Shown here piece after piece: positions 1 through 64,000 of a stretch of DNA of 64,000 nucleotides. The stretch's first letter is position 1; each line of letters starts with the position of its first letter. Made by a program: the position numbers and the translations under genes. Source of the stretch: Lachnospiraceae bacterium (GTDB lineage Bacteria; Bacillota; Clostridia; Lachnospirales; Lachnospiraceae); the NCBI GenBank assembly GCA_016285575.1, contig JAEEQX010000003.1, positions 781-64,780 of the forward strand. Direction: 5' to 3'. The notes under the pieces are model-generated. The model was given only the letters and a program-made list of their open reading frames with translations, had not been told where the DNA came from and searched no databases.

Positions 1-110
1 GGAATGTTGTTCTTTTCTCCAAATTCTTCCCATAATTCTATTATTATTCTCTCGGAGTCAAATATAACTCCATCCATATCAAATATTACTGCTTTAGTTT
101 TGTCTGCCAT
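1..110 (-). CDS. HAD-family phosphatase, N-terminal part (runs off window start)
   Basis: Manual translation from ATG at 110: MADKTKAVIFDMDGVIFDSERIIIELWEEFGEKNNIP, containing HAD motif I (DxDGxxxDS). Confidence 0.85.
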   Translation of the reverse strand, partial: MADKTKAVIFDMDGVIFDSERIIIELWEEFGEKNNI

Positions 111-208
111 ACTAAACTTATATACTCTTTTTCTTTTAATTATATTATTTTATTGATTTATTGTTTATTCCTATATTTTTGTATCATAAAAATATTAATT
201 TTTTGTGA

Positions 209-673
209 TTATAAGTCATTCTCAAGAATATGGTTAAGGAGCCCCTCGCAACCCTCATGTATCTGATTGTAAGCCGTTACAAAATCTCCTGTATACCAAG
301 GATCATCAATCTGACAACCGGGTGTCTTGGAATAATCCATACATAAAGAAATCTTATCATCTCTTCCATCGAAGAATCTGTCCCTCATTATTCTATGATG
401 TATATTCTCCATAGCAATAATATAATCAAACTTCTCGTAATCGTCTTTTCTGACCTGACGAGCACGATGACCCTTACAATCTATGCCGTGGCTTCTAAGT
501 TCATCTCTTGCAGGAGGATATACAGGGTTTCCAAGTTCCTCTGTAGATGTGGCTGCTGACTCAACATATATCTTATCTTCAAGCCCACTTTTCTTAACCA
601 TATCTTTAAAAATATATTCACCCATCGGTGATCTGCATATATTGCCCCAGCAAACAAATAATACCTTTATCAT
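209..673 (-). CDS. Low-molecular-weight protein-tyrosine phosphatase
   Basis: P-loop VCWGNICRS (CX5R) and IDDPWY general-acid loop. Confidence 0.93.
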   Translation of the reverse strand: MIKVLFVCWGNICRSPMGEYIFKDMVKKSGLEDKIYVESAATSTEELGNPVYPPARDELRSHGIDCKGHRARQVRKDDYEKFDYIIAMENIHHRIMRDRFFDGRDDKISLCMDYSKTPGCQIDDPWYTGDFVTAYNQIHEGCEGLLNHILENDL

Positions 674-738
674 TAATCATTACCTTTTCTTTATATTTTC
701 ATATTATTCTATCATAAAAGAATCCTATCACATAGTAG

Positions 739-1158
739 TTATTTTTCTGCTTTGATTTTCTCCCAGCAATCACTGGCATGATACCATTCACAATCCCCAC
801 ATATTGCTTTTAATCGTTCATCTCCATCACCTGATAGTAGGTATTCATCCAGTCTTTTTATAAGTTCTTGATATGAAAAAATGCGCTCGTTTAAATCAAG
901 CGCATTAATAACACCTCTATCGAATCTAAGTACTTTTTCATCACTCTTACATACCCCATCAGATACTTTGTTGGGGCAAGCATTACATACACTGTCTGTT
1001 GAAAAAACTATCTCAACTTTTGCATCAGGATTATTTCTCAACTCTTCGACTATGCTATCCATATTGGAAACGAATTCATCCGAATAACCTGCTCCCGCAT
1101 ACGCCTGAGTACAGAGTAAATGATGTGGTCTTAGTTTTATTATTTCTTCTTTCATCAC
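739..1158 (-). CDS. DUF1284-family Cys/His-containing protein
   Basis: N-terminal LRPHHLLC motif, D-x-VCxxCP and CGDCEW motifs typical of the family. Confidence 0.75.
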   Translation of the reverse strand: MMKEEIIKLRPHHLLCTQAYAGAGYSDEFVSNMDSIVEELRNNPDAKVEIVFSTDSVCNACPNKVSDGVCKSDEKVLRFDRGVINALDLNERIFSYQELIKRLDEYLLSGDGDERLKAICGDCEWYHASDCWEKIKAEK

Positions 1159-1200
1159 ATTAGCCTATCAATTAGTATCATCATTGTGAGTTATGAATCA

Positions 1201-1788
1201 TTATGAGTTAGAAGAATCACCGAGCTTTAAAACAGGCTGTATTCTCTTGGCAATTATTACAGCAAGTGCCATCTTAATGAGATCAGGGATTATAAAAGGA
1301 AATACGCACCAACTTAGAACTGCGAGCATTCCTACCTCTCCACTGTCGCGAAGATAAATATGCATAAACCAAACTGATCCAAATGCATAGCAAATCATAA
1401 GTCCAATAACAAGCGCTAACACTTTAATGAAAATATTTTTCTTCTTGAACACTCTTGTAAATATACAGTATATAAGTCCAATAAAAATAAATCCAAGAAT
1501 GTATCCGCCGGTATTACCAAAAAGTATTCCTATTCCGGCACTAAATCCCGCAAATACAGGTACACCTATTGCACCAAGCAATATGTAAATAAGAATCGAG
1601 ATTGTTCCTCTCTCACCGCCAAGAAGCATTAATATAAAAAATACTGCAAATGTTTGAAGCGTAAAAGGAACTGCTGTAGGTATGTTTATCCAAGAGCATA
1701 TAGCTATTAAAACCGCGCCTATTGCAATATACGCCATATCCAAAACTTTTATTTTTTTCCCTGTCTTAACTGCTTTGTCACTGCTCAT
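1201..1788 (-). CDS. bioY: Biotin ECF transporter S component BioY
   Basis: VPFTLQTFAV and GxxxGNTGGYILGF motifs; next to birA and downstream of a BirA operator. Confidence 0.93.
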   Translation of the reverse strand: MSSDKAVKTGKKIKVLDMAYIAIGAVLIAICSWINIPTAVPFTLQTFAVFFILMLLGGERGTISILIYILLGAIGVPVFAGFSAGIGILFGNTGGYILGFIFIGLIYCIFTRVFKKKNIFIKVLALVIGLMICYAFGSVWFMHIYLRDSGEVGMLAVLSWCVFPFIIPDLIKMALAVIIAKRIQPVLKLGDSSNS

Positions 1789-1808
1789 AATTGAGTATCC
1801 TCCAAAAA

Positions 1809-1845
1809 ATATGCATTTAAGGATTATTAATCCCTAAATGCATAT
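1809..1845 (-). other. 17-bp-stem hairpin in the bioY leader, followed by a U-tract and the SD
   Basis: Minus strand ATATGCATTTAGGGATT-AAT-AATCCTTAAATGCATAT, then TTTTT and GGAGG; one G-U pair on the transcribed strand. Confidence 0.6.
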
Positions 1846-1848
1846 TAG

Positions 1849-1900
1849 AAGTTATCACAAAAAAATTTGATTGTCAACCATTTTTGCATTAAGGTTGACG
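1849..1900 (-). promoter_or_regulatory. bioY sigmaA promoter overlapped by a BirA operator
   Basis: TTGACA (1877-1872), 17 nt, TGn-TAACTT (1854-1849); palindrome TGTCAAC-N15-GTTGACG (1872-1900) matches the TGTtAAC-N14-16-GTTaACA BirA consensus. Confidence 0.8.
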
Positions 1901-2689
1901 ATTTGTTATGTTCTCAATTATCTTCGCTATAAGCATATTTTTTGTAATAGTTGCTTTGCCGGTATCAAACAAACTGGACGCTCTCTTTTTGACATCCTTG
2001 GGAAACTTGCTTATATCAGAGTCAAAGTTAATACCTATCCCGGCGACAATCCACTGTAAAGTGTTACTGTCAAATTCACTTCCTGACTCAAGAAGAATAC
2101 CGCATATTTTTTTGCCGTCAACATACAGGTCATTAATACCGTCTATATAAGGTTCAATACCTGTGAGTTCATTTATAGCGTCTATAACAACATTACCAAC
2201 AAATGAGGTGACAACATTACTGTCAGTATTGCGAAGCATCTCAGGCTTTAAGATTATGCTCATGTAAAGCCCGCCTTTGGGAGAAAAGAAAGAATGATGC
2301 TTCCTGCCTCTTCCCTCACTCTGTGTTATTGCAACAACGGCAGTACCATGATCATACCCTTTCATGGCAAGTTCCTTTGCCTTGTCACTCGTAGAATTTA
2401 AACTGTCAAAAACCAATATATTAAGATTCTTGGTATTCTCAGATAAGTATACTCTTATACCCTCGGCAGATATAATATCGGTATCGGCATTAAGCTTGTA
2501 ACCCTTATTGCTGATTGCTTCTATCTCATAGCCCTTTTCACGAAGATCTTTTATGGCTTTCCATACGGCATTTCTTGAGACACCGCACTGACTCGCCATA
2601 TCTTCGCCTGAAATATAGCTATCTTTATTGGATTCTAATATATACAATATTTTTTCGGATGTATTCATATCCTTAATATCTGTCTCCAA
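1889..2689 (-). CDS. birA: BirA-like biotin ligase/repressor (HTH + catalytic domain, C-terminal domain absent)
   Basis: N-terminal HTH (ISGEDMA..VSRNAVWKAI), QSEGRGR, GGLYMS, KICGILLE; only 266 aa; start codon uncertain (TTG 2689 or ATG 2668). Confidence 0.85.
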   Translation of the reverse strand: METDIKDMNTSEKILYILESNKDSYISGEDMASQCGVSRNAVWKAIKDLREKGYEIEAISNKGYKLNADTDIISAEGIRVYLSENTKNLNILVFDSLNSTSDKAKELAMKGYDHGTAVVAITQSEGRGRKHHSFFSPKGGLYMSIILKPEMLRNTDSNVVTSFVGNVVIDAINELTGIEPYIDGINDLYVDGKKICGILLESGSEFDSNTLQWIVAGIGINFDSDISKFPKDVKKRASSLFDTGKATITKNMLIAKIIENITNRQP

Positions 2690-2707
2690 CTGTCAGGCTA
2701 ACAATCT

Positions 2708-3736
2708 CTATTCATGCATGGTATACTCAGTATCTTCTGCAATCATATCAAGCATGATGCGCGCAAATTTCTCATCAAACTGAGTACCCATTCCCTTTAA
2801 AATCTCACTCTTAACATGATCTTGAGGGATTATATCTCTATAGCTTCTGTGGCTGGTCATAGCATCATAAGCATCAGCTACAGCTATAATTCTGGCTTCC
2901 TCGGGAATATCTTCACCCTTTAATCCATCAGGATATCCTGTTCCGTCAAAACGTTCATGATGCCATCTTGCACCTGTAACAAGCTTTGGCATCTCACTGA
3001 CGGTTGCAAGAATCTCTGCGCCCTTCATAGGATGCTTTTTAATCATACCGAATTCTTCATCAGTAAGTCTTCCGGGCTTATTGATAACTGTATCGGGAAC
3101 GCCGATTTTTCCAACATCATGTAAAAGACCTATCATGTAAATCTCTTCTTGTCTGGCTTCATCGTAACCGTATCTTTTAGCTATTTCCCTGGAATACTCT
3201 GCCACTCTTTCCGAATGACCATTGGTATATGCATCCTTAGCGTCTATTGTTTTTGCAAGAGTCTGAACTACATGCAAAGATAAACTTTCAAGTTCTGAAG
3301 TCTTTTTTTGTACCTCGCCCTGAAGGTCTTTTTGAAGCAAAAGCAAATCAAGAATATTTCTAACTCTAATCTTTAATACTTCTGATGAAAAAGGCTTTTT
3401 AATAAAATCTATTGCGCCAAGAGTAAGACCCTTAGCTTCGGATTCTGCATCTTCATTTGCAGTAAGGAATATAACAGGAACTGCTTCTTTTGAATTTTCT
3501 ACTTCCCATTCTCTTAGTGCTTGGATAGTCTCAAATCCATCCATTTCAGGCATTCTTATATCAAGTAAAAGAATGTCTATAGGATTCATCTTGATATAAT
3601 CCATCAAAAGCTTGCCATTCTTCAAACATGTAACCTTAAAGCCAGCTTCAGCGAGTGTCATATTAGCTTGCTTAAGTATAATTGCGTCATCATCGACAAC
3701 AACTACTCTCTCATTCATATTCATCCTCTCGTTCAA
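2708..3736 (-). CDS. Response regulator with HD-GYP c-di-GMP phosphodiesterase domain
   Basis: REC (VVDDD, LLLDIRMP) plus LLHDVGK and HHERFDGTGYP motifs. Confidence 0.92.
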   Translation of the reverse strand: MNERMNMNERVVVVDDDAIILKQANMTLAEAGFKVTCLKNGKLLMDYIKMNPIDILLLDIRMPEMDGFETIQALREWEVENSKEAVPVIFLTANEDAESEAKGLTLGAIDFIKKPFSSEVLKIRVRNILDLLLLQKDLQGEVQKKTSELESLSLHVVQTLAKTIDAKDAYTNGHSERVAEYSREIAKRYGYDEARQEEIYMIGLLHDVGKIGVPDTVINKPGRLTDEEFGMIKKHPMKGAEILATVSEMPKLVTGARWHHERFDGTGYPDGLKGEDIPEEARIIAVADAYDAMTSHRSYRDIIPQDHVKSEILKGMGTQFDEKFARIMLDMIAEDTEYTMHE

Positions 3737-3754
3737 ACAAATGAACTTAAATCA

Positions 3755-4528
3755 TTAATTAAGATAATCCCACTTATTACTTAAAAAGAAATTATCGATG
3801 GCAGATATTATATCGTCCCTGCTCATTGTTTTTAAAAGATATCCTTGCGGTTTAAGTTTCATAACACGCATGATACTCTCTCTGTCAGACTTACCTGTCA
3901 AAAAGATAATAGGTATTTCCGAAGAATCAAATTCGCTACGTATCATCTCCATAACCTGAGGTCCGGGAGTAATAGGCATATCGTAATCAAGCAAGATTAA
4001 ATCAGGCTTATGATTAGCTATATATGTAATAGCCTGCATTCCTGACTTAACCGCAGTAATACGATATTTATCGGAAAGCCAGCCCTGAAGCATCTTAAGG
4101 AAAGTAGGATCATCATCAACCAAAAGAATACGCTTACCGAGTCTATTCTCATATGCCACTTCCGCAACCGAAAGCAATTCTTCTGTTACATACTTAGCAT
4201 CAAAAGGACGCTTAAATATACGATGTATGCGATCTTCAGGAATATACTTTTTAATCTCAGCTATTTCCTGATCATAACCGATTACGCAAAGAGGAATATC
4301 ATCATCAGAAATGATGTCTTTTATATATACAAGTGCATCCACTGAATTATATACGTAATCATCCGCCATCAAAAGGACTATGTCGCAATCCGCTCTTCCA
4401 TCCTCGATGCTTTTTACAGCGGGTTCAGCAAAATCTGTTATAAATCCTGCCTTCTTAAGATTAGCATCAAGTGCATCAACCATGAAGCCTGCTCCACGGC
4501 TTATAATCAGTATTTTATCCGTTGTCAT
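3755..4528 (-). CDS. Tandem receiver protein (degenerate N-terminal REC + canonical C-terminal REC), no output domain
   Basis: C-terminal RILLVDDD..LILLDYDMP..FLT..KP; N-terminal REC-like region lacks the acidic pocket. Confidence 0.8.
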   Translation of the reverse strand: MTTDKILIISRGAGFMVDALDANLKKAGFITDFAEPAVKSIEDGRADCDIVLLMADDYVYNSVDALVYIKDIISDDDIPLCVIGYDQEIAEIKKYIPEDRIHRIFKRPFDAKYVTEELLSVAEVAYENRLGKRILLVDDDPTFLKMLQGWLSDKYRITAVKSGMQAITYIANHKPDLILLDYDMPITPGPQVMEMIRSEFDSSEIPIIFLTGKSDRESIMRVMKLKPQGYLLKTMSRDDIISAIDNFFLSNKWDYLN

Positions 4529-4530
4529 CT

Positions 4531-7350
4531 CTATCCTACTTCTCCGGCAATTATTCCCGGTATCAATTCATAATCATAATTATCCACGGCTTTTATTATT
4601 GCGTCAAGGCGAGTTGCCTCATCTTCAGGAAATCTATATCCTTTTAATGATTCAACTATATTGACTATGCTGTCAAAATCAAGGCTTGAATAAAACTCAG
4701 AAATTGCAGTATACGCTTCACTTAATTCTTCTGGTGTAATGAGTGGACGAGCATCATTTTCAGCTAAGTCTCCCTCTTCATTAAGAGGTTCCAAATCCTT
4801 AGCCAATTTTCTGTATTCATGAAGAAGATCTGAAAGTTCTGCATCAAGTGTTTCGGTATCACCCTGGTCTCCGGCCTTTTCAAGTCTGGCTGCAAATTCA
4901 CCAAGTTTAAGTGCACCAATAACACGTGAAGTACTCTTTAAAGCATGAACTTTAATTGTAGTATTTTTGACATCTCTGGCAGCCCAGTAATTCTCGATAT
5001 CATCAGCGTTTTTCTCTGCAGTATCCAGATACATCTTAAGAGTAGCCAAATAAGACTCCCCATTACCGCAGTGTGCCAAGCCTGAACTAACATCAATCTC
5101 ACCAAGGTGGAAGATAAAGTCAGGAAGTATATAATCGTAGTTCTCATCGTCACTGGATGCAGGTGCAATCTTACCCTTAGGAAGATATTTTAGAAGCATC
5201 GCCTCAAGTCTGTCAGGGCTAATAGGCTTGGTAATATAATCATCGAATCCTGCATTAATATACATCTCACGCATACCTGATATGGCATTGGCTGTAAGGC
5301 ATATAACAGGCGTTGAATCATTGGGCGAATCCTTAATTCCACGCATCTCAGCGAGAGTTTCGATACCATCCTTATCAGGCATCATATGATCCAAAAAGAT
5401 TACATCATAATGCTTGTTTTTATACAACTGAATAGCTTCATCGCCACTCTCTGCCGTATCAATCTGCATCTTGGTTCTGCTCAAAAGAGAAGAGAATACG
5501 GTAAGATTAACAGCTATATCATCAACAACCAATACTTTGGCATATGGAGCTGTAAACTTTTCATGGTAATTACTTCTTTCACTGATTGCCCGCTTGAACG
5601 CTTCCTCATAATCTCCGACAGGATCCCAATTGACAACTTTTTGTTCAAGATTAAAAGAAAAAGTTGAGCCCTCTCCATAGACACTCTCTACATTAAGCTG
5701 ACTGCCCATCATAACAAGGAAACTCTGAGCAATCGACATACCGAGGCCGGTTCCTTCGATGTTACGATTCCTTTTTTCTTCAATACGCTCAAACGCCTTG
5801 AAAAGACGTTTCATATCCTCAGTTTTAATACCAATACCGGTATCTGCAACACTAATCTTTAAAATAATTGAATCAGGTTTTTCCTCAATCCTTTCATATC
5901 CTACCGAAAATGTAATGCTGCCTTCTTTGGTGTATTTTACAGCGTTGGAAAGGATATTGGTAATAACCTGTTTGATTCTTATTTCATCACCATGGAGTAT
6001 TGAAGGAATATCATTATCTATATCCATGTTAAAAGCAAGACCCTTGTCTTTTGCTTTGTTTTGAACCATGTTTACAAGATCGTTTATTGCGGATACGAAA
6101 CTATAATCCACATTTACAATCTCCATCTTGCCGGCTTCTATCTTTGAAAAATCCAAAATATCATTAATCAATCCAAGCAGTGTATTACCAGCTGTCTTTA
6201 TGTTTTCAGAATAACCGATAACCGTCTCATCATTGCTGTCTCTAAGCACCATTTCATTAAGTCCTAAAATGGCGTTCATCGGAGTACGAATATCATGTGA
6301 CATCGTAGACAAAAAATACGACTTCGCATCATTCGCCTGATTAGCCTGTTGCGCTGTATCTAAGAGCTTGCGATTAAATGTCATAAGTACGACAAAATTG
6401 TATATAAGAAGAACTATCAGACTGACAGATACTACGCCCAACAAAATCCAGTCAACAACACGACTTTTTACAAGATCTTTTTTAGGTATGTAAGATATGA
6501 GATACCAACCGTTCAAAGACTCAAGAGGAGAATATGATATCATGCATTCCTCACCTTTTGAGTTAAGAATCGTCATCGAGCCGACACCGCCGATCACTTC
6601 ATTTTTTACACGTTCATATTCTTCAATTGAAACCTTGTTATATGATTTGTAATATTCAAAGAAATTGCTGTTTTTAAGGGATTTTCCGTGAATGACATAG
6701 TCACCGTCTTTATCAATAAGACTGACTTCGATACTCTCATACTCGCCCTTTAAAAATACGAGTTTCTCCTCAAGCAGACTTAGCGGAACCACTCTCATCA
6801 AAAGAGCCGTCTTTAATTCTCCCGTATTCGAATCAAGCACTTTAACATAGTTCATAAATGCTATGGACTGAATTCCGTTTAGGGGATTAGTGTAAGCTCT
6901 AGTAAGATTAACAACACCTACATCATCGCTTACGCTGTCGAGATTATCGAAGATGGTGATATTTTTATATGATACAAAATAATTATCGGGAGAATTGGGA
7001 TTGGCAGTAGTTGAAATGCCGGATAGCTTTTTATCATCCAGGAAAATAAGATGAGCGGATATTTCCGGAGATGTCATGGCTTTTCTGATAAAAGAGATGG
7101 CTTCTTCTTCGGTCATGGGAGTTCCGCTCTCTGCAGATCGGTTGACATAATTCGACCAAATATCGCATAAATGCTGCTCATCTTCAAGATAATTGGCTAT
7201 AATCTGACTAACCGTAACGGTCGTCTTTTCATACGCAGCAATATAGTTTTGATTGTTCTCTTCCACCTTTGAATTCGTATATTGGACGGTAAAAAACAAT
7301 ACGAATCCAATAATTATAACATTGGGAATAATGACCAGTGCTTTTTTCAC
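4531..7350 (-). CDS. Hybrid sensor histidine kinase (2 TM, extracellular sensor, HisKA, HATPase, REC, Hpt)
   Basis: SHDIRTPMN H-box, NILSNAVKYT, DTGIGI, GTGLGM, VIFLDHMMP, Hpt VHALKSTS. Confidence 0.95.
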   Translation of the reverse strand: MKKALVIIPNVIIIGFVLFFTVQYTNSKVEENNQNYIAAYEKTTVTVSQIIANYLEDEQHLCDIWSNYVNRSAESGTPMTEEEAISFIRKAMTSPEISAHLIFLDDKKLSGISTTANPNSPDNYFVSYKNITIFDNLDSVSDDVGVVNLTRAYTNPLNGIQSIAFMNYVKVLDSNTGELKTALLMRVVPLSLLEEKLVFLKGEYESIEVSLIDKDGDYVIHGKSLKNSNFFEYYKSYNKVSIEEYERVKNEVIGGVGSMTILNSKGEECMISYSPLESLNGWYLISYIPKKDLVKSRVVDWILLGVVSVSLIVLLIYNFVVLMTFNRKLLDTAQQANQANDAKSYFLSTMSHDIRTPMNAILGLNEMVLRDSNDETVIGYSENIKTAGNTLLGLINDILDFSKIEAGKMEIVNVDYSFVSAINDLVNMVQNKAKDKGLAFNMDIDNDIPSILHGDEIRIKQVITNILSNAVKYTKEGSITFSVGYERIEEKPDSIILKISVADTGIGIKTEDMKRLFKAFERIEEKRNRNIEGTGLGMSIAQSFLVMMGSQLNVESVYGEGSTFSFNLEQKVVNWDPVGDYEEAFKRAISERSNYHEKFTAPYAKVLVVDDIAVNLTVFSSLLSRTKMQIDTAESGDEAIQLYKNKHYDVIFLDHMMPDKDGIETLAEMRGIKDSPNDSTPVICLTANAISGMREMYINAGFDDYITKPISPDRLEAMLLKYLPKGKIAPASSDDENYDYILPDFIFHLGEIDVSSGLAHCGNGESYLATLKMYLDTAEKNADDIENYWAARDVKNTTIKVHALKSTSRVIGALKLGEFAARLEKAGDQGDTETLDAELSDLLHEYRKLAKDLEPLNEEGDLAENDARPLITPEELSEAYTAISEFYSSLDFDSIVNIVESLKGYRFPEDEATRLDAIIKAVDNYDYELIPGIIAGEVG

Positions 7351-7368
7351 ACGACTCCCTCCGAGTGT

Positions 7369-8658
7369 TTACTCAAAAGTTCCGTACTTAGCGACGGCAT
7401 CATCGATGGTTAATTCTCCTTTTCCTACACCATATGCCGCATATCTAATCTGTACTGTAAGTTCATCTTTAATGCCCAGAACTTCAGGAGAAATAATACG
7501 ATCCTTAGGCACTTGGCTAAAAGGTGAATAAACCGAATCAACGGATAAATCAATGGTCGGCGAAATCAAGCGCTTGGCTGATGCAATCTCACTAAGTTCC
7601 TTATTGCTAATCAAGAATCTCATAAACTCATTAGTCATATCCAAGTTATCGCAATCTTTATTAACTGAAAACTCTACAGAAGGGCTGTCTATAAAATATC
7701 CGCCATCCTCTGTCAGAGGAATCGGCATAAAAGAATACGCAAACGGAGCCTGTGTGAATGCTTCTGACTGGCTCTCTCTTTTTCTTGTACCTGATACTGT
7801 ATCGCCCGCACATATCATCATCGGAACATCGCCTTCAAAGAACCTAAGAATAACCTGCGTGTAGTTATCCTCAATCTTATCGCACTCTGTAATATCAATA
7901 CATCCATGATCTATCATCTCTTCAACTGTTTCGAGAGCAGGACGCATGTATTCTCCCGCAGAGGGATCAAGATTATTGGCAAGTTTAAGAGCATCAGGAT
8001 TCTCGGAAAGAGTCGCAACAAACTTGGGGTAAGCCACTGTATACATAAAGCAGCTGGATGAATCATGACTATATCCCATCATAGGACTGTCATAACCTTT
8101 ACTCTTGAACTCATCACAAGCATTCATAAGTTCAGTCCAAGTAGCAGGAACTTTTATACCCTCTTTTTTGAACAAATCTTCGTTAACCAACATTCCATAG
8201 CTTCTGGAAAAAACAGGAAGCATCAATGTACGACCTTCTGCGTCATGATTGATAAGGCCGGGACGAATGCAATTAAGATCCAAGCCTAACTTAGTATCCG
8301 ATAAATCTTCGGTATGAGCAATAACGGAGTCGTACTTCTCATTGCCGATCATCCATGTATACGAAAAGAAAATATTGGGTTTATCATTACCATCAAGAAC
8401 AGTTCCAAGAACATTGTTATAATCATCAAGTTTCTTGTAACTTAGCTGAACATTAGGATATATCTCGTTGAATCTGTCGAATTCTGCTTCCAATGCTTCA
8501 AAGTTATCATAGTTTCCAACAACTGTAATATCGCAAGCTGTATCTTTATCAAGAGACGGAGCAAATTCCCCGTTATTGGCTACCGGCTTGTTGTTGTCAC
8601 AAGCAGTCATTGATAATGCAGTACATACGACTAAAGCAGATGCAATCACTTTTTTCAT
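7369..8658 (-). CDS. Extracellular solute-binding lipoprotein (family 1, carbohydrate-type)
   Basis: Signal peptide with lipobox LSMTAC; YGMLVNEDLFKKEGIKVPATWTEL segment; start set at ATG 8658 from SD AAGGAGGG. Confidence 0.85.
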   Translation of the reverse strand: MKKVIASALVVCTALSMTACDNNKPVANNGEFAPSLDKDTACDITVVGNYDNFEALEAEFDRFNEIYPNVQLSYKKLDDYNNVLGTVLDGNDKPNIFFSYTWMIGNEKYDSVIAHTEDLSDTKLGLDLNCIRPGLINHDAEGRTLMLPVFSRSYGMLVNEDLFKKEGIKVPATWTELMNACDEFKSKGYDSPMMGYSHDSSSCFMYTVAYPKFVATLSENPDALKLANNLDPSAGEYMRPALETVEEMIDHGCIDITECDKIEDNYTQVILRFFEGDVPMMICAGDTVSGTRKRESQSEAFTQAPFAYSFMPIPLTEDGGYFIDSPSVEFSVNKDCDNLDMTNEFMRFLISNKELSEIASAKRLISPTIDLSVDSVYSPFSQVPKDRIISPEVLGIKDELTVQIRYAAYGVGKGELTIDDAVAKYGTFE

Positions 8659-8700
8659 TCTCTCATTCCCTCCTTGATTGAAATACTTACTTAACAATCA

Positions 8701-8733
8701 AAAAACACGCATTAATTATACAAAATTAATGCG
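8701..8733 (-). terminator. Probable intrinsic terminator
   Basis: CGCATTAATT / AATTAATGCG stem followed by GTTTTT on the minus strand. Confidence 0.6.
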
Positions 8734-8772
8734 CATTCTTCAATGGATGCAATCAATATTCATAATGCTCTT

Positions 8773-9645
8773 CTAAGGATTATCAATATCCAAGTATTTC
8801 TTAACTTTCTCAATAGCTTTTATATTCTCATCAGTATATGGATAAAAGATAATACCTGTATGTGCTACGGGCCCGTAAAGCATAAGTTCATGTTCCACAT
8901 TACGCTCATTGAGAACGTTATCAAATTGAAAAGTCATCTTGCGTAGCACATCTTTTTTGTTAGTCAATAACGCGAACTTCGGTAGCCGAGCAATTGATTC
9001 GTTTTGATTGAAAACAAGATATTTATATCTCTTATCTTTTTTATATCCCTTAGAGAATATCATGCCTCGCATTCCCCAATAAGGAATGGTACCCTTATAA
9101 AAATGCAAAAGACCGCAATCTGTGATTACGCCCTTGTAGTTATAATCTCTCTCTTTTATTCCATAATCAGCGCGCATATCGGAATCAAGGCAAAGCAGAG
9201 CTTCGCTAACAGCCAAAACCGCACCGGATGAATGTCCTGCCACATATAAGCTAGATGTATCACCTTCGTAATCATCTGCGTGTTCAAGCACGCATCTGAC
9301 AGCGCAATCAATATCCATAATCTGATCAAATACGCTGCATTTAGGATATGCCAATCTAACATTAAGCTCAAACACAGTAAACCCATAATGCGCCATGTAG
9401 TTTCCAAACATCCTGTTCATTGATTTATCTTCTGTGATAAATCCACCGCCATGGATATCAATGAGTATGGGCTTCTTGACACCATCTTTTCGATAGAAAA
9501 CATCATACGTATGTCCGGAAGAATTGTCATCAATATAAGGCACATCGAAAACTTCTGTGACATCGTTATGAAGGCGCGATGTATCTATCTTAGCAACGTC
9601 AGCCTGTAATATCTTATCTCTTATTTTTTCAAGTATAAAACCCAT
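8773..9645 (-). CDS. Alpha/beta hydrolase (HSL-type esterase/lipase)
   Basis: HGGGF oxyanion motif, GHSSG nucleophile elbow, C-terminal His. Confidence 0.9.
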   Translation of the reverse strand: MGFILEKIRDKILQADVAKIDTSRLHNDVTEVFDVPYIDDNSSGHTYDVFYRKDGVKKPILIDIHGGGFITEDKSMNRMFGNYMAHYGFTVFELNVRLAYPKCSVFDQIMDIDCAVRCVLEHADDYEGDTSSLYVAGHSSGAVLAVSEALLCLDSDMRADYGIKERDYNYKGVITDCGLLHFYKGTIPYWGMRGMIFSKGYKKDKRYKYLVFNQNESIARLPKFALLTNKKDVLRKMTFQFDNVLNERNVEHELMLYGPVAHTGIIFYPYTDENIKAIEKVKKYLDIDNP

Positions 9646-9915
9646 ACGCAGACATTCCTTTTGCTAAAAGCTATTGTGCAGCCTTAAAAGTAATCTCGAA
9701 CTCTATTGATTCGCCCTTAATCGCCTTGGCATTAATAGTACCACTTCATATATTCATTCCCCTTACTCAACACTAGTATTTTACCATATTCTATTTATTC
9801 TCTCTATGTTTTTCTCCCATGCCATTCTTTTTATCTTTATCTGTAAACTCTGGTAATAATATAAAATATTTACCTTAAACGAACCTTAAAGTCTTTTAAG
9901 TTTCAAAAAATATGT

Positions 9916-9946
9916 AAAAAAAGACGCTCCCTTACGGAAACGTCTT
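9916..9946 (-). terminator. Intrinsic terminator after dtxR-1
   Basis: Minus AAGACGTTTCC-GTAA-GGGAGCGTCTT followed by a T run. Confidence 0.8.
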
Positions 9947-9992
9947 AATTATTTTGATTATAACAAACAATATTTATATAAATACTTAAAAC

Positions 9993-10355
9993 TTATTTAT
10001 ATTTCTTTTTAATAGCCTTGAATGTCTCATCAGAGATAACATGTTCTATTCTGCAGGCATCTTCGGACGCGGTCTTCTCACTCACCCCAAAGTCTATAAG
10101 CATCTTGGTAAGATAAGTATGCTTTTCATATGTCTTCTTAGCTATCTTGCCACCTGCTTCGGTGAAATCAATATATCCGTTAGCATCAACTGTAACATAG
10201 CCTTCCTTCTTAAGGTTAGCTAAAGCAATACTTACGCTGGGCTTGGAGTAATTCATCTCCTTAACAATATCTATAGCTCTAACGTGCTCTAATCCTCGTT
10301 TCTTTAATACAAGTATTGTTTCGAGATACATCTCGCCTGATTCATATATAGCCAT
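9993..10355 (-). CDS. DtxR/MntR-family metal-dependent regulator, copy 1
   Basis: EMYLETI, SKPSVS recognition helix, KH, EDACRIEH; start at ATG 10355 after SD AGGGGG. Confidence 0.92.
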   Translation of the reverse strand: MAIYESGEMYLETILVLKKRGLEHVRAIDIVKEMNYSKPSVSIALANLKKEGYVTVDANGYIDFTEAGGKIAKKTYEKHTYLTKMLIDFGVSEKTASEDACRIEHVISDETFKAIKKKYK

Positions 10356-10459
10356 ATTTATCCCCCTGTGGTCACATATTTTCAATTCACTTTATATATT
10401 ATAAGACCGCTTCGTTAGAAAAACAATACAGAAGTTAGACTAATCGAACTGGCGGAGAA

Positions 10460-11998
10460 CTATACTTTTTCTAAACTGACAGCTCTACCCTTTTCAATAA
10501 ACAGCGTATGATCACAACATGTTTCTATCAATTCCGAATCATGTGTTGATACCAATACTGTTTTCCCCATTGATGCAAGTTCCTTGAGCAATTCTCCGAC
10601 TTTTTCCATATGCGAATAATCAAGACCTGATGTCGGCTCATCAAAAAGTAAAAGATTGGCTCCTGCAGCCATTGCAGATGCTATTGCTACTCTCTGTTTC
10701 TGTCCTCCGGATAAAGCCATCGGATGCTGATCTTTATAATCTAGCAGACCTAACGAATTAAGAATATCCAAGCATATCTCTTCACTTAAGTCTTTATTTG
10801 AAAGCATAACTTCTGCTTTGACACTGTCAGTAAAAAGCTGATGATTGACATCCTGCATAACCATATAAGACAGATTGATGCGTTGCGAACCCTTATATTC
10901 CTTACCATCTATTTCTATGGTGCCCTTACAATTGCTTTCAAGACCGCATAAGCAACGAAGAAAAGTCGATTTTCCAGTACCATTATGTCCGATTACTCCA
11001 ATAACCTTACCCTTGGGTAATCTTAATTCCGGTATATTAAGCTGTAAGAATGAGCCATCGCTTTCCTTAAACTTCTTCTTAAAAAAGACATACGTCTTAT
11101 TAGTATATGAAAAATAGAAGTCTCGTAAAATAACTGAATCTTTATCTTCTAAACCTAAACCAATATTTGCATTATTATCAATCGAATCACTGTTCTTATC
11201 TTCACTCAAAAGATGGAAATAATCAGTTCTGATATTAAGAGGACGAAGCTTATAGTATTCAATCTCTTCTTTAGGAAGGTTATTGAATTCTTCTTTAGTC
11301 CACTCATGAGAAATATGGCCATTCTTTACATACAATACTCTATCAACCAAGTCTTTTACATACCATAGTCTATGCTCTGAGATGATAATCGTTTTGCCTT
11401 CATTCTTCCACCCGATAATGATATCCCTAAGATTCTCTATTGCATCAATATCAAGATTGGATGATGGTTCATCAAGTAAGATAATCTCAGGAAGCAGCGC
11501 TGCAACTGAAGCACATGCTATACGCTGTTTTTCGCCACCCGACAGATCAAAAAGACTTCTTTCCAAAAGATTCTCGATATTCATCTTTTGAACTATATCT
11601 TCTTTTCGCTTCTTAATCTCTGATGGTTCAAGTCCTATATTTTCAGGTCCAAAAACAATCTCTCCATCAGTATCTACTGAAAAAAACTGGCTTCTTGGGT
11701 TTTGAAATACAGTTCCTACGATACCTGCCAGATCATATAACTCTGTCTTGGAAATATCTTTTCCCGCAACAGTTACTTCTCCTGTCATCTCACCCTTATA
11801 GTAATGAGGTACCAGGCCATTAATCAGTCTTATCAGAGATGTCTTACCGGAGCCGGAAGCTCCACATAAGAGTAATGTTTCTCCTTTTTTTATATTTAAA
11901 GAAACCTTTTTCAGAGACTCACTTTCTGCTCCCTTATATTGTTGGCATACCTTATTAATCGATATTATATTGTCATTATTCGTTAACGTATTATCCAT
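10460..11998 (-). CDS. ECF-type ABC ATPase with duplicated NBDs
   Basis: GASGSGKT / LSGGEKQ and GHNGTGKS / LSGGQKQ; FQNPRSQFF. Confidence 0.92.
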   Translation of the reverse strand: MDNTLTNNDNIISINKVCQQYKGAESESLKKVSLNIKKGETLLLCGASGSGKTSLIRLINGLVPHYYKGEMTGEVTVAGKDISKTELYDLAGIVGTVFQNPRSQFFSVDTDGEIVFGPENIGLEPSEIKKRKEDIVQKMNIENLLERSLFDLSGGEKQRIACASVAALLPEIILLDEPSSNLDIDAIENLRDIIIGWKNEGKTIIISEHRLWYVKDLVDRVLYVKNGHISHEWTKEEFNNLPKEEIEYYKLRPLNIRTDYFHLLSEDKNSDSIDNNANIGLGLEDKDSVILRDFYFSYTNKTYVFFKKKFKESDGSFLQLNIPELRLPKGKVIGVIGHNGTGKSTFLRCLCGLESNCKGTIEIDGKEYKGSQRINLSYMVMQDVNHQLFTDSVKAEVMLSNKDLSEEICLDILNSLGLLDYKDQHPMALSGGQKQRVAIASAMAAGANLLLFDEPTSGLDYSHMEKVGELLKELASMGKTVLVSTHDSELIETCCDHTLFIEKGRAVSLEKV

Positions 11999-11999
11999 T

Positions 12000-12704
12000 T
12001 TATTTCATAAAGTATTTGTTATAGATAAACACAGCAAGTACAGCAGTAAATGCAATGATCAATAAATAATCCTGAACCTTGAATTTTAAATCCACAATGC
12101 TGCTTCTTTTTACCTTGCCTCCAAGGCCTCTTGTCACAGCTGCAGCTGATAATTCATCGCCTATATTCACACATGAAAACAGTAAGGGAATCATTCTGAA
12201 TTCCATCATCTTGACCGCATTGCCGCCACCGAATCTGATTCCACGCATTTTCATGGCATCACTTATCGCAGCATATTCCTCTTTTATCGTAGGGAAAAAT
12301 CTCATTACAACAGCCAGAGATATCGTGATACCATCAGGCACATGCATCTTTTGCATACTAGATACGAACTCATCGATTTTAGTAGTTTTAACAACATACC
12401 AAGCAGTAATCATGGCAGGAGCAAACTGAACTATAATCGCACAATAGCCAACCAGAAATGCCATAAAGATTCCTTTTGAATCTTCAGTGATACATGTAAA
12501 TGTTAAAACGAGCGCAACGGCGTAAAGAAAGAGGAATCTAATTGCGGATGCATAACGCTTATTACACATCAGAAGGATGATTGGTATCACTGTCATTAAT
12601 ATTCTTACCGCCCATAAAAAAGGTGTCGTTGCGCTCATCATAACCACAGCTGAAACGATGAATATCATATATAGTTTTGTTCTTGGATCAAGCTTGATTT
12701 TCAC
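12000..12704 (-). CDS. ECF transmembrane component T
   Basis: LDPRTK start, VVMRFFPT, AMKMRG, AAVTRG motifs. Confidence 0.9.
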   Translation of the reverse strand: MKIKLDPRTKLYMIFIVSAVVMMSATTPFLWAVRILMTVIPIILLMCNKRYASAIRFLFLYAVALVLTFTCITEDSKGIFMAFLVGYCAIIVQFAPAMITAWYVVKTTKIDEFVSSMQKMHVPDGITISLAVVMRFFPTIKEEYAAISDAMKMRGIRFGGGNAVKMMEFRMIPLLFSCVNIGDELSAAAVTRGLGGKVKRSSIVDLKFKVQDYLLIIAFTAVLAVFIYNKYFMK

Positions 12705-13301
12705 TTAGACAATGCCTGCCTTTTCGAAGTGCTTTTTAACAACTGCTTTTCCAAGGAATGCACCAACACATCCAAAAACAAAACAGAGAATGAGAAGAAC
12801 TCCAATTGTCTTAAAATTGATTGCTCTGAAAAGGTTGTCGCAATATTCCTGAGAATATCCGCTTTCCAAGAGTCCCTCTCTATATGACTTGGCCGTAATT
12901 ACTACAGGGAAATAATTTGCACATATCCAGAGACTGAATACGCCATTGCTTAATACTGTTTTCTTAAAGCTCTTATATTTTCCTGACATTGCAATCAAGT
13001 CTGCTAATACACCCGCTCCAATAATCAAAGGAGCACCAAGATATCCCATACCGGTTACAAACATGATTATTGCCATAAGAACTGACATTATTGTAATCAT
13101 TCCGAACTTCTCTACCTTGGTATAAAAGAGCATCATTGGAATACATCCTACAAGAGGAATCATAATTACATATGATGCAACAATATAAGGATGGAAAAAT
13201 CCAAGCATACCGCAGGCAAACTCAACTACAAAAAGAATTGCTGTAAAAATACCAACTGTAATAAAATCCTTTACTTTAAGTTTCTTATCGTTCATTTTCA
13301 A
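12705..13301 (-). CDS. MptD / Trep_Strep-type ECF S component
   Basis: KLKVKDFITVGIFTAI start, KVEKFGMITI, six hydrophobic segments; first gene of an S-T-A operon. Confidence 0.85.
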   Translation of the reverse strand: MKMNDKKLKVKDFITVGIFTAILFVVEFACGMLGFFHPYIVASYVIMIPLVGCIPMMLFYTKVEKFGMITIMSVLMAIIMFVTGMGYLGAPLIIGAGVLADLIAMSGKYKSFKKTVLSNGVFSLWICANYFPVVITAKSYREGLLESGYSQEYCDNLFRAINFKTIGVLLILCFVFGCVGAFLGKAVVKKHFEKAGIV

Positions 13302-13335
13302 CTCCTGATATTTAGTTTATTTTAGTTTAAACTTA

Positions 13336-13433
13336 GTTAGATGCATCTAACCGTGTTTACGATTAAATGGCAGTTAAGGTTAGTCTTCCTTAACTGCCAT
13401 ATCTTTTATATCATATAGTATTTATTTTATCAA
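13336..13433 (-). promoter_or_regulatory. ECF-1 promoter with DtxR-type boxes and a 5' hairpin
   Basis: TTGATA (13433-28), 17 nt, TGn-TATAAA (13410-05); hairpin 13367-13400; GTTAG-ATGCAT-CTAAC 13336-51; GTTAG-TCTTCC-TTAAC 13379-94. Confidence 0.8.
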
Positions 13434-13459
13434 CTAAAAATGTACCAAAAATATAACAT

Positions 13460-15199
13460 TTATACAGCCAATTTCCAGGAAATTGCTTCCTTACGTTCAT
13501 TAACGAAGTCTTTATATAATCCATCCTTGGCCATAAGTTCTTCATGTGTGCCCTTATCTATAATCTTACCATCAGATACAACCAAGATTTGATCAGCATG
13601 TCTGACAGTTTTTAATCTGTGTGCAATCATAATAATGGTCTTTTCTTTAGTAAGTTCTTTGATTGCTTCTGTAATCTCTGCTTCGTTTTCAGGGTCCACA
13701 TTTGCTGTGGCTTCATCAAGAATGATTATAGGAGAATCCTTCATGATAGCTCTTGCAATTGAAATACGCTGTTTTTCGCCTCCTGACAAAGACGCTCCTC
13801 CCTCTCCGATAATAGTTTCATACCCATTAGGAAGAGTCATAATAAAGTCATGACATCTTGCTTTCTTAGCCGCTTCGATAACCTGATCCATTGAAGCATC
13901 GGGATTACCAAATCTTATATTATTGGCAATAGTATCTTCAAAAAGATACACTCTCTGGAATACGAAACTGAAGTTTTTCATAAGCGAATCGAAACTGTAT
14001 TCCTTGACGTTCTTGCCGTCCAATAAAACCTCACCCGAATTTACATCCCAGAATCTTGCCAAAAGATTAGTTAATGTTGTTTTTCCGCCACCGGAAGGTC
14101 CTACGATAGCTGTGGTTGTCTTTTCAGGTATCACTACTGATACATCATCAATAATGGTTTTTTCCTCATATGAGAAAGATATATTTTTCATTTCGAGATT
14201 CGAGCTTTGGGGCTCAATATCTTCTCCATCAATATCCATAGGTTTGAGCTTTAATACCTCGTCCGCTTTTGAAACAACAATATTTACTGTTCTCATAAGT
14301 GCAGAGAAAGAACCCATCATATCAAGACTTTCATATACCATAAACGAAGAAATAATCATAAGTATTGCATACAAAAGCGACATAGAACCATTAAGGTAAA
14401 ATACAATAGACGCCAAACACATCAATACACCTGTAAGCTTTGTGGTAATTCCCTGTAATGTCATATAAGGAACTACAGCAAACTCAAGTTTAGTATCAGC
14501 ATTTTGCTTTTCAACAATCGCATTCTCAAGTTTTACTGCTGTCTTATCTGTAAGATTAAAATTCTTTACTTCTGCAATGCCAAGCACGTATTCGATTACT
14601 GCCACAACCAAGTTTTCATCGGCCTTATCTTTTCTGGGCGCAACAGGTTTTGTCGCGTTTTGCATAAAAGTATTGAAAACAGAGAAAACTATTATACCAA
14701 GCAGGAGAATCATAGCGATTCTAATATCAAAAATCAGGAGAAAAAGAAATATAACAAACGTCGTTATGATTCCCTGCGTCGATATCATGACAATTCTTGT
14801 TGCAACATCTGCAAGCATTTCCATAGTGTTAGTTGTTATGTTGGTAATCTTTCCGAGACTGTTTTTATTAAAATATCCCATAGGAAGATATCTTAAGTGT
14901 TCTGCAATTTCCATTCTCTTGGAACTGCATGTGTTGTATCCGGCCTCAGTCTGAAGCATCGTTGTTTTTAGTCCTATAAGTATCTGACCAAGTATTGATA
15001 CTCCCATTATCGCAATTGCCATCCATATATTGGTCATACTCATGTTCTTTTCAAGTAATCCTCTTAAAATGATAGCGATCGCAGGAATACGAAGTGTAGC
15101 AAACATTGACTTGAAAACTCCGAGTATCATCGCAGTTAAGAGTTTCTTTCTATTGGTTTTATCACAAAAATCAAAATACAATTTTAAAGTCTTAAACAT
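13460..15199 (-). CDS. ABC transporter permease/ATPase, IrtB/YbtQ-like subunit (pair 1)
   Basis: TMD + NBD (GPSGGGKT, LSGGEKQR, ILDEAT, AHRL); TAATG coupling to the upstream gene puts the start at 15199. Confidence 0.88.
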   Translation of the reverse strand: MFKTLKLYFDFCDKTNRKKLLTAMILGVFKSMFATLRIPAIAIILRGLLEKNMSMTNIWMAIAIMGVSILGQILIGLKTTMLQTEAGYNTCSSKRMEIAEHLRYLPMGYFNKNSLGKITNITTNTMEMLADVATRIVMISTQGIITTFVIFLFLLIFDIRIAMILLLGIIVFSVFNTFMQNATKPVAPRKDKADENLVVAVIEYVLGIAEVKNFNLTDKTAVKLENAIVEKQNADTKLEFAVVPYMTLQGITTKLTGVLMCLASIVFYLNGSMSLLYAILMIISSFMVYESLDMMGSFSALMRTVNIVVSKADEVLKLKPMDIDGEDIEPQSSNLEMKNISFSYEEKTIIDDVSVVIPEKTTTAIVGPSGGGKTTLTNLLARFWDVNSGEVLLDGKNVKEYSFDSLMKNFSFVFQRVYLFEDTIANNIRFGNPDASMDQVIEAAKKARCHDFIMTLPNGYETIIGEGGASLSGGEKQRISIARAIMKDSPIIILDEATANVDPENEAEITEAIKELTKEKTIIMIAHRLKTVRHADQILVVSDGKIIDKGTHEELMAKDGLYKDFVNERKEAISWKLAV

Positions 15200-16953
15200 T
15201 ATGCCACCTCCGAATCCTTCGAAGAAATGTGTGCTTCCCACATCTCTTTGTATAAGGATGATTCTTTCAATAATTCTTCCTGTGTTCCAACGGCTTCTAT
15301 ATTGCCATCGTTAACCACGATTATTTGGTCGGCAGACACTATAGTTGAAAGTCTATGTGCTATAACAATCAATGTCTTACCCTGTACTAGTTTAGCAACT
15401 GATTTTTGAATAATTGCTTCATTTTCAGGATCTGTATAAGCTGTTGCTTCATCAAGAATAACAATCGGTGCATCTTTAAGCATAGCTCTTGCAATACTGA
15501 TTCGCTGTCTTTCACCACCTGAGAGATGACCACCGGCGCCTCCGGCCAATGTATCATAACTGTTTTCAAGATTAGTAATAAACTCATGGCATCCACATGC
15601 TTTGGCTGCATTGACTACATCATCATCAGAAGCGGAAGGATTGCCCATTCGAATGTTTTCCATAATTGTCTCATCGAATAAGTAGTTATCCTGTGATACA
15701 TAAGCTATATACTTGTTGTAATCTTCTAAAGGAATATCCTTAATGTTAATTCCGCCATAAGTAATCTCGCCTTCATCAACATCCCAAAATGAAGCAATCA
15801 GCTTTGCAATAGTTGATTTACCTGATCCTGAAGGACCGACTAGAGCATTAACGCTACCCTCTTTTATCTTAAGATTAATTCCGTGTAGAACCTCTTTATC
15901 CTTATATCCAAAATGAACATTTTTGAACTCGATATTATTGTCAACAGGTAATTCCTTGGCTGTCTTAGGACGAATCAATTCTCTTTTATTAAGAATAGAT
16001 GTAGCCTCGTTAATGATTGCACCTGTTTTTGATAATTCATCCATATGTCCGGCAATAATCATAAAAGGAGCAATAAGTCCAAGTGATAATATAATCAACA
16101 TAAGCGCATCAGATGCTTCGATACGACCGGTCATATAAAGCCAACCGGTAAAAGGAAGTAAAGAGATTAAAAAGCTCGGCATTATCGACATCGCAAGATT
16201 CTGCCATACATTACATCTTCTCATCCATTCAATAAAACAATCAGCACCCTCTTTTGCAGCTACAACTAATTTTTCGTACGAAGTTTTTGATTTACCAAAA
16301 GCCTTGATTACTTCAATACCGTTAATATATTCAACCGCTGTGTCATTAAGTGCCTTGGTCTTAATCATTGTATTCTCAAAACTTTCCTTCGCACCTACCA
16401 TCATAAGAGAATAAAAGATTCCACCCACAGGTACACATATCATAGCCAATAAAGTTAGTTTCCAGTTGATTATAAGCATTATAACGAACACGCCTACAGG
16501 TACGATTGCGTTAGATATAAGCTCCGGCACTATATGCGCTAAGGTTGTCTCTACCGAATCAACTCTCTCAACAATGATATTTTTAAGTGATCCTGAAGAA
16601 TCATCCAATACATCTCCAAGAGGCATAAGGCTTAACTTCTTGGTCAAATTTCTACGTATCTGTGCCAATACTCCGAATGTAGCCTTGTGAGATGCTGTAG
16701 TCGAAAAAGCATGAAACAACTTATTTATAATCCAGCATATACATATTAATCCGCACTGAATCAAATAATACTTCATATCTGCGTTGCCCTCGATAAGCGC
16801 TGCAACTATTCTGGCTACAAAGAAATAAGGAACGAATCCTGCAGCTACACTGATAATCGCGAATATAACACTGAACACATAGGATGGAGCATCCATCTTG
16901 GTGAATTCAAGAACCCACGATATCATTGACTTGTTTTTTGTCTTTTTGTCCAT
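15199..16953 (-). CDS. ABC transporter permease/ATPase, IrtA/YbtP-like subunit (pair 1)
   Basis: SHKATF, ETTLAHIVPE, GPSGSGKS, LSGGERQR. Confidence 0.88.
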   Translation of the reverse strand: MDKKTKNKSMISWVLEFTKMDAPSYVFSVIFAIISVAAGFVPYFFVARIVAALIEGNADMKYYLIQCGLICICWIINKLFHAFSTTASHKATFGVLAQIRRNLTKKLSLMPLGDVLDDSSGSLKNIIVERVDSVETTLAHIVPELISNAIVPVGVFVIMLIINWKLTLLAMICVPVGGIFYSLMMVGAKESFENTMIKTKALNDTAVEYINGIEVIKAFGKSKTSYEKLVVAAKEGADCFIEWMRRCNVWQNLAMSIMPSFLISLLPFTGWLYMTGRIEASDALMLIILSLGLIAPFMIIAGHMDELSKTGAIINEATSILNKRELIRPKTAKELPVDNNIEFKNVHFGYKDKEVLHGINLKIKEGSVNALVGPSGSGKSTIAKLIASFWDVDEGEITYGGINIKDIPLEDYNKYIAYVSQDNYLFDETIMENIRMGNPSASDDDVVNAAKACGCHEFITNLENSYDTLAGGAGGHLSGGERQRISIARAMLKDAPIVILDEATAYTDPENEAIIQKSVAKLVQGKTLIVIAHRLSTIVSADQIIVVNDGNIEAVGTQEELLKESSLYKEMWEAHISSKDSEVA

Positions 16954-16966
16954 TTACATCCTCCTT

Positions 16967-16986
16967 GAGTTAGTTTAGTCTAACTC
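16967..16986. promoter_or_regulatory. DtxR-type box upstream of ABC pair 1
   Basis: GAGTTAG-TTTAGT-CTAACTC, directly upstream of the SD. Confidence 0.8.
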
Positions 16987-16995
16987 TATTATTTT

Positions 16996-17027
16996 AATAA
17001 AATGCAACACTAAGGTTGCGTTTTATT
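16996..17027. other. Inverted repeat (terminator of tetR-1, or an operator)
   Basis: AATAAAATGCAAC-ACTAAG-GTTGCGTTTTATT. Confidence 0.5.
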
Positions 17028-17055
17028 TTTGATACTTGTTTAATTTACCGTAATG

Positions 17056-17676
17056 CTATTCTGCGAGGCCGAAGATTCTCTTCCATCCTGCAACACAATA
17101 TTCATCCAATCTTTTTGCATACGCGATGGCTTCTTTTTTAGAGAAATCATGTACCACTGTTTCAAAAATGGCATTGATATTGGAAGTTACAAAAAGATGT
17201 AATTCTTTTTTGGGAATTGGATTAGTCTTGATTCCGTTTTCTTTGAGTTTCTCAATATACTCAATAGTCGCTTTTTCCTCCATACTTGCAAGTTCATGTA
17301 TGAAATTTTCATATGCAGTACCTTGAGATTTGCATACTAACAATTTAAAAGCATTGTAATTATCATAGATATATTTTGTAACCCAGACAGTCTCCTCGTC
17401 GCCTTCCCATATATCTTCCGCCGTCTTATTCTTAATATCTGCGTATTCTTTATCAAGTATTTGATTGTACTTTTCTTTTAATCCGTTATACGCAGGCTCA
17501 ACCAACGAAGCAAACATATCTTCCTTGCTGGAAAAATGTTTATATAGACCCGATGCACTCATCTGGCAATTACTCGCTATCCTTCTCATAGAAGCATCAA
17601 CGAAGCCATATGTCATAAACTCTTCATAAGCTGCATCTACTATTTTTTCATGATTCTCAGATTTATCTCTTGGCAT
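17056..17676 (-). CDS. TetR/AcrR-family regulator 1
   Basis: MPRDK start, ASMRRIA..MSASGLYKHFSSKEDMF HTH. Confidence 0.92.
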   Translation of the reverse strand: MPRDKSENHEKIVDAAYEEFMTYGFVDASMRRIASNCQMSASGLYKHFSSKEDMFASLVEPAYNGLKEKYNQILDKEYADIKNKTAEDIWEGDEETVWVTKYIYDNYNAFKLLVCKSQGTAYENFIHELASMEEKATIEYIEKLKENGIKTNPIPKKELHLFVTSNINAIFETVVHDFSKKEAIAYAKRLDEYCVAGWKRIFGLAE

Positions 17677-17687
17677 AAATACCTCTT

Positions 17688-17747
17688 TAGCGAACACTGT
17701 ACTCTTAAAACCTTTTATAGAATACACTGTTCGCTAACGCTTGTCAA
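17688..17747 (-). promoter_or_regulatory. tetR-1 promoter with two pseudo-palindromic operators
   Basis: TTGACA 17747-42, 17 nt, TATTCT; sites TAGCGAACACTGTACTCTT (17688-706) and TAGAATACACTGTTCGCTA (17718-36). Confidence 0.65.
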
Positions 17748-17795
17748 ACACTATTTTGAATTTTTTTCTATATATTCTTCTGTTTTATGGCATAC

Positions 17796-17828
17796 AAAAA
17801 ATTCTCATCAAAACAGATGAGAATTTTT
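17796..17828 (-). terminator. Intrinsic terminator of the feo-1 operon
   Basis: AAAAATTCTCATC-AAAACA-GATGAGAATTTTT. Confidence 0.75.
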
Positions 17829-17862
17829 CGTTACTGGTACAATATTTATAATATACTTTTAT

Positions 17863-18135
17863 TCAACACTCCTTCAGAACTTCCCACATCGTGCCCATGT
17901 TTTTAAAGCCACCTTCAGGCGCACAGCTTTTACACTTTTGTCCATCCTTGCATCCACCACAAGTAGAGCAATCATGTCCCTGAGCTTCAACGTAGCCTGT
18001 TCTTCTTATTACGCCCATGCGCTCTAAAAAGTCCATATCTCTTTGAACATTCTCTGTGGATTCCCCTAATTCTTCAGCGAGCATTTCTATAGTTCTGGAT
18101 CTTCCGTCTTTTAACAATTCAATTAGTTTTTGCAT
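17863..18135 (-). CDS. feoC: FeoC-like winged-helix protein with Cys cluster
   Basis: wHTH N-terminus plus CSTCGGC-x5-CKSC; directly after feoB. Confidence 0.75.
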   Translation of the reverse strand: MQKLIELLKDGRSRTIEMLAEELGESTENVQRDMDFLERMGVIRRTGYVEAQGHDCSTCGGCKDGQKCKSCAPEGGFKNMGTMWEVLKEC

Positions 18136-18160
18136 AGGACCTTCTCCTAAAAAAACATAT

Positions 18161-20185
18161 TTAGAAAATCAATAATCCAAGATAATAAGCAGCACCTGCT
18201 AAAAGAAGAGCTACTACTGTATAGTATCCACCAATAATTGCTGTCCATTTTGCAGAGTGTGTTTCCTGATATGTTGCAGCGAGTGCAACGATACAAGGCA
18301 TATTGAATGTCATAGCGAATATTAATGCGAGGCCCTCAGGTCTTGATATATTGGTCAGCATTAATTCATTAAAGTTGCTTGCCTTCTCAGCAGCCATAAG
18401 GGAACCCATTGTAAGTGTGCCTGAATTGGTATAAAGCATACTGAGAACTCCAAGTGCGCCCTCCTTACCAAGTGAAGAAGCGAGGAATGCTAAGAATGAC
18501 TGCCAGCTTAATCCAACAAGCTTTGTTGCAGGCTCTACAAAATGACCGAACTTATAAAGAATACTGTTGGTAATATTTCCATCCTTGGTAAATGACAAAA
18601 GCCAGAAAACAAATGCAACCAAGATTACCACTTTACTAGCTCTTAAGAATGTATCTTTTGTTCTGCCGAATACGTAACGTAGAAGTGCACCCCATCTGGG
18701 CTTATGATAAGGAGGAAGTTCCATTATCATACCGTATCTTTCTTCGGGCTTTACAAGGAAACGTCCAAAAATAAATCCTGTAACACAGATATGAAGAATC
18801 ATAACGATTAAAATTGCCAAGATAACCACAGGCGCCCATGCTCCAAAGAATATTGTTGAAAGCAAGGGAATAACAGCCCATGCAGCTCCACAAGGTATAG
18901 CCCAAGAAAGAGCAATTGTTAATACCTTCTGTCCCCAGTTATCAATAACTCTGGTACCTGCAGCACCACCCATGGTACAACCGAAACTTATAAGGAAAGG
19001 CATTACACTCTTACCCTGAAGGCCAAACTTGCTCATAGAGTTATCAAACACATATGAAACTCTCGCCATCAAACCTATCTCTTCAAGTAGGCCAAACACT
19101 AAAGTAACACCAAATACGAATCCTAACATCTGCACAACAAATGATATACATCTAATAAAAATATCGCATAGCAGTGAAGAAACTATCGATGGACAACCTA
19201 TTCCATCAAGAATTGCTATCAAAGGATCGGGTATCTTAGCTATAGCCTGTCCTATACCCATAAAAGGAAGTGCCGGAATGAATGATGCAATCAATCCGCC
19301 AAAGATTATTGCAATAACAACAATCTTACCCCAGAATCTATGGGTGATTACTCTGTCAAACTTTCCAAGTGTTGCAGATTTCTTTTCGCTCTTTACTGCT
19401 CCATCAAGCAATTCATCAATCCAAGCAAATTTTCTTTCGCCTGCTATAACAACACCGTTTTTAATGCCGGCAATTATATTTTCAAAAGTTTTGGCATTAT
19501 CTCCCGAAAGAACTCCCTTTATCTTAGCTATTACAGGAGCATCTCCTTCTATAGCCTTGATAGTAAGCCATGTGCTAGAGTAGCCTGGAATAATATTCTC
19601 AGGTATTATCTCTTTTAATCTGCTGTATGCTTCTATTCCTGCATACTTTTCTTCGAGAGCGCTGTAGTCAAGTGTAGACTGTTTAATCAATGCTCTGTTA
19701 AGTGCTGTATAAAAGCCATCATAAGATTTCTTGTCAGGCGCAGAGAAAGGAACTACAGGAATACCAAGCTTCTTCTCAAGTGCCTTGGCATCAATTGTCT
19801 TTCCTTGAAGTTCTGCAACATCACTCATGTTAAGTAATAAGAAACAGGGAACTGTAATACCAGCATAATCAGCAAGCATATATAAGCTTCTGCTAAGCTG
19901 TGAACTATCAGCCAAGATACATACAACGTCAGCCTTTCCCGATGCAATGTAATCTCTCGTAATCATCTCCTCATCGGAGTTTGCAGATAAACTGTAAGTT
20001 CCGGGAAGATCGGCTACTACATATTTCTTATCATCATGTTTAAATGAACCCTCTTTTTTCTCTACAGTCTTACCTGGCCAGTTACCTACATGCTGACGCA
20101 TACCGGTAAGAGCATTAAAAAGTGTTGATTTACCCGAGTTGGGCTGACCCAAGAGGGCTATTACGTATTCATTATCAGCTGTCAT
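18161..20185 (-). CDS. feoB: Ferrous iron transporter FeoB, copy 1
   Basis: GQPNSGKS, GNWPGKTVE, DLPG, NMSD, PFLISFGC, MELPPYH. Confidence 0.95.
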   Translation of the reverse strand: MTADNEYVIALLGQPNSGKSTLFNALTGMRQHVGNWPGKTVEKKEGSFKHDDKKYVVADLPGTYSLSANSDEEMITRDYIASGKADVVCILADSSQLSRSLYMLADYAGITVPCFLLLNMSDVAELQGKTIDAKALEKKLGIPVVPFSAPDKKSYDGFYTALNRALIKQSTLDYSALEEKYAGIEAYSRLKEIIPENIIPGYSSTWLTIKAIEGDAPVIAKIKGVLSGDNAKTFENIIAGIKNGVVIAGERKFAWIDELLDGAVKSEKKSATLGKFDRVITHRFWGKIVVIAIIFGGLIASFIPALPFMGIGQAIAKIPDPLIAILDGIGCPSIVSSLLCDIFIRCISFVVQMLGFVFGVTLVFGLLEEIGLMARVSYVFDNSMSKFGLQGKSVMPFLISFGCTMGGAAGTRVIDNWGQKVLTIALSWAIPCGAAWAVIPLLSTIFFGAWAPVVILAILIVMILHICVTGFIFGRFLVKPEERYGMIMELPPYHKPRWGALLRYVFGRTKDTFLRASKVVILVAFVFWLLSFTKDGNITNSILYKFGHFVEPATKLVGLSWQSFLAFLASSLGKEGALGVLSMLYTNSGTLTMGSLMAAEKASNFNELMLTNISRPEGLALIFAMTFNMPCIVALAATYQETHSAKWTAIIGGYYTVVALLLAGAAYYLGLLIF

Positions 20186-20186
20186 C

Positions 20187-20414
20187 TTAGATGCATACCT
20201 CCATTTCTATGTTGGAACAATCCTTACGGTTAAGCGCAATCATAGTGTCTCTTGAGTACACTAAGATAGGTCTGTTCTTTTCATTTTTAATCATGGATAA
20301 CTTGCATCCCGGAGTAAGGCCAATGGATGTTATTCGGCTTACAAATCTTGGGTCGCCGACAACAGACACAACTTTACCTTCTGCTCCTTTTTTCATTTCT
20401 GTCAGTTTAATCAT
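20187..20414 (-). CDS. feoA: FeoA, copy 1
   Basis: 75-aa SH3-like protein (RITSIGLTPG) directly before feoB. Confidence 0.88.
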   Translation of the reverse strand: MIKLTEMKKGAEGKVVSVVGDPRFVSRITSIGLTPGCKLSMIKNEKNRPILVYSRDTMIALNRKDCSNIEMEVCI

Positions 20415-20465
20415 GACTTCCTCCTGTATATTAACTTAATTATTTACAAAACATTCGAACAATAA

Positions 20466-20843
20466 TTAATTGCTAATATCAAATGAAAGCATAGTGAATC
20501 CTGCATCATTCACAATGTTACGGACTCTGCTCAACTCAATATCACTCTTGGTAAGCAGTACTACTTGTCTTTTTTCAAGATTGGCTTTTGCCCATACGCC
20601 GTCCTGTGTATTGAATTCGTTTTCAATCTTTCTTACGCATCCGCTGCAATGCATACCATCAACTCCAACAATGTATTTGTGCGAATAATTCTTCTTATTC
20701 TTATCTTTAACCTTTACCTTGGATGGAGCCGCTTCTTTTTCACCACAGCACGCTGATCCGTATTTAATCCTTCTTACAGTTCCAAACACGGATACGACAA
20801 CTACTATCGCCACTATTAATGCAGTTATAATTGTTCCTGCCAT
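20466..20843 (-). CDS. Membrane-anchored heavy-metal-associated (HMA) domain protein
   Basis: N-terminal TM helix, GSACCG, then VDGMHCSGC HMA motif. Confidence 0.8.
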   Translation of the reverse strand: MAGTIITALIVAIVVVVSVFGTVRRIKYGSACCGEKEAAPSKVKVKDKNKKNYSHKYIVGVDGMHCSGCVRKIENEFNTQDGVWAKANLEKRQVVLLTKSDIELSRVRNIVNDAGFTMLSFDISN

Positions 20844-20861
20844 AACACTCCCTATTAATTC

Positions 20862-21485
20862 CTACTTCTTAGCAATCACTGTAATCCATGGTTTAGACTC
20901 ATGATGAAAAGACTTAACTTCCTTGAATCCTGCCGAAATGATCGCTGATTCAATATCCTCTATTGTGTAGCATTTCATTCCTTCGATGATGCTCTCGTAT
21001 TTAAGACTTGCTTCATCCTTACCATCGGATTCATTAACTATCATGAAAGTTCCTTCATCCTTTAACACTCTGAAAACTTCAGAAAAGCATCTATGAAGAC
21101 CGGGCCAGAAATAGATAGTCTCAAAAGCAGTTGCTAACTCAAACTTGCCGTCAGGAAGATTAAGATTGGATACATCACCTTGTTTAACTTCGCATCTTCC
21201 GTTATCGATAGCTTCTTTGTTGTAATTAGTTGCCTTTTCTACAGATACATCAGAATAGTCAACCGCTGTCATATATGCGGAGGGATATTTCTTCATGAGT
21301 TCTCCGGCGTTTCTGCCACCGCCACAGCCGATTTCCAATAAATATGTAGGATATTCAACCTGAAGGTGCGACATACCCCAATCCGCCATTGCTGCATGGC
21401 CACCATTCATGCCATTAACCATCATCTTGCCGAGAACTCCTTCAGGCTTTCTCGTCTGACTTACAAAGTTTTTGTAGAGACCCAT
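20862..21485 (-). CDS. Class I SAM-dependent methyltransferase
   Basis: LEIGCGGG motif I, AFETIYFW, VLKDEG; start ATG 21485 after GGAGGA. Confidence 0.9.
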   Translation of the reverse strand: MGLYKNFVSQTRKPEGVLGKMMVNGMNGGHAAMADWGMSHLQVEYPTYLLEIGCGGGRNAGELMKKYPSAYMTAVDYSDVSVEKATNYNKEAIDNGRCEVKQGDVSNLNLPDGKFELATAFETIYFWPGLHRCFSEVFRVLKDEGTFMIVNESDGKDEASLKYESIIEGMKCYTIEDIESAIISAGFKEVKSFHHESKPWITVIAKK

Positions 21486-21536
21486 AATCCTTCCTCCGAA
21501 CAATTTATATAAATATTTAAATATTTTGTTATTTGA

Positions 21537-21636
21537 GTTAGATATACCTAACTGTATGTACGTTTAATTGGCGGTTAAAAAGTTAGTCCTCTTTAACCGC
21601 CAATCATTTTATAACACACTATTTATAATTGTTCAA
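21537..21636 (-). promoter_or_regulatory. feo-1 operon promoter cassette (boxes + 5' hairpin)
   Basis: TTGAAC, 17 nt, TGn-TATAAA (21636-21608); 13-bp-stem hairpin 21567-21604; GTTAG-ATATAC-CTAAC 21537-52; GTTAG-TCCTCT-TTAAC 21582-97. Confidence 0.82.
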
Positions 21637-21656
21637 TATTAAAATTTAAAAAGTTT

Positions 21657-23399
21657 TCACATTTTCCAGTTCTGTGACTTTAACTGCTGTTTTGTCATAC
21701 GAGAATAGATACTGTCGAATCCTGATAAGTATTCAGGACTACCTTGTTCAGCAACAACACCGTCTTTTAATACTACGATATTGTCAGCATTAGCAATGGT
21801 TCTCATACGGTGTGCGATAATAAGAACCGTCTTGTTCTTAATAAGTCTTGAAAGTGCTTCCTGAATAGCTGTTTCATTCTCAGCATCAAGAGATGCAGTT
21901 GCTTCATCAAGAAGAATAACAGGTGCATCCTTAAGAAAAGCTCTGGCAATTGATATTCTCTGTCTCTCACCACCTGATAATTCGCTACCGTTTTCGCCTA
22001 TATTAGTATTGTATTTATCAGGCAAGAGATTAACGAATTCCTCGCAGTTGGCAAGTCGCGCTGCTTCCATTACTTCTTCATCAGTCGCTCCGCTCTTACC
22101 GATTCGTATATTCTCCATAACGGAATTATTGAAAAGCGTAACATCCTGGAAAACTATTGAGTACTTAGAAAGTAATGTTTCAGGGTCGATCTCAGATACA
22201 TCCTGTCCGCCCAGTGTAATAGTACCACTATTAACATCCCAGAATCTCGCAGCAAGTCTTGATATTGTTGTCTTACCACCTCCGGAAGGTCCGATAAGTG
22301 CTGTTACTTCACCCTGCTTAGCAGTAAAGCTTACATCTGAAAGAACGTCTGTATCATCTGAATACTTGAATCCAACATGATCAAATACAATATCGTATCC
22401 ATCAACTTTTAACTTATCCGAACCGGTCTGAATCTCATGAGAGAGAACTTCATCAAGTCTTTCACACTGAATACCAGTAGCAATAATAGCTGCAAAGTTT
22501 TGAAGTGATATCTCCATAGGAGCATATAATCTGGATACGATCATCAAGAACATGAAGAATGTTAAGATGTCGATATCGCCTTTTGCAAATAAGATACCAC
22601 CCATAATTGCTGTTGTACCGATGCCAAGTTTAAGTACGATTGCTGCAGAGTTTACATATACAGCCATCTTAAGTTCTGTAAAGAGCGCGAACTTTTCTAC
22701 CTTCTTAATCTTGCCATCAAGTTCTTCCATATATCTGTCTTCAGAATTATTAGCTCTTAAATCCCTGATTGACTCAAGACATTCCTGGATACCATCGGAC
22801 ATGTCGAGTTTGATAGCCTGATTCTTTCTTACTGCTCTCTTTTCTGCACCTGAGCAAGTAATTATAATAATGAATGCAACAGGTATTACCCAGAAAGCCG
22901 CAAGTACCATTCTCCAATCAAAGAAGATAAACATACTGATACCAACCAAAGCAACTGAGATTACAGCTCCGATCAGTTCGGGAATCCAGTGGCTTGATGC
23001 TGTCTCAATCATTGCACAGTCGCCCATGATATTGGTTGTAAGGTCTGCGATATTCTTTTTACCAAAATATGAAAGAGGTAGTTTTCTAAGTTTCTCAGCA
23101 ATCGCTGTTCTTCTTACACCACTTTCACGGTATGTAGTTAAAAATGTTGCATTATACTGAATAAAGTTGGTAATCGCTATGAGAAGAAGAATTATTATTG
23201 AGGCGATTACATAAAAAGGAATTCTTTCCTTGGTTAATCCGTTATTGAGTAAATCTTTTATTAATGTGTAGAGCACACCTGCAGGCAGCATCAAAACCAT
23301 ATCCGTTAATGTAACGCAGACGCACGCCTTGATCATATCTTTTGCGCCCTGTCTTGAAAGGGCATATTTATGTTGTAATTTCTCTATCATCTTATGCAC
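21657..23399 (-). CDS. ABC transporter permease/ATPase (pair 2, second subunit)
   Basis: TYRESG, SHWIPEL, GPSGGGKT, LSGGERQR. Confidence 0.88.
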   Translation of the reverse strand: MHKMIEKLQHKYALSRQGAKDMIKACVCVTLTDMVLMLPAGVLYTLIKDLLNNGLTKERIPFYVIASIIILLLIAITNFIQYNATFLTTYRESGVRRTAIAEKLRKLPLSYFGKKNIADLTTNIMGDCAMIETASSHWIPELIGAVISVALVGISMFIFFDWRMVLAAFWVIPVAFIIIITCSGAEKRAVRKNQAIKLDMSDGIQECLESIRDLRANNSEDRYMEELDGKIKKVEKFALFTELKMAVYVNSAAIVLKLGIGTTAIMGGILFAKGDIDILTFFMFLMIVSRLYAPMEISLQNFAAIIATGIQCERLDEVLSHEIQTGSDKLKVDGYDIVFDHVGFKYSDDTDVLSDVSFTAKQGEVTALIGPSGGGKTTISRLAARFWDVNSGTITLGGQDVSEIDPETLLSKYSIVFQDVTLFNNSVMENIRIGKSGATDEEVMEAARLANCEEFVNLLPDKYNTNIGENGSELSGGERQRISIARAFLKDAPVILLDEATASLDAENETAIQEALSRLIKNKTVLIIAHRMRTIANADNIVVLKDGVVAEQGSPEYLSGFDSIYSRMTKQQLKSQNWKM

Positions 23400-25155
23400 C
23401 TACCTTCCATTCAACAGACTTGGAGTATTCTTCAAACATTCGTTTATACAATCCATTTGCAGCAATAAGTTCGTCATGCTTGCCGGATTCGACACACTTA
23501 CCGTCATCCATAACAAATATTTTGTCAGCATTCTTAACTGTTGATAATCTGTGCGCAATCATTATAAGGGTCTTATCCTTAGACATCTCATCAAAAGCAG
23601 CCTGAACCTTGGTCTCATTATCAGGATCAGCAAAAGCTGTCGCTTCATCAAGAATAAGTATAGGTGCATCTTTTAATACAGCACGTGCAATAGTGATTCT
23701 TTGTTGTTCACCACCGGATAGATAAGTACCCTTTTCTCCGATAACTGTATTAACCCCATCGGGAAGTTTCTCAATGATATCCATACACTGTGCCTTCTTA
23801 AGTGCTTCGAGAACTTCGTCTTCTGTAGCATCCGGCTTACCCATACGAACATTTTCAAGTATTGATTTCTTTATAAGCCGACTATCCTGGAACACAAATG
23901 ATACCTGTTCCATAAGATATGATGAAGGCATGTCTTTTACATTAACACCACCAATACATATCTCTCCTTCTGCCACATCAAAGAATCTTACCAAAAGTTC
24001 AGCCATTGTAGTCTTACCGGAACCTGATGGTCCAACCAAAGCAACATGCTCACCTTGCTTAATCGAGAATGAAACATTATCAAGTGCATTTCTTGTTGCA
24101 TCTTTATATCGATATGAAACATTCTTGACTTCAATACCAAAGTCGGTAGGTCTCTCATTGGAGTTGCCTTCTCCCAAAGGTTCAATCTCCATAATCTTGT
24201 CTACACGCTTCAACGCATCAATAAGATTCATCTCAGCCTCACCTGAGTAAGCAATCTTGGTTAATGCTACAGTTACGAGTGGTGTAATAATGATGTAATA
24301 CATAATGTTAAGAATGGTTGCATTATCAACACCGTTTCTTGTAAATATATATGATGCAATTACTAAAAACACAAAGATTGCGTTAATGCATGTCATGAAT
24401 CCCATCATAGGGAATCTAAGCATTAATGTATATTCTGTGGTCCATTTACCGTATCCATCGATACAATCCTTGAATCTTTTGAATGAATGAACTGTCTGGC
24501 CGAAAGTTTTTACAACCGGAACACCTCTTACATATTCAGTAGCTTCGGAACTCATTGTTTCGAGTGCATCCTGATATTCTTTCATCTTCTGCTGCATGTT
24601 TTTGCCCATCATGGACATCATGCAACAAAATCCGATAACAGCAGGTATCATACATATAAGGCCTATCTTCCAGTTAAAAGCAAATACCAAAACAAGAAGA
24701 CCAACAGGTGTAATGGCTGCAACAGTCTTATCTGCAAGTGTATGCGCTATATATGTCTCTGTAGCGGCTGTAGAATCATTAACAATTCTTCTAATCTTTC
24801 CTGTTCCATCTTCATCAAACACACCAAGAGGTAATGTGATAATTCTTCTCATAAGAGAGCATCTCATATTAGCTTGTACTCTGAATGCTGATATATGTGT
24901 GCAAAGAAGCGCTGCAATATATACAAGCAATGCACCTACAATCAATGCTACTGCCACTATTGCATATGCTGTAATGGAACCAAGGTTTTCACCATTAACA
25001 GCGACTCTTATTATCTTCCACATCAGATAATAAGGTATCAAAGTCATAACAGCGCTTATAGCAGCTAAGAATCTGCCAAGCGTTATTAGATGCTTATGTC
25101 CTCCTGCATATTGCCTGATCAATTTCATATGATCATATTTTTCTGTCTTTCCCAA
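23392..25155 (-). CDS. ABC transporter permease/ATPase (pair 2, first subunit)
   Basis: THISAF, ETYIAH, GPSGSGKT, LSGGEQQR; TTG start after AGGAGG. Confidence 0.88.
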   Translation of the reverse strand: MGKTEKYDHMKLIRQYAGGHKHLITLGRFLAAISAVMTLIPYYLMWKIIRVAVNGENLGSITAYAIVAVALIVGALLVYIAALLCTHISAFRVQANMRCSLMRRIITLPLGVFDEDGTGKIRRIVNDSTAATETYIAHTLADKTVAAITPVGLLVLVFAFNWKIGLICMIPAVIGFCCMMSMMGKNMQQKMKEYQDALETMSSEATEYVRGVPVVKTFGQTVHSFKRFKDCIDGYGKWTTEYTLMLRFPMMGFMTCINAIFVFLVIASYIFTRNGVDNATILNIMYYIIITPLVTVALTKIAYSGEAEMNLIDALKRVDKIMEIEPLGEGNSNERPTDFGIEVKNVSYRYKDATRNALDNVSFSIKQGEHVALVGPSGSGKTTMAELLVRFFDVAEGEICIGGVNVKDMPSSYLMEQVSFVFQDSRLIKKSILENVRMGKPDATEDEVLEALKKAQCMDIIEKLPDGVNTVIGEKGTYLSGGEQQRITIARAVLKDAPILILDEATAFADPDNETKVQAAFDEMSKDKTLIMIAHRLSTVKNADKIFVMDDGKCVESGKHDELIAANGLYKRMFEEYSKSVEWKVGA

Positions 25156-25184
25156 CTTAATGGACCTCCTTTAATATATTTTAC

Positions 25185-25216
25185 GTTAGTTATCACTAAC
25201 TCAATAATGATAACTT
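25185..25216. promoter_or_regulatory. DtxR-type box plus adjacent candidate TetR-2 site
   Basis: GTTAG-TTATCA-CTAAC 25185-200; AATGATAACT 25205-14 is also present (reverse complement) in the tetR-2 promoter. Confidence 0.7.
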
Positions 25217-25223
25217 ACGTAAT

Positions 25224-25244
25224 AAAAAAGAGCCCGTAGGCTCT
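25224..25244 (-). terminator. Intrinsic terminator after tetR-2
   Basis: Minus AGAGCC-TACG-GGCTCT-TTTTT. Confidence 0.75.
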
Positions 25245-25246
25245 AT

Positions 25247-25864
25247 TTATTCAATACCCATAATTCTTAACCATCCCGGCATAAAGAATTCTTGTATGAG
25301 ATTCAGGTATTTATCTATCTGTTTTTCATTATAATCATGAATTATAGGTTCAAAACACGCAGTTAAATAAGCCGATAAAAGAAAATGTAATTCTTCTTCG
25401 GACACGGTCTTAACCTTATATCCTTTTTTCTTAAGAAACTTTAACGCATCCAAGAATTCCTTTTGATTCTCATTGGTAAGGTCATGAATAAAATTCTCAT
25501 ACTTAGTTCCTGCAGAACAAGTCATAAGAAGTATGAATTCCTGTCTTCTTGGTAAGATGACATTTCTAATAAGATCAATAAATGACTCACCAAAGAGTTG
25601 CTCACCTGTAGGGTTACTGTCAACTAAATCATACTTCTTGCTGGTATGATTTTTAAGCCAGCTCTTCATTTCATCAACAAGAGGGCTGACCATACCTTCA
25701 AACATGGCTTCTTTATCAGCATAATGTCTGTAAAGACCGGCAGATGTCATACCTGCTCTGGCGCCAATGCTTCTAATGGAAGCAGCTTCATACCCTTTTT
25801 CAAGGAACTCCTCCATAATCGCTTTATTTACTCTTACATGACTTAACGACTTATCTCTTGGCAT
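25247..25864 (-). CDS. TetR/AcrR-family regulator 2 (paralogue of tetR-1)
   Basis: MPRDK start, ASIRSIG..MTSAGLYRHYADKEAMF. Confidence 0.92.
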   Translation of the reverse strand: MPRDKSLSHVRVNKAIMEEFLEKGYEAASIRSIGARAGMTSAGLYRHYADKEAMFEGMVSPLVDEMKSWLKNHTSKKYDLVDSNPTGEQLFGESFIDLIRNVILPRRQEFILLMTCSAGTKYENFIHDLTNENQKEFLDALKFLKKKGYKVKTVSEEELHFLLSAYLTACFEPIIHDYNEKQIDKYLNLIQEFFMPGWLRIMGIE

Positions 25865-25883
25865 AATTCTTACCCAAATAAAA

Positions 25884-25952
25884 AGTAATCTTTGATAGTT
25901 ATCATTGTTCGCTATCAAAGATTACTATAATCACTTTGCCTTTACGTGTCAA
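25884..25952 (-). promoter_or_regulatory. tetR-2 promoter with a 15-bp perfect inverted repeat
   Basis: TTGACA 25952-47, 17 nt, TATAGT; AGTAATCTTTGATAG-N13-CTATCAAAGATTACT (25884-926). Confidence 0.7.
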
Positions 25953-25955
25953 TAA

Positions 25956-26903
25956 TCAAATCTGTTTTTTTATGCTTCTCTTACAAGACCAATCTTCTAT
26001 CGCTTTGCTCATTCTCTTATCTATATCGATACGTGCTTCTTTGCATTCCTTTTTAAAATCACGTCCTGCTTTGAATAAACCTACAAACAAACTTCCGCCA
26101 ATCGGCATCATCTGCTTAAGTAAGCCTTCAGGAAATACAAAATGTGTCGCATGATCATAAATTGCACTCTCAACTTCACACTCGTGAGGAATTCTAGATA
26201 ATCTCTCCTCCATACGTCTTATATATTTTGCAGTATCCCAAAGAACATCATCCTCAGCTCCTATAAGCAAAAGTTTTCCTTTTATTCGTTCAACTTTTAT
26301 AAACTCTTCTTCCCTTATCGGATGTGCTTTTTCCGAATCATCAAATACGCCTCTCGATACAAGCATATCTTTGTTAACTTTTGCATCCGCTTTCATCTTC
26401 TGATAATATTCAGGATGACGATAAACGAAAGGAAGATAAGGAAGCGGTTCACCCTGCCATGATGCGGTTGATTCTCCCTCGCCGGGCCATTCTTTCATGC
26501 CATCACGTTTTCCCTGATAGAATCCTTCCATAACGAAATCACTAGGTGTCATAGCAATGGTAAGCGTTATCTCGGGATAATATGATGCTGCAATTAAAGC
26601 ATACATGCCTGTTGTGGAAGCTCCGGCTATACCGAATTTCTTATTCCCTTTACTCTTAAGATATTCAATAGCAGCACCTATTCTTTCAACCGGAAGATTA
26701 TGATGACTGTAATCCTTATGAGCAGGTGATAGCGTCATTACATTTACTCCGAATTTCTTATGAAGCCACCTTACTCCTGATTTGGCAACATGATCTTCGC
26801 AATCATCTCCTAACATAGCAATAATTGCATTATGTGATTCTTCACCCGGACATGGCCAGTAGCATCCATAGAATCCTTTTTCAGTTTCTTTATATTTTTT
26901 CAT
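25956..26903 (-). CDS. Acyl-CoA thioesterase / BAAT-type alpha/beta hydrolase
   Basis: GASTTG elbow, IKVERIKGKLLLIGAEDDVLW, YDHATH. Confidence 0.82.
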   Translation of the reverse strand: MKKYKETEKGFYGCYWPCPGEESHNAIIAMLGDDCEDHVAKSGVRWLHKKFGVNVMTLSPAHKDYSHHNLPVERIGAAIEYLKSKGNKKFGIAGASTTGMYALIAASYYPEITLTIAMTPSDFVMEGFYQGKRDGMKEWPGEGESTASWQGEPLPYLPFVYRHPEYYQKMKADAKVNKDMLVSRGVFDDSEKAHPIREEEFIKVERIKGKLLLIGAEDDVLWDTAKYIRRMEERLSRIPHECEVESAIYDHATHFVFPEGLLKQMMPIGGSLFVGLFKAGRDFKKECKEARIDIDKRMSKAIEDWSCKRSIKKQI

Positions 26904-26908
26904 ATTGA

Positions 26909-27505
26909 TTAATTTCCTTTCTCGAAGATAAGATCAAGAATACAATCAATGATTTTATCTATCGTCTTCTCATAAACACTCTCATGCAGTTCTTCCTTGG
27001 CTTCAGCTGTCAGCACCAAAATCTTTGTCATATTGGCTAAAAGAAGAAAATCTACATCAGGTCTGACTCCATCAAGCATACTTAATAAATTTATTGCTAT
27101 AGAACTTTCTTTTTTTTCATCAGGATCAAAATCCGAAGTCTTATGAATAAGATTCGATTCATCTTCAAGAGTCATATGTGCATAAATACTCATATCCTTA
27201 TCAACCAAATGATGAAAATACACGCGTGCATCTTCTCTTCCAAGTTTTCTCTTTCCCGCAAGAACATCCGGCGCAATTAATTGAGGTATCATTTTCTGTC
27301 TGTGATACTTAATAAGATCTGCCAGATATTCTTCTTTATTCTTCCAAAAATGATAAAAAGTACCCTTGGCTATTCCTGCAGCCTCTGTAATCTTAGTGAT
27401 TGTTGTATGTGTCACACCATATTCTTTTATCAAAGGGAATCCTGCTTCCAGCATTACCAGCCTCAATTCATCCCTCTGTTCATTTGTAAATACTCTGTCC
27501 GGCAT
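26909..27505 (-). CDS. TetR/AcrR-family regulator 3
   Basis: TTITKITEAAGIAKGTFYHFWKNKEE HTH. Confidence 0.9.
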   Translation of the reverse strand: MPDRVFTNEQRDELRLVMLEAGFPLIKEYGVTHTTITKITEAAGIAKGTFYHFWKNKEEYLADLIKYHRQKMIPQLIAPDVLAGKRKLGREDARVYFHHLVDKDMSIYAHMTLEDESNLIHKTSDFDPDEKKESSIAINLLSMLDGVRPDVDFLLLANMTKILVLTAEAKEELHESVYEKTIDKIIDCILDLIFEKGN

Positions 27506-27522
27506 ATATATTCCCTTTCTTG

Positions 27523-27579
27523 TGACCGTTTTTTTATTTCGGTCATATAAATGTTAGCACCCGCTAACCGACTTGTCAA
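27523..27579 (-). promoter_or_regulatory. Promoter with DtxR-type box over the -10 and a TGACCG-N11-CGGTCA repeat
   Basis: TTGACA 27579-74, 17 nt, TGn-TAACAT; GTTAG-CACCCG-CTAAC 27553-68; inverted repeat 27523-45. Confidence 0.72.
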
Positions 27580-27583
27580 CAAT

Positions 27584-27619
27584 AAAAAAAGGATGTCAAG
27601 AAATTAATTTCCTGACATC
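27584..27619 (-). terminator. Intrinsic terminator
   Basis: Minus GATGTCAGGAAAT-TA-ATTTCTTGACATC then CTTTTTTT. Confidence 0.75.
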
Positions 27620-27637
27620 ACATTAATTCATACAAAC

Positions 27638-28444
27638 TCACATTTTTTCAAAAACCAAAATTTTTTGAGCATATTTTTTTATAATCGGAATCCAAGCTGC
27701 CAATTTGTAAATCGGATAGTATTCACACATGCCCCTTATGATATTATCGTCTTTTATTTTCCTAAATCCTCTGGAAACATCTCCCAAATCATCAAAACTG
27801 TACGCACCCCATGTGAATACAGCTCCTGTTGATTTAATAGACTTTTCTACTTTTTCTTTGTTTACAAATTTAGGACAAAGACATTCCATCAGAACTGTAG
27901 CATTATCAAAATTATCTCTGATAATTCCAAGCATCTTTCCTACCTGTTCTTCGGTTAGATACATGGAAAGACCTTCGATAATAAAAAGCATCTTTCCTCT
28001 GACTGTAATCTTATCCGCCCATGCAGGGTCATACGCAGAGCAGCCTATAGTTGATACTCTCCCTGACTCATGATATACGGAATCCCTGACTTCTATAGTT
28101 TCAGGAAGGTCAAGATTATACCATGTAATCTCTCCATTATCCATACGATAGAATCTCGTATCCAAACCGCAGGCAATATTTACAACCGTGCATTGCGGAT
28201 TATCTTTTATGAAATTTGAAACAAGTTCATCAAAAACATATGTCCTGGCAATAACTCCGCTGCTCATGGCAGTATCTTTTTGAGCATTAGAAAAATCATA
28301 ATCAAGCTTTTCGACTATTTCTTCTGCTTTAACATCTCTAAACTTATTCTTTGGATTCTTGCTCCACAACGCTCTGGCGTAAAAACTTTGAAGCATTGTT
28401 TCTGCAGAACCGTTAAGTATAGGTTTTATCTTTTCTTCGTTCAT
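27638..28444 (-). CDS. SAM-dependent methyltransferase, LCM / TcmP-like O-methyltransferase
   Basis: ETMLQSFYARA, VVNIACGLDTRFYR, WYNLDLPE, IIEGLSMYL; start 28444 or 28468. Confidence 0.85.
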   Translation of the reverse strand: MNEEKIKPILNGSAETMLQSFYARALWSKNPKNKFRDVKAEEIVEKLDYDFSNAQKDTAMSSGVIARTYVFDELVSNFIKDNPQCTVVNIACGLDTRFYRMDNGEITWYNLDLPETIEVRDSVYHESGRVSTIGCSAYDPAWADKITVRGKMLFIIEGLSMYLTEEQVGKMLGIIRDNFDNATVLMECLCPKFVNKEKVEKSIKSTGAVFTWGAYSFDDLGDVSRGFRKIKDDNIIRGMCEYYPIYKLAAWIPIIKKYAQKILVFEKM

Positions 28445-28575
28445 TATTGTTTCAATCCCTTTCTCCAAAGTACTGAATTATATCGTCTACAATCTCACGT
28501 TCTCCCTCTCTTCCTTCCTTCAGAAAAGTGAAAACAGGCAATTTTTTTCTTTAAAAATGTATTTTTCTTTTCGTG

Positions 28576-29085
28576 TTATTTATTCCTTTTTCTTGGAAAG
28601 AACGGAATGCACCTGTTCACATGTTTTTTATACTCAGCGTATTCGTCACCATACAATTTAATGAGCCATTTTTCTTCTGTATTTATTAATACAAGAGTCA
28701 TAATTAACCAGTTAATAACCGGAAGAATAAGCATCCAAACATTATGCCACATAAGAGTGACTCCGATTAGCGTAATCCAAATGCCGCTGTACATGGGATT
28801 TCTTACCCATGCATATATACCGTCTTTTTTCAGTCTGTTCTCTGATATATTCTTATCCATCCCCGAACCAAGCGCTCCCTTAAACCATACGAATGCTCCG
28901 AGTATGATTATTAACGCACCTATGATTCTAAATATTAAAACCCACGGGAATCCCAATATTCCAATCTTAAAAACATGTCCTAAAAAAATAATCCCAAGAA
29001 TAGTTACAATTACCATCCCGGAAATCATGTACGGTCCGATTCCGAATAACGGTAATTTCTGTCCTTCTTTAATAAAATTCTTCAT
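28576..29085 (-). CDS. Isoprenylcysteine carboxylmethyltransferase / PEMT-family membrane methyltransferase
   Basis: GIYAWVRNPMYSG, TEEKWL, YGDEYAEYKKHVNRCIP. Confidence 0.85.
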   Translation of the reverse strand: MKNFIKEGQKLPLFGIGPYMISGMVIVTILGIIFLGHVFKIGILGFPWVLIFRIIGALIIILGAFVWFKGALGSGMDKNISENRLKKDGIYAWVRNPMYSGIWITLIGVTLMWHNVWMLILPVINWLIMTLVLINTEEKWLIKLYGDEYAEYKKHVNRCIPFFPRKRNK

Positions 29086-29114
29086 CGTAAAACACACCCG
29101 CTTTCTATATTTCT

Positions 29115-29813
29115 TTACTGCTTCTTTCTACTTACTAAAAAACCACGCTCATCAGTTACAATTTCGTATTCATCAGCAAGCGGATTCTTATTTCCGACAA
29201 CACAATAATCGCATTTATCACTGTTTCCGCAGGTTCCGCATCGAATAAGCGTTCCATGCAGTTGTTCAATCAGAAAAAAATCCGAGTTGCAGCAAAGCGG
29301 CAATACATGAAGTAAATTATGTTTCTTGGCAAATTCCGCATTAGGGCATTGTGTAAAATAATACCTTGCTGCATGGTTTTCCTTATCATACGCCTCAGCT
29401 ACATTAACAAAACTTGCGGGATATTTAACGATATCCCTTCTGTCACCATTACCGGATTTTTCAAATATCCTATTAATTAACCACATATCAGCAGAACGAT
29501 TTAAGTTGAACACTTTTCCAAGTTTTGACATCTTCCCCATAAACATATTGCTGACAAAATCCTGCATTTCAGATATGGGCGGCTCATCAGGAAGGTTGGG
29601 ATACAAAGAAAAAATAGCCAGACCGCCATATATTGCTATGGCATGTCCGTTTTTCTTTCCACCGTAATCAGGAAGATCCGGCAAATAAGCATTATATCGA
29701 TCTACTGTTTTTTGCCATATATCCTGTGCCTTCTCTTCTCCATATCTGTCTTTCAGCCATTCTTTAAATGGTTTGCAATATGGTAAATCCAATATCTGCA
29801 CATGTTCTTCCAT
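29115..29813 (-). CDS. L-2-amino-thiazoline-4-carboxylate hydrolase (ATC hydrolase)-family protein
   Basis: FTQCPNAEFAK..CCNSDF..LIRCGTCG..CDY cysteine pattern typical of the family. Confidence 0.75.
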   Translation of the reverse strand: MEEHVQILDLPYCKPFKEWLKDRYGEEKAQDIWQKTVDRYNAYLPDLPDYGGKKNGHAIAIYGGLAIFSLYPNLPDEPPISEMQDFVSNMFMGKMSKLGKVFNLNRSADMWLINRIFEKSGNGDRRDIVKYPASFVNVAEAYDKENHAARYYFTQCPNAEFAKKHNLLHVLPLCCNSDFFLIEQLHGTLIRCGTCGNSDKCDYCVVGNKNPLADEYEIVTDERGFLVSRKKQ

Positions 29814-29816
29814 TAA

Positions 29817-30515
29817 TTATTCTCCTAATATATCAAATACGCAAAATTTCATTTTACTTTCTTTGTTTTTAGTCCAATAAATGAAAGCCGTCAAGAATGT
29901 TAATGCTTCTCCCATGCTTTCAAATGCGCCATACGCCCCTTCCACTGCTGTGCCTTTGAATATAAGTTTCCATACCATTCCAATGGCAAAGGCTCCGAGA
30001 ATTCCGACAAGACACATTACTCTCGAAAGTTTAAGTTTGCCTGACACCGTAGCAATAAAATGAACGAGATATTCAAAACATAAGAAAAGAATCAATATCA
30101 GATTGATAGGTGTTAAAATCTCTGACCATTGCTTACATACTGCAGTAGCCATTTCAACTGATCCACCGCTTTCTATAATCGATTTGTAAGTAATCGGCGA
30201 AAGTGACCCTAATGCAAAATGAAGATACCCTGTAGATACAACCCCTACTCCCATAAATATCGTAAAAAGTCTCAGTAATCCGCCACACGTATCATCAATC
30301 ATCTTCTTGAAACTGAAATAAGCAGGAATCATTAATGCCATACCAATAAATCCAAACACTGCTGAGAGAATAAATCTCCACATCGCAACATCCAGCCATA
30401 ACGGGTCAATCTCTGCTCCTGTATTTCCTTTATAACAATATATCAGGCAGTCTCCTGCCATGAAGAATGCACCGCCTATGACTCCCAATAGCGATCTGAA
30501 TTGATGCTTATTCAT
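29817..30515 (-). CDS. Uncharacterised multi-pass membrane protein (family A, copy 1)
   Basis: About 6 hydrophobic segments; GGAFFMAGD in TM1, GYLH in TM3. Confidence 0.7.
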   Translation of the reverse strand: MNKHQFRSLLGVIGGAFFMAGDCLIYCYKGNTGAEIDPLWLDVAMWRFILSAVFGFIGMALMIPAYFSFKKMIDDTCGGLLRLFTIFMGVGVVSTGYLHFALGSLSPITYKSIIESGGSVEMATAVCKQWSEILTPINLILILFLCFEYLVHFIATVSGKLKLSRVMCLVGILGAFAIGMVWKLIFKGTAVEGAYGAFESMGEALTFLTAFIYWTKNKESKMKFCVFDILGE

Positions 30516-30531
30516 CTCATCCTCCGATTAT

Positions 30532-31419
30532 CTAATTCATTATCCATTTGCACATTTTTCTGATAGCTCTTCTTCCCTCGGGGAAGAAAAAACACAATGC
30601 CCAGTCATGGCACATGGATTCAACTTCCTCTGAAAACTCTATACCCTGTTTTCTTAACGAATAAAGATAATTCATAACATGAGGGTAGAAAAGTTCATGT
30701 TTTCCGTAAAAGAAAAACATAGGAGGAAAATCTTTATAATCAATATATTCCGGGCTGATATCGGAACTGTTCAAAGGAACATTCCTACACCAGTTTTCCG
30801 CTATAATGTCATTCATTTTAACATTCAGAATAGGATCGTATTCTTCAAAGGCAAGTCTTATATTCCTGTTCTTTCCGTATTCTAGTCCGCATGCTGGAGA
30901 AATAACTATCAGCTTTCCGGGTTTTTTCTTTAAACGATAAGTCAAACTTAATATAAGATTCGCTCCTGCACTGTCTCCCATGAAAACAATATTTTGGGCC
31001 AGATGCCTTTTTAAGATTTTTGCATAAACCTTCTCAAGCCACTTAAGAGCATCACGTACATTACATTTGGGAGCAAGAGGATAATTAGCCATATAAACAG
31101 TAGCCCCGGTTTTCTTGGCAATTCTGGTTATGGTATCATAATGGAGCGAAGTTGCTCTCGCCATACCACCTCCGCCAGGTAAAAAGAATATTGCTTTATT
31201 GCTTTTATTCTTAGCATTGCCATCTTTAAATATATGAATCTTAAACCCCTCATAGTTAACAGTCTTAATCTTCAGACCTTTTCTATACATACTGCGAGGC
31301 AAATCATCTTTATCACCTAAAACTTTGGATTCCATCAGCATAAGTCCCTTAACTCCGCCACCCGGAAGCCTGTTAAGTTTATAGCATCCGTTCTCAGCAA
31401 TTCTATATAATAAGCTCAT
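30532..31419 (-). CDS. Alpha/beta hydrolase (HSL-type esterase)
   Basis: PGGGG, NYPLAP, GDSAG, MCHDW. Confidence 0.88.
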   Translation of the reverse strand: MSLLYRIAENGCYKLNRLPGGGVKGLMLMESKVLGDKDDLPRSMYRKGLKIKTVNYEGFKIHIFKDGNAKNKSNKAIFFLPGGGGMARATSLHYDTITRIAKKTGATVYMANYPLAPKCNVRDALKWLEKVYAKILKRHLAQNIVFMGDSAGANLILSLTYRLKKKPGKLIVISPACGLEYGKNRNIRLAFEEYDPILNVKMNDIIAENWCRNVPLNSSDISPEYIDYKDFPPMFFFYGKHELFYPHVMNYLYSLRKQGIEFSEEVESMCHDWALCFFFPEGRRAIRKMCKWIMN

Positions 31420-31431
31420 GAAAACATCTCC

Positions 31432-32079
31432 TTAACCCATGCATAATCCTGCGATTATCAAAAGAATCGCAAACATCATGAATCCGACACCCAGCGCACC
31501 TATAATTCTGACCTTTAATTTCTTAAGCAGTAAAAGAATCAAAGTTGAAGGAATCGGATTCAAAAGTAAACAGATTTTAGGCACCTCAAGCGCCCCATTT
31601 AGAATTGCAATTATAACAATAACGGTTGTTCCAAGCCACAAAGTCGAAAATCCAAGAATCATAGGTACAATAGTCACCTTGTCTAATGACTTCAATGCCT
31701 CTTCTATTGTTTCGTCATCAAGCTTCGTATATAAACGTCTGTATAAAAGAGGTTTGATGCAATAAATTACATGGCATAAAAGTCCTGTATAACATCCTAT
31801 AAAGGTATTGATCTTGAGAGCCATTCCCAGTCCGGGATTATTCTTTGAGATAAGAACAGCCAGCATCCACATTGTAAGATATGTTCCCGGTTGTCCGAGA
31901 AAAGACAACCAAAATGACAAAGAGAATCTTCCATCAGTTACATCTTTCCACCAGGGTGCAGTTTTTCTTTCCGGAATCTGCGCGTATCCTTTTTCAGGGC
32001 AAACAAGAGGCACATCAGCAAGTGCAGCAATAAAGCCGCTTATGACTCCAAATATTCCAATAATCACAAATAAATTCAT
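31432..32079 (-). CDS. Uncharacterised multi-pass membrane protein (family A, copy 2)
   Basis: Hydrophobic; AALAD in TM1, GLLCH in TM3. Confidence 0.65.
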   Translation of the reverse strand: MNLFVIIGIFGVISGFIAALADVPLVCPEKGYAQIPERKTAPWWKDVTDGRFSLSFWLSFLGQPGTYLTMWMLAVLISKNNPGLGMALKINTFIGCYTGLLCHVIYCIKPLLYRRLYTKLDDETIEEALKSLDKVTIVPMILGFSTLWLGTTVIVIIAILNGALEVPKICLLLNPIPSTLILLLLKKLKVRIIGALGVGFMMFAILLIIAGLCMG

Positions 32080-32113
32080 ATTTAATCATCCTTTCGTAAA
32101 ATAATACGGATGG

Positions 32114-32220
32114 ATTAGCCTTAACTAACCAAATTATAATACAATTTATACAAAACGCAATAAAGTAATTGACAATAGGAAAAAGGATATGTAATATTTA
32201 TGTAGTTAGTTACGACTAAC
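32114..32220. promoter_or_regulatory. Divergent promoter region with two DtxR-type boxes
   Basis: Plus TTGACA 32169-74, 17 nt, TAATAT; GTTAG-TTACGA-CTAAC 32205-20; ATTAG-CCTTAA-CTAAC 32114-29; minus TTGCGT, 16 nt, TATAAT (32160-32133). Confidence 0.75.
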
Positions 32221-32239
32221 ACTAATTTCACGGAGGTTT

Positions 32240-32848
32240 ATGATGAAAAGTAAAAAACTTGTTGCAAAGGATTTAATCCTTATCGGTGCACTTACTGCTC
32301 TTATGTTTGTCATATATATGATAATCAGTATTGGCATGAGTTTTGCCGGTCCCATAACCAATGTATTCTATCCCCCTGTTGTTTCAATTGCTAACGGAAT
32401 CATAATGATGCTTCTATTAGCAAAAGTTCCTAAATTTGGTGTTTTATCAATTGCCGGTTCTATTCAGGGAATAATCTCATTCCTTATAGGAGCATTCTGG
32501 ACCGTTGGAACAGGACTAATTGTTGGTGCTATATTAGCAGATATTCTCATCATTGGTTTTAAAGAAATATCTACAAAGAAAATGATTATTGCTTATACAG
32601 TATTCAGCGGTATCTTCACATTTGGAGCCATCTCTCCCATGAAGATTTTCAGAGATGCTTATATGGAAAAAACATTAAGCAGTGGTCTTTCTCAAGAATA
32701 TGTTAATGGACTCATGAAAATGACAGAATGGCCTATGCTTACTGTAATTATCTTCTGTGGATTTGTTGGAGGTTTTGTAGGTTCACTTATCGGACTAAAA
32801 CTTTTAAGAAAACATTTTGTAAAAGCGGGACTTGTAGAGGAAAGATAG
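32240..32848 (+). CDS. MptD / Trep_Strep-type ECF S component, copy 2
   Basis: KKLVAKDLILIGALTAL, AKVPKFG, LLRKHFVKAG C-terminus like copy 1; SD GGAGG. Confidence 0.85.
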   Translation: MMKSKKLVAKDLILIGALTALMFVIYMIISIGMSFAGPITNVFYPPVVSIANGIIMMLLLAKVPKFGVLSIAGSIQGIISFLIGAFWTVGTGLIVGAILADILIIGFKEISTKKMIIAYTVFSGIFTFGAISPMKIFRDAYMEKTLSSGLSQEYVNGLMKMTEWPMLTVIIFCGFVGGFVGSLIGLKLLRKHFVKAGLVEER

Positions 32849-32873
32849 TTATATATTTTTCTTAATAAAACAT

Positions 32874-32904
32874 AAAGGCTGATGCTCTCACGGCTCAGCC
32901 TTTT
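32874..32904 (+). terminator. Terminator-like hairpin between the S and T genes
   Basis: AAAGGCTGA-N12-TCAGCCTTTT. Confidence 0.5.
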
Positions 32905-32920
32905 GTTATGGAGTAATAAT

Positions 32921-33694
32921 ATGAATGAATCTATAAGAAAACAAATAACGCAAGTATCGTTTCATGGTACAGCTCGCTTGGATGCAAGGCTGAAATTGTT
33001 CATGTTGGTAATGCTGGGCATAGTGAGTTTTTTTGTAAACGGAGATATTCCCGAAATCATACTAATGACTTCTATTGCCATTTTCGTATGTGCTGGCAGT
33101 GCAGCAAAATGGGGATTATCCATGTTAATAACTTATATCATCATATCCTATCTAAATACATATCTTTCATATGTTACAATTCCTGTAATCACACTGGTAA
33201 TGAATATTTTTGGTGTGACTGTCCTTAAAATCATTCCTATAGTAACTTTAGCAAGATGGGTACTTAAAAGCACCTATTTGGATGAACTTACGGTATCTCT
33301 CGAAAGAGCAAAAATGCCTCAAGCAGTCACGATACCATTTGTGGTAATGTTTAGATATATTCCTACCCTATTAATCGAATATAAAATTATACGTAATGCT
33401 ATGAAAATACGTGGAATAAGTGATACGTTTTTGAAAGTTATAATTCATCCTTTTGCAACTATCGAATACATATTAATACCGCTTCTAATGCGTTGTCTTA
33501 AGGTATCTGAGGAACTTGCAGCCTCAGGTTCAACAAGAGGAATCGAAAGATACAATAAGCGTCATGCTCTTTTAAAAGTAAAATTTGGTTTAGCTGAATA
33601 TATTATCCTTGTGTTTGTAATTATGCTAGTTGTATTTTTATTTCTTTTAGACAACTCTTCATTAGGTCAAATAAATATATGGAGATGGCAATGA
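32921..33694 (+). CDS. ECF transmembrane component T, copy 2
   Basis: LDARLK, VVMFRYIPT, AMKIRG, SGSTRG; start 32921 after GGAG. Confidence 0.88.
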   Translation: MNESIRKQITQVSFHGTARLDARLKLFMLVMLGIVSFFVNGDIPEIILMTSIAIFVCAGSAAKWGLSMLITYIIISYLNTYLSYVTIPVITLVMNIFGVTVLKIIPIVTLARWVLKSTYLDELTVSLERAKMPQAVTIPFVVMFRYIPTLLIEYKIIRNAMKIRGISDTFLKVIIHPFATIEYILIPLLMRCLKVSEELAASGSTRGIERYNKRHALLKVKFGLAEYIILVFVIMLVVFLFLLDNSSLGQINIWRWQ

Positions 33695-35166
33695 TAAGAT
33701 TTGTTGATTACTCTTTTTGTTACGAAGGAATGGCTGAGAATACTCTTAAAAACATCAGTCTGGAAATAAATGAGGGAGAATTTGTACTGTTAACCGGAAG
33801 AAGTGGTTGTGGTAAAACAACCATTCTGCGTTCATTAAATGGGTTAATTCCACATTTTTACCCCGGAAAAACCGAGGGTGAATTACTCTATGACGATAAA
33901 TCTCTTCTTGAACTCCCTCCGTCTGAAATAGCGGGAAAAGTAGGGACTGTATTTCAAGATCCCAGATCACAGTTTTTTATGACCGATACTACAAGAGAAC
34001 TTGCTTTCGGATGCGAAAATATGGGATATGAACGCGAAGAAATCATCGACAGAGTCGAAAAAGCTGTTATCGATTTAAATCTTGAAGAGTATCTTAACAA
34101 AAGTATCTTTGCGCTTTCAAGTGGCGAAAAGCAGCAGATTGCCATTGGTTCTGTATATGCCTTGAACCCCAAAGTATATATTTTTGACGAACCTTCTGCC
34201 AACCTTGATTATGAAGCAACAAATCGCTTGGCAAGTATAATGAAAAACCTCAAAAATGCGGGATATACAATAATAGTTGCAGATCATAGATTCTATTATT
34301 TAAGAGATTTAATTGATACCGTAGTATATATAGAAAATGGAAGTATTGAATCTAAATATACAAAAGACGAGTTTTGTAATCTTAATGAATCAATACGAAT
34401 ACAGAAAGGCTTAAGAACAGTTTATCCTGATAAGGAAATAAAAAGCAAAATTAATAAATTAACCGGCAACAAGGTTCCGGAAAAGAATAACATTCTAAAA
34501 ATAAATAATCTACGTTTTTCATATAACAAAAAGGATACATTGATTAATAATCTTTCTTTAAATGTTTCTTCCGGAGAGGTAATCGGAATCCTGGGGCATA
34601 ACGGTGCAGGCAAAACAACGCTTATTTCTATTCTTACAGGTATATTAAAAGAAAAATCAGGAACAGTATTTTTTAATGAAAAAAAATTATCTGCCACAAA
34701 AAGACGTAAACTCTCATATCTTGTTTTACAGGATGCTGATTATCAACTATTCACAGCAAGCGTTAATGAAGAACTGGCTTTGGGTATACGTAAGGTCGAT
34801 GAACAATTAATAGATAGTACTCTTCAAAAACTTAATCTTTTAGAGTATAAAGACAAGCATCCTGCTTCACTATCCGGTGGGCAGAAGCAAAGAGTCACTA
34901 TAGGAGCATCTCTTATAAAAAATAGTGAGATTCTTTACTTTGATGAACCCACCAGCGGCCTTGATTATGATTCGATGATAAGAGTTAGCAATTTAATCAA
35001 CGAACTTTCTCGTAATGGAGCAATAATCTTCATGGTATCGCATGATTTTGAGTTTATTACTCATACATGTACAGGCATTTTGGATCTTGATGATGATAAT
35101 GCTCAGATATTGGAAGCTAATAATGATAATCTTCAAAAACTCGCTAATAAGTATTTTGGTATATAA
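33691..35166 (+). CDS. ECF-type ABC ATPase with duplicated NBDs, copy 2
   Basis: GRSGCGKT / LSSGEKQ and GHNGAGKT / LSGGQKQ; start 33691 or 33679. Confidence 0.9.
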   Translation: MIRFVDYSFCYEGMAENTLKNISLEINEGEFVLLTGRSGCGKTTILRSLNGLIPHFYPGKTEGELLYDDKSLLELPPSEIAGKVGTVFQDPRSQFFMTDTTRELAFGCENMGYEREEIIDRVEKAVIDLNLEEYLNKSIFALSSGEKQQIAIGSVYALNPKVYIFDEPSANLDYEATNRLASIMKNLKNAGYTIIVADHRFYYLRDLIDTVVYIENGSIESKYTKDEFCNLNESIRIQKGLRTVYPDKEIKSKINKLTGNKVPEKNNILKINNLRFSYNKKDTLINNLSLNVSSGEVIGILGHNGAGKTTLISILTGILKEKSGTVFFNEKKLSATKRRKLSYLVLQDADYQLFTASVNEELALGIRKVDEQLIDSTLQKLNLLEYKDKHPASLSGGQKQRVTIGASLIKNSEILYFDEPTSGLDYDSMIRVSNLINELSRNGAIIFMVSHDFEFITHTCTGILDLDDDNAQILEANNDNLQKLANKYFGI

Positions 35167-35805
35167 CTAACCATTATTTATAGCAATGCATATAATTGCC
35201 GCAGCATAGTAAATAACAGATATCATATTGGTCCAGCCACCGCAGACAACCATATGTATTCCTTTGGGAAGTTTTCTTACAAGCGGCAAAAGAAGAATTA
35301 AAACAAGCGGAGTAAAAACTATCATCCATCTAGGAAGAACACTCCAGCCCATAACAATCATCAGTGCCATTCCGATAAATCCAACAGCCTGTATTCCAAA
35401 AGCAACTTTCTTTTGAAAATCAAGAAAAGAAGTTACTTCTTTTAGGGTATCTTCATCTTCATGTCTTCCTATCAATCCTAAATTGGCACAATGACTGTGG
35501 TATGCTCCTCCGCATATTATTCCGAGACAGTTTACCAAAAACAATATCCATCCAAGTATCGCAAATTTGTCTTTTGCAAAAAGAACAAGATGGTAATATC
35601 CGACACAATAAAGAAATGCCGTTAAAGGTCCGATCATTCCGCCGATATACAGTCTCTTGGTTCCTGCCTTTTTCATAATATCTATTATTGGATTAAGTGT
35701 TCCGTCATGCTTATAATCATCCTTGCTGAAATATAATGTCATATCTCCGCAAAGCATCAAAACAGCACCGGTTAATCCAATTATTAATGCTGTAAGTAAA
35801 CTCAT
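35167..35805 (-). CDS. Uncharacterised multi-pass membrane protein (family A, copy 3)
   Basis: GAVLMLCGD in TM1, GGAYH in TM3, LPRW..FTP. Confidence 0.7.
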   Translation of the reverse strand: MSLLTALIIGLTGAVLMLCGDMTLYFSKDDYKHDGTLNPIIDIMKKAGTKRLYIGGMIGPLTAFLYCVGYYHLVLFAKDKFAILGWILFLVNCLGIICGGAYHSHCANLGLIGRHEDEDTLKEVTSFLDFQKKVAFGIQAVGFIGMALMIVMGWSVLPRWMIVFTPLVLILLLPLVRKLPKGIHMVVCGGWTNMISVIYYAAAIICIAINNG

Positions 35806-35860
35806 TTCAACTCCTTTTAAACTCTTTCTCCAAATATCTTTTGAATCTTTTTGGTTTAGA

Positions 35861-36619
35861 CTAATATCTGTTTTTATATGCCTTATCTATAAGTTTAAGC
35901 AATATCTTTGGATTCTTATGTATTAATTCCGCATGTCCTGTATTTTTAAACATCTTATGAATAAAATTAACGCCTTTCTTTTTTAACTTATGTACTTTTC
36001 TCGCAGCAACAATTTCTGCTGATCCGTGGAATACATAAGAACTTGTCATATTAAAACTATTAAATTTATACTTATATCCAATCTCAGAAATAACGCTGTT
36101 CCTTATGGACTCTTTATTTACATTCGTATATAAAGATTCTCTGATTGATTCTTTTGTTCTTCCGAGAGCAAGTGCAAGAAGCCCCTGATGTTTGGTCAAT
36201 ACAGAATAAATAATAGATGAATAACCTGTAATATAAAGATTCTCTATAAACTTGAATCTGAAAGTCGGCATTGGCATAATAGTATAACCGTCAGCTATGA
36301 ACGTATGTACATTTGCTCTTCCATCCAAAATTATTTCATTGCTAACCATTCCACCCATAGAAATGCCATATAATACATCAATTTTCCCATCAAGATTATT
36401 AATGATAAAATCAACTGCATCCTGTGCTTCAGCCATAACAGAATGAAATACCGAATCCGGTTCATCTTCATTGAAACCATCATAAGCCTGAACTATAACA
36501 TGATATTTTTTCTTTGCTTCATCGATAAATGGCATAAGTCCCGGATACCATTTTGCAAGATATCCGCACTCTATCATCAATGTCTTACTATTCTCTTTTC
36601 CAAACTCAAAATATTTCAT
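35861..36619 (-). CDS. Alpha/beta hydrolase
   Basis: MKYFEFGKEN start, GISMGG elbow, GHAELI. Confidence 0.82.
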   Translation of the reverse strand: MKYFEFGKENSKTLMIECGYLAKWYPGLMPFIDEAKKKYHVIVQAYDGFNEDEPDSVFHSVMAEAQDAVDFIINNLDGKIDVLYGISMGGMVSNEIILDGRANVHTFIADGYTIMPMPTFRFKFIENLYITGYSSIIYSVLTKHQGLLALALGRTKESIRESLYTNVNKESIRNSVISEIGYKYKFNSFNMTSSYVFHGSAEIVAARKVHKLKKKGVNFIHKMFKNTGHAELIHKNPKILLKLIDKAYKNRY

Positions 36620-36622
36620 ATT

Positions 36623-37135
36623 TCACCCTTGCAAAATTAATCCCTTCAAAAAAAGAAATACACCTGCTGTAATCATGCAAAGAAATGGATATGCAATAAT
36701 TCTTATAATCTGATTTTTATTATTGAAACCTCTGTTCTTCCATCCTTCGCAGTCTGTAGTCTCAGGAAATATTTTCTTAAAATATCCGAGTGTCATAACA
36801 AGCCATTGATCCTGAACTATAATGTCAAAAGCTTTCATGACATATAATAGCACTATAAACCTTAATGTAAGTTTCCAAAATCCGTATCCGTTTCTGATGC
36901 CATCAATCCCCAGATATATCATTCCAGCAAACATGGCAGTCAAGAATATTGCAAGAAGAATATGCGCAATTATCTGTTTATACATCGGAGGTTGGGGATG
37001 CTCTTTCCCTGCAATTCTTACATCTTCAGGAAGGAATCTTAAAACCAGTGACGGCTTTGCCATGGGAGATGCGATTACAATCACAGATATTTCTATTATG
37101 CAGATAGCCAAAGCTACTATTATCGTTTTTATCAT
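36623..37135 (-). CDS. Uncharacterised membrane protein (family B, copy 1)
   Basis: 4 hydrophobic segments; GIRNGYGFW..RF..AFDIIVQD. Confidence 0.65.
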   Translation of the reverse strand: MIKTIIVALAICIIEISVIVIASPMAKPSLVLRFLPEDVRIAGKEHPQPPMYKQIIAHILLAIFLTAMFAGMIYLGIDGIRNGYGFWKLTLRFIVLLYVMKAFDIIVQDQWLVMTLGYFKKIFPETTDCEGWKNRGFNNKNQIIRIIAYPFLCMITAGVFLFLKGLILQG

Positions 37136-37165
37136 TTATCACTCAACTTTTTTGTTTCATCCCTT

Positions 37166-38083
37166 TTATTTATTTGAATTAATCCAATTTATGATTTCTT
37201 TCTCAGAAGACTCAAAATAAGAGATGTTTTCTTTTCTGTATTTTCCGAATGTCTTATACATTAAACCAATCAAAGGTATCATGCGATAAAGTTTTTTCTC
37301 CCGTTCTCTGTTTGGCATAAGTCCGTTCAAATGACTTCCGTGCTTATAAACTATAACTTTTACATTCCTTTCATAGTTTGCTTCTTTTAAATCTTTTTCT
37401 ATCTCTCTGACCGAATACTCTGCAGGCCACGCTTCGTCTTCATCTCCTGCAATAAGCAGAACTCTTGCATTGCTTTTCTCAACATGAAGCTTAGCTTCAC
37501 TGACTCTTTTTTTATCCTTATACGCATCGTGATAGGCTACCCACATACCTGTAACTTTACATTTAGCATCAGGATGTTTTTGATATTTCCCGGCCTTCAC
37601 TTTTGAGAAATCTGCGCATACGCACGGAATATCTTCTCCGTGCCAGGTGGCTACACTTTTTCCGGTCATTGTCTTTTTATCTTTTAGCGTTCCTTCAAAA
37701 GGAACATGTGTCGGAGAAACCATTATGAGATTATCAAATCCTCCGACATACTGTGCAACAAGAACTGCAAATATCGAACCCATTGACTGTCCGTATATGC
37801 TGATATGCTCTATCTGTTTCTTCTCTCTCAGATATTCAACTGCCGAAATAAACATATCCACAGGAACCTGATTGGGTGAATCAGGAAGTCCCTCCGCTCC
37901 ATAAAGCGAAACAGATAATCCCGTTATTCCATAGTCTGCGAATCTCTCTGCAAATTTAATACCGGGAAGGATGCTCTGCTCTCCTCCCATGATTATAATA
38001 ACTGCTTTGTCACTGCCATTATCGGGTTCTGCAAGATGACCGACAAATCCATGTTCTTTTATATTAAAGTCTTCATGTTTCAT
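37166..38083 (-). CDS. Acyl-CoA thioesterase / BAAT-type hydrolase
   Basis: GQSMG elbow, LLIAGDEDEAWP, YKHGSH; ATGA overlap with the upstream gene gives start 38083. Confidence 0.8.
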   Translation of the reverse strand: MKHEDFNIKEHGFVGHLAEPDNGSDKAVIIIMGGEQSILPGIKFAERFADYGITGLSVSLYGAEGLPDSPNQVPVDMFISAVEYLREKKQIEHISIYGQSMGSIFAVLVAQYVGGFDNLIMVSPTHVPFEGTLKDKKTMTGKSVATWHGEDIPCVCADFSKVKAGKYQKHPDAKCKVTGMWVAYHDAYKDKKRVSEAKLHVEKSNARVLLIAGDEDEAWPAEYSVREIEKDLKEANYERNVKVIVYKHGSHLNGLMPNREREKKLYRMIPLIGLMYKTFGKYRKENISYFESSEKEIINWINSNK

Positions 38084-38934
38084 ACTTTCCACTTGTCTAA
38101 TGTATCCAAAATTATTGCCAGTGTTTCCTCTCGTGCTTTTTGACATTCTTTGGGATATTTCTTTTCTCTTGGAAGCATATTGTTATTCACCGGATAGTAA
38201 CCCAAATTATGACTTCCTGTTTCTGAATTAATATGCTTATATCCATGTTTGAAACTGCTTCTGTTCAATCTTTTAACCAAAAGTTCAGCATCTCTTTTAG
38301 CAGGAACTGATTCATCGTGCGTAGATGTAAGAAAGAGTATATCTCCGTTTATTTTTTCAACAGGAATTTCATTTTCTTCTGTTCCTTTTTTATCCCATTC
38401 ATCAAAGAAATACAGAAGTCGTATATTTTTTTCTCTGATACATCTTTTCAAAAAATCCGAAAAAAGTTTTCCTTTTTTTACATACGGAAAATCCTGTCCT
38501 CTGAAAGATACCATTGCTTTGCATGAATCTTCAGATTCCTTACCTGTTCCTTGCATAATATGTCCAAATGCTGACGCCGCTATAACAAGACTGATATCAG
38601 ATACAACACTTGCTGCAAGAAGAGCCATACCGCCCCCTTTGGAATTACCATATATGCCTATGCGTTTAAATCCTCTTTTCTTTAATTCATCGCATGCTGT
38701 TTGAAATTGATCCAAAGGTATCGCACGAATATCTTTTTTCTGACCTTCACCGCCATAGTAAGACATTGCCAATGACGAGTATCCTTTATCACAAAAAAGA
38801 GAAGCATATTTCTCCGGTAATTCAAGTCCTTTTAATCCCTGTATTACTATCAGGACTCTGTCATCACCATTTTTAGCATCATACAAATTCCCCTCAAATT
38901 CATCATTCAAATAATTATATTTTATACATTGCAT
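38080..38934 (-). CDS. Acyl-CoA thioesterase / BAAT-type hydrolase
   Basis: GNSKGG elbow, IPVEKINGDILFL..DESVP, GSHNLG. Confidence 0.82.
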   Translation of the reverse strand: MQCIKYNYLNDEFEGNLYDAKNGDDRVLIVIQGLKGLELPEKYASLFCDKGYSSLAMSYYGGEGQKKDIRAIPLDQFQTACDELKKRGFKRIGIYGNSKGGGMALLAASVVSDISLVIAASAFGHIMQGTGKESEDSCKAMVSFRGQDFPYVKKGKLFSDFLKRCIREKNIRLLYFFDEWDKKGTEENEIPVEKINGDILFLTSTHDESVPAKRDAELLVKRLNRSSFKHGYKHINSETGSHNLGYYPVNNNMLPREKKYPKECQKAREETLAIILDTLDKWKV

Positions 38935-38957
38935 TAGGATAATATCTCCTATATTCC

Positions 38958-39569
38958 TTAAACCAAGAATGCTAAGCCAATAAACATAAAAGCATTGGCA
39001 ATGTTGCCTTTAGCCGGAACCTTGGTAGGCGCCAATAAAAGAAACGCAGGAAGTGTATTAAAAATACATGCCCATCTTGGAAGACTTGTATTTCCTGTAA
39101 CAACCATAATAAAAAACAATATAACAAATACCAACAAACCCACGTAAGCAACAGCCGCAACAGAGTTGCTCTTGAAAAAGTCCATTACCGCTTTTAATGA
39201 TTCTTCCTTCATGCCTAGCTTAACATAGAACCATTCGACACTTCCGCATAATACATGGTGTGCTGATATGAGCACCATGAAAAACATAGCAGCAACTAGC
39301 ATTATATTTCCTACAATAGCATTTGATTTAAGTATGTATTGGCTTAACGCTATGTAACCGAAACTACTCATAAAGAGTGAAAATACGCCAACAAGCATAG
39401 CAGCCTCAAGTTGTTTCAACGGCATAGTAGAAAACACCTTCTGCATCTTGGAATTATCTTTTGCATCAGAGAACTCGAATCTCCCACTCTTGGTATAAGC
39501 CATCATACAATCAGTAATGCCACATATGATATGCCCAATTGCTGCAACAATCATAATCATTTTCATCAT
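38958..39569 (-). CDS. Uncharacterised multi-pass membrane protein (family A, copy 4)
   Basis: GHIICGITD in TM1, ISAHH in TM3, LPRW..FNT. Confidence 0.65.
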   Translation of the reverse strand: MMKMIMIVAAIGHIICGITDCMMAYTKSGRFEFSDAKDNSKMQKVFSTMPLKQLEAAMLVGVFSLFMSSFGYIALSQYILKSNAIVGNIMLVAAMFFMVLISAHHVLCGSVEWFYVKLGMKEESLKAVMDFFKSNSVAAVAYVGLLVFVILFFIMVVTGNTSLPRWACIFNTLPAFLLLAPTKVPAKGNIANAFMFIGLAFLV

Positions 39570-39668
39570 ATTATTGTCCCAATCTTGATGTATTCATCAT
39601 ATCGTCTATGCTTTTTAAAACAGATGTCGCATATTTTTTCTTAAATAAAAGCCGTTATCCACAATTAA

Positions 39669-39703
39669 ATCCGCCTGAGAGTCAAGCGACTATACAGACG
39701 GAT
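39669..39703. repeat. Palindromic repeat element, copy 1
   Basis: ATCCGCCTG-AGAGTCAAGCGACTATA-CAGACGGAT; 17-mer ATCCGCCTGAGAGTCAA is identical to 41078-94. Confidence 0.7.
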
Positions 39704-39746
39704 AACTGCCTTTTTATATATGAAATGTACTGATTAAAAAACGAAA

Positions 39747-40388
39747 TCATAACTTTCTGGCAACCAAATGCAATCTTGCTTTTTTCGCACTCTCCAGCAG
39801 TTCTATTTTTAATCCTGCCTTATTGCAAAATTCTTTTATCTCATCAAGAGACTTAGCACCAACATCTCCGTGCCCTGCCATATTGGCAAGGGGCATTTCA
39901 ATATGATTCATTAGCCAAAGCATCGGTTTGGATGAAGTGTAATCCTGTAATATGAGCCTTCCATTAGGTCTTAATACCCTTTTTACACTATCAAAAAATT
40001 TCTGCGGATTAGGATAATGATGAAAACTGTTCGAACAAATAATTGCATCAAAAGAATTATCCTCAAAAGGAAGATTCTCACAATCTCCAACAACCCAATC
40101 AACTCCTTCTAAATTCTTAGATATACCAACTTCTATCATCTTGGGTGTAATATCCAATCCTGTATAGTGTTTTCCCGGATCCTTTTCATAGAGAAGCGAA
40201 ATCATCGGTCCTGTTCCGCATCCGCAATCAAGAAGATCTTGATAATCTTCTTTTTCAAGTTCTCCCGCTATATACGGATAATCTTCTTTACAAATTTCAT
40301 ATATACCCGCATGATTTGATTCATATATCTCAGCGGCTTTTGTAAATTCTTTAACTGTTAATTCTTTATATTCGTTTTCTGTACGCAT
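39747..40388 (-). CDS. Class I SAM-dependent methyltransferase
   Basis: LLDCGCGTG, GLDITPKMI, GDCENLPF, SFHHYP, VLRPNG. Confidence 0.92.
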   Translation of the reverse strand: MRTENEYKELTVKEFTKAAEIYESNHAGIYEICKEDYPYIAGELEKEDYQDLLDCGCGTGPMISLLYEKDPGKHYTGLDITPKMIEVGISKNLEGVDWVVGDCENLPFEDNSFDAIICSNSFHHYPNPQKFFDSVKRVLRPNGRLILQDYTSSKPMLWLMNHIEMPLANMAGHGDVGAKSLDEIKEFCNKAGLKIELLESAKKARLHLVARKL

Positions 40389-40404
40389 TTTTCCTGCCTT
40401 TTTG

Positions 40405-40503
40405 GTTAGAACTATCTAACCTTTAAAAAAATATAATTGGCGATTAAAGTTAGTCTACTATAACCGCCAATCATTTTATAACACACTATTTATAATTGTT
40501 CAA
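40405..40503 (-). promoter_or_regulatory. Promoter cassette duplicated with 21537-21636
   Basis: 43 bp (40461-503) identical to 21594-636; hairpin 40436-71; GTTAG-AACTAT-CTAAC 40405-20; GTTAG-TCTACT-ATAAC 40449-64. Confidence 0.85.
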
Positions 40504-40542
40504 CAGTAAAATCAAAAAAATGTTTCACTAATTCTTTTCTAT

Positions 40543-41043
40543 TTACCTGTCTATAATTCTTCTAACCGTCTCTTCAATTGAAGATTCACCTTCATCTATG
40601 ATGATATCTGCATATTTTTCGTATAATACGCTTCTCTCCTCATACATTTCATCCAGACTTTCACCGTCTCTTAATACTACACCTCGTTCTCTTATCTCAT
40701 GTAACCTGTCAAAAAGTTTATCCTTTTCGACCTTAAGATATATAATTGCCCCATTCTCTGAAAGATGCCTCATTCCTCTCTCGCTGTATACCGCGCTTCC
40801 ACCTGTAGCAATTACTGTATTAACAGTATTGATTGATAATAAAGCTTCTTCCTCACACGCAAGGAATCCATCTACTCCTCTGTCATTGATAATTTCGTAT
40901 AAGAGAGAATCCTCTTTTTGCTGTATAACAAGATCCGTGTCAATAAAGTCCATGCCTAAAACTTTAGCAAGTATTACACCTACTGTACTTTTACCGGATG
41001 CCGGCATCCCTATTAATACTATGTTGGTTTTCTTTTTATTCAT
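40543..41043 (-). CDS. aroK: Shikimate kinase
   Basis: GMPASGKST, FIDTD, VIATGGS, ER..LYEKYAD. Confidence 0.92.
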   Translation of the reverse strand: MNKKKTNIVLIGMPASGKSTVGVILAKVLGMDFIDTDLVIQQKEDSLLYEIINDRGVDGFLACEEEALLSINTVNTVIATGGSAVYSERGMRHLSENGAIIYLKVEKDKLFDRLHEIRERGVVLRDGESLDEMYEERSVLYEKYADIIIDEGESSIEETVRRIIDR

Positions 41044-41075
41044 ATTTTTATCCTACTATTGAATTATTAATAATT

Positions 41076-41114
41076 ATATCCGCCTGAGAGTCAACTGACA
41101 AATCAGGCGGATAT
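41076..41114. repeat. Palindromic repeat element, copy 2
   Basis: ATATCCGCCTGA-GAGTCAACTGACAAA-TCAGGCGGATAT, 12-bp perfect stem. Confidence 0.75.
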
Positions 41115-41117
41115 TAA

Positions 41118-43208
41118 TTATTTTTCTTTATTCTCCGGTATTAACTTGGTCATGCTCTTAAGTCCAAGAGCAAGTGTTGAACTATTATGCAATAATGCTG
41201 ATGTTGCAGGTGGTAATACTCCTGCTATTCCGAGTCCGATAAGGGCTGTATTGAATCCGACAATCGTTCTGTAATTAAACTTAATACGTTTCATTAAGAG
41301 AGAACTGATTCTTCTGAGTATTACCAGGCTCTCAAGATTGGACGAGCTTATTGTTATATCAGCTATCTGTCTGGCTATCTCAGCTCCGTCGCTTATGGCA
41401 ATACCGGCATCGGATGCAGATAATGCAGGAGAATCGTTGATACCATCTCCTACCATTATTACTTTTCTTCCTTCCGCTTTTGCTCTCTCAACATATCCTG
41501 CCTTATCTTCAGGAAGGACTTCAGCGTAGTATTCTGTAATACCGGCTTCAGATGCAATCTTCTTAGCTGTTCTCTCGCTGTCTCCGGTCATCATTACGAT
41601 ATGTTCAAAGCCTTCGTTTCGTAGACCTTCTATAACTTCTTTTACTTCCTCTCGCATCGGATCTTCTATCAAGATACATGCTGCTAATTTACCATTCTTG
41701 GCGAAATATAGATGAGAATACTCATCAGGAAGCGAATCGAATTGTTTTTTCTTACCATTAGGTATTACAACTCCCTCATCTTCCATTACAAAGTGGTAGC
41801 TTCCGATAACAACCTTTTCTTTATTAATTGTTGATGCAATACCGTGAGCTACGATGTAATCCACATCTGCATGCATCTCCTCATGAAGAAGGCCTTTTTT
41901 CTCAGCTGCATCTACTACGGCACGAGCTACAGAGTGAGGGAAATGTTCCTCAAGACATGCAGCCTCTCTTAATAACTCATCTTCGGATTCACCATTAAAA
42001 GATACAACTTTTACCACTGTCGGTTGAGCCTTGGTTAATGTACCGGTCTTATCAAGAACTATGGTATCAGCCTCAGCAACTGCTTCGAGGAATCTTCCGC
42101 CCTTGACAGTAATGCCATATTCAGATGCCTCCTTAATTGCAGAAAGAACTGATATAGGCATAGCCATCTTAAGCGCACAGGAATAATCTACCATTAATAC
42201 AGATAGAGACTTTTGTACATTTCTGCTAATAAGCCATGTAAGGCCTGATCCAACTAATGTATATGGTACAAGTTTATCTGCGAGTCTCTCAGCCTTGCTC
42301 TCCAATGATGATTTAAGCTTTTCAGACTCCTCTATCATCTTGACAATCTTATCAAATCTTCCGCATCCTTCAGTCTGGGTAACCTTAATAGTTATCTCCC
42401 CTTCTTCTATAACGGTTCCGGCAAATACGCTCATTCCCACGGACTTGCATACTGCCTCTGATTCTCCCGTCATCGAAGCCTGGTTAACCATAGCCTCGCC
42501 CCTTGACACTTCACCGTCAAAAGGAATCATATTGCCCATTCTGACAACAACTTCATCACCGCACTCAATATCCGAAGAGTTAACCTGAACCTCTCCTGTA
42601 TCGGTAACTAGCCACACTTTATCGATATTAAGTGACATCTGTCTTGCAAGATCATCAATAGATCTCTTATGAGTCCAATCCTCAAGAGTATCTCCTATCT
42701 TAAGTAAAAACATAATACTTGATGCTGTATTATAATCTCCTGACAATACAGCTGCAGTTATTGCAATGGCATCAAGCAGTTCAACCTGAAGACGCTTGTT
42801 CTTAAGAGTCTTAAGTCCTCTTAAGATATAAAATAACATCTTAACGATTACCCATACTCTCCTTACGCAAAGAGGCAAAATTAGTCTCTTACCGTAATGT
42901 AAGACTATATCTGTAATTATCTTTTCTGAATATTTTGCTTCGAGTTCCCTACTTGAGCACTCAAATACTTTTTCAGGTACCTGTAATTTCTTAAATGAGA
43001 ATTTTCTTACATAATCGATGATTTCTCTTCTACTACAATTATAATAAACTACAGCATCAGCAGTTCTTTCATATACTTTAACTTTCTTAATGCCGTCATA
43101 GCAATTAAGATAATATTCAAAGCTGTCAGCTTCCTTAAAAGTCATGCGTTTCATCGCAAGATGAATTCTCATTCGACCTTTAATATCATGTTTTATCGTA
43201 AATTTCAT
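41118..43208 (-). CDS. Heavy-metal-translocating P1B-type ATPase (SCA-motif type)
   Basis: MTGES, DYSCALK in place of CPC, DKTGT, HP-equivalent EHFPH, GDGIND. Confidence 0.92.
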   Translation of the reverse strand: MKFTIKHDIKGRMRIHLAMKRMTFKEADSFEYYLNCYDGIKKVKVYERTADAVVYYNCSRREIIDYVRKFSFKKLQVPEKVFECSSRELEAKYSEKIITDIVLHYGKRLILPLCVRRVWVIVKMLFYILRGLKTLKNKRLQVELLDAIAITAAVLSGDYNTASSIMFLLKIGDTLEDWTHKRSIDDLARQMSLNIDKVWLVTDTGEVQVNSSDIECGDEVVVRMGNMIPFDGEVSRGEAMVNQASMTGESEAVCKSVGMSVFAGTVIEEGEITIKVTQTEGCGRFDKIVKMIEESEKLKSSLESKAERLADKLVPYTLVGSGLTWLISRNVQKSLSVLMVDYSCALKMAMPISVLSAIKEASEYGITVKGGRFLEAVAEADTIVLDKTGTLTKAQPTVVKVVSFNGESEDELLREAACLEEHFPHSVARAVVDAAEKKGLLHEEMHADVDYIVAHGIASTINKEKVVIGSYHFVMEDEGVVIPNGKKKQFDSLPDEYSHLYFAKNGKLAACILIEDPMREEVKEVIEGLRNEGFEHIVMMTGDSERTAKKIASEAGITEYYAEVLPEDKAGYVERAKAEGRKVIMVGDGINDSPALSASDAGIAISDGAEIARQIADITISSSNLESLVILRRISSLLMKRIKFNYRTIVGFNTALIGLGIAGVLPPATSALLHNSSTLALGLKSMTKLIPENKEK

Positions 43209-43211
43209 ACA

Positions 43212-43634
43212 TTACGCTTCTTTCTTCTTAGCTGACTTTTTAGCCTTGGAATCATCTTTTTTCTCTGTATCTGCTTTTGTACTCTTCTTAGCAGTTGTTG
43301 CTTTTGTAGAAGCCTTCTTTGTAGTTTTAGCTTTCTTTTCTTCTTTTGCTTCTTCTACAACTTCTTCGACGATTTCTTCAGCTTCATCTTCAACTTCTGA
43401 CTCTTTTTCTTTTGCAGCTCTTTCTTCATTGATAACCTTAGCTTCTTCATAGATATCACAGCAGTTTTCCTTTACAGCTGTAGCCTGATCCATAACATAA
43501 TCTTTGGCTCTCAATACACCTGCTGTACAATGTGTGTATACCTTCTTAGCATCCTTGGAACATAACATCTTAATGCCCCATAAACCAAACAATGTACCCC
43601 CTGCGAATAATGCGATTCCTTTCCACACTTTCAT
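43212..43634 (-). CDS. P1B-ATPase-associated small membrane-anchored protein with acidic and Lys/Ala-rich tail
   Basis: N-terminal TM, KKVYTHCTAGVLRAKD, then EEEVVEE and KKASTKATTAKK low-complexity tail; 3 nt upstream of the ATPase. Confidence 0.7.
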   Translation of the reverse strand: MKVWKGIALFAGGTLFGLWGIKMLCSKDAKKVYTHCTAGVLRAKDYVMDQATAVKENCCDIYEEAKVINEERAAKEKESEVEDEAEEIVEEVVEEAKEEKKAKTTKKASTKATTAKKSTKADTEKKDDSKAKKSAKKKEA

Positions 43635-43658
43635 AATTTTTACCTCCTATTTTTAAAA

Positions 43659-43750
43659 GTTAGATATGTCTAACTCTCTGTAATAAAAAATACGCGCCCT
43701 TAGGCGCTTTTAGATGCATTAATTGTAAATCAATTATATGATTTTTTCAA
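43659..43750 (-). promoter_or_regulatory. P-ATPase operon promoter with DtxR-type box
   Basis: TTGAAA 43750-45, 17 nt, TACAAT; GCGCC-CTTA-GGCGC hairpin; GTTAG-ATATGT-CTAAC 43659-74. Confidence 0.78.
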
Positions 43751-43782
43751 TCCATCAAGCTTAACTATCTTTGTTTTTTATT

Positions 43783-43818
43783 AAAAAAATGAGCAGGTTG
43801 AATTTTCAACCTGCCCAT
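43783..43818 (-). terminator. eno intrinsic terminator
   Basis: Minus ATGGGCAGGTTGAA-AA-TTCAACCTGCTCAT-TTTTTT. Confidence 0.85.
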
Positions 43819-43844
43819 CTGCCCTATGTAAAAGTTGCGGATTA

Positions 43845-45158
<1,314 letters not shown>

Positions 45159-45189
45159 CTAATATATATTTTTATCCCCTTTTAACATT

Positions 45190-45243
45190 GAATACCTCTC
45201 CTTGACGCAGGCCATAGGTACCGTTGTCAAAAGGAGAGGATTC
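45190..45243 (-). other. Structured leader hairpin upstream of eno
   Basis: CCTCTCCTT (45195-203) pairs with AAGGAGAGG (45231-39), flanked by GAAT/ATTC and GAC/GTC. Confidence 0.6.
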
Positions 45244-45260
45244 ACACATGATTTATTCTG

Positions 45261-45316
45261 GTTAGTTATCGCTAACCTTAAACATAATATCATTCATCGA
45301 GTTAGTTGTCAATAAC
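45261..45316 (-). promoter_or_regulatory. eno promoter with two DtxR-type boxes
   Basis: TTGACA 45312-07, 17 nt, TGn-TATTAT; GTTAG-TTATCG-CTAAC 45261-76; GTTAG-TTGTCA-ATAAC 45301-16. Confidence 0.78.
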
Positions 45317-45329
45317 CGCTTTGTATTTT

Positions 45330-46088
45330 TTAGCTATTAATTAATTTAGTAATACCCCTCACAAACTTCTTAGGTCTATAAGGTGCAAGTCCTCCATGAC
45401 CCACGTTCCTGATAACTCTGAATCTTGTGTTAGGATATATCTTTCTTATATATGCTATATCCGCTTTTCTGTCCTTAATCTCTTTTTCAGCAATCCAATA
45501 CTCTATCTTTTTGCAATTGGTATGTATGTACCTGGGCATGGTGTAATTATTGCAAGAGTCAAATGTTCTCCAGATAGTCTTAGCACTGATCATCTTGAGC
45601 ACTTTTGCTGCGTAATCTATATCTTCCTTGGATAATTCATCAAGAGAAAACGCTTTTTCCAAGAGATTGGCTCCTCCGATTTTTCCCATGTATATCATCA
45701 GGAAATCTTTTATTGCAATAAATCTTGTGAGAATCCAAGGCAATTGATAAGGTGTGATACCTCCATCGATTACTGCATTCTCGATATTAACTCGATTATT
45801 CGCAAGCATCCTAGTTACAATTGATCCCCCCATAGAGCATCCATATATACAAGTTACAGTATTTAGATTATTTCCAATCAGCCATTTCTCCAGGTCTCTT
45901 GATATTTGTTCAATACTTGTAAAGTCATCCTTTCTTGCAGGATTATACCCGGGTAACGCAGGAACTATCACATGATAATCCTTTTCAATTAAAGGAATTA
46001 CATCCTGAAAATAATCCCACATAACAATTGAAGGATGAATCAAAACTATTACCTTGTCATTATCTTTTCCATATTCATGTATTGTCAT
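45330..46088 (-). CDS. Alpha/beta hydrolase
   Basis: MTIHEYGKDN start, IHPS, GCSMGG, VGHGG. Confidence 0.85.
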   Translation of the reverse strand: MTIHEYGKDNDKVIVLIHPSIVMWDYFQDVIPLIEKDYHVIVPALPGYNPARKDDFTSIEQISRDLEKWLIGNNLNTVTCIYGCSMGGSIVTRMLANNRVNIENAVIDGGITPYQLPWILTRFIAIKDFLMIYMGKIGGANLLEKAFSLDELSKEDIDYAAKVLKMISAKTIWRTFDSCNNYTMPRYIHTNCKKIEYWIAEKEIKDRKADIAYIRKIYPNTRFRVIRNVGHGGLAPYRPKKFVRGITKLINS

Positions 46089-46128
46089 AATTATTCAAAA
46101 TCCTCCGATTTTTGTGGATGAAAAAATT

Positions 46129-46632
46129 TTAAAACTTAATTAAAGAGCATATCCATGCAGCGAGTGCTGATGCCGCAGGGAATATTACTAGCAATTTGAG
46201 AAGTTGGCTTTTTATGTTATAACCATATTTTCTGTTAGAATATACGCTATCAACTTCCGGAAAATAGAACTGGAAAAACTTGAACTTCATAAGCAAAAAG
46301 TAGTCAAAGAAAATCATGTCGTATAACTTATACACAGTAAATATGGATACAAATCTTATGAAGAACTGCCAAAATGAGAATCCACTTCTAAATCCATCCC
46401 AGATAGATATTACCCCTACTGAGAGTATCATAAGAAAGCTGAATATCATCAATGTCCATCCGATTTTTCTGGCACCTAGAAACAGTTCTTCTTTTCTGTC
46501 TATCAAAACTTCCTGTGCTTCTTTAGGTGCAGATGAGAAAAACTTTTTATTCTGTATAAAAGCTACCGCCGAAAACATCATCAACGTTATTGCCACACAA
46601 AATATAAGCGCCAGGAAGATTGTCATTAACAT
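46129..46632 (-). CDS. Uncharacterised membrane protein (family B, copy 2)
   Basis: GFRSGFSFW..RF..LYDMIFFD; start 46632 after AAAGGAG. Confidence 0.65.
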   Translation of the reverse strand: MLMTIFLALIFCVAITLMMFSAVAFIQNKKFFSSAPKEAQEVLIDRKEELFLGARKIGWTLMIFSFLMILSVGVISIWDGFRSGFSFWQFFIRFVSIFTVYKLYDMIFFDYFLLMKFKFFQFYFPEVDSVYSNRKYGYNIKSQLLKLLVIFPAASALAAWICSLIKF

Positions 46633-46671
46633 ATCACTGTACTCCTTTAAATATGTGTTTCCAATTATCAA

Positions 46672-48396
46672 CTATGATTGAAGAGAAACCATATGTGCAT
46701 ACACTCCATCATCTCTCATGAGTGTATCGTGATTGCCCTGCTCTACTATCTGACCATCTGATATAACGAGTATCTGATCAGCATCTTTAATAGTTTTAAG
46801 TCTATGCGCAATTACAAGTAATGTCTTGTTCTTGCAAAGTTCTGAAATAGCTTCCTGGATTGCTCTCTCATTATCTGCATCCACACTGGCTGTAGCCTCA
46901 TCAAGGATAACTATTGGCGAATCCTTAAGAATACATCTTGCAATAGATATTCTCTGCTGTTCACCACCCGATAACGATGCTCCGCCCTCACCAACTACAG
47001 TATCGAATCCATTGGGAAGCGCCATAATAAAGTCATAGCATCTTGCCTTTTTTGCAGCTTCTTCAACTTCTTCTTTTGTAGCATTAGGACGTCCTATTGC
47101 AATATTGTTATAGATTGTATCCTGGAACAAATATACTCTCTGGAAGACCATACTTATCTGATCCATAAGGTTTCCGAGCTTAACATCCTTGATGTCTTTT
47201 CCTCTAACCTTGATGCTTCCTGTTTCAATATCCCATAATCTCGCAAGAAGTGATGCTATAGTTGATTTACCGCCACCGGAAGGTCCGACAAGTGCTGTCA
47301 TCTCGCCCTTATTAACCTTGAATGATACATTCTTAAGTACATCTTTGTCAGTGTATCCGAAGCTTACGTTTTCATACTCTATCTCAGGTACAGCTAAGTT
47401 AACGTCTGATGAAATCTCAGCTTCTCCATTATCTTTTAATTCTTCTGCAGCAAATACTTCTTCGATTCTGTTAAGGCTGGCTTCTGTAACTGTAAGTCTG
47501 GCCATCTGCGCATAATAACTTTTAACTGCTACAAATAAATCGAAAATAAAGAGTGCCATTCCGACCATATAAATATTACTAATCGAACCTATGTTGTATA
47601 AATAAGCGCACAACGCCAGAACCAATGAAGTTCCAATAGCAAATGTAAGATTAAGTGCTCTGGACCAAGGGGTATAATCGATTTCAAAACTGATGCTGTC
47701 TTTACAGCTTTTTTCGAATTCATCAGTAAGTTTCTTGGACTTATCACCAAGCATATTGTAGGACTTGATGATTCCGATTCCCTCAGCAAAATCAAGGACT
47801 TCTTCTGTAAGAGATTCTGCGCATTCCTGCTTGGATGCGGAATGTTTCAAGGTACTCTTTAACATCAAATTTCCAACAAGAATAAATACTCCAACAAAAA
47901 GCAAAGAAAGCAAACCGAATCTTATGTCCATCATAAACATCATTATTACCATGATGCTCTGTGAAATGATGAATGATACTAATTCAGACAAAACACCCAT
48001 GCAATTTTCTTCAATAAACACCATGTCTGTAGAAAGAACTGCGCTGATTTTTCCGATATTGCCTTCTGTGAAATATCCCATCGGAAGTTTTCTCAAGTGA
48101 TCACCAAGCTGAAGTCTCATATCTGCAAATACCTTATAACCCGCTGCAGATTGAAGTACATTGGTAATATGTTCAAATATTGCCTCTAAAATTACGCTCG
48201 CTAGAACTACTATTCCCAGATAAATGCATTTCTTTTTATCCATCGTACCATTCATAAACAAGCTGATTATAAGAAAACTAAGCATCAAGGGTATTTTCAT
48301 CATAATTCCCTTAATGAATGACGTAATATATGATGCTCTGATTCTTGTTTTATATTTACCGGTTATACCGATAAGTCTATGCATTATTCTTAACAT
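46672..48396 (-). CDS. ABC transporter permease/ATPase (pair 3, second subunit)
   Basis: LQSAAGY, GPSGGGKS, LSGGEQQR; start 48396 after GGAGG. Confidence 0.88.
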   Translation of the reverse strand: MLRIMHRLIGITGKYKTRIRASYITSFIKGIMMKIPLMLSFLIISLFMNGTMDKKKCIYLGIVVLASVILEAIFEHITNVLQSAAGYKVFADMRLQLGDHLRKLPMGYFTEGNIGKISAVLSTDMVFIEENCMGVLSELVSFIISQSIMVIMMFMMDIRFGLLSLLFVGVFILVGNLMLKSTLKHSASKQECAESLTEEVLDFAEGIGIIKSYNMLGDKSKKLTDEFEKSCKDSISFEIDYTPWSRALNLTFAIGTSLVLALCAYLYNIGSISNIYMVGMALFIFDLFVAVKSYYAQMARLTVTEASLNRIEEVFAAEELKDNGEAEISSDVNLAVPEIEYENVSFGYTDKDVLKNVSFKVNKGEMTALVGPSGGGKSTIASLLARLWDIETGSIKVRGKDIKDVKLGNLMDQISMVFQRVYLFQDTIYNNIAIGRPNATKEEVEEAAKKARCYDFIMALPNGFDTVVGEGGASLSGGEQQRISIARCILKDSPIVILDEATASVDADNERAIQEAISELCKNKTLLVIAHRLKTIKDADQILVISDGQIVEQGNHDTLMRDDGVYAHMVSLQS

Positions 48397-48397
48397 C

Positions 48398-50131
48398 TTA
48401 CGCCTCCTTAATCTTCCAAGTACTTGCGGATACGCTTGCATCCCATAACTTCTTGTATTCCGCGCAACTACTCAATAAATTATCATGAGTATCAGCAGCA
48501 ATGCATTCTCCCTCTTTCATAACGCATATTTTATCTGCGTTCTTTATAGTTGAGAGTCTATGTGCAATAACAAGTACTGTCTTGTCCTTAATAATCTCGT
48601 TGATAGCTGCATTCATCTTCTCTTCATTCTCAGGATCCATGAATGCGGTAGCTTCATCAAGTACTATGATGGGCGCATCCTTAAGAATCGCTCTCGCAAG
48701 AGATATACGCTGTCTCTCACCACCGGATAACTGCTTACCGGAATCGCCTGCAGAAGTATTGATTCCGTCAGGAAATCTAGCCAAAAACTCATCGCACTGA
48801 GCTCTGGATGCTGCTTTAAGCACTTCTTCTTTTGTTGCGTTAGGTTTTCCAATCAAGATATTTTCATATAAAGATGTATTGAATAAGAACTGCTCCTGAG
48901 ACACGTATGCAACTTGGTTGTTAAGCGCCTCGAGTGTCATATCTGTTAGATCCTGTCCGCCTATTGTGATATTACCCTCGTTGATATCATAGTAATGCAC
49001 AAGCAACTTGGCTAATGTAGACTTTCCACTTCCTGATTCACCGACAAGAGCAGTTGTACTTCCTGACTCGAGTGATAAATTTACTCCATGAAGTACTTCC
49101 TTATCATCATAACCAAAACGTACATTATTGAAAGATACATCAAGATTAGTTCCCTTAAAATCATTGTTTCCTTCCTTAAGAGGAGGATGTTCCATCATCT
49201 TTTCAAGTTCAGCAATCTTGTAATCAAGTTGGGGGAATTTTCCTGCAAAATTAAGTGCCTTTAAGAATGAAGGTCCGACTGCGAATGACATGCAAAGAAC
49301 AAGAACTAACTTATCAAGCGTGATTGCGCCGGACAAAACCATCAAACCGCCTATAGGTAATATAAGAAGCGCAAGGCAGGGAAGGATACTGGAATACGCT
49401 GCCATCCAAGGCCAGCAAACCTTATACCAATTCAATGTAAAATCTCTGTAGTTTCTGACTACTTCGCCAAATCTCTTATATGAATCACCATCCTTATTGA
49501 ATACCTTAACGACTTCCATACCGTTTACATATTCAATAATTGTGTTGTTCATCTTAGCTGCAGATTCATAATATGCATTCATTAGAGACAAACCGGATTT
49601 CATCATCATTCCCATTGCAAGCAGACCAATAATTAAAGGAACAAATGATAAAAGAGCCAGTCTCCAATCGACTACAAACATCAGTACAATAATAAGTGAA
49701 GGAATGAATATATTTGCAATTCCTTCCGGTATGGCATGTGCTAAAAGCAATTCAATCTGATCTATGTCATCAGTAAATACTTTTTTTATTCTTCCTGTTC
49801 CAAGTTCCTTGATATTACCGAGCGGCTGTCGTTCAAGTTTGCCCTGCAATGAAATACGCAAGTTCTTAAGCGTATTGTATGCACTGATATGCGAAAACAC
49901 CAAGCCTTGAGTATAAAGAACAGCAAATAATAATTCGCTTATAGCAACAAACAACACTCTAAGAAGAATAAACTTAATGTCTAATTCTTCTCCTCTCGTA
50001 AGAGGTGAAATAATCTGATAAACAAAAAAATACGGCAGTATGCTTGCAACTATTCCCAGCGCCATTAATACAGCTGCCGCTACAGTATATTTTTTGTATT
50101 TACCAATATACGGAGCAACTCTTTTAAACAT
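48398..50131 (-). CDS. ABC transporter permease/ATPase (pair 3, first subunit)
   Basis: SHISAY, LLAHAIPEG, GESGSGKS, LSGGERQR; start 50131. Confidence 0.88.
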   Translation of the reverse strand: MFKRVAPYIGKYKKYTVAAAVLMALGIVASILPYFFVYQIISPLTRGEELDIKFILLRVLFVAISELLFAVLYTQGLVFSHISAYNTLKNLRISLQGKLERQPLGNIKELGTGRIKKVFTDDIDQIELLLAHAIPEGIANIFIPSLIIVLMFVVDWRLALLSFVPLIIGLLAMGMMMKSGLSLMNAYYESAAKMNNTIIEYVNGMEVVKVFNKDGDSYKRFGEVVRNYRDFTLNWYKVCWPWMAAYSSILPCLALLILPIGGLMVLSGAITLDKLVLVLCMSFAVGPSFLKALNFAGKFPQLDYKIAELEKMMEHPPLKEGNNDFKGTNLDVSFNNVRFGYDDKEVLHGVNLSLESGSTTALVGESGSGKSTLAKLLVHYYDINEGNITIGGQDLTDMTLEALNNQVAYVSQEQFLFNTSLYENILIGKPNATKEEVLKAASRAQCDEFLARFPDGINTSAGDSGKQLSGGERQRISLARAILKDAPIIVLDEATAFMDPENEEKMNAAINEIIKDKTVLVIAHRLSTIKNADKICVMKEGECIAADTHDNLLSSCAEYKKLWDASVSASTWKIKEA

Positions 50132-50171
50132 AATTAATCCTTTCTGTAATGATGTATTATTACCGTAGAAT

Positions 50172-50289
50172 GAGGCAGATTGAAGAATCAATCCGCCTCT
50201 CCTGAAATGTGTAAAAGAAAATGTGTTATTCTAGTTAGTTGTTTCTAACCTTCTGTATATTAGCACTCGAAGAGTTAGTTGTCAATAAC
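50172..50289 (-). promoter_or_regulatory. ABC pair 3 promoter, two DtxR-type boxes and a leader hairpin
   Basis: TTGACA 50285-80, 17 nt, TGn-TAATAT; GTTAG-TTGTTT-CTAAC 50234-49; GTTAG-TTGTCA-ATAAC 50274-89; hairpin GAGGCGGATTGA-TTCT-TCAATCTGCCTC 50199-72. Confidence 0.78.
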
Positions 50290-50296
50290 TCAATCT

Positions 50297-50875
50297 TTAT
50301 TTTTTATATTTACACAGCTTTTTTACAGCTAATATATCAAGCGATACACCGCTTTTATATCTCTCCTTATATATACTTGTGCACTTATCAAAAAGATTGA
50401 ACCTCTTTTTGGCCTCATTGATGTCTCCGTACACCTTCCAATAGCCAACGCACTTATAGCCCTTGGCTTTATTGTCTATGAAGCCCCTAACATCTTCGAC
50501 CGGATAGCCTAAAAATATACCTATCTCATGAGGAAAATCATTTACTGCTTTCATACTGCTTAGTCGCTCTTTTAATCTGATTATGCAATCTTCGAAATCA
50601 TATCTGTCATAACCGAATCTTTTTAATAATTCTTTTGATTCAGAGCACATCAAGTCCCTTTTTAATAAATCCGGTCTGAATACATACAAAAGAATCTTAT
50701 TATTCATACGGTTAACTATCTCGATTTTAATTCCTTTTTCTTCAAAGTACTTATTATATTCAGTTATCTCTTTTTCAAATGAATCAAAATCTTTGCAATC
50801 GTATAAGAAAAGATTGCCTGTTTTAATCCCGGCAAGAGTTGGAGCGCAATTATCGATCAAATTAAGGTCAGACAT
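50297..50875 (-). CDS. DUF3793-family protein
   Basis: CAPTLAGIKTGNL, FPHEIGIFLGYPVEDV, GYWKVY; adjacent to flavodoxin. Confidence 0.85.
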   Translation of the reverse strand: MSDLNLIDNCAPTLAGIKTGNLFLYDCKDFDSFEKEITEYNKYFEEKGIKIEIVNRMNNKILLYVFRPDLLKRDLMCSESKELLKRFGYDRYDFEDCIIRLKERLSSMKAVNDFPHEIGIFLGYPVEDVRGFIDNKAKGYKCVGYWKVYGDINEAKKRFNLFDKCTSIYKERYKSGVSLDILAVKKLCKYKK

Positions 50876-50896
50876 ATAATATCCTTTCTATAATTG

Positions 50897-50931
50897 AAAA
50901 GAGCAAATCGTGTATGCAGACGATTCGCTCT
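50897..50931 (-). terminator. Hairpin with U-tract after flavodoxin
   Basis: Minus AGAGCGAATCGT-CTGCATAC-ACGATTTGCTCT-TTT. Confidence 0.6.
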
Positions 50932-50997
50932 AATCAAGTACGGCTATTCCCTTGTTAAAAAGGGAGGGAAAATATATAATGGTAAAAATTGGCTAGC

Positions 50998-51420
50998 TTA
51001 GTTAAGTGATGCACCAAGTGCTTTGCAATTAGCGATGTCTGCATCATTGGGAGCCTCGTTAGCTATAAGGCCCTCATTAATGAGATTGATTCCTGAAGAC
51101 TTACATCTGTCAACCCAATCTCTCATCCACTGACCGTCACCCCATCCGTATGATCCGAATAAAGCAACTTTCTTATACTTGATTAAAGGTTCAACCGCTG
51201 TAAACATAGGATTGAATTCAGTATCATCAAGTTCTTCTGCACCCATTGCGGAGCAACCAAAAGCGAACGCATCATAATCATCAACCTTAGTAGCGTCAAA
51301 CTCAGAAGACTTAAAAATGTCTGCTTCGGCACCAGCCATTTTAGCACCTTCCAAGATAGCGTTAGCCATTGCTTCCGTATTACCGGTACTGCTGTAATAA
51401 ACTACTGCAATCTTGCTCAA
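50998..51420 (-). CDS. fld: Short-chain flavodoxin
   Basis: YYSSTGNTEAMA, FGCSAMG, LFGSYGWGDGQW; TTG start after AGGAGG. Confidence 0.93.
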   Translation of the reverse strand: MSKIAVVYYSSTGNTEAMANAILEGAKMAGAEADIFKSSEFDATKVDDYDAFAFGCSAMGAEELDDTEFNPMFTAVEPLIKYKKVALFGSYGWGDGQWMRDWVDRCKSSGINLINEGLIANEAPNDADIANCKALGASLN

Positions 51421-51480
51421 GTAATTATCCTCCTGTAAAAATTATTGTGTGTGTTGTGTGTTGTGTTGATTTTTTGATTA

Positions 51481-51573
51481 GTTAGTTATCGCTAACCTGT
51501 TTTCCTTGTAAAAACCGATATTTCTATCGGTTAGTTACAACTAACATTATACATGCTATCACTGTTCTGTCAA
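51481..51573 (-). promoter_or_regulatory. Flavodoxin promoter with two perfect DtxR-type boxes
   Basis: TTGACA 51573-68, 16 nt, TATAAT; GTTAG-TTATCG-CTAAC 51481-96; GTTAG-TTACAA-CTAAC 51530-45. Confidence 0.82.
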
Positions 51574-51615
51574 CAAAAAATATTAAATATTTTTTCTAAC
51601 TTTCAATTTTTGTTA

Positions 51616-54600
51616 CTATTCTCTATTCTTTAATACTTCGTTCTCACTAATTTTGTTTAATTTGCCTGAGAGTATTAAATTGATGATTTCATATAATGCC
51701 ATGATTGCTCCAAATATCATCAGATACATATACCATTTAAACTCCAAATGAATTGCGCATGCAACGTTTGCTATAAACGATGGAAACAATATATCTATGA
51801 TCTTCTTGGATACAGGTATTGATATAAGCGCTCCAAGCATTATTACGAGCCTATTGCCATCAAGATAGAGTCTTTTAACTTCTTTGTTTCTATATCCAAG
51901 TATCTTTAATAATGAAATACCCGTTTTAGCTCTATCAATCATTACCGACATCATAAGATACATTACTATGCAGAATATTACTGCTGACATACCTATTAAA
52001 AGCGAAAACATCGGTACCATTAGTTTTAAGAAAATCTTCGATGCTTTATCGATATCCGCTTTAGATGTTACTGAATAAAGTCTACCTTCTTCAATATCAA
52101 GCTTTTTATCTGATAAAATAACATTATAATAATCATCTTCCTCACCGAAGAGTTCTCTCATACTGTCTATATCCATAAATACCGTTACGCCTACAGAATA
52201 AGGCACAACCTTTTCTATGGTAAATGCATAATCGATATCTTCGGCCGTATCTGTAAATACGATCTTGTCTCCTACTTTTACGTTGTATCTTTGGATAACC
52301 GCATCGCTTGCAACTATCTTGTTTTTACCCTTTACTGTCTCGACATTATAATATGGATTGTCATCATCTATACCTATAACAGTAATATCCAAATTGTATC
52401 CATACTGTTCTTTTTTAAGGGATGTAATAAAGCAAGGTTCTCCACCTTCAGGAGGCTCCTTGGTTGGATACTTGTATGTGTACATGTAATTGTATGTTGT
52501 ATCCTGCGAATTTAATCTTCCTACACTTTCACATAATACATAGCAATCCATACCAAGCATAAATATAAGCAAGGAAATAACCATGCCGAATATAACCGTA
52601 ATTGCGGTTCTTCTTTCCCTGATTATCTGTCTGATTCTGTATGTGGATATGAATGACATCTTGCCAAGTTTAATATCCTTGCCCTTAGTTATCTTTTGCT
52701 CATTTCTAAGTAGTGAAAGAGCTGTTCTCGACAGGCTCTTATTAATAACTAAAAAGTTAACTATAGCCGATACGGCTGCGGGCATAACTACAGAATAAAT
52801 CACAAGATAGAGAGGTGCTCTGGCCGGCATATCCGGAATCGAAAAGTAGCTGTAGCAATCCGCCATCTGCCACTTGCATCCGAACTTGCTCATGCCGAGC
52901 AACCCACCGATTGTACCACCCGTAAAAGCTATCATTGTCGGTATGAAAATATAATGTATAATAAGGTCGCTTTTTCTTGCACCAAGAGCATATAACGCTC
53001 CGATAACACTGCTTTCGCTCTTAATCTGATGAATAACAAATACAGATAATACGTATGTCAAAAGAACTATAACAATAACTCCGGCATATAATCCAACAGT
53101 CTTATCTATCTCCACATCTCCGGCTGCTCCGCCCACTCGAATGTTTTCCTCCTTATTCATGAAAGCTGTGATGTTATCTGGAGATTCCGAGAATAACTTA
53201 TCAAGCATCTCGTCTGATTGTTCCTTGAGATCTTTTACACCATCTTTGAGTTCTTTTACTCCATCTTTTAATTCTTTTGAACCATCCTGTAATTCACCGA
53301 CGCCATCATCGAGTTCATCGCTCGCATCTCTGGCTTCTTTTACAGCATCTTTAAGTTCTGCTGTACCATCATATAATTCCTTGGCACCATCTTTTAACTT
53401 TCCTGTACCATCTTTTAATTCTGATACACCGTTGTATAATTCCTGTCCGCCCTTGGCGAGTTCTCCCGCTCCACCTGCAACTTTACCGACACCATCAGTA
53501 TATGCACCTACACCTGATGAAAAATTAGCAAGCGAATCAAGAGAAGCCTTGGCAGTTCGAATATCTGTAGCCGCAGAAGGAATCTGATAAGCCTCAAAAG
53601 TAGCTGCCAAATCATTTAGAACCGTTCCGTAATTACTTGCTGTTAGTGTAATTGTTCCAATAGGTGGTACTCCCTGTGGTAGCTGTGCATTAACACCAAC
53701 TATTGCTTGATTGATGGAATCCTGAGTAGATTTAAGTGTAGCAGCAAATATACTGTTAGCACCGTTTTTTAAATCTCCACTATTTTTATTGAGTGTATTG
53801 GTACCATCCTTTAACGAATTAGCACCATCCTTTAATGAGTTACTTCCATCCTTAAGTTTTCCTACTCCGTCATCCAAATCCTTAGTAGCGTCCTTGAATT
53901 CACCAACCCCTTTATGTAACTCACTTGTACCATCGTAGAGTTCATACATTCCGTTTTTGAATTCTTTGGTGCCGTCTTTTAATTCGTCAACACCATCAGC
54001 AAGTTCAACTGTACCATCGTAGAGTTCATCAACTCCATCTACGAGGTCATTGATGCCGTCCTGTATATCATCCTTCTTGCCATATGTATCCGCGAGCATC
54101 TCTTTGTAGTAAGGATCATCGACCTTTTTATAATCAAAAGGAAAATCCTTAATCATCTCTTTTAACTCATCAGCTGTCATAGCATCGTTAAGTATGAATG
54201 CATATGTTACATCTTCTGTAGCGGCATACTTATCTTTTTTTATAAGATTGTAATCGTCTTCGCATACAAAAGCCGTGCCAAATACACTGCAATCAATCGC
54301 GGTATCCGATAACTTTCTGTAAGGAGCATCATAATCAACCGTACTTCCGATACCAACAACCGTATAATCTTCGCCTGCAATAGGAAGCTTATCTCCAACC
54401 TTAATATCTTTTTCAGCAGCATATCTGTTAAGTAATACTATTTCTCCGTGATTATCAGCTTCTTTTCCCTCGTCAAGAATTACTAAGTCAATCTTTTTTC
54501 TGTTAGCGAATATTCTTAATACTGTATTATCACTGAGTGTATAATCAAAACTCTTATGAGCTTCAACTGTTACACCCTTATCTTCTATTTTTTTGATCTC

Positions 54601-54813
54601 TTCTTCTGTAAAAGGATTAAAAAGCGTAACCTGGCAATCTTCAAGACGAGCATCTTTCTGTATTTCCTTGGTTCCTTCAATCAGCGAATATGCACTGTCT
54701 ACAATAGCTACTACCAAAAACATACATACAGCGATAAGAGCAAGCAGCGCAAAATATCTGAAGAAATTCTTTTTAATATCTCTTATATATCTCTTAAGCA
54801 ATACTCTTTTCAT
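51616..54813 (-). CDS. FtsX/MacB-like ABC permease with long heptad-repeat coiled coil
   Basis: Two FtsX-like modules (IGALYALG, ISLLKILGY); central LxDGxxE/K heptad repeats. Confidence 0.85.
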   Translation of the reverse strand: MKRVLLKRYIRDIKKNFFRYFALLALIAVCMFLVVAIVDSAYSLIEGTKEIQKDARLEDCQVTLFNPFTEEEIKKIEDKGVTVEAHKSFDYTLSDNTVLRIFANRKKIDLVILDEGKEADNHGEIVLLNRYAAEKDIKVGDKLPIAGEDYTVVGIGSTVDYDAPYRKLSDTAIDCSVFGTAFVCEDDYNLIKKDKYAATEDVTYAFILNDAMTADELKEMIKDFPFDYKKVDDPYYKEMLADTYGKKDDIQDGINDLVDGVDELYDGTVELADGVDELKDGTKEFKNGMYELYDGTSELHKGVGEFKDATKDLDDGVGKLKDGSNSLKDGANSLKDGTNTLNKNSGDLKNGANSIFAATLKSTQDSINQAIVGVNAQLPQGVPPIGTITLTASNYGTVLNDLAATFEAYQIPSAATDIRTAKASLDSLANFSSGVGAYTDGVGKVAGGAGELAKGGQELYNGVSELKDGTGKLKDGAKELYDGTAELKDAVKEARDASDELDDGVGELQDGSKELKDGVKELKDGVKDLKEQSDEMLDKLFSESPDNITAFMNKEENIRVGGAAGDVEIDKTVGLYAGVIVIVLLTYVLSVFVIHQIKSESSVIGALYALGARKSDLIIHYIFIPTMIAFTGGTIGGLLGMSKFGCKWQMADCYSYFSIPDMPARAPLYLVIYSVVMPAAVSAIVNFLVINKSLSRTALSLLRNEQKITKGKDIKLGKMSFISTYRIRQIIRERRTAITVIFGMVISLLIFMLGMDCYVLCESVGRLNSQDTTYNYMYTYKYPTKEPPEGGEPCFITSLKKEQYGYNLDITVIGIDDDNPYYNVETVKGKNKIVASDAVIQRYNVKVGDKIVFTDTAEDIDYAFTIEKVVPYSVGVTVFMDIDSMRELFGEEDDYYNVILSDKKLDIEEGRLYSVTSKADIDKASKIFLKLMVPMFSLLIGMSAVIFCIVMYLMMSVMIDRAKTGISLLKILGYRNKEVKRLYLDGNRLVIMLGALISIPVSKKIIDILFPSFIANVACAIHLEFKWYMYLMIFGAIMALYEIINLILSGKLNKISENEVLKNRE

Positions 54814-55514
54814 TACAGATCCTCCAATTCGCTTGCAGGAACTCTGACTTCATTTTCATATTCGTTCTTAACAAGACCATCTTTAAGATATATAACCTTA
54901 TGTACCATGTTTTTAATCGAGTTGTTATGTGTAACTATAACCATTGTTGTATTGTATCTCTCGTTAATCTGCTCCAGTAGAGTAAGAATATCTCTCGATG
55001 TATTAGAATCAAGCGCACCCGTAGGTTCATCACATAATAAAAGCTTGGGGTTCTTAATAAGTGCTCTCGCGATTGCGCAACGCTGTTGCTGACCACCGGA
55101 AAGTTGTGATGGAAACTTATTCTGATGTTCTGTAAGCCCTAATACATCAAGAAGTTCATTCATGTTAAGCGGATCCTTAGTTAAGTATTCACATACCTGG
55201 ATATTTTCTTTTACAGTTAAATTCGGAACCAGGTTATAAAATTGAAAGATAAAGCCAAGATTCGCTCTTCTGTATTCAGCGAGATTCTTATTCTTCATTC
55301 CGAATATTTCTGTTCTATCTACGATAATGGAACCTGAATCCATAGTATCAAGTCCGCCTATGCAATTAAGAAGTGTGGATTTGCCTGAGCCCGATGTTCC
55401 CTGTATTACGCACATCTGCCCTCTCTCTACACCTGTTGTAACCCCTTTTAATACCTGTACGAAACTTCCACCTTCTACGTAAATTTTATTGACATTCTTA
55501 ATATCGAGGTACAT
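54813..55514 (-). CDS. ABC ATPase (LolD/MacB-like)
   Basis: GTSGSGKS, GFIFQFYNL, LSGGQQQR, DEPTGALD; start 55514 (MYLD). Confidence 0.92.
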   Translation of the reverse strand: MYLDIKNVNKIYVEGGSFVQVLKGVTTGVERGQMCVIQGTSGSGKSTLLNCIGGLDTMDSGSIIVDRTEIFGMKNKNLAEYRRANLGFIFQFYNLVPNLTVKENIQVCEYLTKDPLNMNELLDVLGLTEHQNKFPSQLSGGQQQRCAIARALIKNPKLLLCDEPTGALDSNTSRDILTLLEQINERYNTTMVIVTHNNSIKNMVHKVIYLKDGLVKNEYENEVRVPASELEDL

Positions 55515-55529
55515 TCTTTTTCTCCATTC

Positions 55530-55596
55530 CACATAACAATGTTATGTATTTGTTATTTTTTAATCACATAACATTGTTATGTGATTGTTATTTTTT
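55530..55596. repeat. Tandem 32-bp repeat (35-bp period), each copy holding a TetR-type palindrome
   Basis: CACATAACAATGTTATGTATTTGTTATTTTTT and CACATAACATTGTTATGTGATTGTTATTTTTT (29/32 identical). Confidence 0.85.
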
Positions 55597-55597
55597 T

Positions 55598-55619
55598 GCC
55601 GCTTCTTTGGAGAAGCGGC
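55598..55619. other. GC-rich hairpin, U-tract only on the plus strand
   Basis: GCCGCTTCT-TTGG-AGAAGCGGC-TTTATT. Confidence 0.55.
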
Positions 55620-55635
55620 TTTATTGTATTTTATA

Positions 55636-56301
55636 TTATTTTTTCTTCTTGGTTTTAGTTTTACTATCCTTGTTATCAACAGGAACCATAACCAATTTTA
55701 CCCAACCGATTACAAGATAATTCATAATGCTTTGAATTCTCTTCAAAGCGATCTCTTCATCTCTCTCATGCATAACAACTTGGGAGATTGAATCAACTGT
55801 CGTATGCGCCATCCAGTGGGTCATAAAAGGATCGTAAGTATAAAAGTTCGAATCCTTAACCATTAGAACCGTAGACTTTTCTATAAGATCTACGAATTCA
55901 TCTATTATCTGGTCGAACGCATCCTCTTTTGAACCTGACAACAATAAAACGAAACTATCATAGTTCTTGTATATGCATTTAACAATCATTTCCGCTATGT
56001 CAGAATGATCTAAATCACCAAAGTCAAGAGAATTCATATTGCCCATAAATTCTCTGTCCTCTTTGTAATGTTCCGTAATCATTCTTTTTAGTTCTTCAAG
56101 AGGCGGATTAATAATTGAGTCAAACAGGTCTTCTTTGTTATTGAAGAAAAAGTAAAGCGCTCCCGTAGTCACACCTGCTTTTGCGCATATATTCCGAAGT
56201 GAAGCTTTATTGTATCCTTTTTCAAGAAACTCCTGCTTTGCTGCTTCAATTAACAGTCTTCTTTTTTCATAATCGTTTTCGTTTTTATTCACGTCAAACA
56301 C
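55636..56301 (-). CDS. TetR/AcrR-family regulator 4
   Basis: ASLRNICAKAGVTTGALYFFFNNKEDLF; GTG start at 56301 or 56292. Confidence 0.9.
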   Translation of the reverse strand: MFDVNKNENDYEKRRLLIEAAKQEFLEKGYNKASLRNICAKAGVTTGALYFFFNNKEDLFDSIINPPLEELKRMITEHYKEDREFMGNMNSLDFGDLDHSDIAEMIVKCIYKNYDSFVLLLSGSKEDAFDQIIDEFVDLIEKSTVLMVKDSNFYTYDPFMTHWMAHTTVDSISQVVMHERDEEIALKRIQSIMNYLVIGWVKLVMVPVDNKDSKTKTKKKK

Positions 56302-56324
56302 CTTAAAATCATAAATGTAAATGC

Positions 56325-56377
56325 ATAACAGCGTTACGTAACAATGTTATGATAATTATTTTTAAGGTATTTGTCAA
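56325..56377 (-). promoter_or_regulatory. tetR-4 promoter with two abutting operators
   Basis: TTGACA 56377-72, 17 nt, TATCAT; ATAACAGCGTTAC + GTAACAATGTTAT (56325-50) match the 55530-96 palindromes. Confidence 0.78.
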
Positions 56378-56387
56378 CTTCTATATT

Positions 56388-57170
56388 TTAACTTAATGCC
56401 ACATCGAGCGCCATCATAAGTATAAAGCCTACCGAAAATGCCAAAGTTCCTATATTGGAATGCTTGCCCACAGACATCTCCGGAATGAGTTCTTCTATAA
56501 CGACATATACCATTGCTCCTGCTGCGAAGCTTAAAAGATATGGCATAACCGGCACAAAGAATCCGGCTGCGAATATTGTGAGCAAAGCTCCTATCGGCTC
56601 TACCGCTCCCGACAGCGCACCCTTGGCGAATGCGTGAATTTTACTGTCTCCGTTGGCATTAAGTGGCATCGATATGATGGCTCCCTCAGGAAAATTCTGT
56701 ATAGCTATACCTATCGCAAGAGCAAGCGCTCCTCCTGCCGTAATATATGAATTGCCGGCTATCATTCCTGCATATACAACTCCGACTGCCATTCCCTCAG
56801 GAATATTGTGAAGTGTAACCGCAAGAACCATCATCGTTGTTTTCTTGAAATTACTTTTAGGTCCTTCTGCTTTTTCCGCATTCATATGAATATGCGGAGT
56901 TATCACATCTAAAAGAAGCAAGAATAGCATTCCCAACCCGAATCCAATTGCTGCAGGTAAAAACGCTAACTTGCCCATATCTTTTGACTGATCAATCGCA
57001 GGGACGATAAGGCTCCATATAGCTGCAGCGACCATAACGCCACTTGCGAATCCTGTCAGGGCCTTTTGTATCCTCTCGGATAAATTCTTTTTGAGAAAGA
57101 ATACGCATGCAGACCCCAATGCCGTACCAATAAAAGGAATTATTAATCCTAAGCTTACATCTTTGATCAT
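56388..57170 (-). CDS. ZIP-family (ZupT-like) divalent metal transporter
   Basis: GFASGVM, LHNIPEGMAVG, IQNFPEG, ELIPE. Confidence 0.92.
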   Translation of the reverse strand: MIKDVSLGLIIPFIGTALGSACVFFLKKNLSERIQKALTGFASGVMVAAAIWSLIVPAIDQSKDMGKLAFLPAAIGFGLGMLFLLLLDVITPHIHMNAEKAEGPKSNFKKTTMMVLAVTLHNIPEGMAVGVVYAGMIAGNSYITAGGALALAIGIAIQNFPEGAIISMPLNANGDSKIHAFAKGALSGAVEPIGALLTIFAAGFFVPVMPYLLSFAAGAMVYVVIEELIPEMSVGKHSNIGTLAFSVGFILMMALDVALS

Positions 57171-57205
57171 AACTCGCACTCCTCTCTATTGTTATTAAAC
57201 TATCC

Positions 57206-57604
57206 TTACTTAACAAGTTTTAATGCATACGTGTTAAAAGCGTTGGAATTATATAGTCTTTCGAGGCAATTATAAGTTTCTTCGCCTATGATATGTTCTA
57301 TGTCTCCTGCTTCTTCCAATGCATTGTCTTTGCTGACTCCTATTTTAAGTAAGAATCCCGCAAGCATAAGATGCTTGTCATATACTTTTTGTGCAATCTC
57401 TCTGCCTGAATCCGTAAGTGTAATGAATCTGTCTTCGCCAAACACAATATAGTTCTTATCCTGTAATTTTTTTACCATCGCACAAACCGTAGGTTTTGTT
57501 ACTCCTAGTTTGTGAACTATATCCACGGATCTGACCGAACCTTTGGATTTTTGCAATATTAAAATGCATTCCAGATAATCTTGTGTTAAGTTGTTTTTTT
57601 GCAT
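57206..57604 (-). CDS. DtxR/MntR-family metal-dependent regulator, copy 2
   Basis: QDYLECI, TKPTV helix, DKH, EEAGDIEH. Confidence 0.88.
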   Translation of the reverse strand: MQKNNLTQDYLECILILQKSKGSVRSVDIVHKLGVTKPTVCAMVKKLQDKNYIVFGEDRFITLTDSGREIAQKVYDKHLMLAGFLLKIGVSKDNALEEAGDIEHIIGEETYNCLERLYNSNAFNTYALKLVK

Positions 57605-57789
57605 CGAATATCCCCGTTCTTAACGCTCTTGCAGGCTGTGCACATCTTACAATGTGCACAGTTCCCGCCACAGGTTGATTTACCCTGTTTTTTATCCTTA
57701 ATCATCACTTTAATTATGAATACCACAACAGCAATTAAGACTAATAATGTAATCAATGTACCTATATTTGAAATAAGCCATGCTATCAT
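57586..57789 (-). CDS. FeoB-associated Cys-rich membrane protein
   Basis: TM helix then CGGNCAHCKMC; directly after feoB. Confidence 0.85.
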   Translation of the reverse strand: MIAWLISNIGTLITLLVLIAVVVFIIKVMIKDKKQGKSTCGGNCAHCKMCTACKSVKNGDIRCKKTT

Positions 57790-57849
57790 ACCTATACCTC
57801 CTGCTGTTATTGTTGTTATATAAACCTTTTATTCATTCTCCAAAAATTA

Positions 57850-60285
57850 TTATTTTGTAAGCTTATCTGCTTCTTTGTACTTCTTGATAAAGAGCATGTA
57901 GATCATTCCCGCAAGTAAAGCGATTGCAGCAATTAATCCGAAGATATTGAAGTTGCCTGTGAATGCTCCGCCAATCTGGTTGATAATGAGTGCAATTACA
58001 TATGCGAATCCACACTGATAGCCGATTGCGAACCATGTCCACTTAGCGTTATTCATCTCTCTCTTGATAGCACCGATTGCTGCGAAGCAAGGAGCGCAAA
58101 GGAGGTTGAATACAAGGAATGAGAATCCTGATACACCGCTGAATTTAGAAGCAAGTACCTGATATACTGTCATGCCTTCTACACCGCCGTACAATACGCC
58201 CATTGTACCAACGATATTTTCCTTAGCAACCAAACCTGTGATTGAAGCTACGGCTGCCTGCCAGTTGCCCCATCCAAGAGGAATGAAGATCCAAGATACA
58301 AGGCTACCTACCTTAGCAAGAATCGAAAGGTTAACTTCCTCTTCTTCGAGCATTCTGAACGCGCCGTCAGCTACACCGAAGTTAGATAAGAACCAGATAA
58401 CGATTGTTGAAAGAAGGATGATTGTACCGGCCTTCTTAATGAATGACCAGCCTCTCTCCCACATTGAACGAAGTACGTTCTTAAGTGTAGGCATATGATA
58501 TGCAGGAAGCTCCATAACGAAAGGAGCAGGATCTCCTGAGAACATCTTGGTCTTCTTAAGCATGATACCCGAGATAATGATTGCTGCCATACCGATGAAG
58601 TATGCACTTACTGATACAATCCATGAACCATGGAATAATGCACCTGCAACCATTGCTATAAAAGGAATCTTAGCACCACAAGGAATAAATGTTGTGGTCA
58701 TGATTGTCATTCTTCTATCTCTCTCGTTCTCGATAGTTCTTGAAGCCATGATACCCGGAACACCACATCCTGTTCCTACAAGCATAGGAATGAAGGACTT
58801 ACCCGATAAACCGAATCTTCTGAAGATTCTATCAAGCACGAATGCAATTCTTGCCATGTATCCGCATGCTTCCAAGAAAGCAAGAAGGAAGAAGAGAACT
58901 AACATCTGAGGTACGAAACCGAGTACTGCACCTACACCGCCGATAACACCATCGAGGATTAAGCTCTTAAGCCAATCAGCACAATTGATTGCATCAAGAA
59001 TTGATTCAGCTACTGCAGGAATACTGGGTACCCATACACCGTAGTTAGCGGGATCAGGTTCTTCGCCATCATATGATTTGAATGTCTCTACTGCTTCTGC
59101 TAATTCATCGTATGTATATGTAACATCTTCTGTAGAGAGTGTTTCTTCATCTTCCAATGTATAATCAGCTGTTGTGCCTTCTTCTACTTCTGCAAAAGCA
59201 GCTTCGATTGAAGCAACATCTGCATCTTCATCAAGTCCGATAAATGCATCGATTACGTTAGCCGCATCACCATACTCTTCACTAGCCTCACCGTATGCAC
59301 CTGAGCCAATGCCAAAAAGATGCCATCCGTCTCCGAAGAGTCCGTCGTTAGCCCAATCGGTAAGCATGGTACCGGGCGCAAATGATGCCATAGATAACAT
59401 ATAAACAAGAGTCATAATGATTGCAAATATAGGAAGACCGAGCCAACGGTTGGTAACGATCTTATCGATCTTATCCGAAGTTGTAAGCTCGCCTGCTTTT
59501 TTCTTTTTATAACAAGCCTTTATAACAGAAGCGATATATACATATCTTTCATTGGTGATAATACTCTCTGAGTCATCATCAAGTTCTGTTTCAACTGCCT
59601 GAATATCTTTTTCAATATGTGCCTTAGTCTCACTTGAGAGATTAAGTTTTTCGAGTACCTTTTCATCACGCTCGAAGAGTTTGATAGCATACCACCTCTG
59701 CTGCTCTTCGGGAAGATCGTGAACTGTAACTTCCTCGATGTGAGCAAGTGCATGTTCAACTGTACCCTGGAATGTATGCTGAGGAACTGTTTTTGTTCCC
59801 TTAGCAGCCTTGATAGCTTCGTTAGCTGCATCCATTACGCCTTCATTCTTAAGAGCTGATATCTCGACAATCTTGCAGCCAAGCTGTCTTGATAATTCAT
59901 CTACATTGATTTCATCGCCGTTCTTTCTGACAACATCCATCATGTTGATAGCGATAACTACGGGAATACCGAGTTCTGTAAGCTGTGTAGTAAGATATAA
60001 GTTTCTCTCAAGGTTAGTACCATCAATAATATTAAGGATTGCATCAGGTCTTGTGCCGATGAGATAATCTCTTGCTACAACTTCTTCCAATGTATAAGGA
60101 GAAAGTGAATATATACCGGGAAGGTCTGTGATAGTAACGTCGCTATTCTTTTTTAACTTACCTTCCTTCTTTTCTACTGTAACTCCGGGCCAGTTACCTA
60201 CGAACTGATTGGAGCCTGTTAATGCATTAAATAATGTTGTTTTACCACTGTTAGGGTTACCTGCAAGTGCAATTGTAAGACTCAT
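57850..60285 (-). CDS. feoB: Ferrous iron transporter FeoB, copy 2 (with acidic insertion)
   Basis: GNPNSGKT, GNWPGVTVE, DLPG, NMMD, GTGCGVP, MELPAYH. Confidence 0.96.
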   Translation of the reverse strand: MSLTIALAGNPNSGKTTLFNALTGSNQFVGNWPGVTVEKKEGKLKKNSDVTITDLPGIYSLSPYTLEEVVARDYLIGTRPDAILNIIDGTNLERNLYLTTQLTELGIPVVIAINMMDVVRKNGDEINVDELSRQLGCKIVEISALKNEGVMDAANEAIKAAKGTKTVPQHTFQGTVEHALAHIEEVTVHDLPEEQQRWYAIKLFERDEKVLEKLNLSSETKAHIEKDIQAVETELDDDSESIITNERYVYIASVIKACYKKKKAGELTTSDKIDKIVTNRWLGLPIFAIIMTLVYMLSMASFAPGTMLTDWANDGLFGDGWHLFGIGSGAYGEASEEYGDAANVIDAFIGLDEDADVASIEAAFAEVEEGTTADYTLEDEETLSTEDVTYTYDELAEAVETFKSYDGEEPDPANYGVWVPSIPAVAESILDAINCADWLKSLILDGVIGGVGAVLGFVPQMLVLFFLLAFLEACGYMARIAFVLDRIFRRFGLSGKSFIPMLVGTGCGVPGIMASRTIENERDRRMTIMTTTFIPCGAKIPFIAMVAGALFHGSWIVSVSAYFIGMAAIIISGIMLKKTKMFSGDPAPFVMELPAYHMPTLKNVLRSMWERGWSFIKKAGTIILLSTIVIWFLSNFGVADGAFRMLEEEEVNLSILAKVGSLVSWIFIPLGWGNWQAAVASITGLVAKENIVGTMGVLYGGVEGMTVYQVLASKFSGVSGFSFLVFNLLCAPCFAAIGAIKREMNNAKWTWFAIGYQCGFAYVIALIINQIGGAFTGNFNIFGLIAAIALLAGMIYMLFIKKYKEADKLTK

Positions 60286-60301
60286 TTTTATTCTTCCTTT
60301 C

Positions 60302-60523
60302 CTACTCTACTTCAACCATCTCAGCATCTGCTTTACGAAGTGAGAGCTCATAATTTCTAACTGTAAGTTCAATAGGATCTCCAAGGGGAGCAACTTTTCT
60401 AACTGTTACTTCTGTTCCCTTAGTTAAGCCCATATCCATGATTCTTCTTTTTACTGCACCTTCACCATGGAGTTTTTTGACTGTAGCTTTTTCTCCGATT
60501 TTCACATCTCTTAATGTTTTCAA
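60302..60523 (-). CDS. feoA: FeoA
   Basis: RRIMDMGLTKG..APLGDPIE..LRKADA; TTG start. Confidence 0.93.
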   Translation of the reverse strand: MKTLRDVKIGEKATVKKLHGEGAVKRRIMDMGLTKGTEVTVRKVAPLGDPIELTVRNYELSLRKADAEMVEVE

Positions 60524-60560
60524 ATCTTTATCCTCCTTATATTGTTAATATGAATCTTTA

Positions 60561-60773
60561 TTAGACCATAATCTTTCTGGCCAATTCATCACTCAGAGCA
60601 ACTCTGCTTTCCTTGATATTAACTATCAGGTTGCCTCCAAGTGTATTAACTACGCTCACTGTACCTCCGACATTGAATCCCAGATCTTCCAAGTGCTTCT
60701 TTACCTCGGGGCTACCACCGATTTTTTTGATGATCTGCTCTTCTCCCGGATCTGCTAATACTAATGGCATCAT
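60561..60773 (-). CDS. feoA: FeoA
   Basis: KHLEDLGFNVG..SRVALS. Confidence 0.9.
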   Translation of the reverse strand: MMPLVLADPGEEQIIKKIGGSPEVKKHLEDLGFNVGGTVSVVNTLGGNLIVNIKESRVALSDELARKIMV

Positions 60774-60796
60774 ATCTTTCCTCCTGAAAAGCCTTT

Positions 60797-60919
60797 GTTA
60801 GTTTTAACTAACCCTTTAGCTTTTAATATAAGTTAGATTTCTCTAACCCTTATGCCAACAAAATAGGTTAGCAACATCTAACCATGTATTATAATAATTA
60901 GTTGTCGCTAACCTGTCAA
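60797..60919 (-). promoter_or_regulatory. feo-2 promoter with four DtxR-type boxes
   Basis: Boxes start at 60797, 60832, 60867 (perfect) and 60897 (ATTAG); TTGACA 60919-14, 17 nt, TATTAT. Confidence 0.85.
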
Positions 60920-60991
60920 TATGTTTTTTACATTTTTTTCACATTTTTGTTTTTATGCTCTATTTGTACGCTTATTTAAGGCATTTACCGC

Positions 60992-62764
60992 TTACAGAGC
61001 GTTTTCTACTATATAATTTATCTGATAATCCTCTCCTTTATCAAAAATGCTGATTACAGAATTCTTATCAAATGGAATATATTCATCAAAGGGAGTTCTG
61101 CCTTCTCTATCGGTAAGAGTGTCTATAACGACATCACCATTTTCGTCAATATTAGGTACAGCTGAGAAACTAAGATATCCTTCATCTCCTACAGCAATAC
61201 CTGTTACTGCCTGGCAAGAACTGTTGGTCTTGGTAATTCCCATTACCTTAACATTGGGATATTCTCCCATCAGATAAGTCATGTCATCGCCTGCTGATAC
61301 GCACTCAGCATTGACCAATAGAATTATATTGCCATCATGCCAAGCATCCTCCCCTTCATATGTAAGCACTCCATCAACAGCGTATTTTCCATTCTCATCT
61401 CTCTCAAATGTCGCAGTATTTTCATTAATGGTTGCTATATGCGTATTCTTATGCTCTCCAATGGGTGCAAATACACCTGCGACATTTTGTACGAAGAACG
61501 GATCACCACCGCAGTTTTGACGCATATCAATAATTATATTCTTATAGCCGCTCTCCTTATAAGCATTGACCTGTCCTCTTAGCTTGGTAACCATATCAGT
61601 ATACAAACTGGGATCTCCGTAAGATTGCGTATCATAAGCCATCATGCTGATACGTAAAATTACTGTCTCTTCATCCACGCATTTCCAAGTAAGATTGGTT
61701 ATATTAACTCCGCCGTCTATTTTTGATATCGTATCATAAAGTCTTGGCATATACGCACCGAGGCAGGGAGCCTTAATCTCTTGCTCATTGCCATTATCAT
61801 CAATATAAGTAATCAAAGCGTATTCGCCCTTATCACTTTGTCTCGTTCTTGGAAGCGATTCGCCGTATTCCATATTGATGCCTATTCCGGCTACATACAT
61901 GGGATTAAAGAAATCTTCGTTTTCCTTTACGGGTGTAGCAAAATATTGATATGTTATATCATCATAGTATTCATCAATACTCTTACCGTTCCACTTGATT
62001 ATGACGGTGCCGTTTTTTATACCTGCATTCTTAAGTGTATCGGCTACTTCATCCGCTTCTGCGGTTAAATAATTATCCTTAATCTTATAGAATCCAACAA
62101 GGTCTTCTTCGTCAGATTCTATTGAATAGGAATTATCATATCCTTCTACATTAACTGCCACATATTCGCCTGTGGATAATCTGACAATCGAGAGACCGTA
62201 ATCATTGCCAAAAGACTGCATAGCATACTTATTAGCCACTGATTCTTTTTCAATTAGGAATGCTGTGTGACCGTCATAAAACTCATTAGTAAACTTAAGC
62301 CATGTTTTATAATTCTCGACTCCATTCCTATGACGTGAAGCAGTCTCAAACTGTGGCAAATATTTATCATAAAGATAATCCCAATCAATTCCCTTTTCTT
62401 CTGTAAGAACATAGTGTTCTCTCATCGTAGTGAATGCTTCATCGAATTGTCTGTCATAATCATAGGATTTTTCTACGAACAACGCATTGGCAAATACCGT
62501 CACCAATATGATTAACATGAAAGCAACCGCTATTATTTTTCTGACAATAGTCTTATCAAGCATCATCCCTAGCGGAATAACTATTGAAGATACATATGCA
62601 GGCAGATATTTAATCTCAAAACCATTGACAACAACCCTCATTATGGTCAATAAAAGAGGTGCAATATATATTACTCTTATCTTATCAAACGGATATTTCT
62701 CGTTGATAAAGGTTGCTATCAACAACGCAAGAATTATCATCAATTCCAAAAAACAATAAAACAT
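60992..62764 (-). CDS. S41-family peptidase with N-terminal membrane segments
   Basis: FxDGHT, IIDMRQNCGG, LVNAECVSAGD, MGITKT motifs. Confidence 0.78.
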   Translation of the reverse strand: MFYCFLELMIILALLIATFINEKYPFDKIRVIYIAPLLLTIMRVVVNGFEIKYLPAYVSSIVIPLGMMLDKTIVRKIIAVAFMLIILVTVFANALFVEKSYDYDRQFDEAFTTMREHYVLTEEKGIDWDYLYDKYLPQFETASRHRNGVENYKTWLKFTNEFYDGHTAFLIEKESVANKYAMQSFGNDYGLSIVRLSTGEYVAVNVEGYDNSYSIESDEEDLVGFYKIKDNYLTAEADEVADTLKNAGIKNGTVIIKWNGKSIDEYYDDITYQYFATPVKENEDFFNPMYVAGIGINMEYGESLPRTRQSDKGEYALITYIDDNGNEQEIKAPCLGAYMPRLYDTISKIDGGVNITNLTWKCVDEETVILRISMMAYDTQSYGDPSLYTDMVTKLRGQVNAYKESGYKNIIIDMRQNCGGDPFFVQNVAGVFAPIGEHKNTHIATINENTATFERDENGKYAVDGVLTYEGEDAWHDGNIILLVNAECVSAGDDMTYLMGEYPNVKVMGITKTNSSCQAVTGIAVGDEGYLSFSAVPNIDENGDVVIDTLTDREGRTPFDEYIPFDKNSVISIFDKGEDYQINYIVENAL

Positions 62765-62788
62765 GTATTTTTACGTCCTTTCGAAAAC

Positions 62789-63565
62789 TTAGCTTAAATC
62801 ACTTCTTCTAAATAGCGCATAGCCAATGAGCAAATACGCTATTATCATAACAAGAGAAACAACCATTGTAGATACTGTTAAATTCGCAGGTAACGAGCTT
62901 ACTGCCGATCTGTACCTGTCTATTCCGCTTGAACTAAGATTGTATATTTCCCAGGTTTCAAAACTCATTAAGTGTTTTAAATTATAAATACTTAAAATCA
63001 CGCTGTCGGATGCATCCGGAAAGAACTCTAAAAGCATCGGTGTTGATAATCCTACTGCGCTGCCTATTGCAATCATTGCAAACGAATTCTTAACTAAAAA
63101 TGATATACATGCCAAAAACGAAGCTAATCTTATAAAAGGGAAAATATATAGTATATGTCTTACAAACACACATTCAAAATCAAGCTTGGTTCCCCATCCG
63201 AATATTGGCATTCCAAGAACCATCGGTATGAAGCTTAATATGTATCCAAGTAAGGATGCTACAGTCACGGAGCATATAAATCTCGCGAGATAATACTGCA
63301 ATCTGGAATGGCCGTTAAGTATCTCATAATTGCCAACCTTATCTTTCATGTCCGCACAACTTATTATTCCTACCGCTGTGCCAACCATAAAAATCGGAAA
63401 CGTAAAAGTTACACTGGAGTCTGTCAGATACAATCCGCTAATACAGGTATCTTCGCCATTAAATACGGTAACCAATACCATCATTAATGCAAAGATTGCA
63501 AACAGTATATATATAAGTTTTGTTCTTATTAATTCATACAATATAGATCTAATTATATTTTTCAT
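62789..63565 (-). CDS. ABC-2-type transporter permease
   Basis: 6 TM segments, EILNGHSRLQYYLAR motif. Confidence 0.75.
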   Translation of the reverse strand: MKNIIRSILYELIRTKLIYILFAIFALMMVLVTVFNGEDTCISGLYLTDSSVTFTFPIFMVGTAVGIISCADMKDKVGNYEILNGHSRLQYYLARFICSVTVASLLGYILSFIPMVLGMPIFGWGTKLDFECVFVRHILYIFPFIRLASFLACISFLVKNSFAMIAIGSAVGLSTPMLLEFFPDASDSVILSIYNLKHLMSFETWEIYNLSSSGIDRYRSAVSSLPANLTVSTMVVSLVMIIAYLLIGYALFRRSDLS

Positions 63566-64000
63566 TAATCTCTGTCCTTTTTCTTAAATACGACATATCC
63601 AATCAATAGATAAACTACAGTAAATACTACTGCGAATCCAATGGTCTTAATGTACATTTCAGGTGTGAGCGCTGTATCAAAAAGATTTACAGGCTTTCCT
63701 TCTATGATTACTTCCCTGCTGTTTTGAGAAGTTAACAAAAATATAATATTAAGAAATCCGAATCCATAATCAATCTCTTTATGGAATACCTCTTCAGATA
63801 TGGTTGTGCATATCGATATAACCAGATCCATTCCAAATCCCATGGCTATACCTTTACCTGCACTGTTGAATACACTTGTAAACATCATATTCAATGCACA
63901 TATTCTTATAAGCGGAAATACACATAGAGCAATACGAATAATTACATCTATTGGATCTGTTTCCATTCCCCAACCATTTATTAAAGCAATAACTCCAACT
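63565..64000 (-). CDS. ABC-2-type permease paralogue, C-terminal part (5' end outside window)
   Basis: Frame stays open to the window end (VGVIALINGWGMETD...); TAATG coupling to the next gene; similar GWG segment. Confidence 0.7.
   Translation of the reverse strand, partial: VGVIALINGWGMETDPIDVIIRIALCVFPLIRICALNMMFTSVFNSAGKGIAMGFGMDLVISICTTISEEVFHKEIDYGFGFLNIIFLLTSQNSREVIIEGKPVNLFDTALTPEMYIKTIGFAVVFTVVYLLIGYVVFKKKDRD

Follow-up and report, generated by a model that had tools for sequence, protein, structure and literature searches.

In the DtxR/IdeR branch of the DtxR family of metal-dependent repressors each monomer reads one CCTAA quintet, the 19-bp site binds two dimers on opposite faces of the DNA, and half sites can bind one dimer (PMC8464063). 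In MntR of Bacillus subtilis the recognition helix contacts base pairs 4–7 from the dyad of the operator (PMC11275975). A DtxR-family repressor is coupled to a gene of lower glycolysis in Treponema pallidum, i.e., in the troABCD-troR-gpm operon (PMC2628430). As a rule metal-responsive repressors are tied to uptake, storage and metal-sparing substitutes, and not to central glycolysis. In C. difficile flavodoxin and feo genes reportedly belong to a Fur-controlled low-iron stimulon and are induced together under iron scarcity. Enolase itself is not known to be a direct target with an operator at its promoter. Among the papers searched there was no DtxR or MntR regulon described for Lachnospiraceae or Ruminococcus and none with enolase, and no binding or expression results for the source organism or its relatives.

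The 64-kb stretch of Lachnospiraceae DNA analysed here (the window) contains an enolase gene, eno, with two copies of a short palindrome, the box GTTAG-N6-CTAAC, in its promoter. Judged from the sequence, the two eno boxes are probably operators for a dimeric, metal-dependent repressor of the DtxR family, most likely in its Fe2+-loaded form. If this is true, enolase would be a regular member of the metal-limitation response in a large and agriculturally important group of fibre-degrading anaerobes.

The eno promoter and the boxes of the window

The eno gene (43845..45146) is located on the minus strand, which carries nearly every gene in the window, and encodes an enolase of 433 amino acids with complete Pfam domains Enolase_N and Enolase_C and close similarity to solved enolases (PDB 3uj2, E = 3.5e-207). 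It is followed by an intrinsic terminator with a 15-bp stem and a T run (43787..43820). An exact-protein look-up of the enolase gave no record, and the closest enolase in a species-representative collection is that of a Lachnospiraceae MAG (97%). The sequence-only reading, an earlier interpretation made from the letters of the window, had considered an iron-repressed "enolase copy". This idea finds no support, as the gene is a canonical full-length enolase, orthologous at 87–97% to eno of relatives, and nothing in the analysis speaks for the moonlighting role that had been considered along with it.

On the gene strand the 183 nt that precede eno contain, in this order, GTTA-TTGACA-ACTAAC, 11 nt, TG-A-TATTAT, 7 nt, and GTTAGCGATAACTAAC. 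The sigma-A-type promoter (45284..45312, minus strand) consists of the -35 hexamer TTGACA at 45312–45307, a 17-nt spacer, TG, and the -10 hexamer TATTAT at 45289–45284, and is the top sigma-70-like match within 43500–45500 in a consensus scan (11/12, plus TG before the -10). The putative proximal operator, O1 (45261..45276; GTTAGCGATAACTAAC on the gene strand), is a perfect GTTAG-N6-CTAAC box that starts 7 nt past the -10, at the expected +1, and thus spans about +1 to +16. The putative distal operator, O2 (45301..45316; GTTATTGACAACTAAC on the gene strand), has one mismatch and holds the -35 hexamer inside it. The centre-to-centre distance between O1 and O2 is 40 bp, and the upstream ABC operon ends 14 nt 5' of O2.

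The sequence-only reading had also claimed that the eno boxes recur at other promoters of the window, and in this it was right. The letters of O1, GTTAGTTATCGCTAAC at 45261–45276, are the same as those of a flavodoxin box at 51481–51496, and O1 sits at the expected +1 as had been claimed. Similarly the 17-mer AGTTAGTTGTCAATAAC at 45300–45316, around O2, is found at 50273–50289 in the promoter of ABC exporter pair 3, and here the identity is even longer than noticed, i.e., 18 nt in all (45299–45316 and 50272–50289). The promoter-operator module of ABC pair 3 (50234..50289) is paralogous to that of eno and carries its boxes at 50234–50249 and 50274–50289, in the same layout and with the same 40-bp spacing. 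Alignment of the two modules gives 48 identities in 64 nt and a score of 58, where none of 500 shuffles exceeded 29, and the two look like copies of a single promoter-operator cassette. An O2-type box at the 40-bp spacing is kept upstream of eno in three related loci (L001–L003).

With at most one mismatch allowed, GTTAG-N6-CTAAC has 23 matches in the window, where 1.22 would be expected (at most 5 in 100 shuffles), i.e., the box is over-represented about 20-fold. All 23 boxes are intergenic and 15 are perfect. The flavodoxin promoter (51481..51545) has two perfect boxes, one right after the -10 (51530–51545) and one further downstream (51481–51496), a layout repeated in the related locus L084; flavodoxin is followed by DUF3793. 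Four boxes are found in the promoter (60797..60912) of the operon feoA-feoA-feoB-(Cys-rich protein)-dtxR2-ZIP, one in the spacer between -35 and -10, one at +1 and two downstream. A second box-bearing feoAB locus is a methyltransferase-HMA-feoA-feoB operon, and the remaining box-bearing operons encode three ABC exporter-type pairs, two ECF-type transporters with Trep_Strep components, DUF6110 together with a P-type ATPase, and, by Pfam annotation, TetR and hydrolase proteins. Boxes thus overlap the promoters of metal-acquisition genes, namely feoAB at two loci and the flavodoxin, ZIP, ECF and ABC operons. Their placement differs between operons, being over the -35, in the spacer (as in the TetR operon at 27553), in the -10/+1 region or downstream, and because the position relative to the core promoter elements varies in this way the boxes are best seen as repressor operators acting on the DNA. 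The proposal that they belong to a metal-related regulon is supported by the two feoAB loci and by the genes for flavodoxin, ZIP, HMA proteins and two members of the DtxR family.

Some candidates were set aside. The one-mismatch matches at 13379, 21582 and 40449 are located within longer palindromes able to form hairpins and are probably no ordinary boxes, and the one at 10434, some 45–60 nt 5' of the likely dtxR1 promoter, may be due to chance. Motifs of the integron attC, CRP/FNR, Rex, NrdR and Fur types were dropped on geometry, sequence and position.

Conservation upstream of eno and the leader RNA

A genome collection was scanned for eno orthologues, and the best 80 loci, one per genome, were taken, 78 of them with readable upstream DNA. 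The loci, at 87–97% protein identity, belong to Lachnospiraceae of rumen and gut, to Butyrivibrio, to Ruminococcus flavefaciens and R. albus, to Saccharofermentans and to further bacteria. Conservation of the box upstream of orthologous eno genes, which the sequence-only reading had named as a check, turned out strongly positive: among the matches listed, 47/78 loci have a perfect box no more than 300 nt upstream of the eno start codon, usually at +1. In 36 of these 47 box-bearing loci among the matches listed the box starts 6–9 nt (mode 7) past a TAnnnT -10 that has a -35 at 16–18 nt. Spacers, flanks and leader stems have diverged across the related eno loci while the ten arm bases are fixed, the GTTAG and CTAAC arms being invariant by definition of the search pattern.

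Altogether 120 perfect boxes were found in 666 kb of related loci, against about one predicted by base composition, an excess of about 100-fold; among the matches listed 56 are within 300 nt upstream of eno and 64 elsewhere. The related loci share ancestry, so that such counts overstate the number of independent events, although gene arrangements still differ between lineages. The 64 boxes away from eno precede genes for flavodoxin, DUF3793, ABC pairs, Trep_Strep ECF components, ZIP, HMA proteins, methyltransferases and DtxR. These are the same metal-related families as in the window, which argues against a global or abundant promoter element or a repeat. The idea of an abundant motif was also rejected because a 20-kb locus chosen for its dtxR2 (L081) has boxes solely at feo.

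In nine further loci of the 78 among the matches listed eno is found directly behind flavodoxin, on the same strand and with no opposing gene, and a perfect box is present upstream of the flavodoxin-eno cluster in eight of the nine; the box of the ninth (L040) has one mismatch. The order is (DUF3793)-fld-eno in six of these loci (L014, L018, L034, L039, L040, and L041) and DUF3793-fld-gpmA-eno, with a perfect box upstream, in the other three (L053, L058, and L062), of which L058 and L062 have a DtxR1-type gene after eno. In L069 the order is dtxR-[boxes]-eno-[box]-ZIP and eno has two boxes. Seven loci among the matches listed have a DtxR-family gene no more than 4 kb from eno, and 22–23 of the 78 are without a perfect box, whether direct or via an upstream cluster. 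Three lines of evidence, which are partly independent, assign eno to the regulon, namely operator conservation, operon fusion and regulator neighbourhood. The suspicion of the sequence-only reading that eno had become a regulon member gains from the conserved operator and from the flavodoxin-eno and flavodoxin-gpmA-eno-dtxR clusters of other genomes, and eno is a conserved target of this predicted regulon, not a chance match. As enolase in the related loci is 87–93% identical across bacterial families, the eno module may have spread horizontally.

The 5' leader of eno (45147..45260, minus strand) contains the element GAAUAAAUCAU at 45258–45248, a hairpin at about 45244–45189 and the Shine-Dalgarno sequence AGGAGG at 45160–45155. 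Its build is conserved in the related loci, where the box is followed by a near-invariant GAAUAAAUCAU and a very stable long hairpin, the arms of which vary between lineages with their complementarity kept; the 5' arm is anti-SD-like and the 3' arm SD-like. These structures come from single-sequence folds, since the variable stems are misaligned in MAFFT plus RNAalifold. No Rfam family matched anywhere in the window at gathering thresholds, and 45100–45340 gave noise only at E up to 10. One 151-nt contig from a rumen metatranscriptome covers 45109–45258 and ends just before the box, which indicates that the leader is transcribed. The leader is a candidate cis-regulatory RNA and may provide a second, RNA-level layer of eno control.

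It is conceivable that the box, too, acts mainly as RNA, i.e., that a 5'-terminal GUUAG...CUAAC stem-loop serves as a stabiliser or as the site of an RNA-binding protein in the eno leader, although we find this very unlikely. The box starts at the predicted +1 in most eno loci with the conserved leader directly after it, it gives a hairpin of 5–6 bp in every leader folded, and positions 6/11 are complementary in 89 of 138 sites where 51.5 are expected by permutation. However, excess symmetry is found at 0/17, 6/11 and 8/9 and not at 7/10, which fits better with a symmetric preference of half-sites, and half-site and spacing equal the per-dimer site of DtxR/IdeR. Several boxes would never be transcribed, namely those over the -35 (eno and ABC pair 3) and those in the -35/-10 spacer (the second feo promoter, L081, and the TetR operon at 27553). 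For a structured RNA the box also has an invariant stem, its bases being fixed by the search pattern and free of covariation, and no Rfam family. Finally, L034 and L039 have the conserved eno leader between flavodoxin and eno but no box there. The RNA-level explanation is weakened most by the many untranscribed boxes and by a stem that never covaries, and the box is better taken as a site on DNA.

Candidate regulators, the metal and physiology

The window contains two short DtxR-family genes (PF01325 plus PF02742). The first, dtxR1 (9993..10355, minus strand), encodes a DtxR/IdeR-like protein, DtxR1, with its best matches to DtxR and IdeR and with Met10, Cys102, Glu105 and His106 conserved. 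Homologues of DtxR1 adjoin eno in L019, L047, L058 and L062, and these eno-linked homologues keep all four primary-site ligands (Met10, Cys102, Glu105, and His106); in L019 the promoter of the homologue's gene is itself overlapped by a box. The second, dtxR2 (57206..57604, minus strand), is located within the box-bearing feo operon and encodes a protein, DtxR2, which matches MntR best (E. coli MntR, 2e-16), has Asp at the position of DtxR Met10 and Gly at that of Cys102, and is missing the ligand equivalent to Glu99. In both paralogues the position of Gln43, which in IdeR contacts the first base of the quintet, is Ile or Ala. The operon feoA-feoA-feoB-x-dtxR2 is shared by a Lachnospiraceae MAG (L081) although its DtxR2 is just 51% identical. 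The feo promoter of this MAG reads TTGACAG-GTTAGCCTGCTCTAAC-TATAAT, with a further box at +1 and a pair of boxes downstream of it, and its four boxes are the only ones in 20 kb. A DtxR-family gene is hence linked to the boxes in two ways, by the presence of dtxR2 within a box-bearing feo operon (in the window and in L081) and by the boxed promoter of the homologue in L019.

A regulator without any relation to metal, responsive to haem, redox state or a drug-like ligand and belonging to the TetR family or the CRP/FNR type, would make this linkage coincidental, which we regard as highly improbable. The 5-N6-5 geometry of the box is also typical of CRP/FNR sites, four TetR genes of the window adjoin box-bearing ABC operons, and the tie between DtxR-family proteins and the box is one drawn from sequence. 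On the other hand those TetR genes that lie close to the MacB-type ABC operon carry different palindromes of their own, the boxes occupy positions of repressors and not those of activators of the CRP/FNR type, the half-site is the DtxR/IdeR quintet, and distant genomes repeatedly have DtxR-family genes within or next to operons controlled by the box. A DtxR-family protein is therefore the better candidate.

Both the binding protein and the metal are matters on which we infer rather than observe. Iron is favoured because flavodoxin and the two feoAB loci form the core of the regulon, because the manganese importers mntH and mntABC are absent from the box-associated genes in the window and in the 86 related loci, and because DtxR1-type proteins carry Fe-type ligands. 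With the same regulator and the same operators the effector could instead be Mn2+, or a mixture of Mn, Fe and Zn, in which case eno, and in some genomes gpmA, would be part of a manganese-limitation response. This is unlikely, but manganese or a mixed specificity has to be taken seriously in view of the MntR-like character of the feo-linked paralogue: DtxR2, encoded within the box-controlled feo-ZIP operon, matches E. coli MntR at 2e-16 and has Asp at the Met10 position. In addition the gpmA of the L053, L058 and L062 clusters encodes a histidine-phosphatase-type mutase, which we take to be cofactor-dependent and metal-independent, and which could spare a Mn-dependent mutase. Such sparing is said to have been discussed for the tro-gpm operon of T. 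pallidum. The TroR protein of T. denticola, moreover, is responsive to both Mn and Fe (PMC2628430). Against manganese stand the regulon itself, which was seen without importers of the mntH or mntABC type and which includes two feoAB loci along with flavodoxin, the classic stand-in when iron is low, as well as the Fe-type set Met10, Cys102, Glu105 and His106 retained by DtxR1 and its eno-linked homologues.

With iron as the preferred metal, the following mechanism can be proposed, in which repression rather than activation is suggested by the operator position. With ample metal, most likely Fe2+, the loaded repressor would sit both on O2, across the -35, and on O1, at +1, and would block RNA polymerase at the near-consensus sigma-A promoter; the bound repressor may also stop transcription that runs in from the ABC operon upstream. 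Under metal scarcity the DNA would be free of repressor and eno would be derepressed along with feoAB, flavodoxin and the transporter operons. In rumen metatranscriptomes eno-like genes are abundant, in data that mix many taxa and alleles and hold no metal contrast, and because such similar enolases are abundant any repression of eno in vivo would be at most partial or conditional. The R. flavefaciens 007c locus, used as query against metatranscriptomes, yielded no usable RNA evidence.

Many rumen Butyrivibrio strains are without enolase and are thought to use the methylglyoxal shunt instead (PMC6912079). The premise of the sequence-only reading that enolase is a core enzyme therefore needs a reservation for rumen Butyrivibrio, where many strains have lost eno and the gene is not strictly core (PMC6912079). 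Conditional control of eno becomes less paradoxical, as enolase is conditionally dispensable in the Butyrivibrio lineage. It is tempting to speculate that low iron cripples the energy conservation by iron-rich ferredoxin, Rnf and Ech on which these anaerobes depend and that cells then shift to substrate-level phosphorylation via lower glycolysis. It is possible, although as a whole rather doubtful, that in gut and rumen Clostridia lower glycolysis (eno, or gpmA-eno with flavodoxin and the repressor gene) has been drawn into a DtxR-family low-iron regulon, that eno is under two-layer control by the operator at +1 and the leader RNA, and that metal sets the flow through enolase or its bypass. 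If so, metal status would decide the carbon route between enolase and the enolase-free bypass of Butyrivibrio, and this would provide a handle on the puzzle of how many rumen Butyrivibrio can lose enolase.

Comparison with described operators and regulons

The conserved bases of the box are located 4–8 bp from the dyad. When the classical consensus TTAGGTTAGSCTAACCTAA is written out, the quintets of one dimer are spaced TTAG-N6-CTAA, which equals the box. The 19-bp site of four quintets is not found here: the box has two, and its central N6 and outer flanks carry little information. Because it has two quintets instead of four, the box is read as a one-dimer variant of the DtxR/IdeR operator, a 16-bp palindrome that is new as a variant, and not as a classical iron box. 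The box leaves the first position of the quintet free, consistent with the change of Gln43 to Ile or Ala in both paralogues. A 16-bp, one-dimer operator would be an aid to predicting DtxR-family regulons in Clostridia.

A close relative of the box is the DtxR/IdeR iron box of Corynebacterium, Mycobacterium and Saccharopolyspora (TTAGGTTAGSCTAACCTAA), with which it has the CCTAA/TTAGG quintet in common. In both systems the operators overlap promoters of metal uptake genes and the regulators have the same two-domain core, and DtxR1 keeps the primary-site ligands. In contrast to the iron box, the box described here is 16 bp long with two quintets, and the central six bases as well as the first quintet position are free. 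The regulators are without the SH3-like third domain, the hosts are Clostridia and not Actinobacteria, and strength seems to come from several separate boxes, 30–49 bp apart.

MntR of B. subtilis and E. coli, with its 18-bp operators, resembles the present system as a short two-domain protein that binds as one dimer per palindrome. Its helix contacts base pairs 4–7 from the dyad, there are several sites per promoter (PMC11275975), and DtxR2 matches MntR best. The half-site sequence is unlike that of MntR, however, the regulon contains feoAB and flavodoxin rather than mntH or mntABC, and DtxR2 has no equivalent of Glu99. The Fur stimulons of Clostridia, e.g., that of C. difficile, depend on another regulator family and another box than those described here.

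With respect to lower glycolysis the nearest parallel is the tro operon of T. pallidum, to which the DUF3793-fld-gpmA-eno-dtxR clusters of L058 and L062 correspond. It differs in its spirochaete host, in the 18-bp operator of TroR and in gpm, which is reported to be expressed semi-autonomously. In the window, by comparison, eno stands on an operator-bearing promoter of its own, and the association recurs across many Clostridia.

The eno leader and the possible spread of enolase

The 5' leader of the enolase gene eno (window 45147-45260, minus strand) has counterparts upstream of eno in L001-L080, the related loci from other genomes. In the window and in these loci the order of elements is conserved, i.e., a near-invariant GAAUAAAUCAU is followed by a long stable hairpin of approximately -25 to -45 kcal/mol. 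The arm sequences of the hairpin differ by lineage but their complementarity is kept, as in the pairs CCUCUCC/GGAGAGG, UUCCUCUUU/AAAGAGGAA, CCUGCCGG/CCGGCAGG, and GCAGGCUCC/GAGCCUGC; the 5' arm is an anti-SD-like sequence, and an apical CCUAUG is kept in a Lachnospiraceae subset. In L034 and L039 the spacer between flavodoxin and eno carries the leader motif without the box, the 16-bp putative operator of a DtxR-family repressor (GTTAG-N6-CTAAC, perfect or with one mismatch). The eno leader had no match in Rfam and is a candidate for a new cis-regulatory RNA.

In a comparison with L020-L080, the window enolase (43845-45146) is 87-93% identical to those of Ruminococcus flavefaciens, R. albus, and other families, whereas its identity to the best solved structure, 3uj2 from a human-gut Lachnospiraceae, is apparently lower (<80%, judged by eye). 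The comparison suggests that eno has spread horizontally among rumen Clostridia, possibly with operator and leader along with it. Loss of eno from many Butyrivibrio strains has been reported (PMC6912079).

Placement of boxes in operon leaders

The metal-homeostasis island takes up approximately 50 kb of the window (9993-60912). Within it approximately 13 operons are predicted to be box-controlled, nearly all on the same strand, and some modules are duplicated: ECF systems, feoB, and methyltransferases occur twice each, ABC pairs three times, and DUF6796 genes several times.

Three of the operon leaders, those of two paralogous SAM-methyltransferase operons with near-identical promoters and of one Trep_Strep ECF operon, open with a hairpin-forming palindrome of 7-13 bp (13370-13405, 21570-21612, and 40438-40476), e.g., TTGGCGGTTAAA-N12-TTTAACCGCCAA. 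A central GACTAAC causes these palindromes to be scored as one-mismatch boxes, and a perfect box lies 12-16 nt downstream of each. In the DUF6110/P-type ATPase operon the box is placed deep in the leader; downstream of the promoter (43750-43722) come first a small GC hairpin and its T run (43707-43694) and then the box (43674-43659), directly ahead of the ribosome-binding site. As it sits well inside the leader, this box might act as a roadblock.

The two DtxR-family regulators

Upstream of dtxR1 a one-mismatch box match was found at 10431-10451 (gene strand TTCGATTAGTCTAACTTCT), approximately 45-60 nt upstream of the likely promoter. It agrees with the classical 19-bp DtxR operator core (TTAG-N-CTAA) at 13 of 19 positions, and could be either a weak classical-type DtxR site or a chance match.

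In the feo-linked DtxR2 (57206-57604) the Cys102-equivalent ligand is replaced by Gly, and in its homologue in the related locus L084 (495-884) the equivalents of Glu105 and His106 are lost too (AGMIGNV), while the homologues of L007, L069, and L081 retain Cys, Glu, and His. In some lineages DtxR2 may have altered or degenerating metal sensing.

The TetR and ABC genes

A repeated palindrome, CATAACATTGTTATG, which differs from the GTTAG box, lies ahead of the MacB/FtsX-type ABC operon (51616-55532) and the adjoining TetR gene (55636-56301), at 55533-55635 and 56302-56387; no GTTAG box was found in either of these two regions. The layout resembles that of a TetR-controlled efflux system, e.g., hrtRBA.
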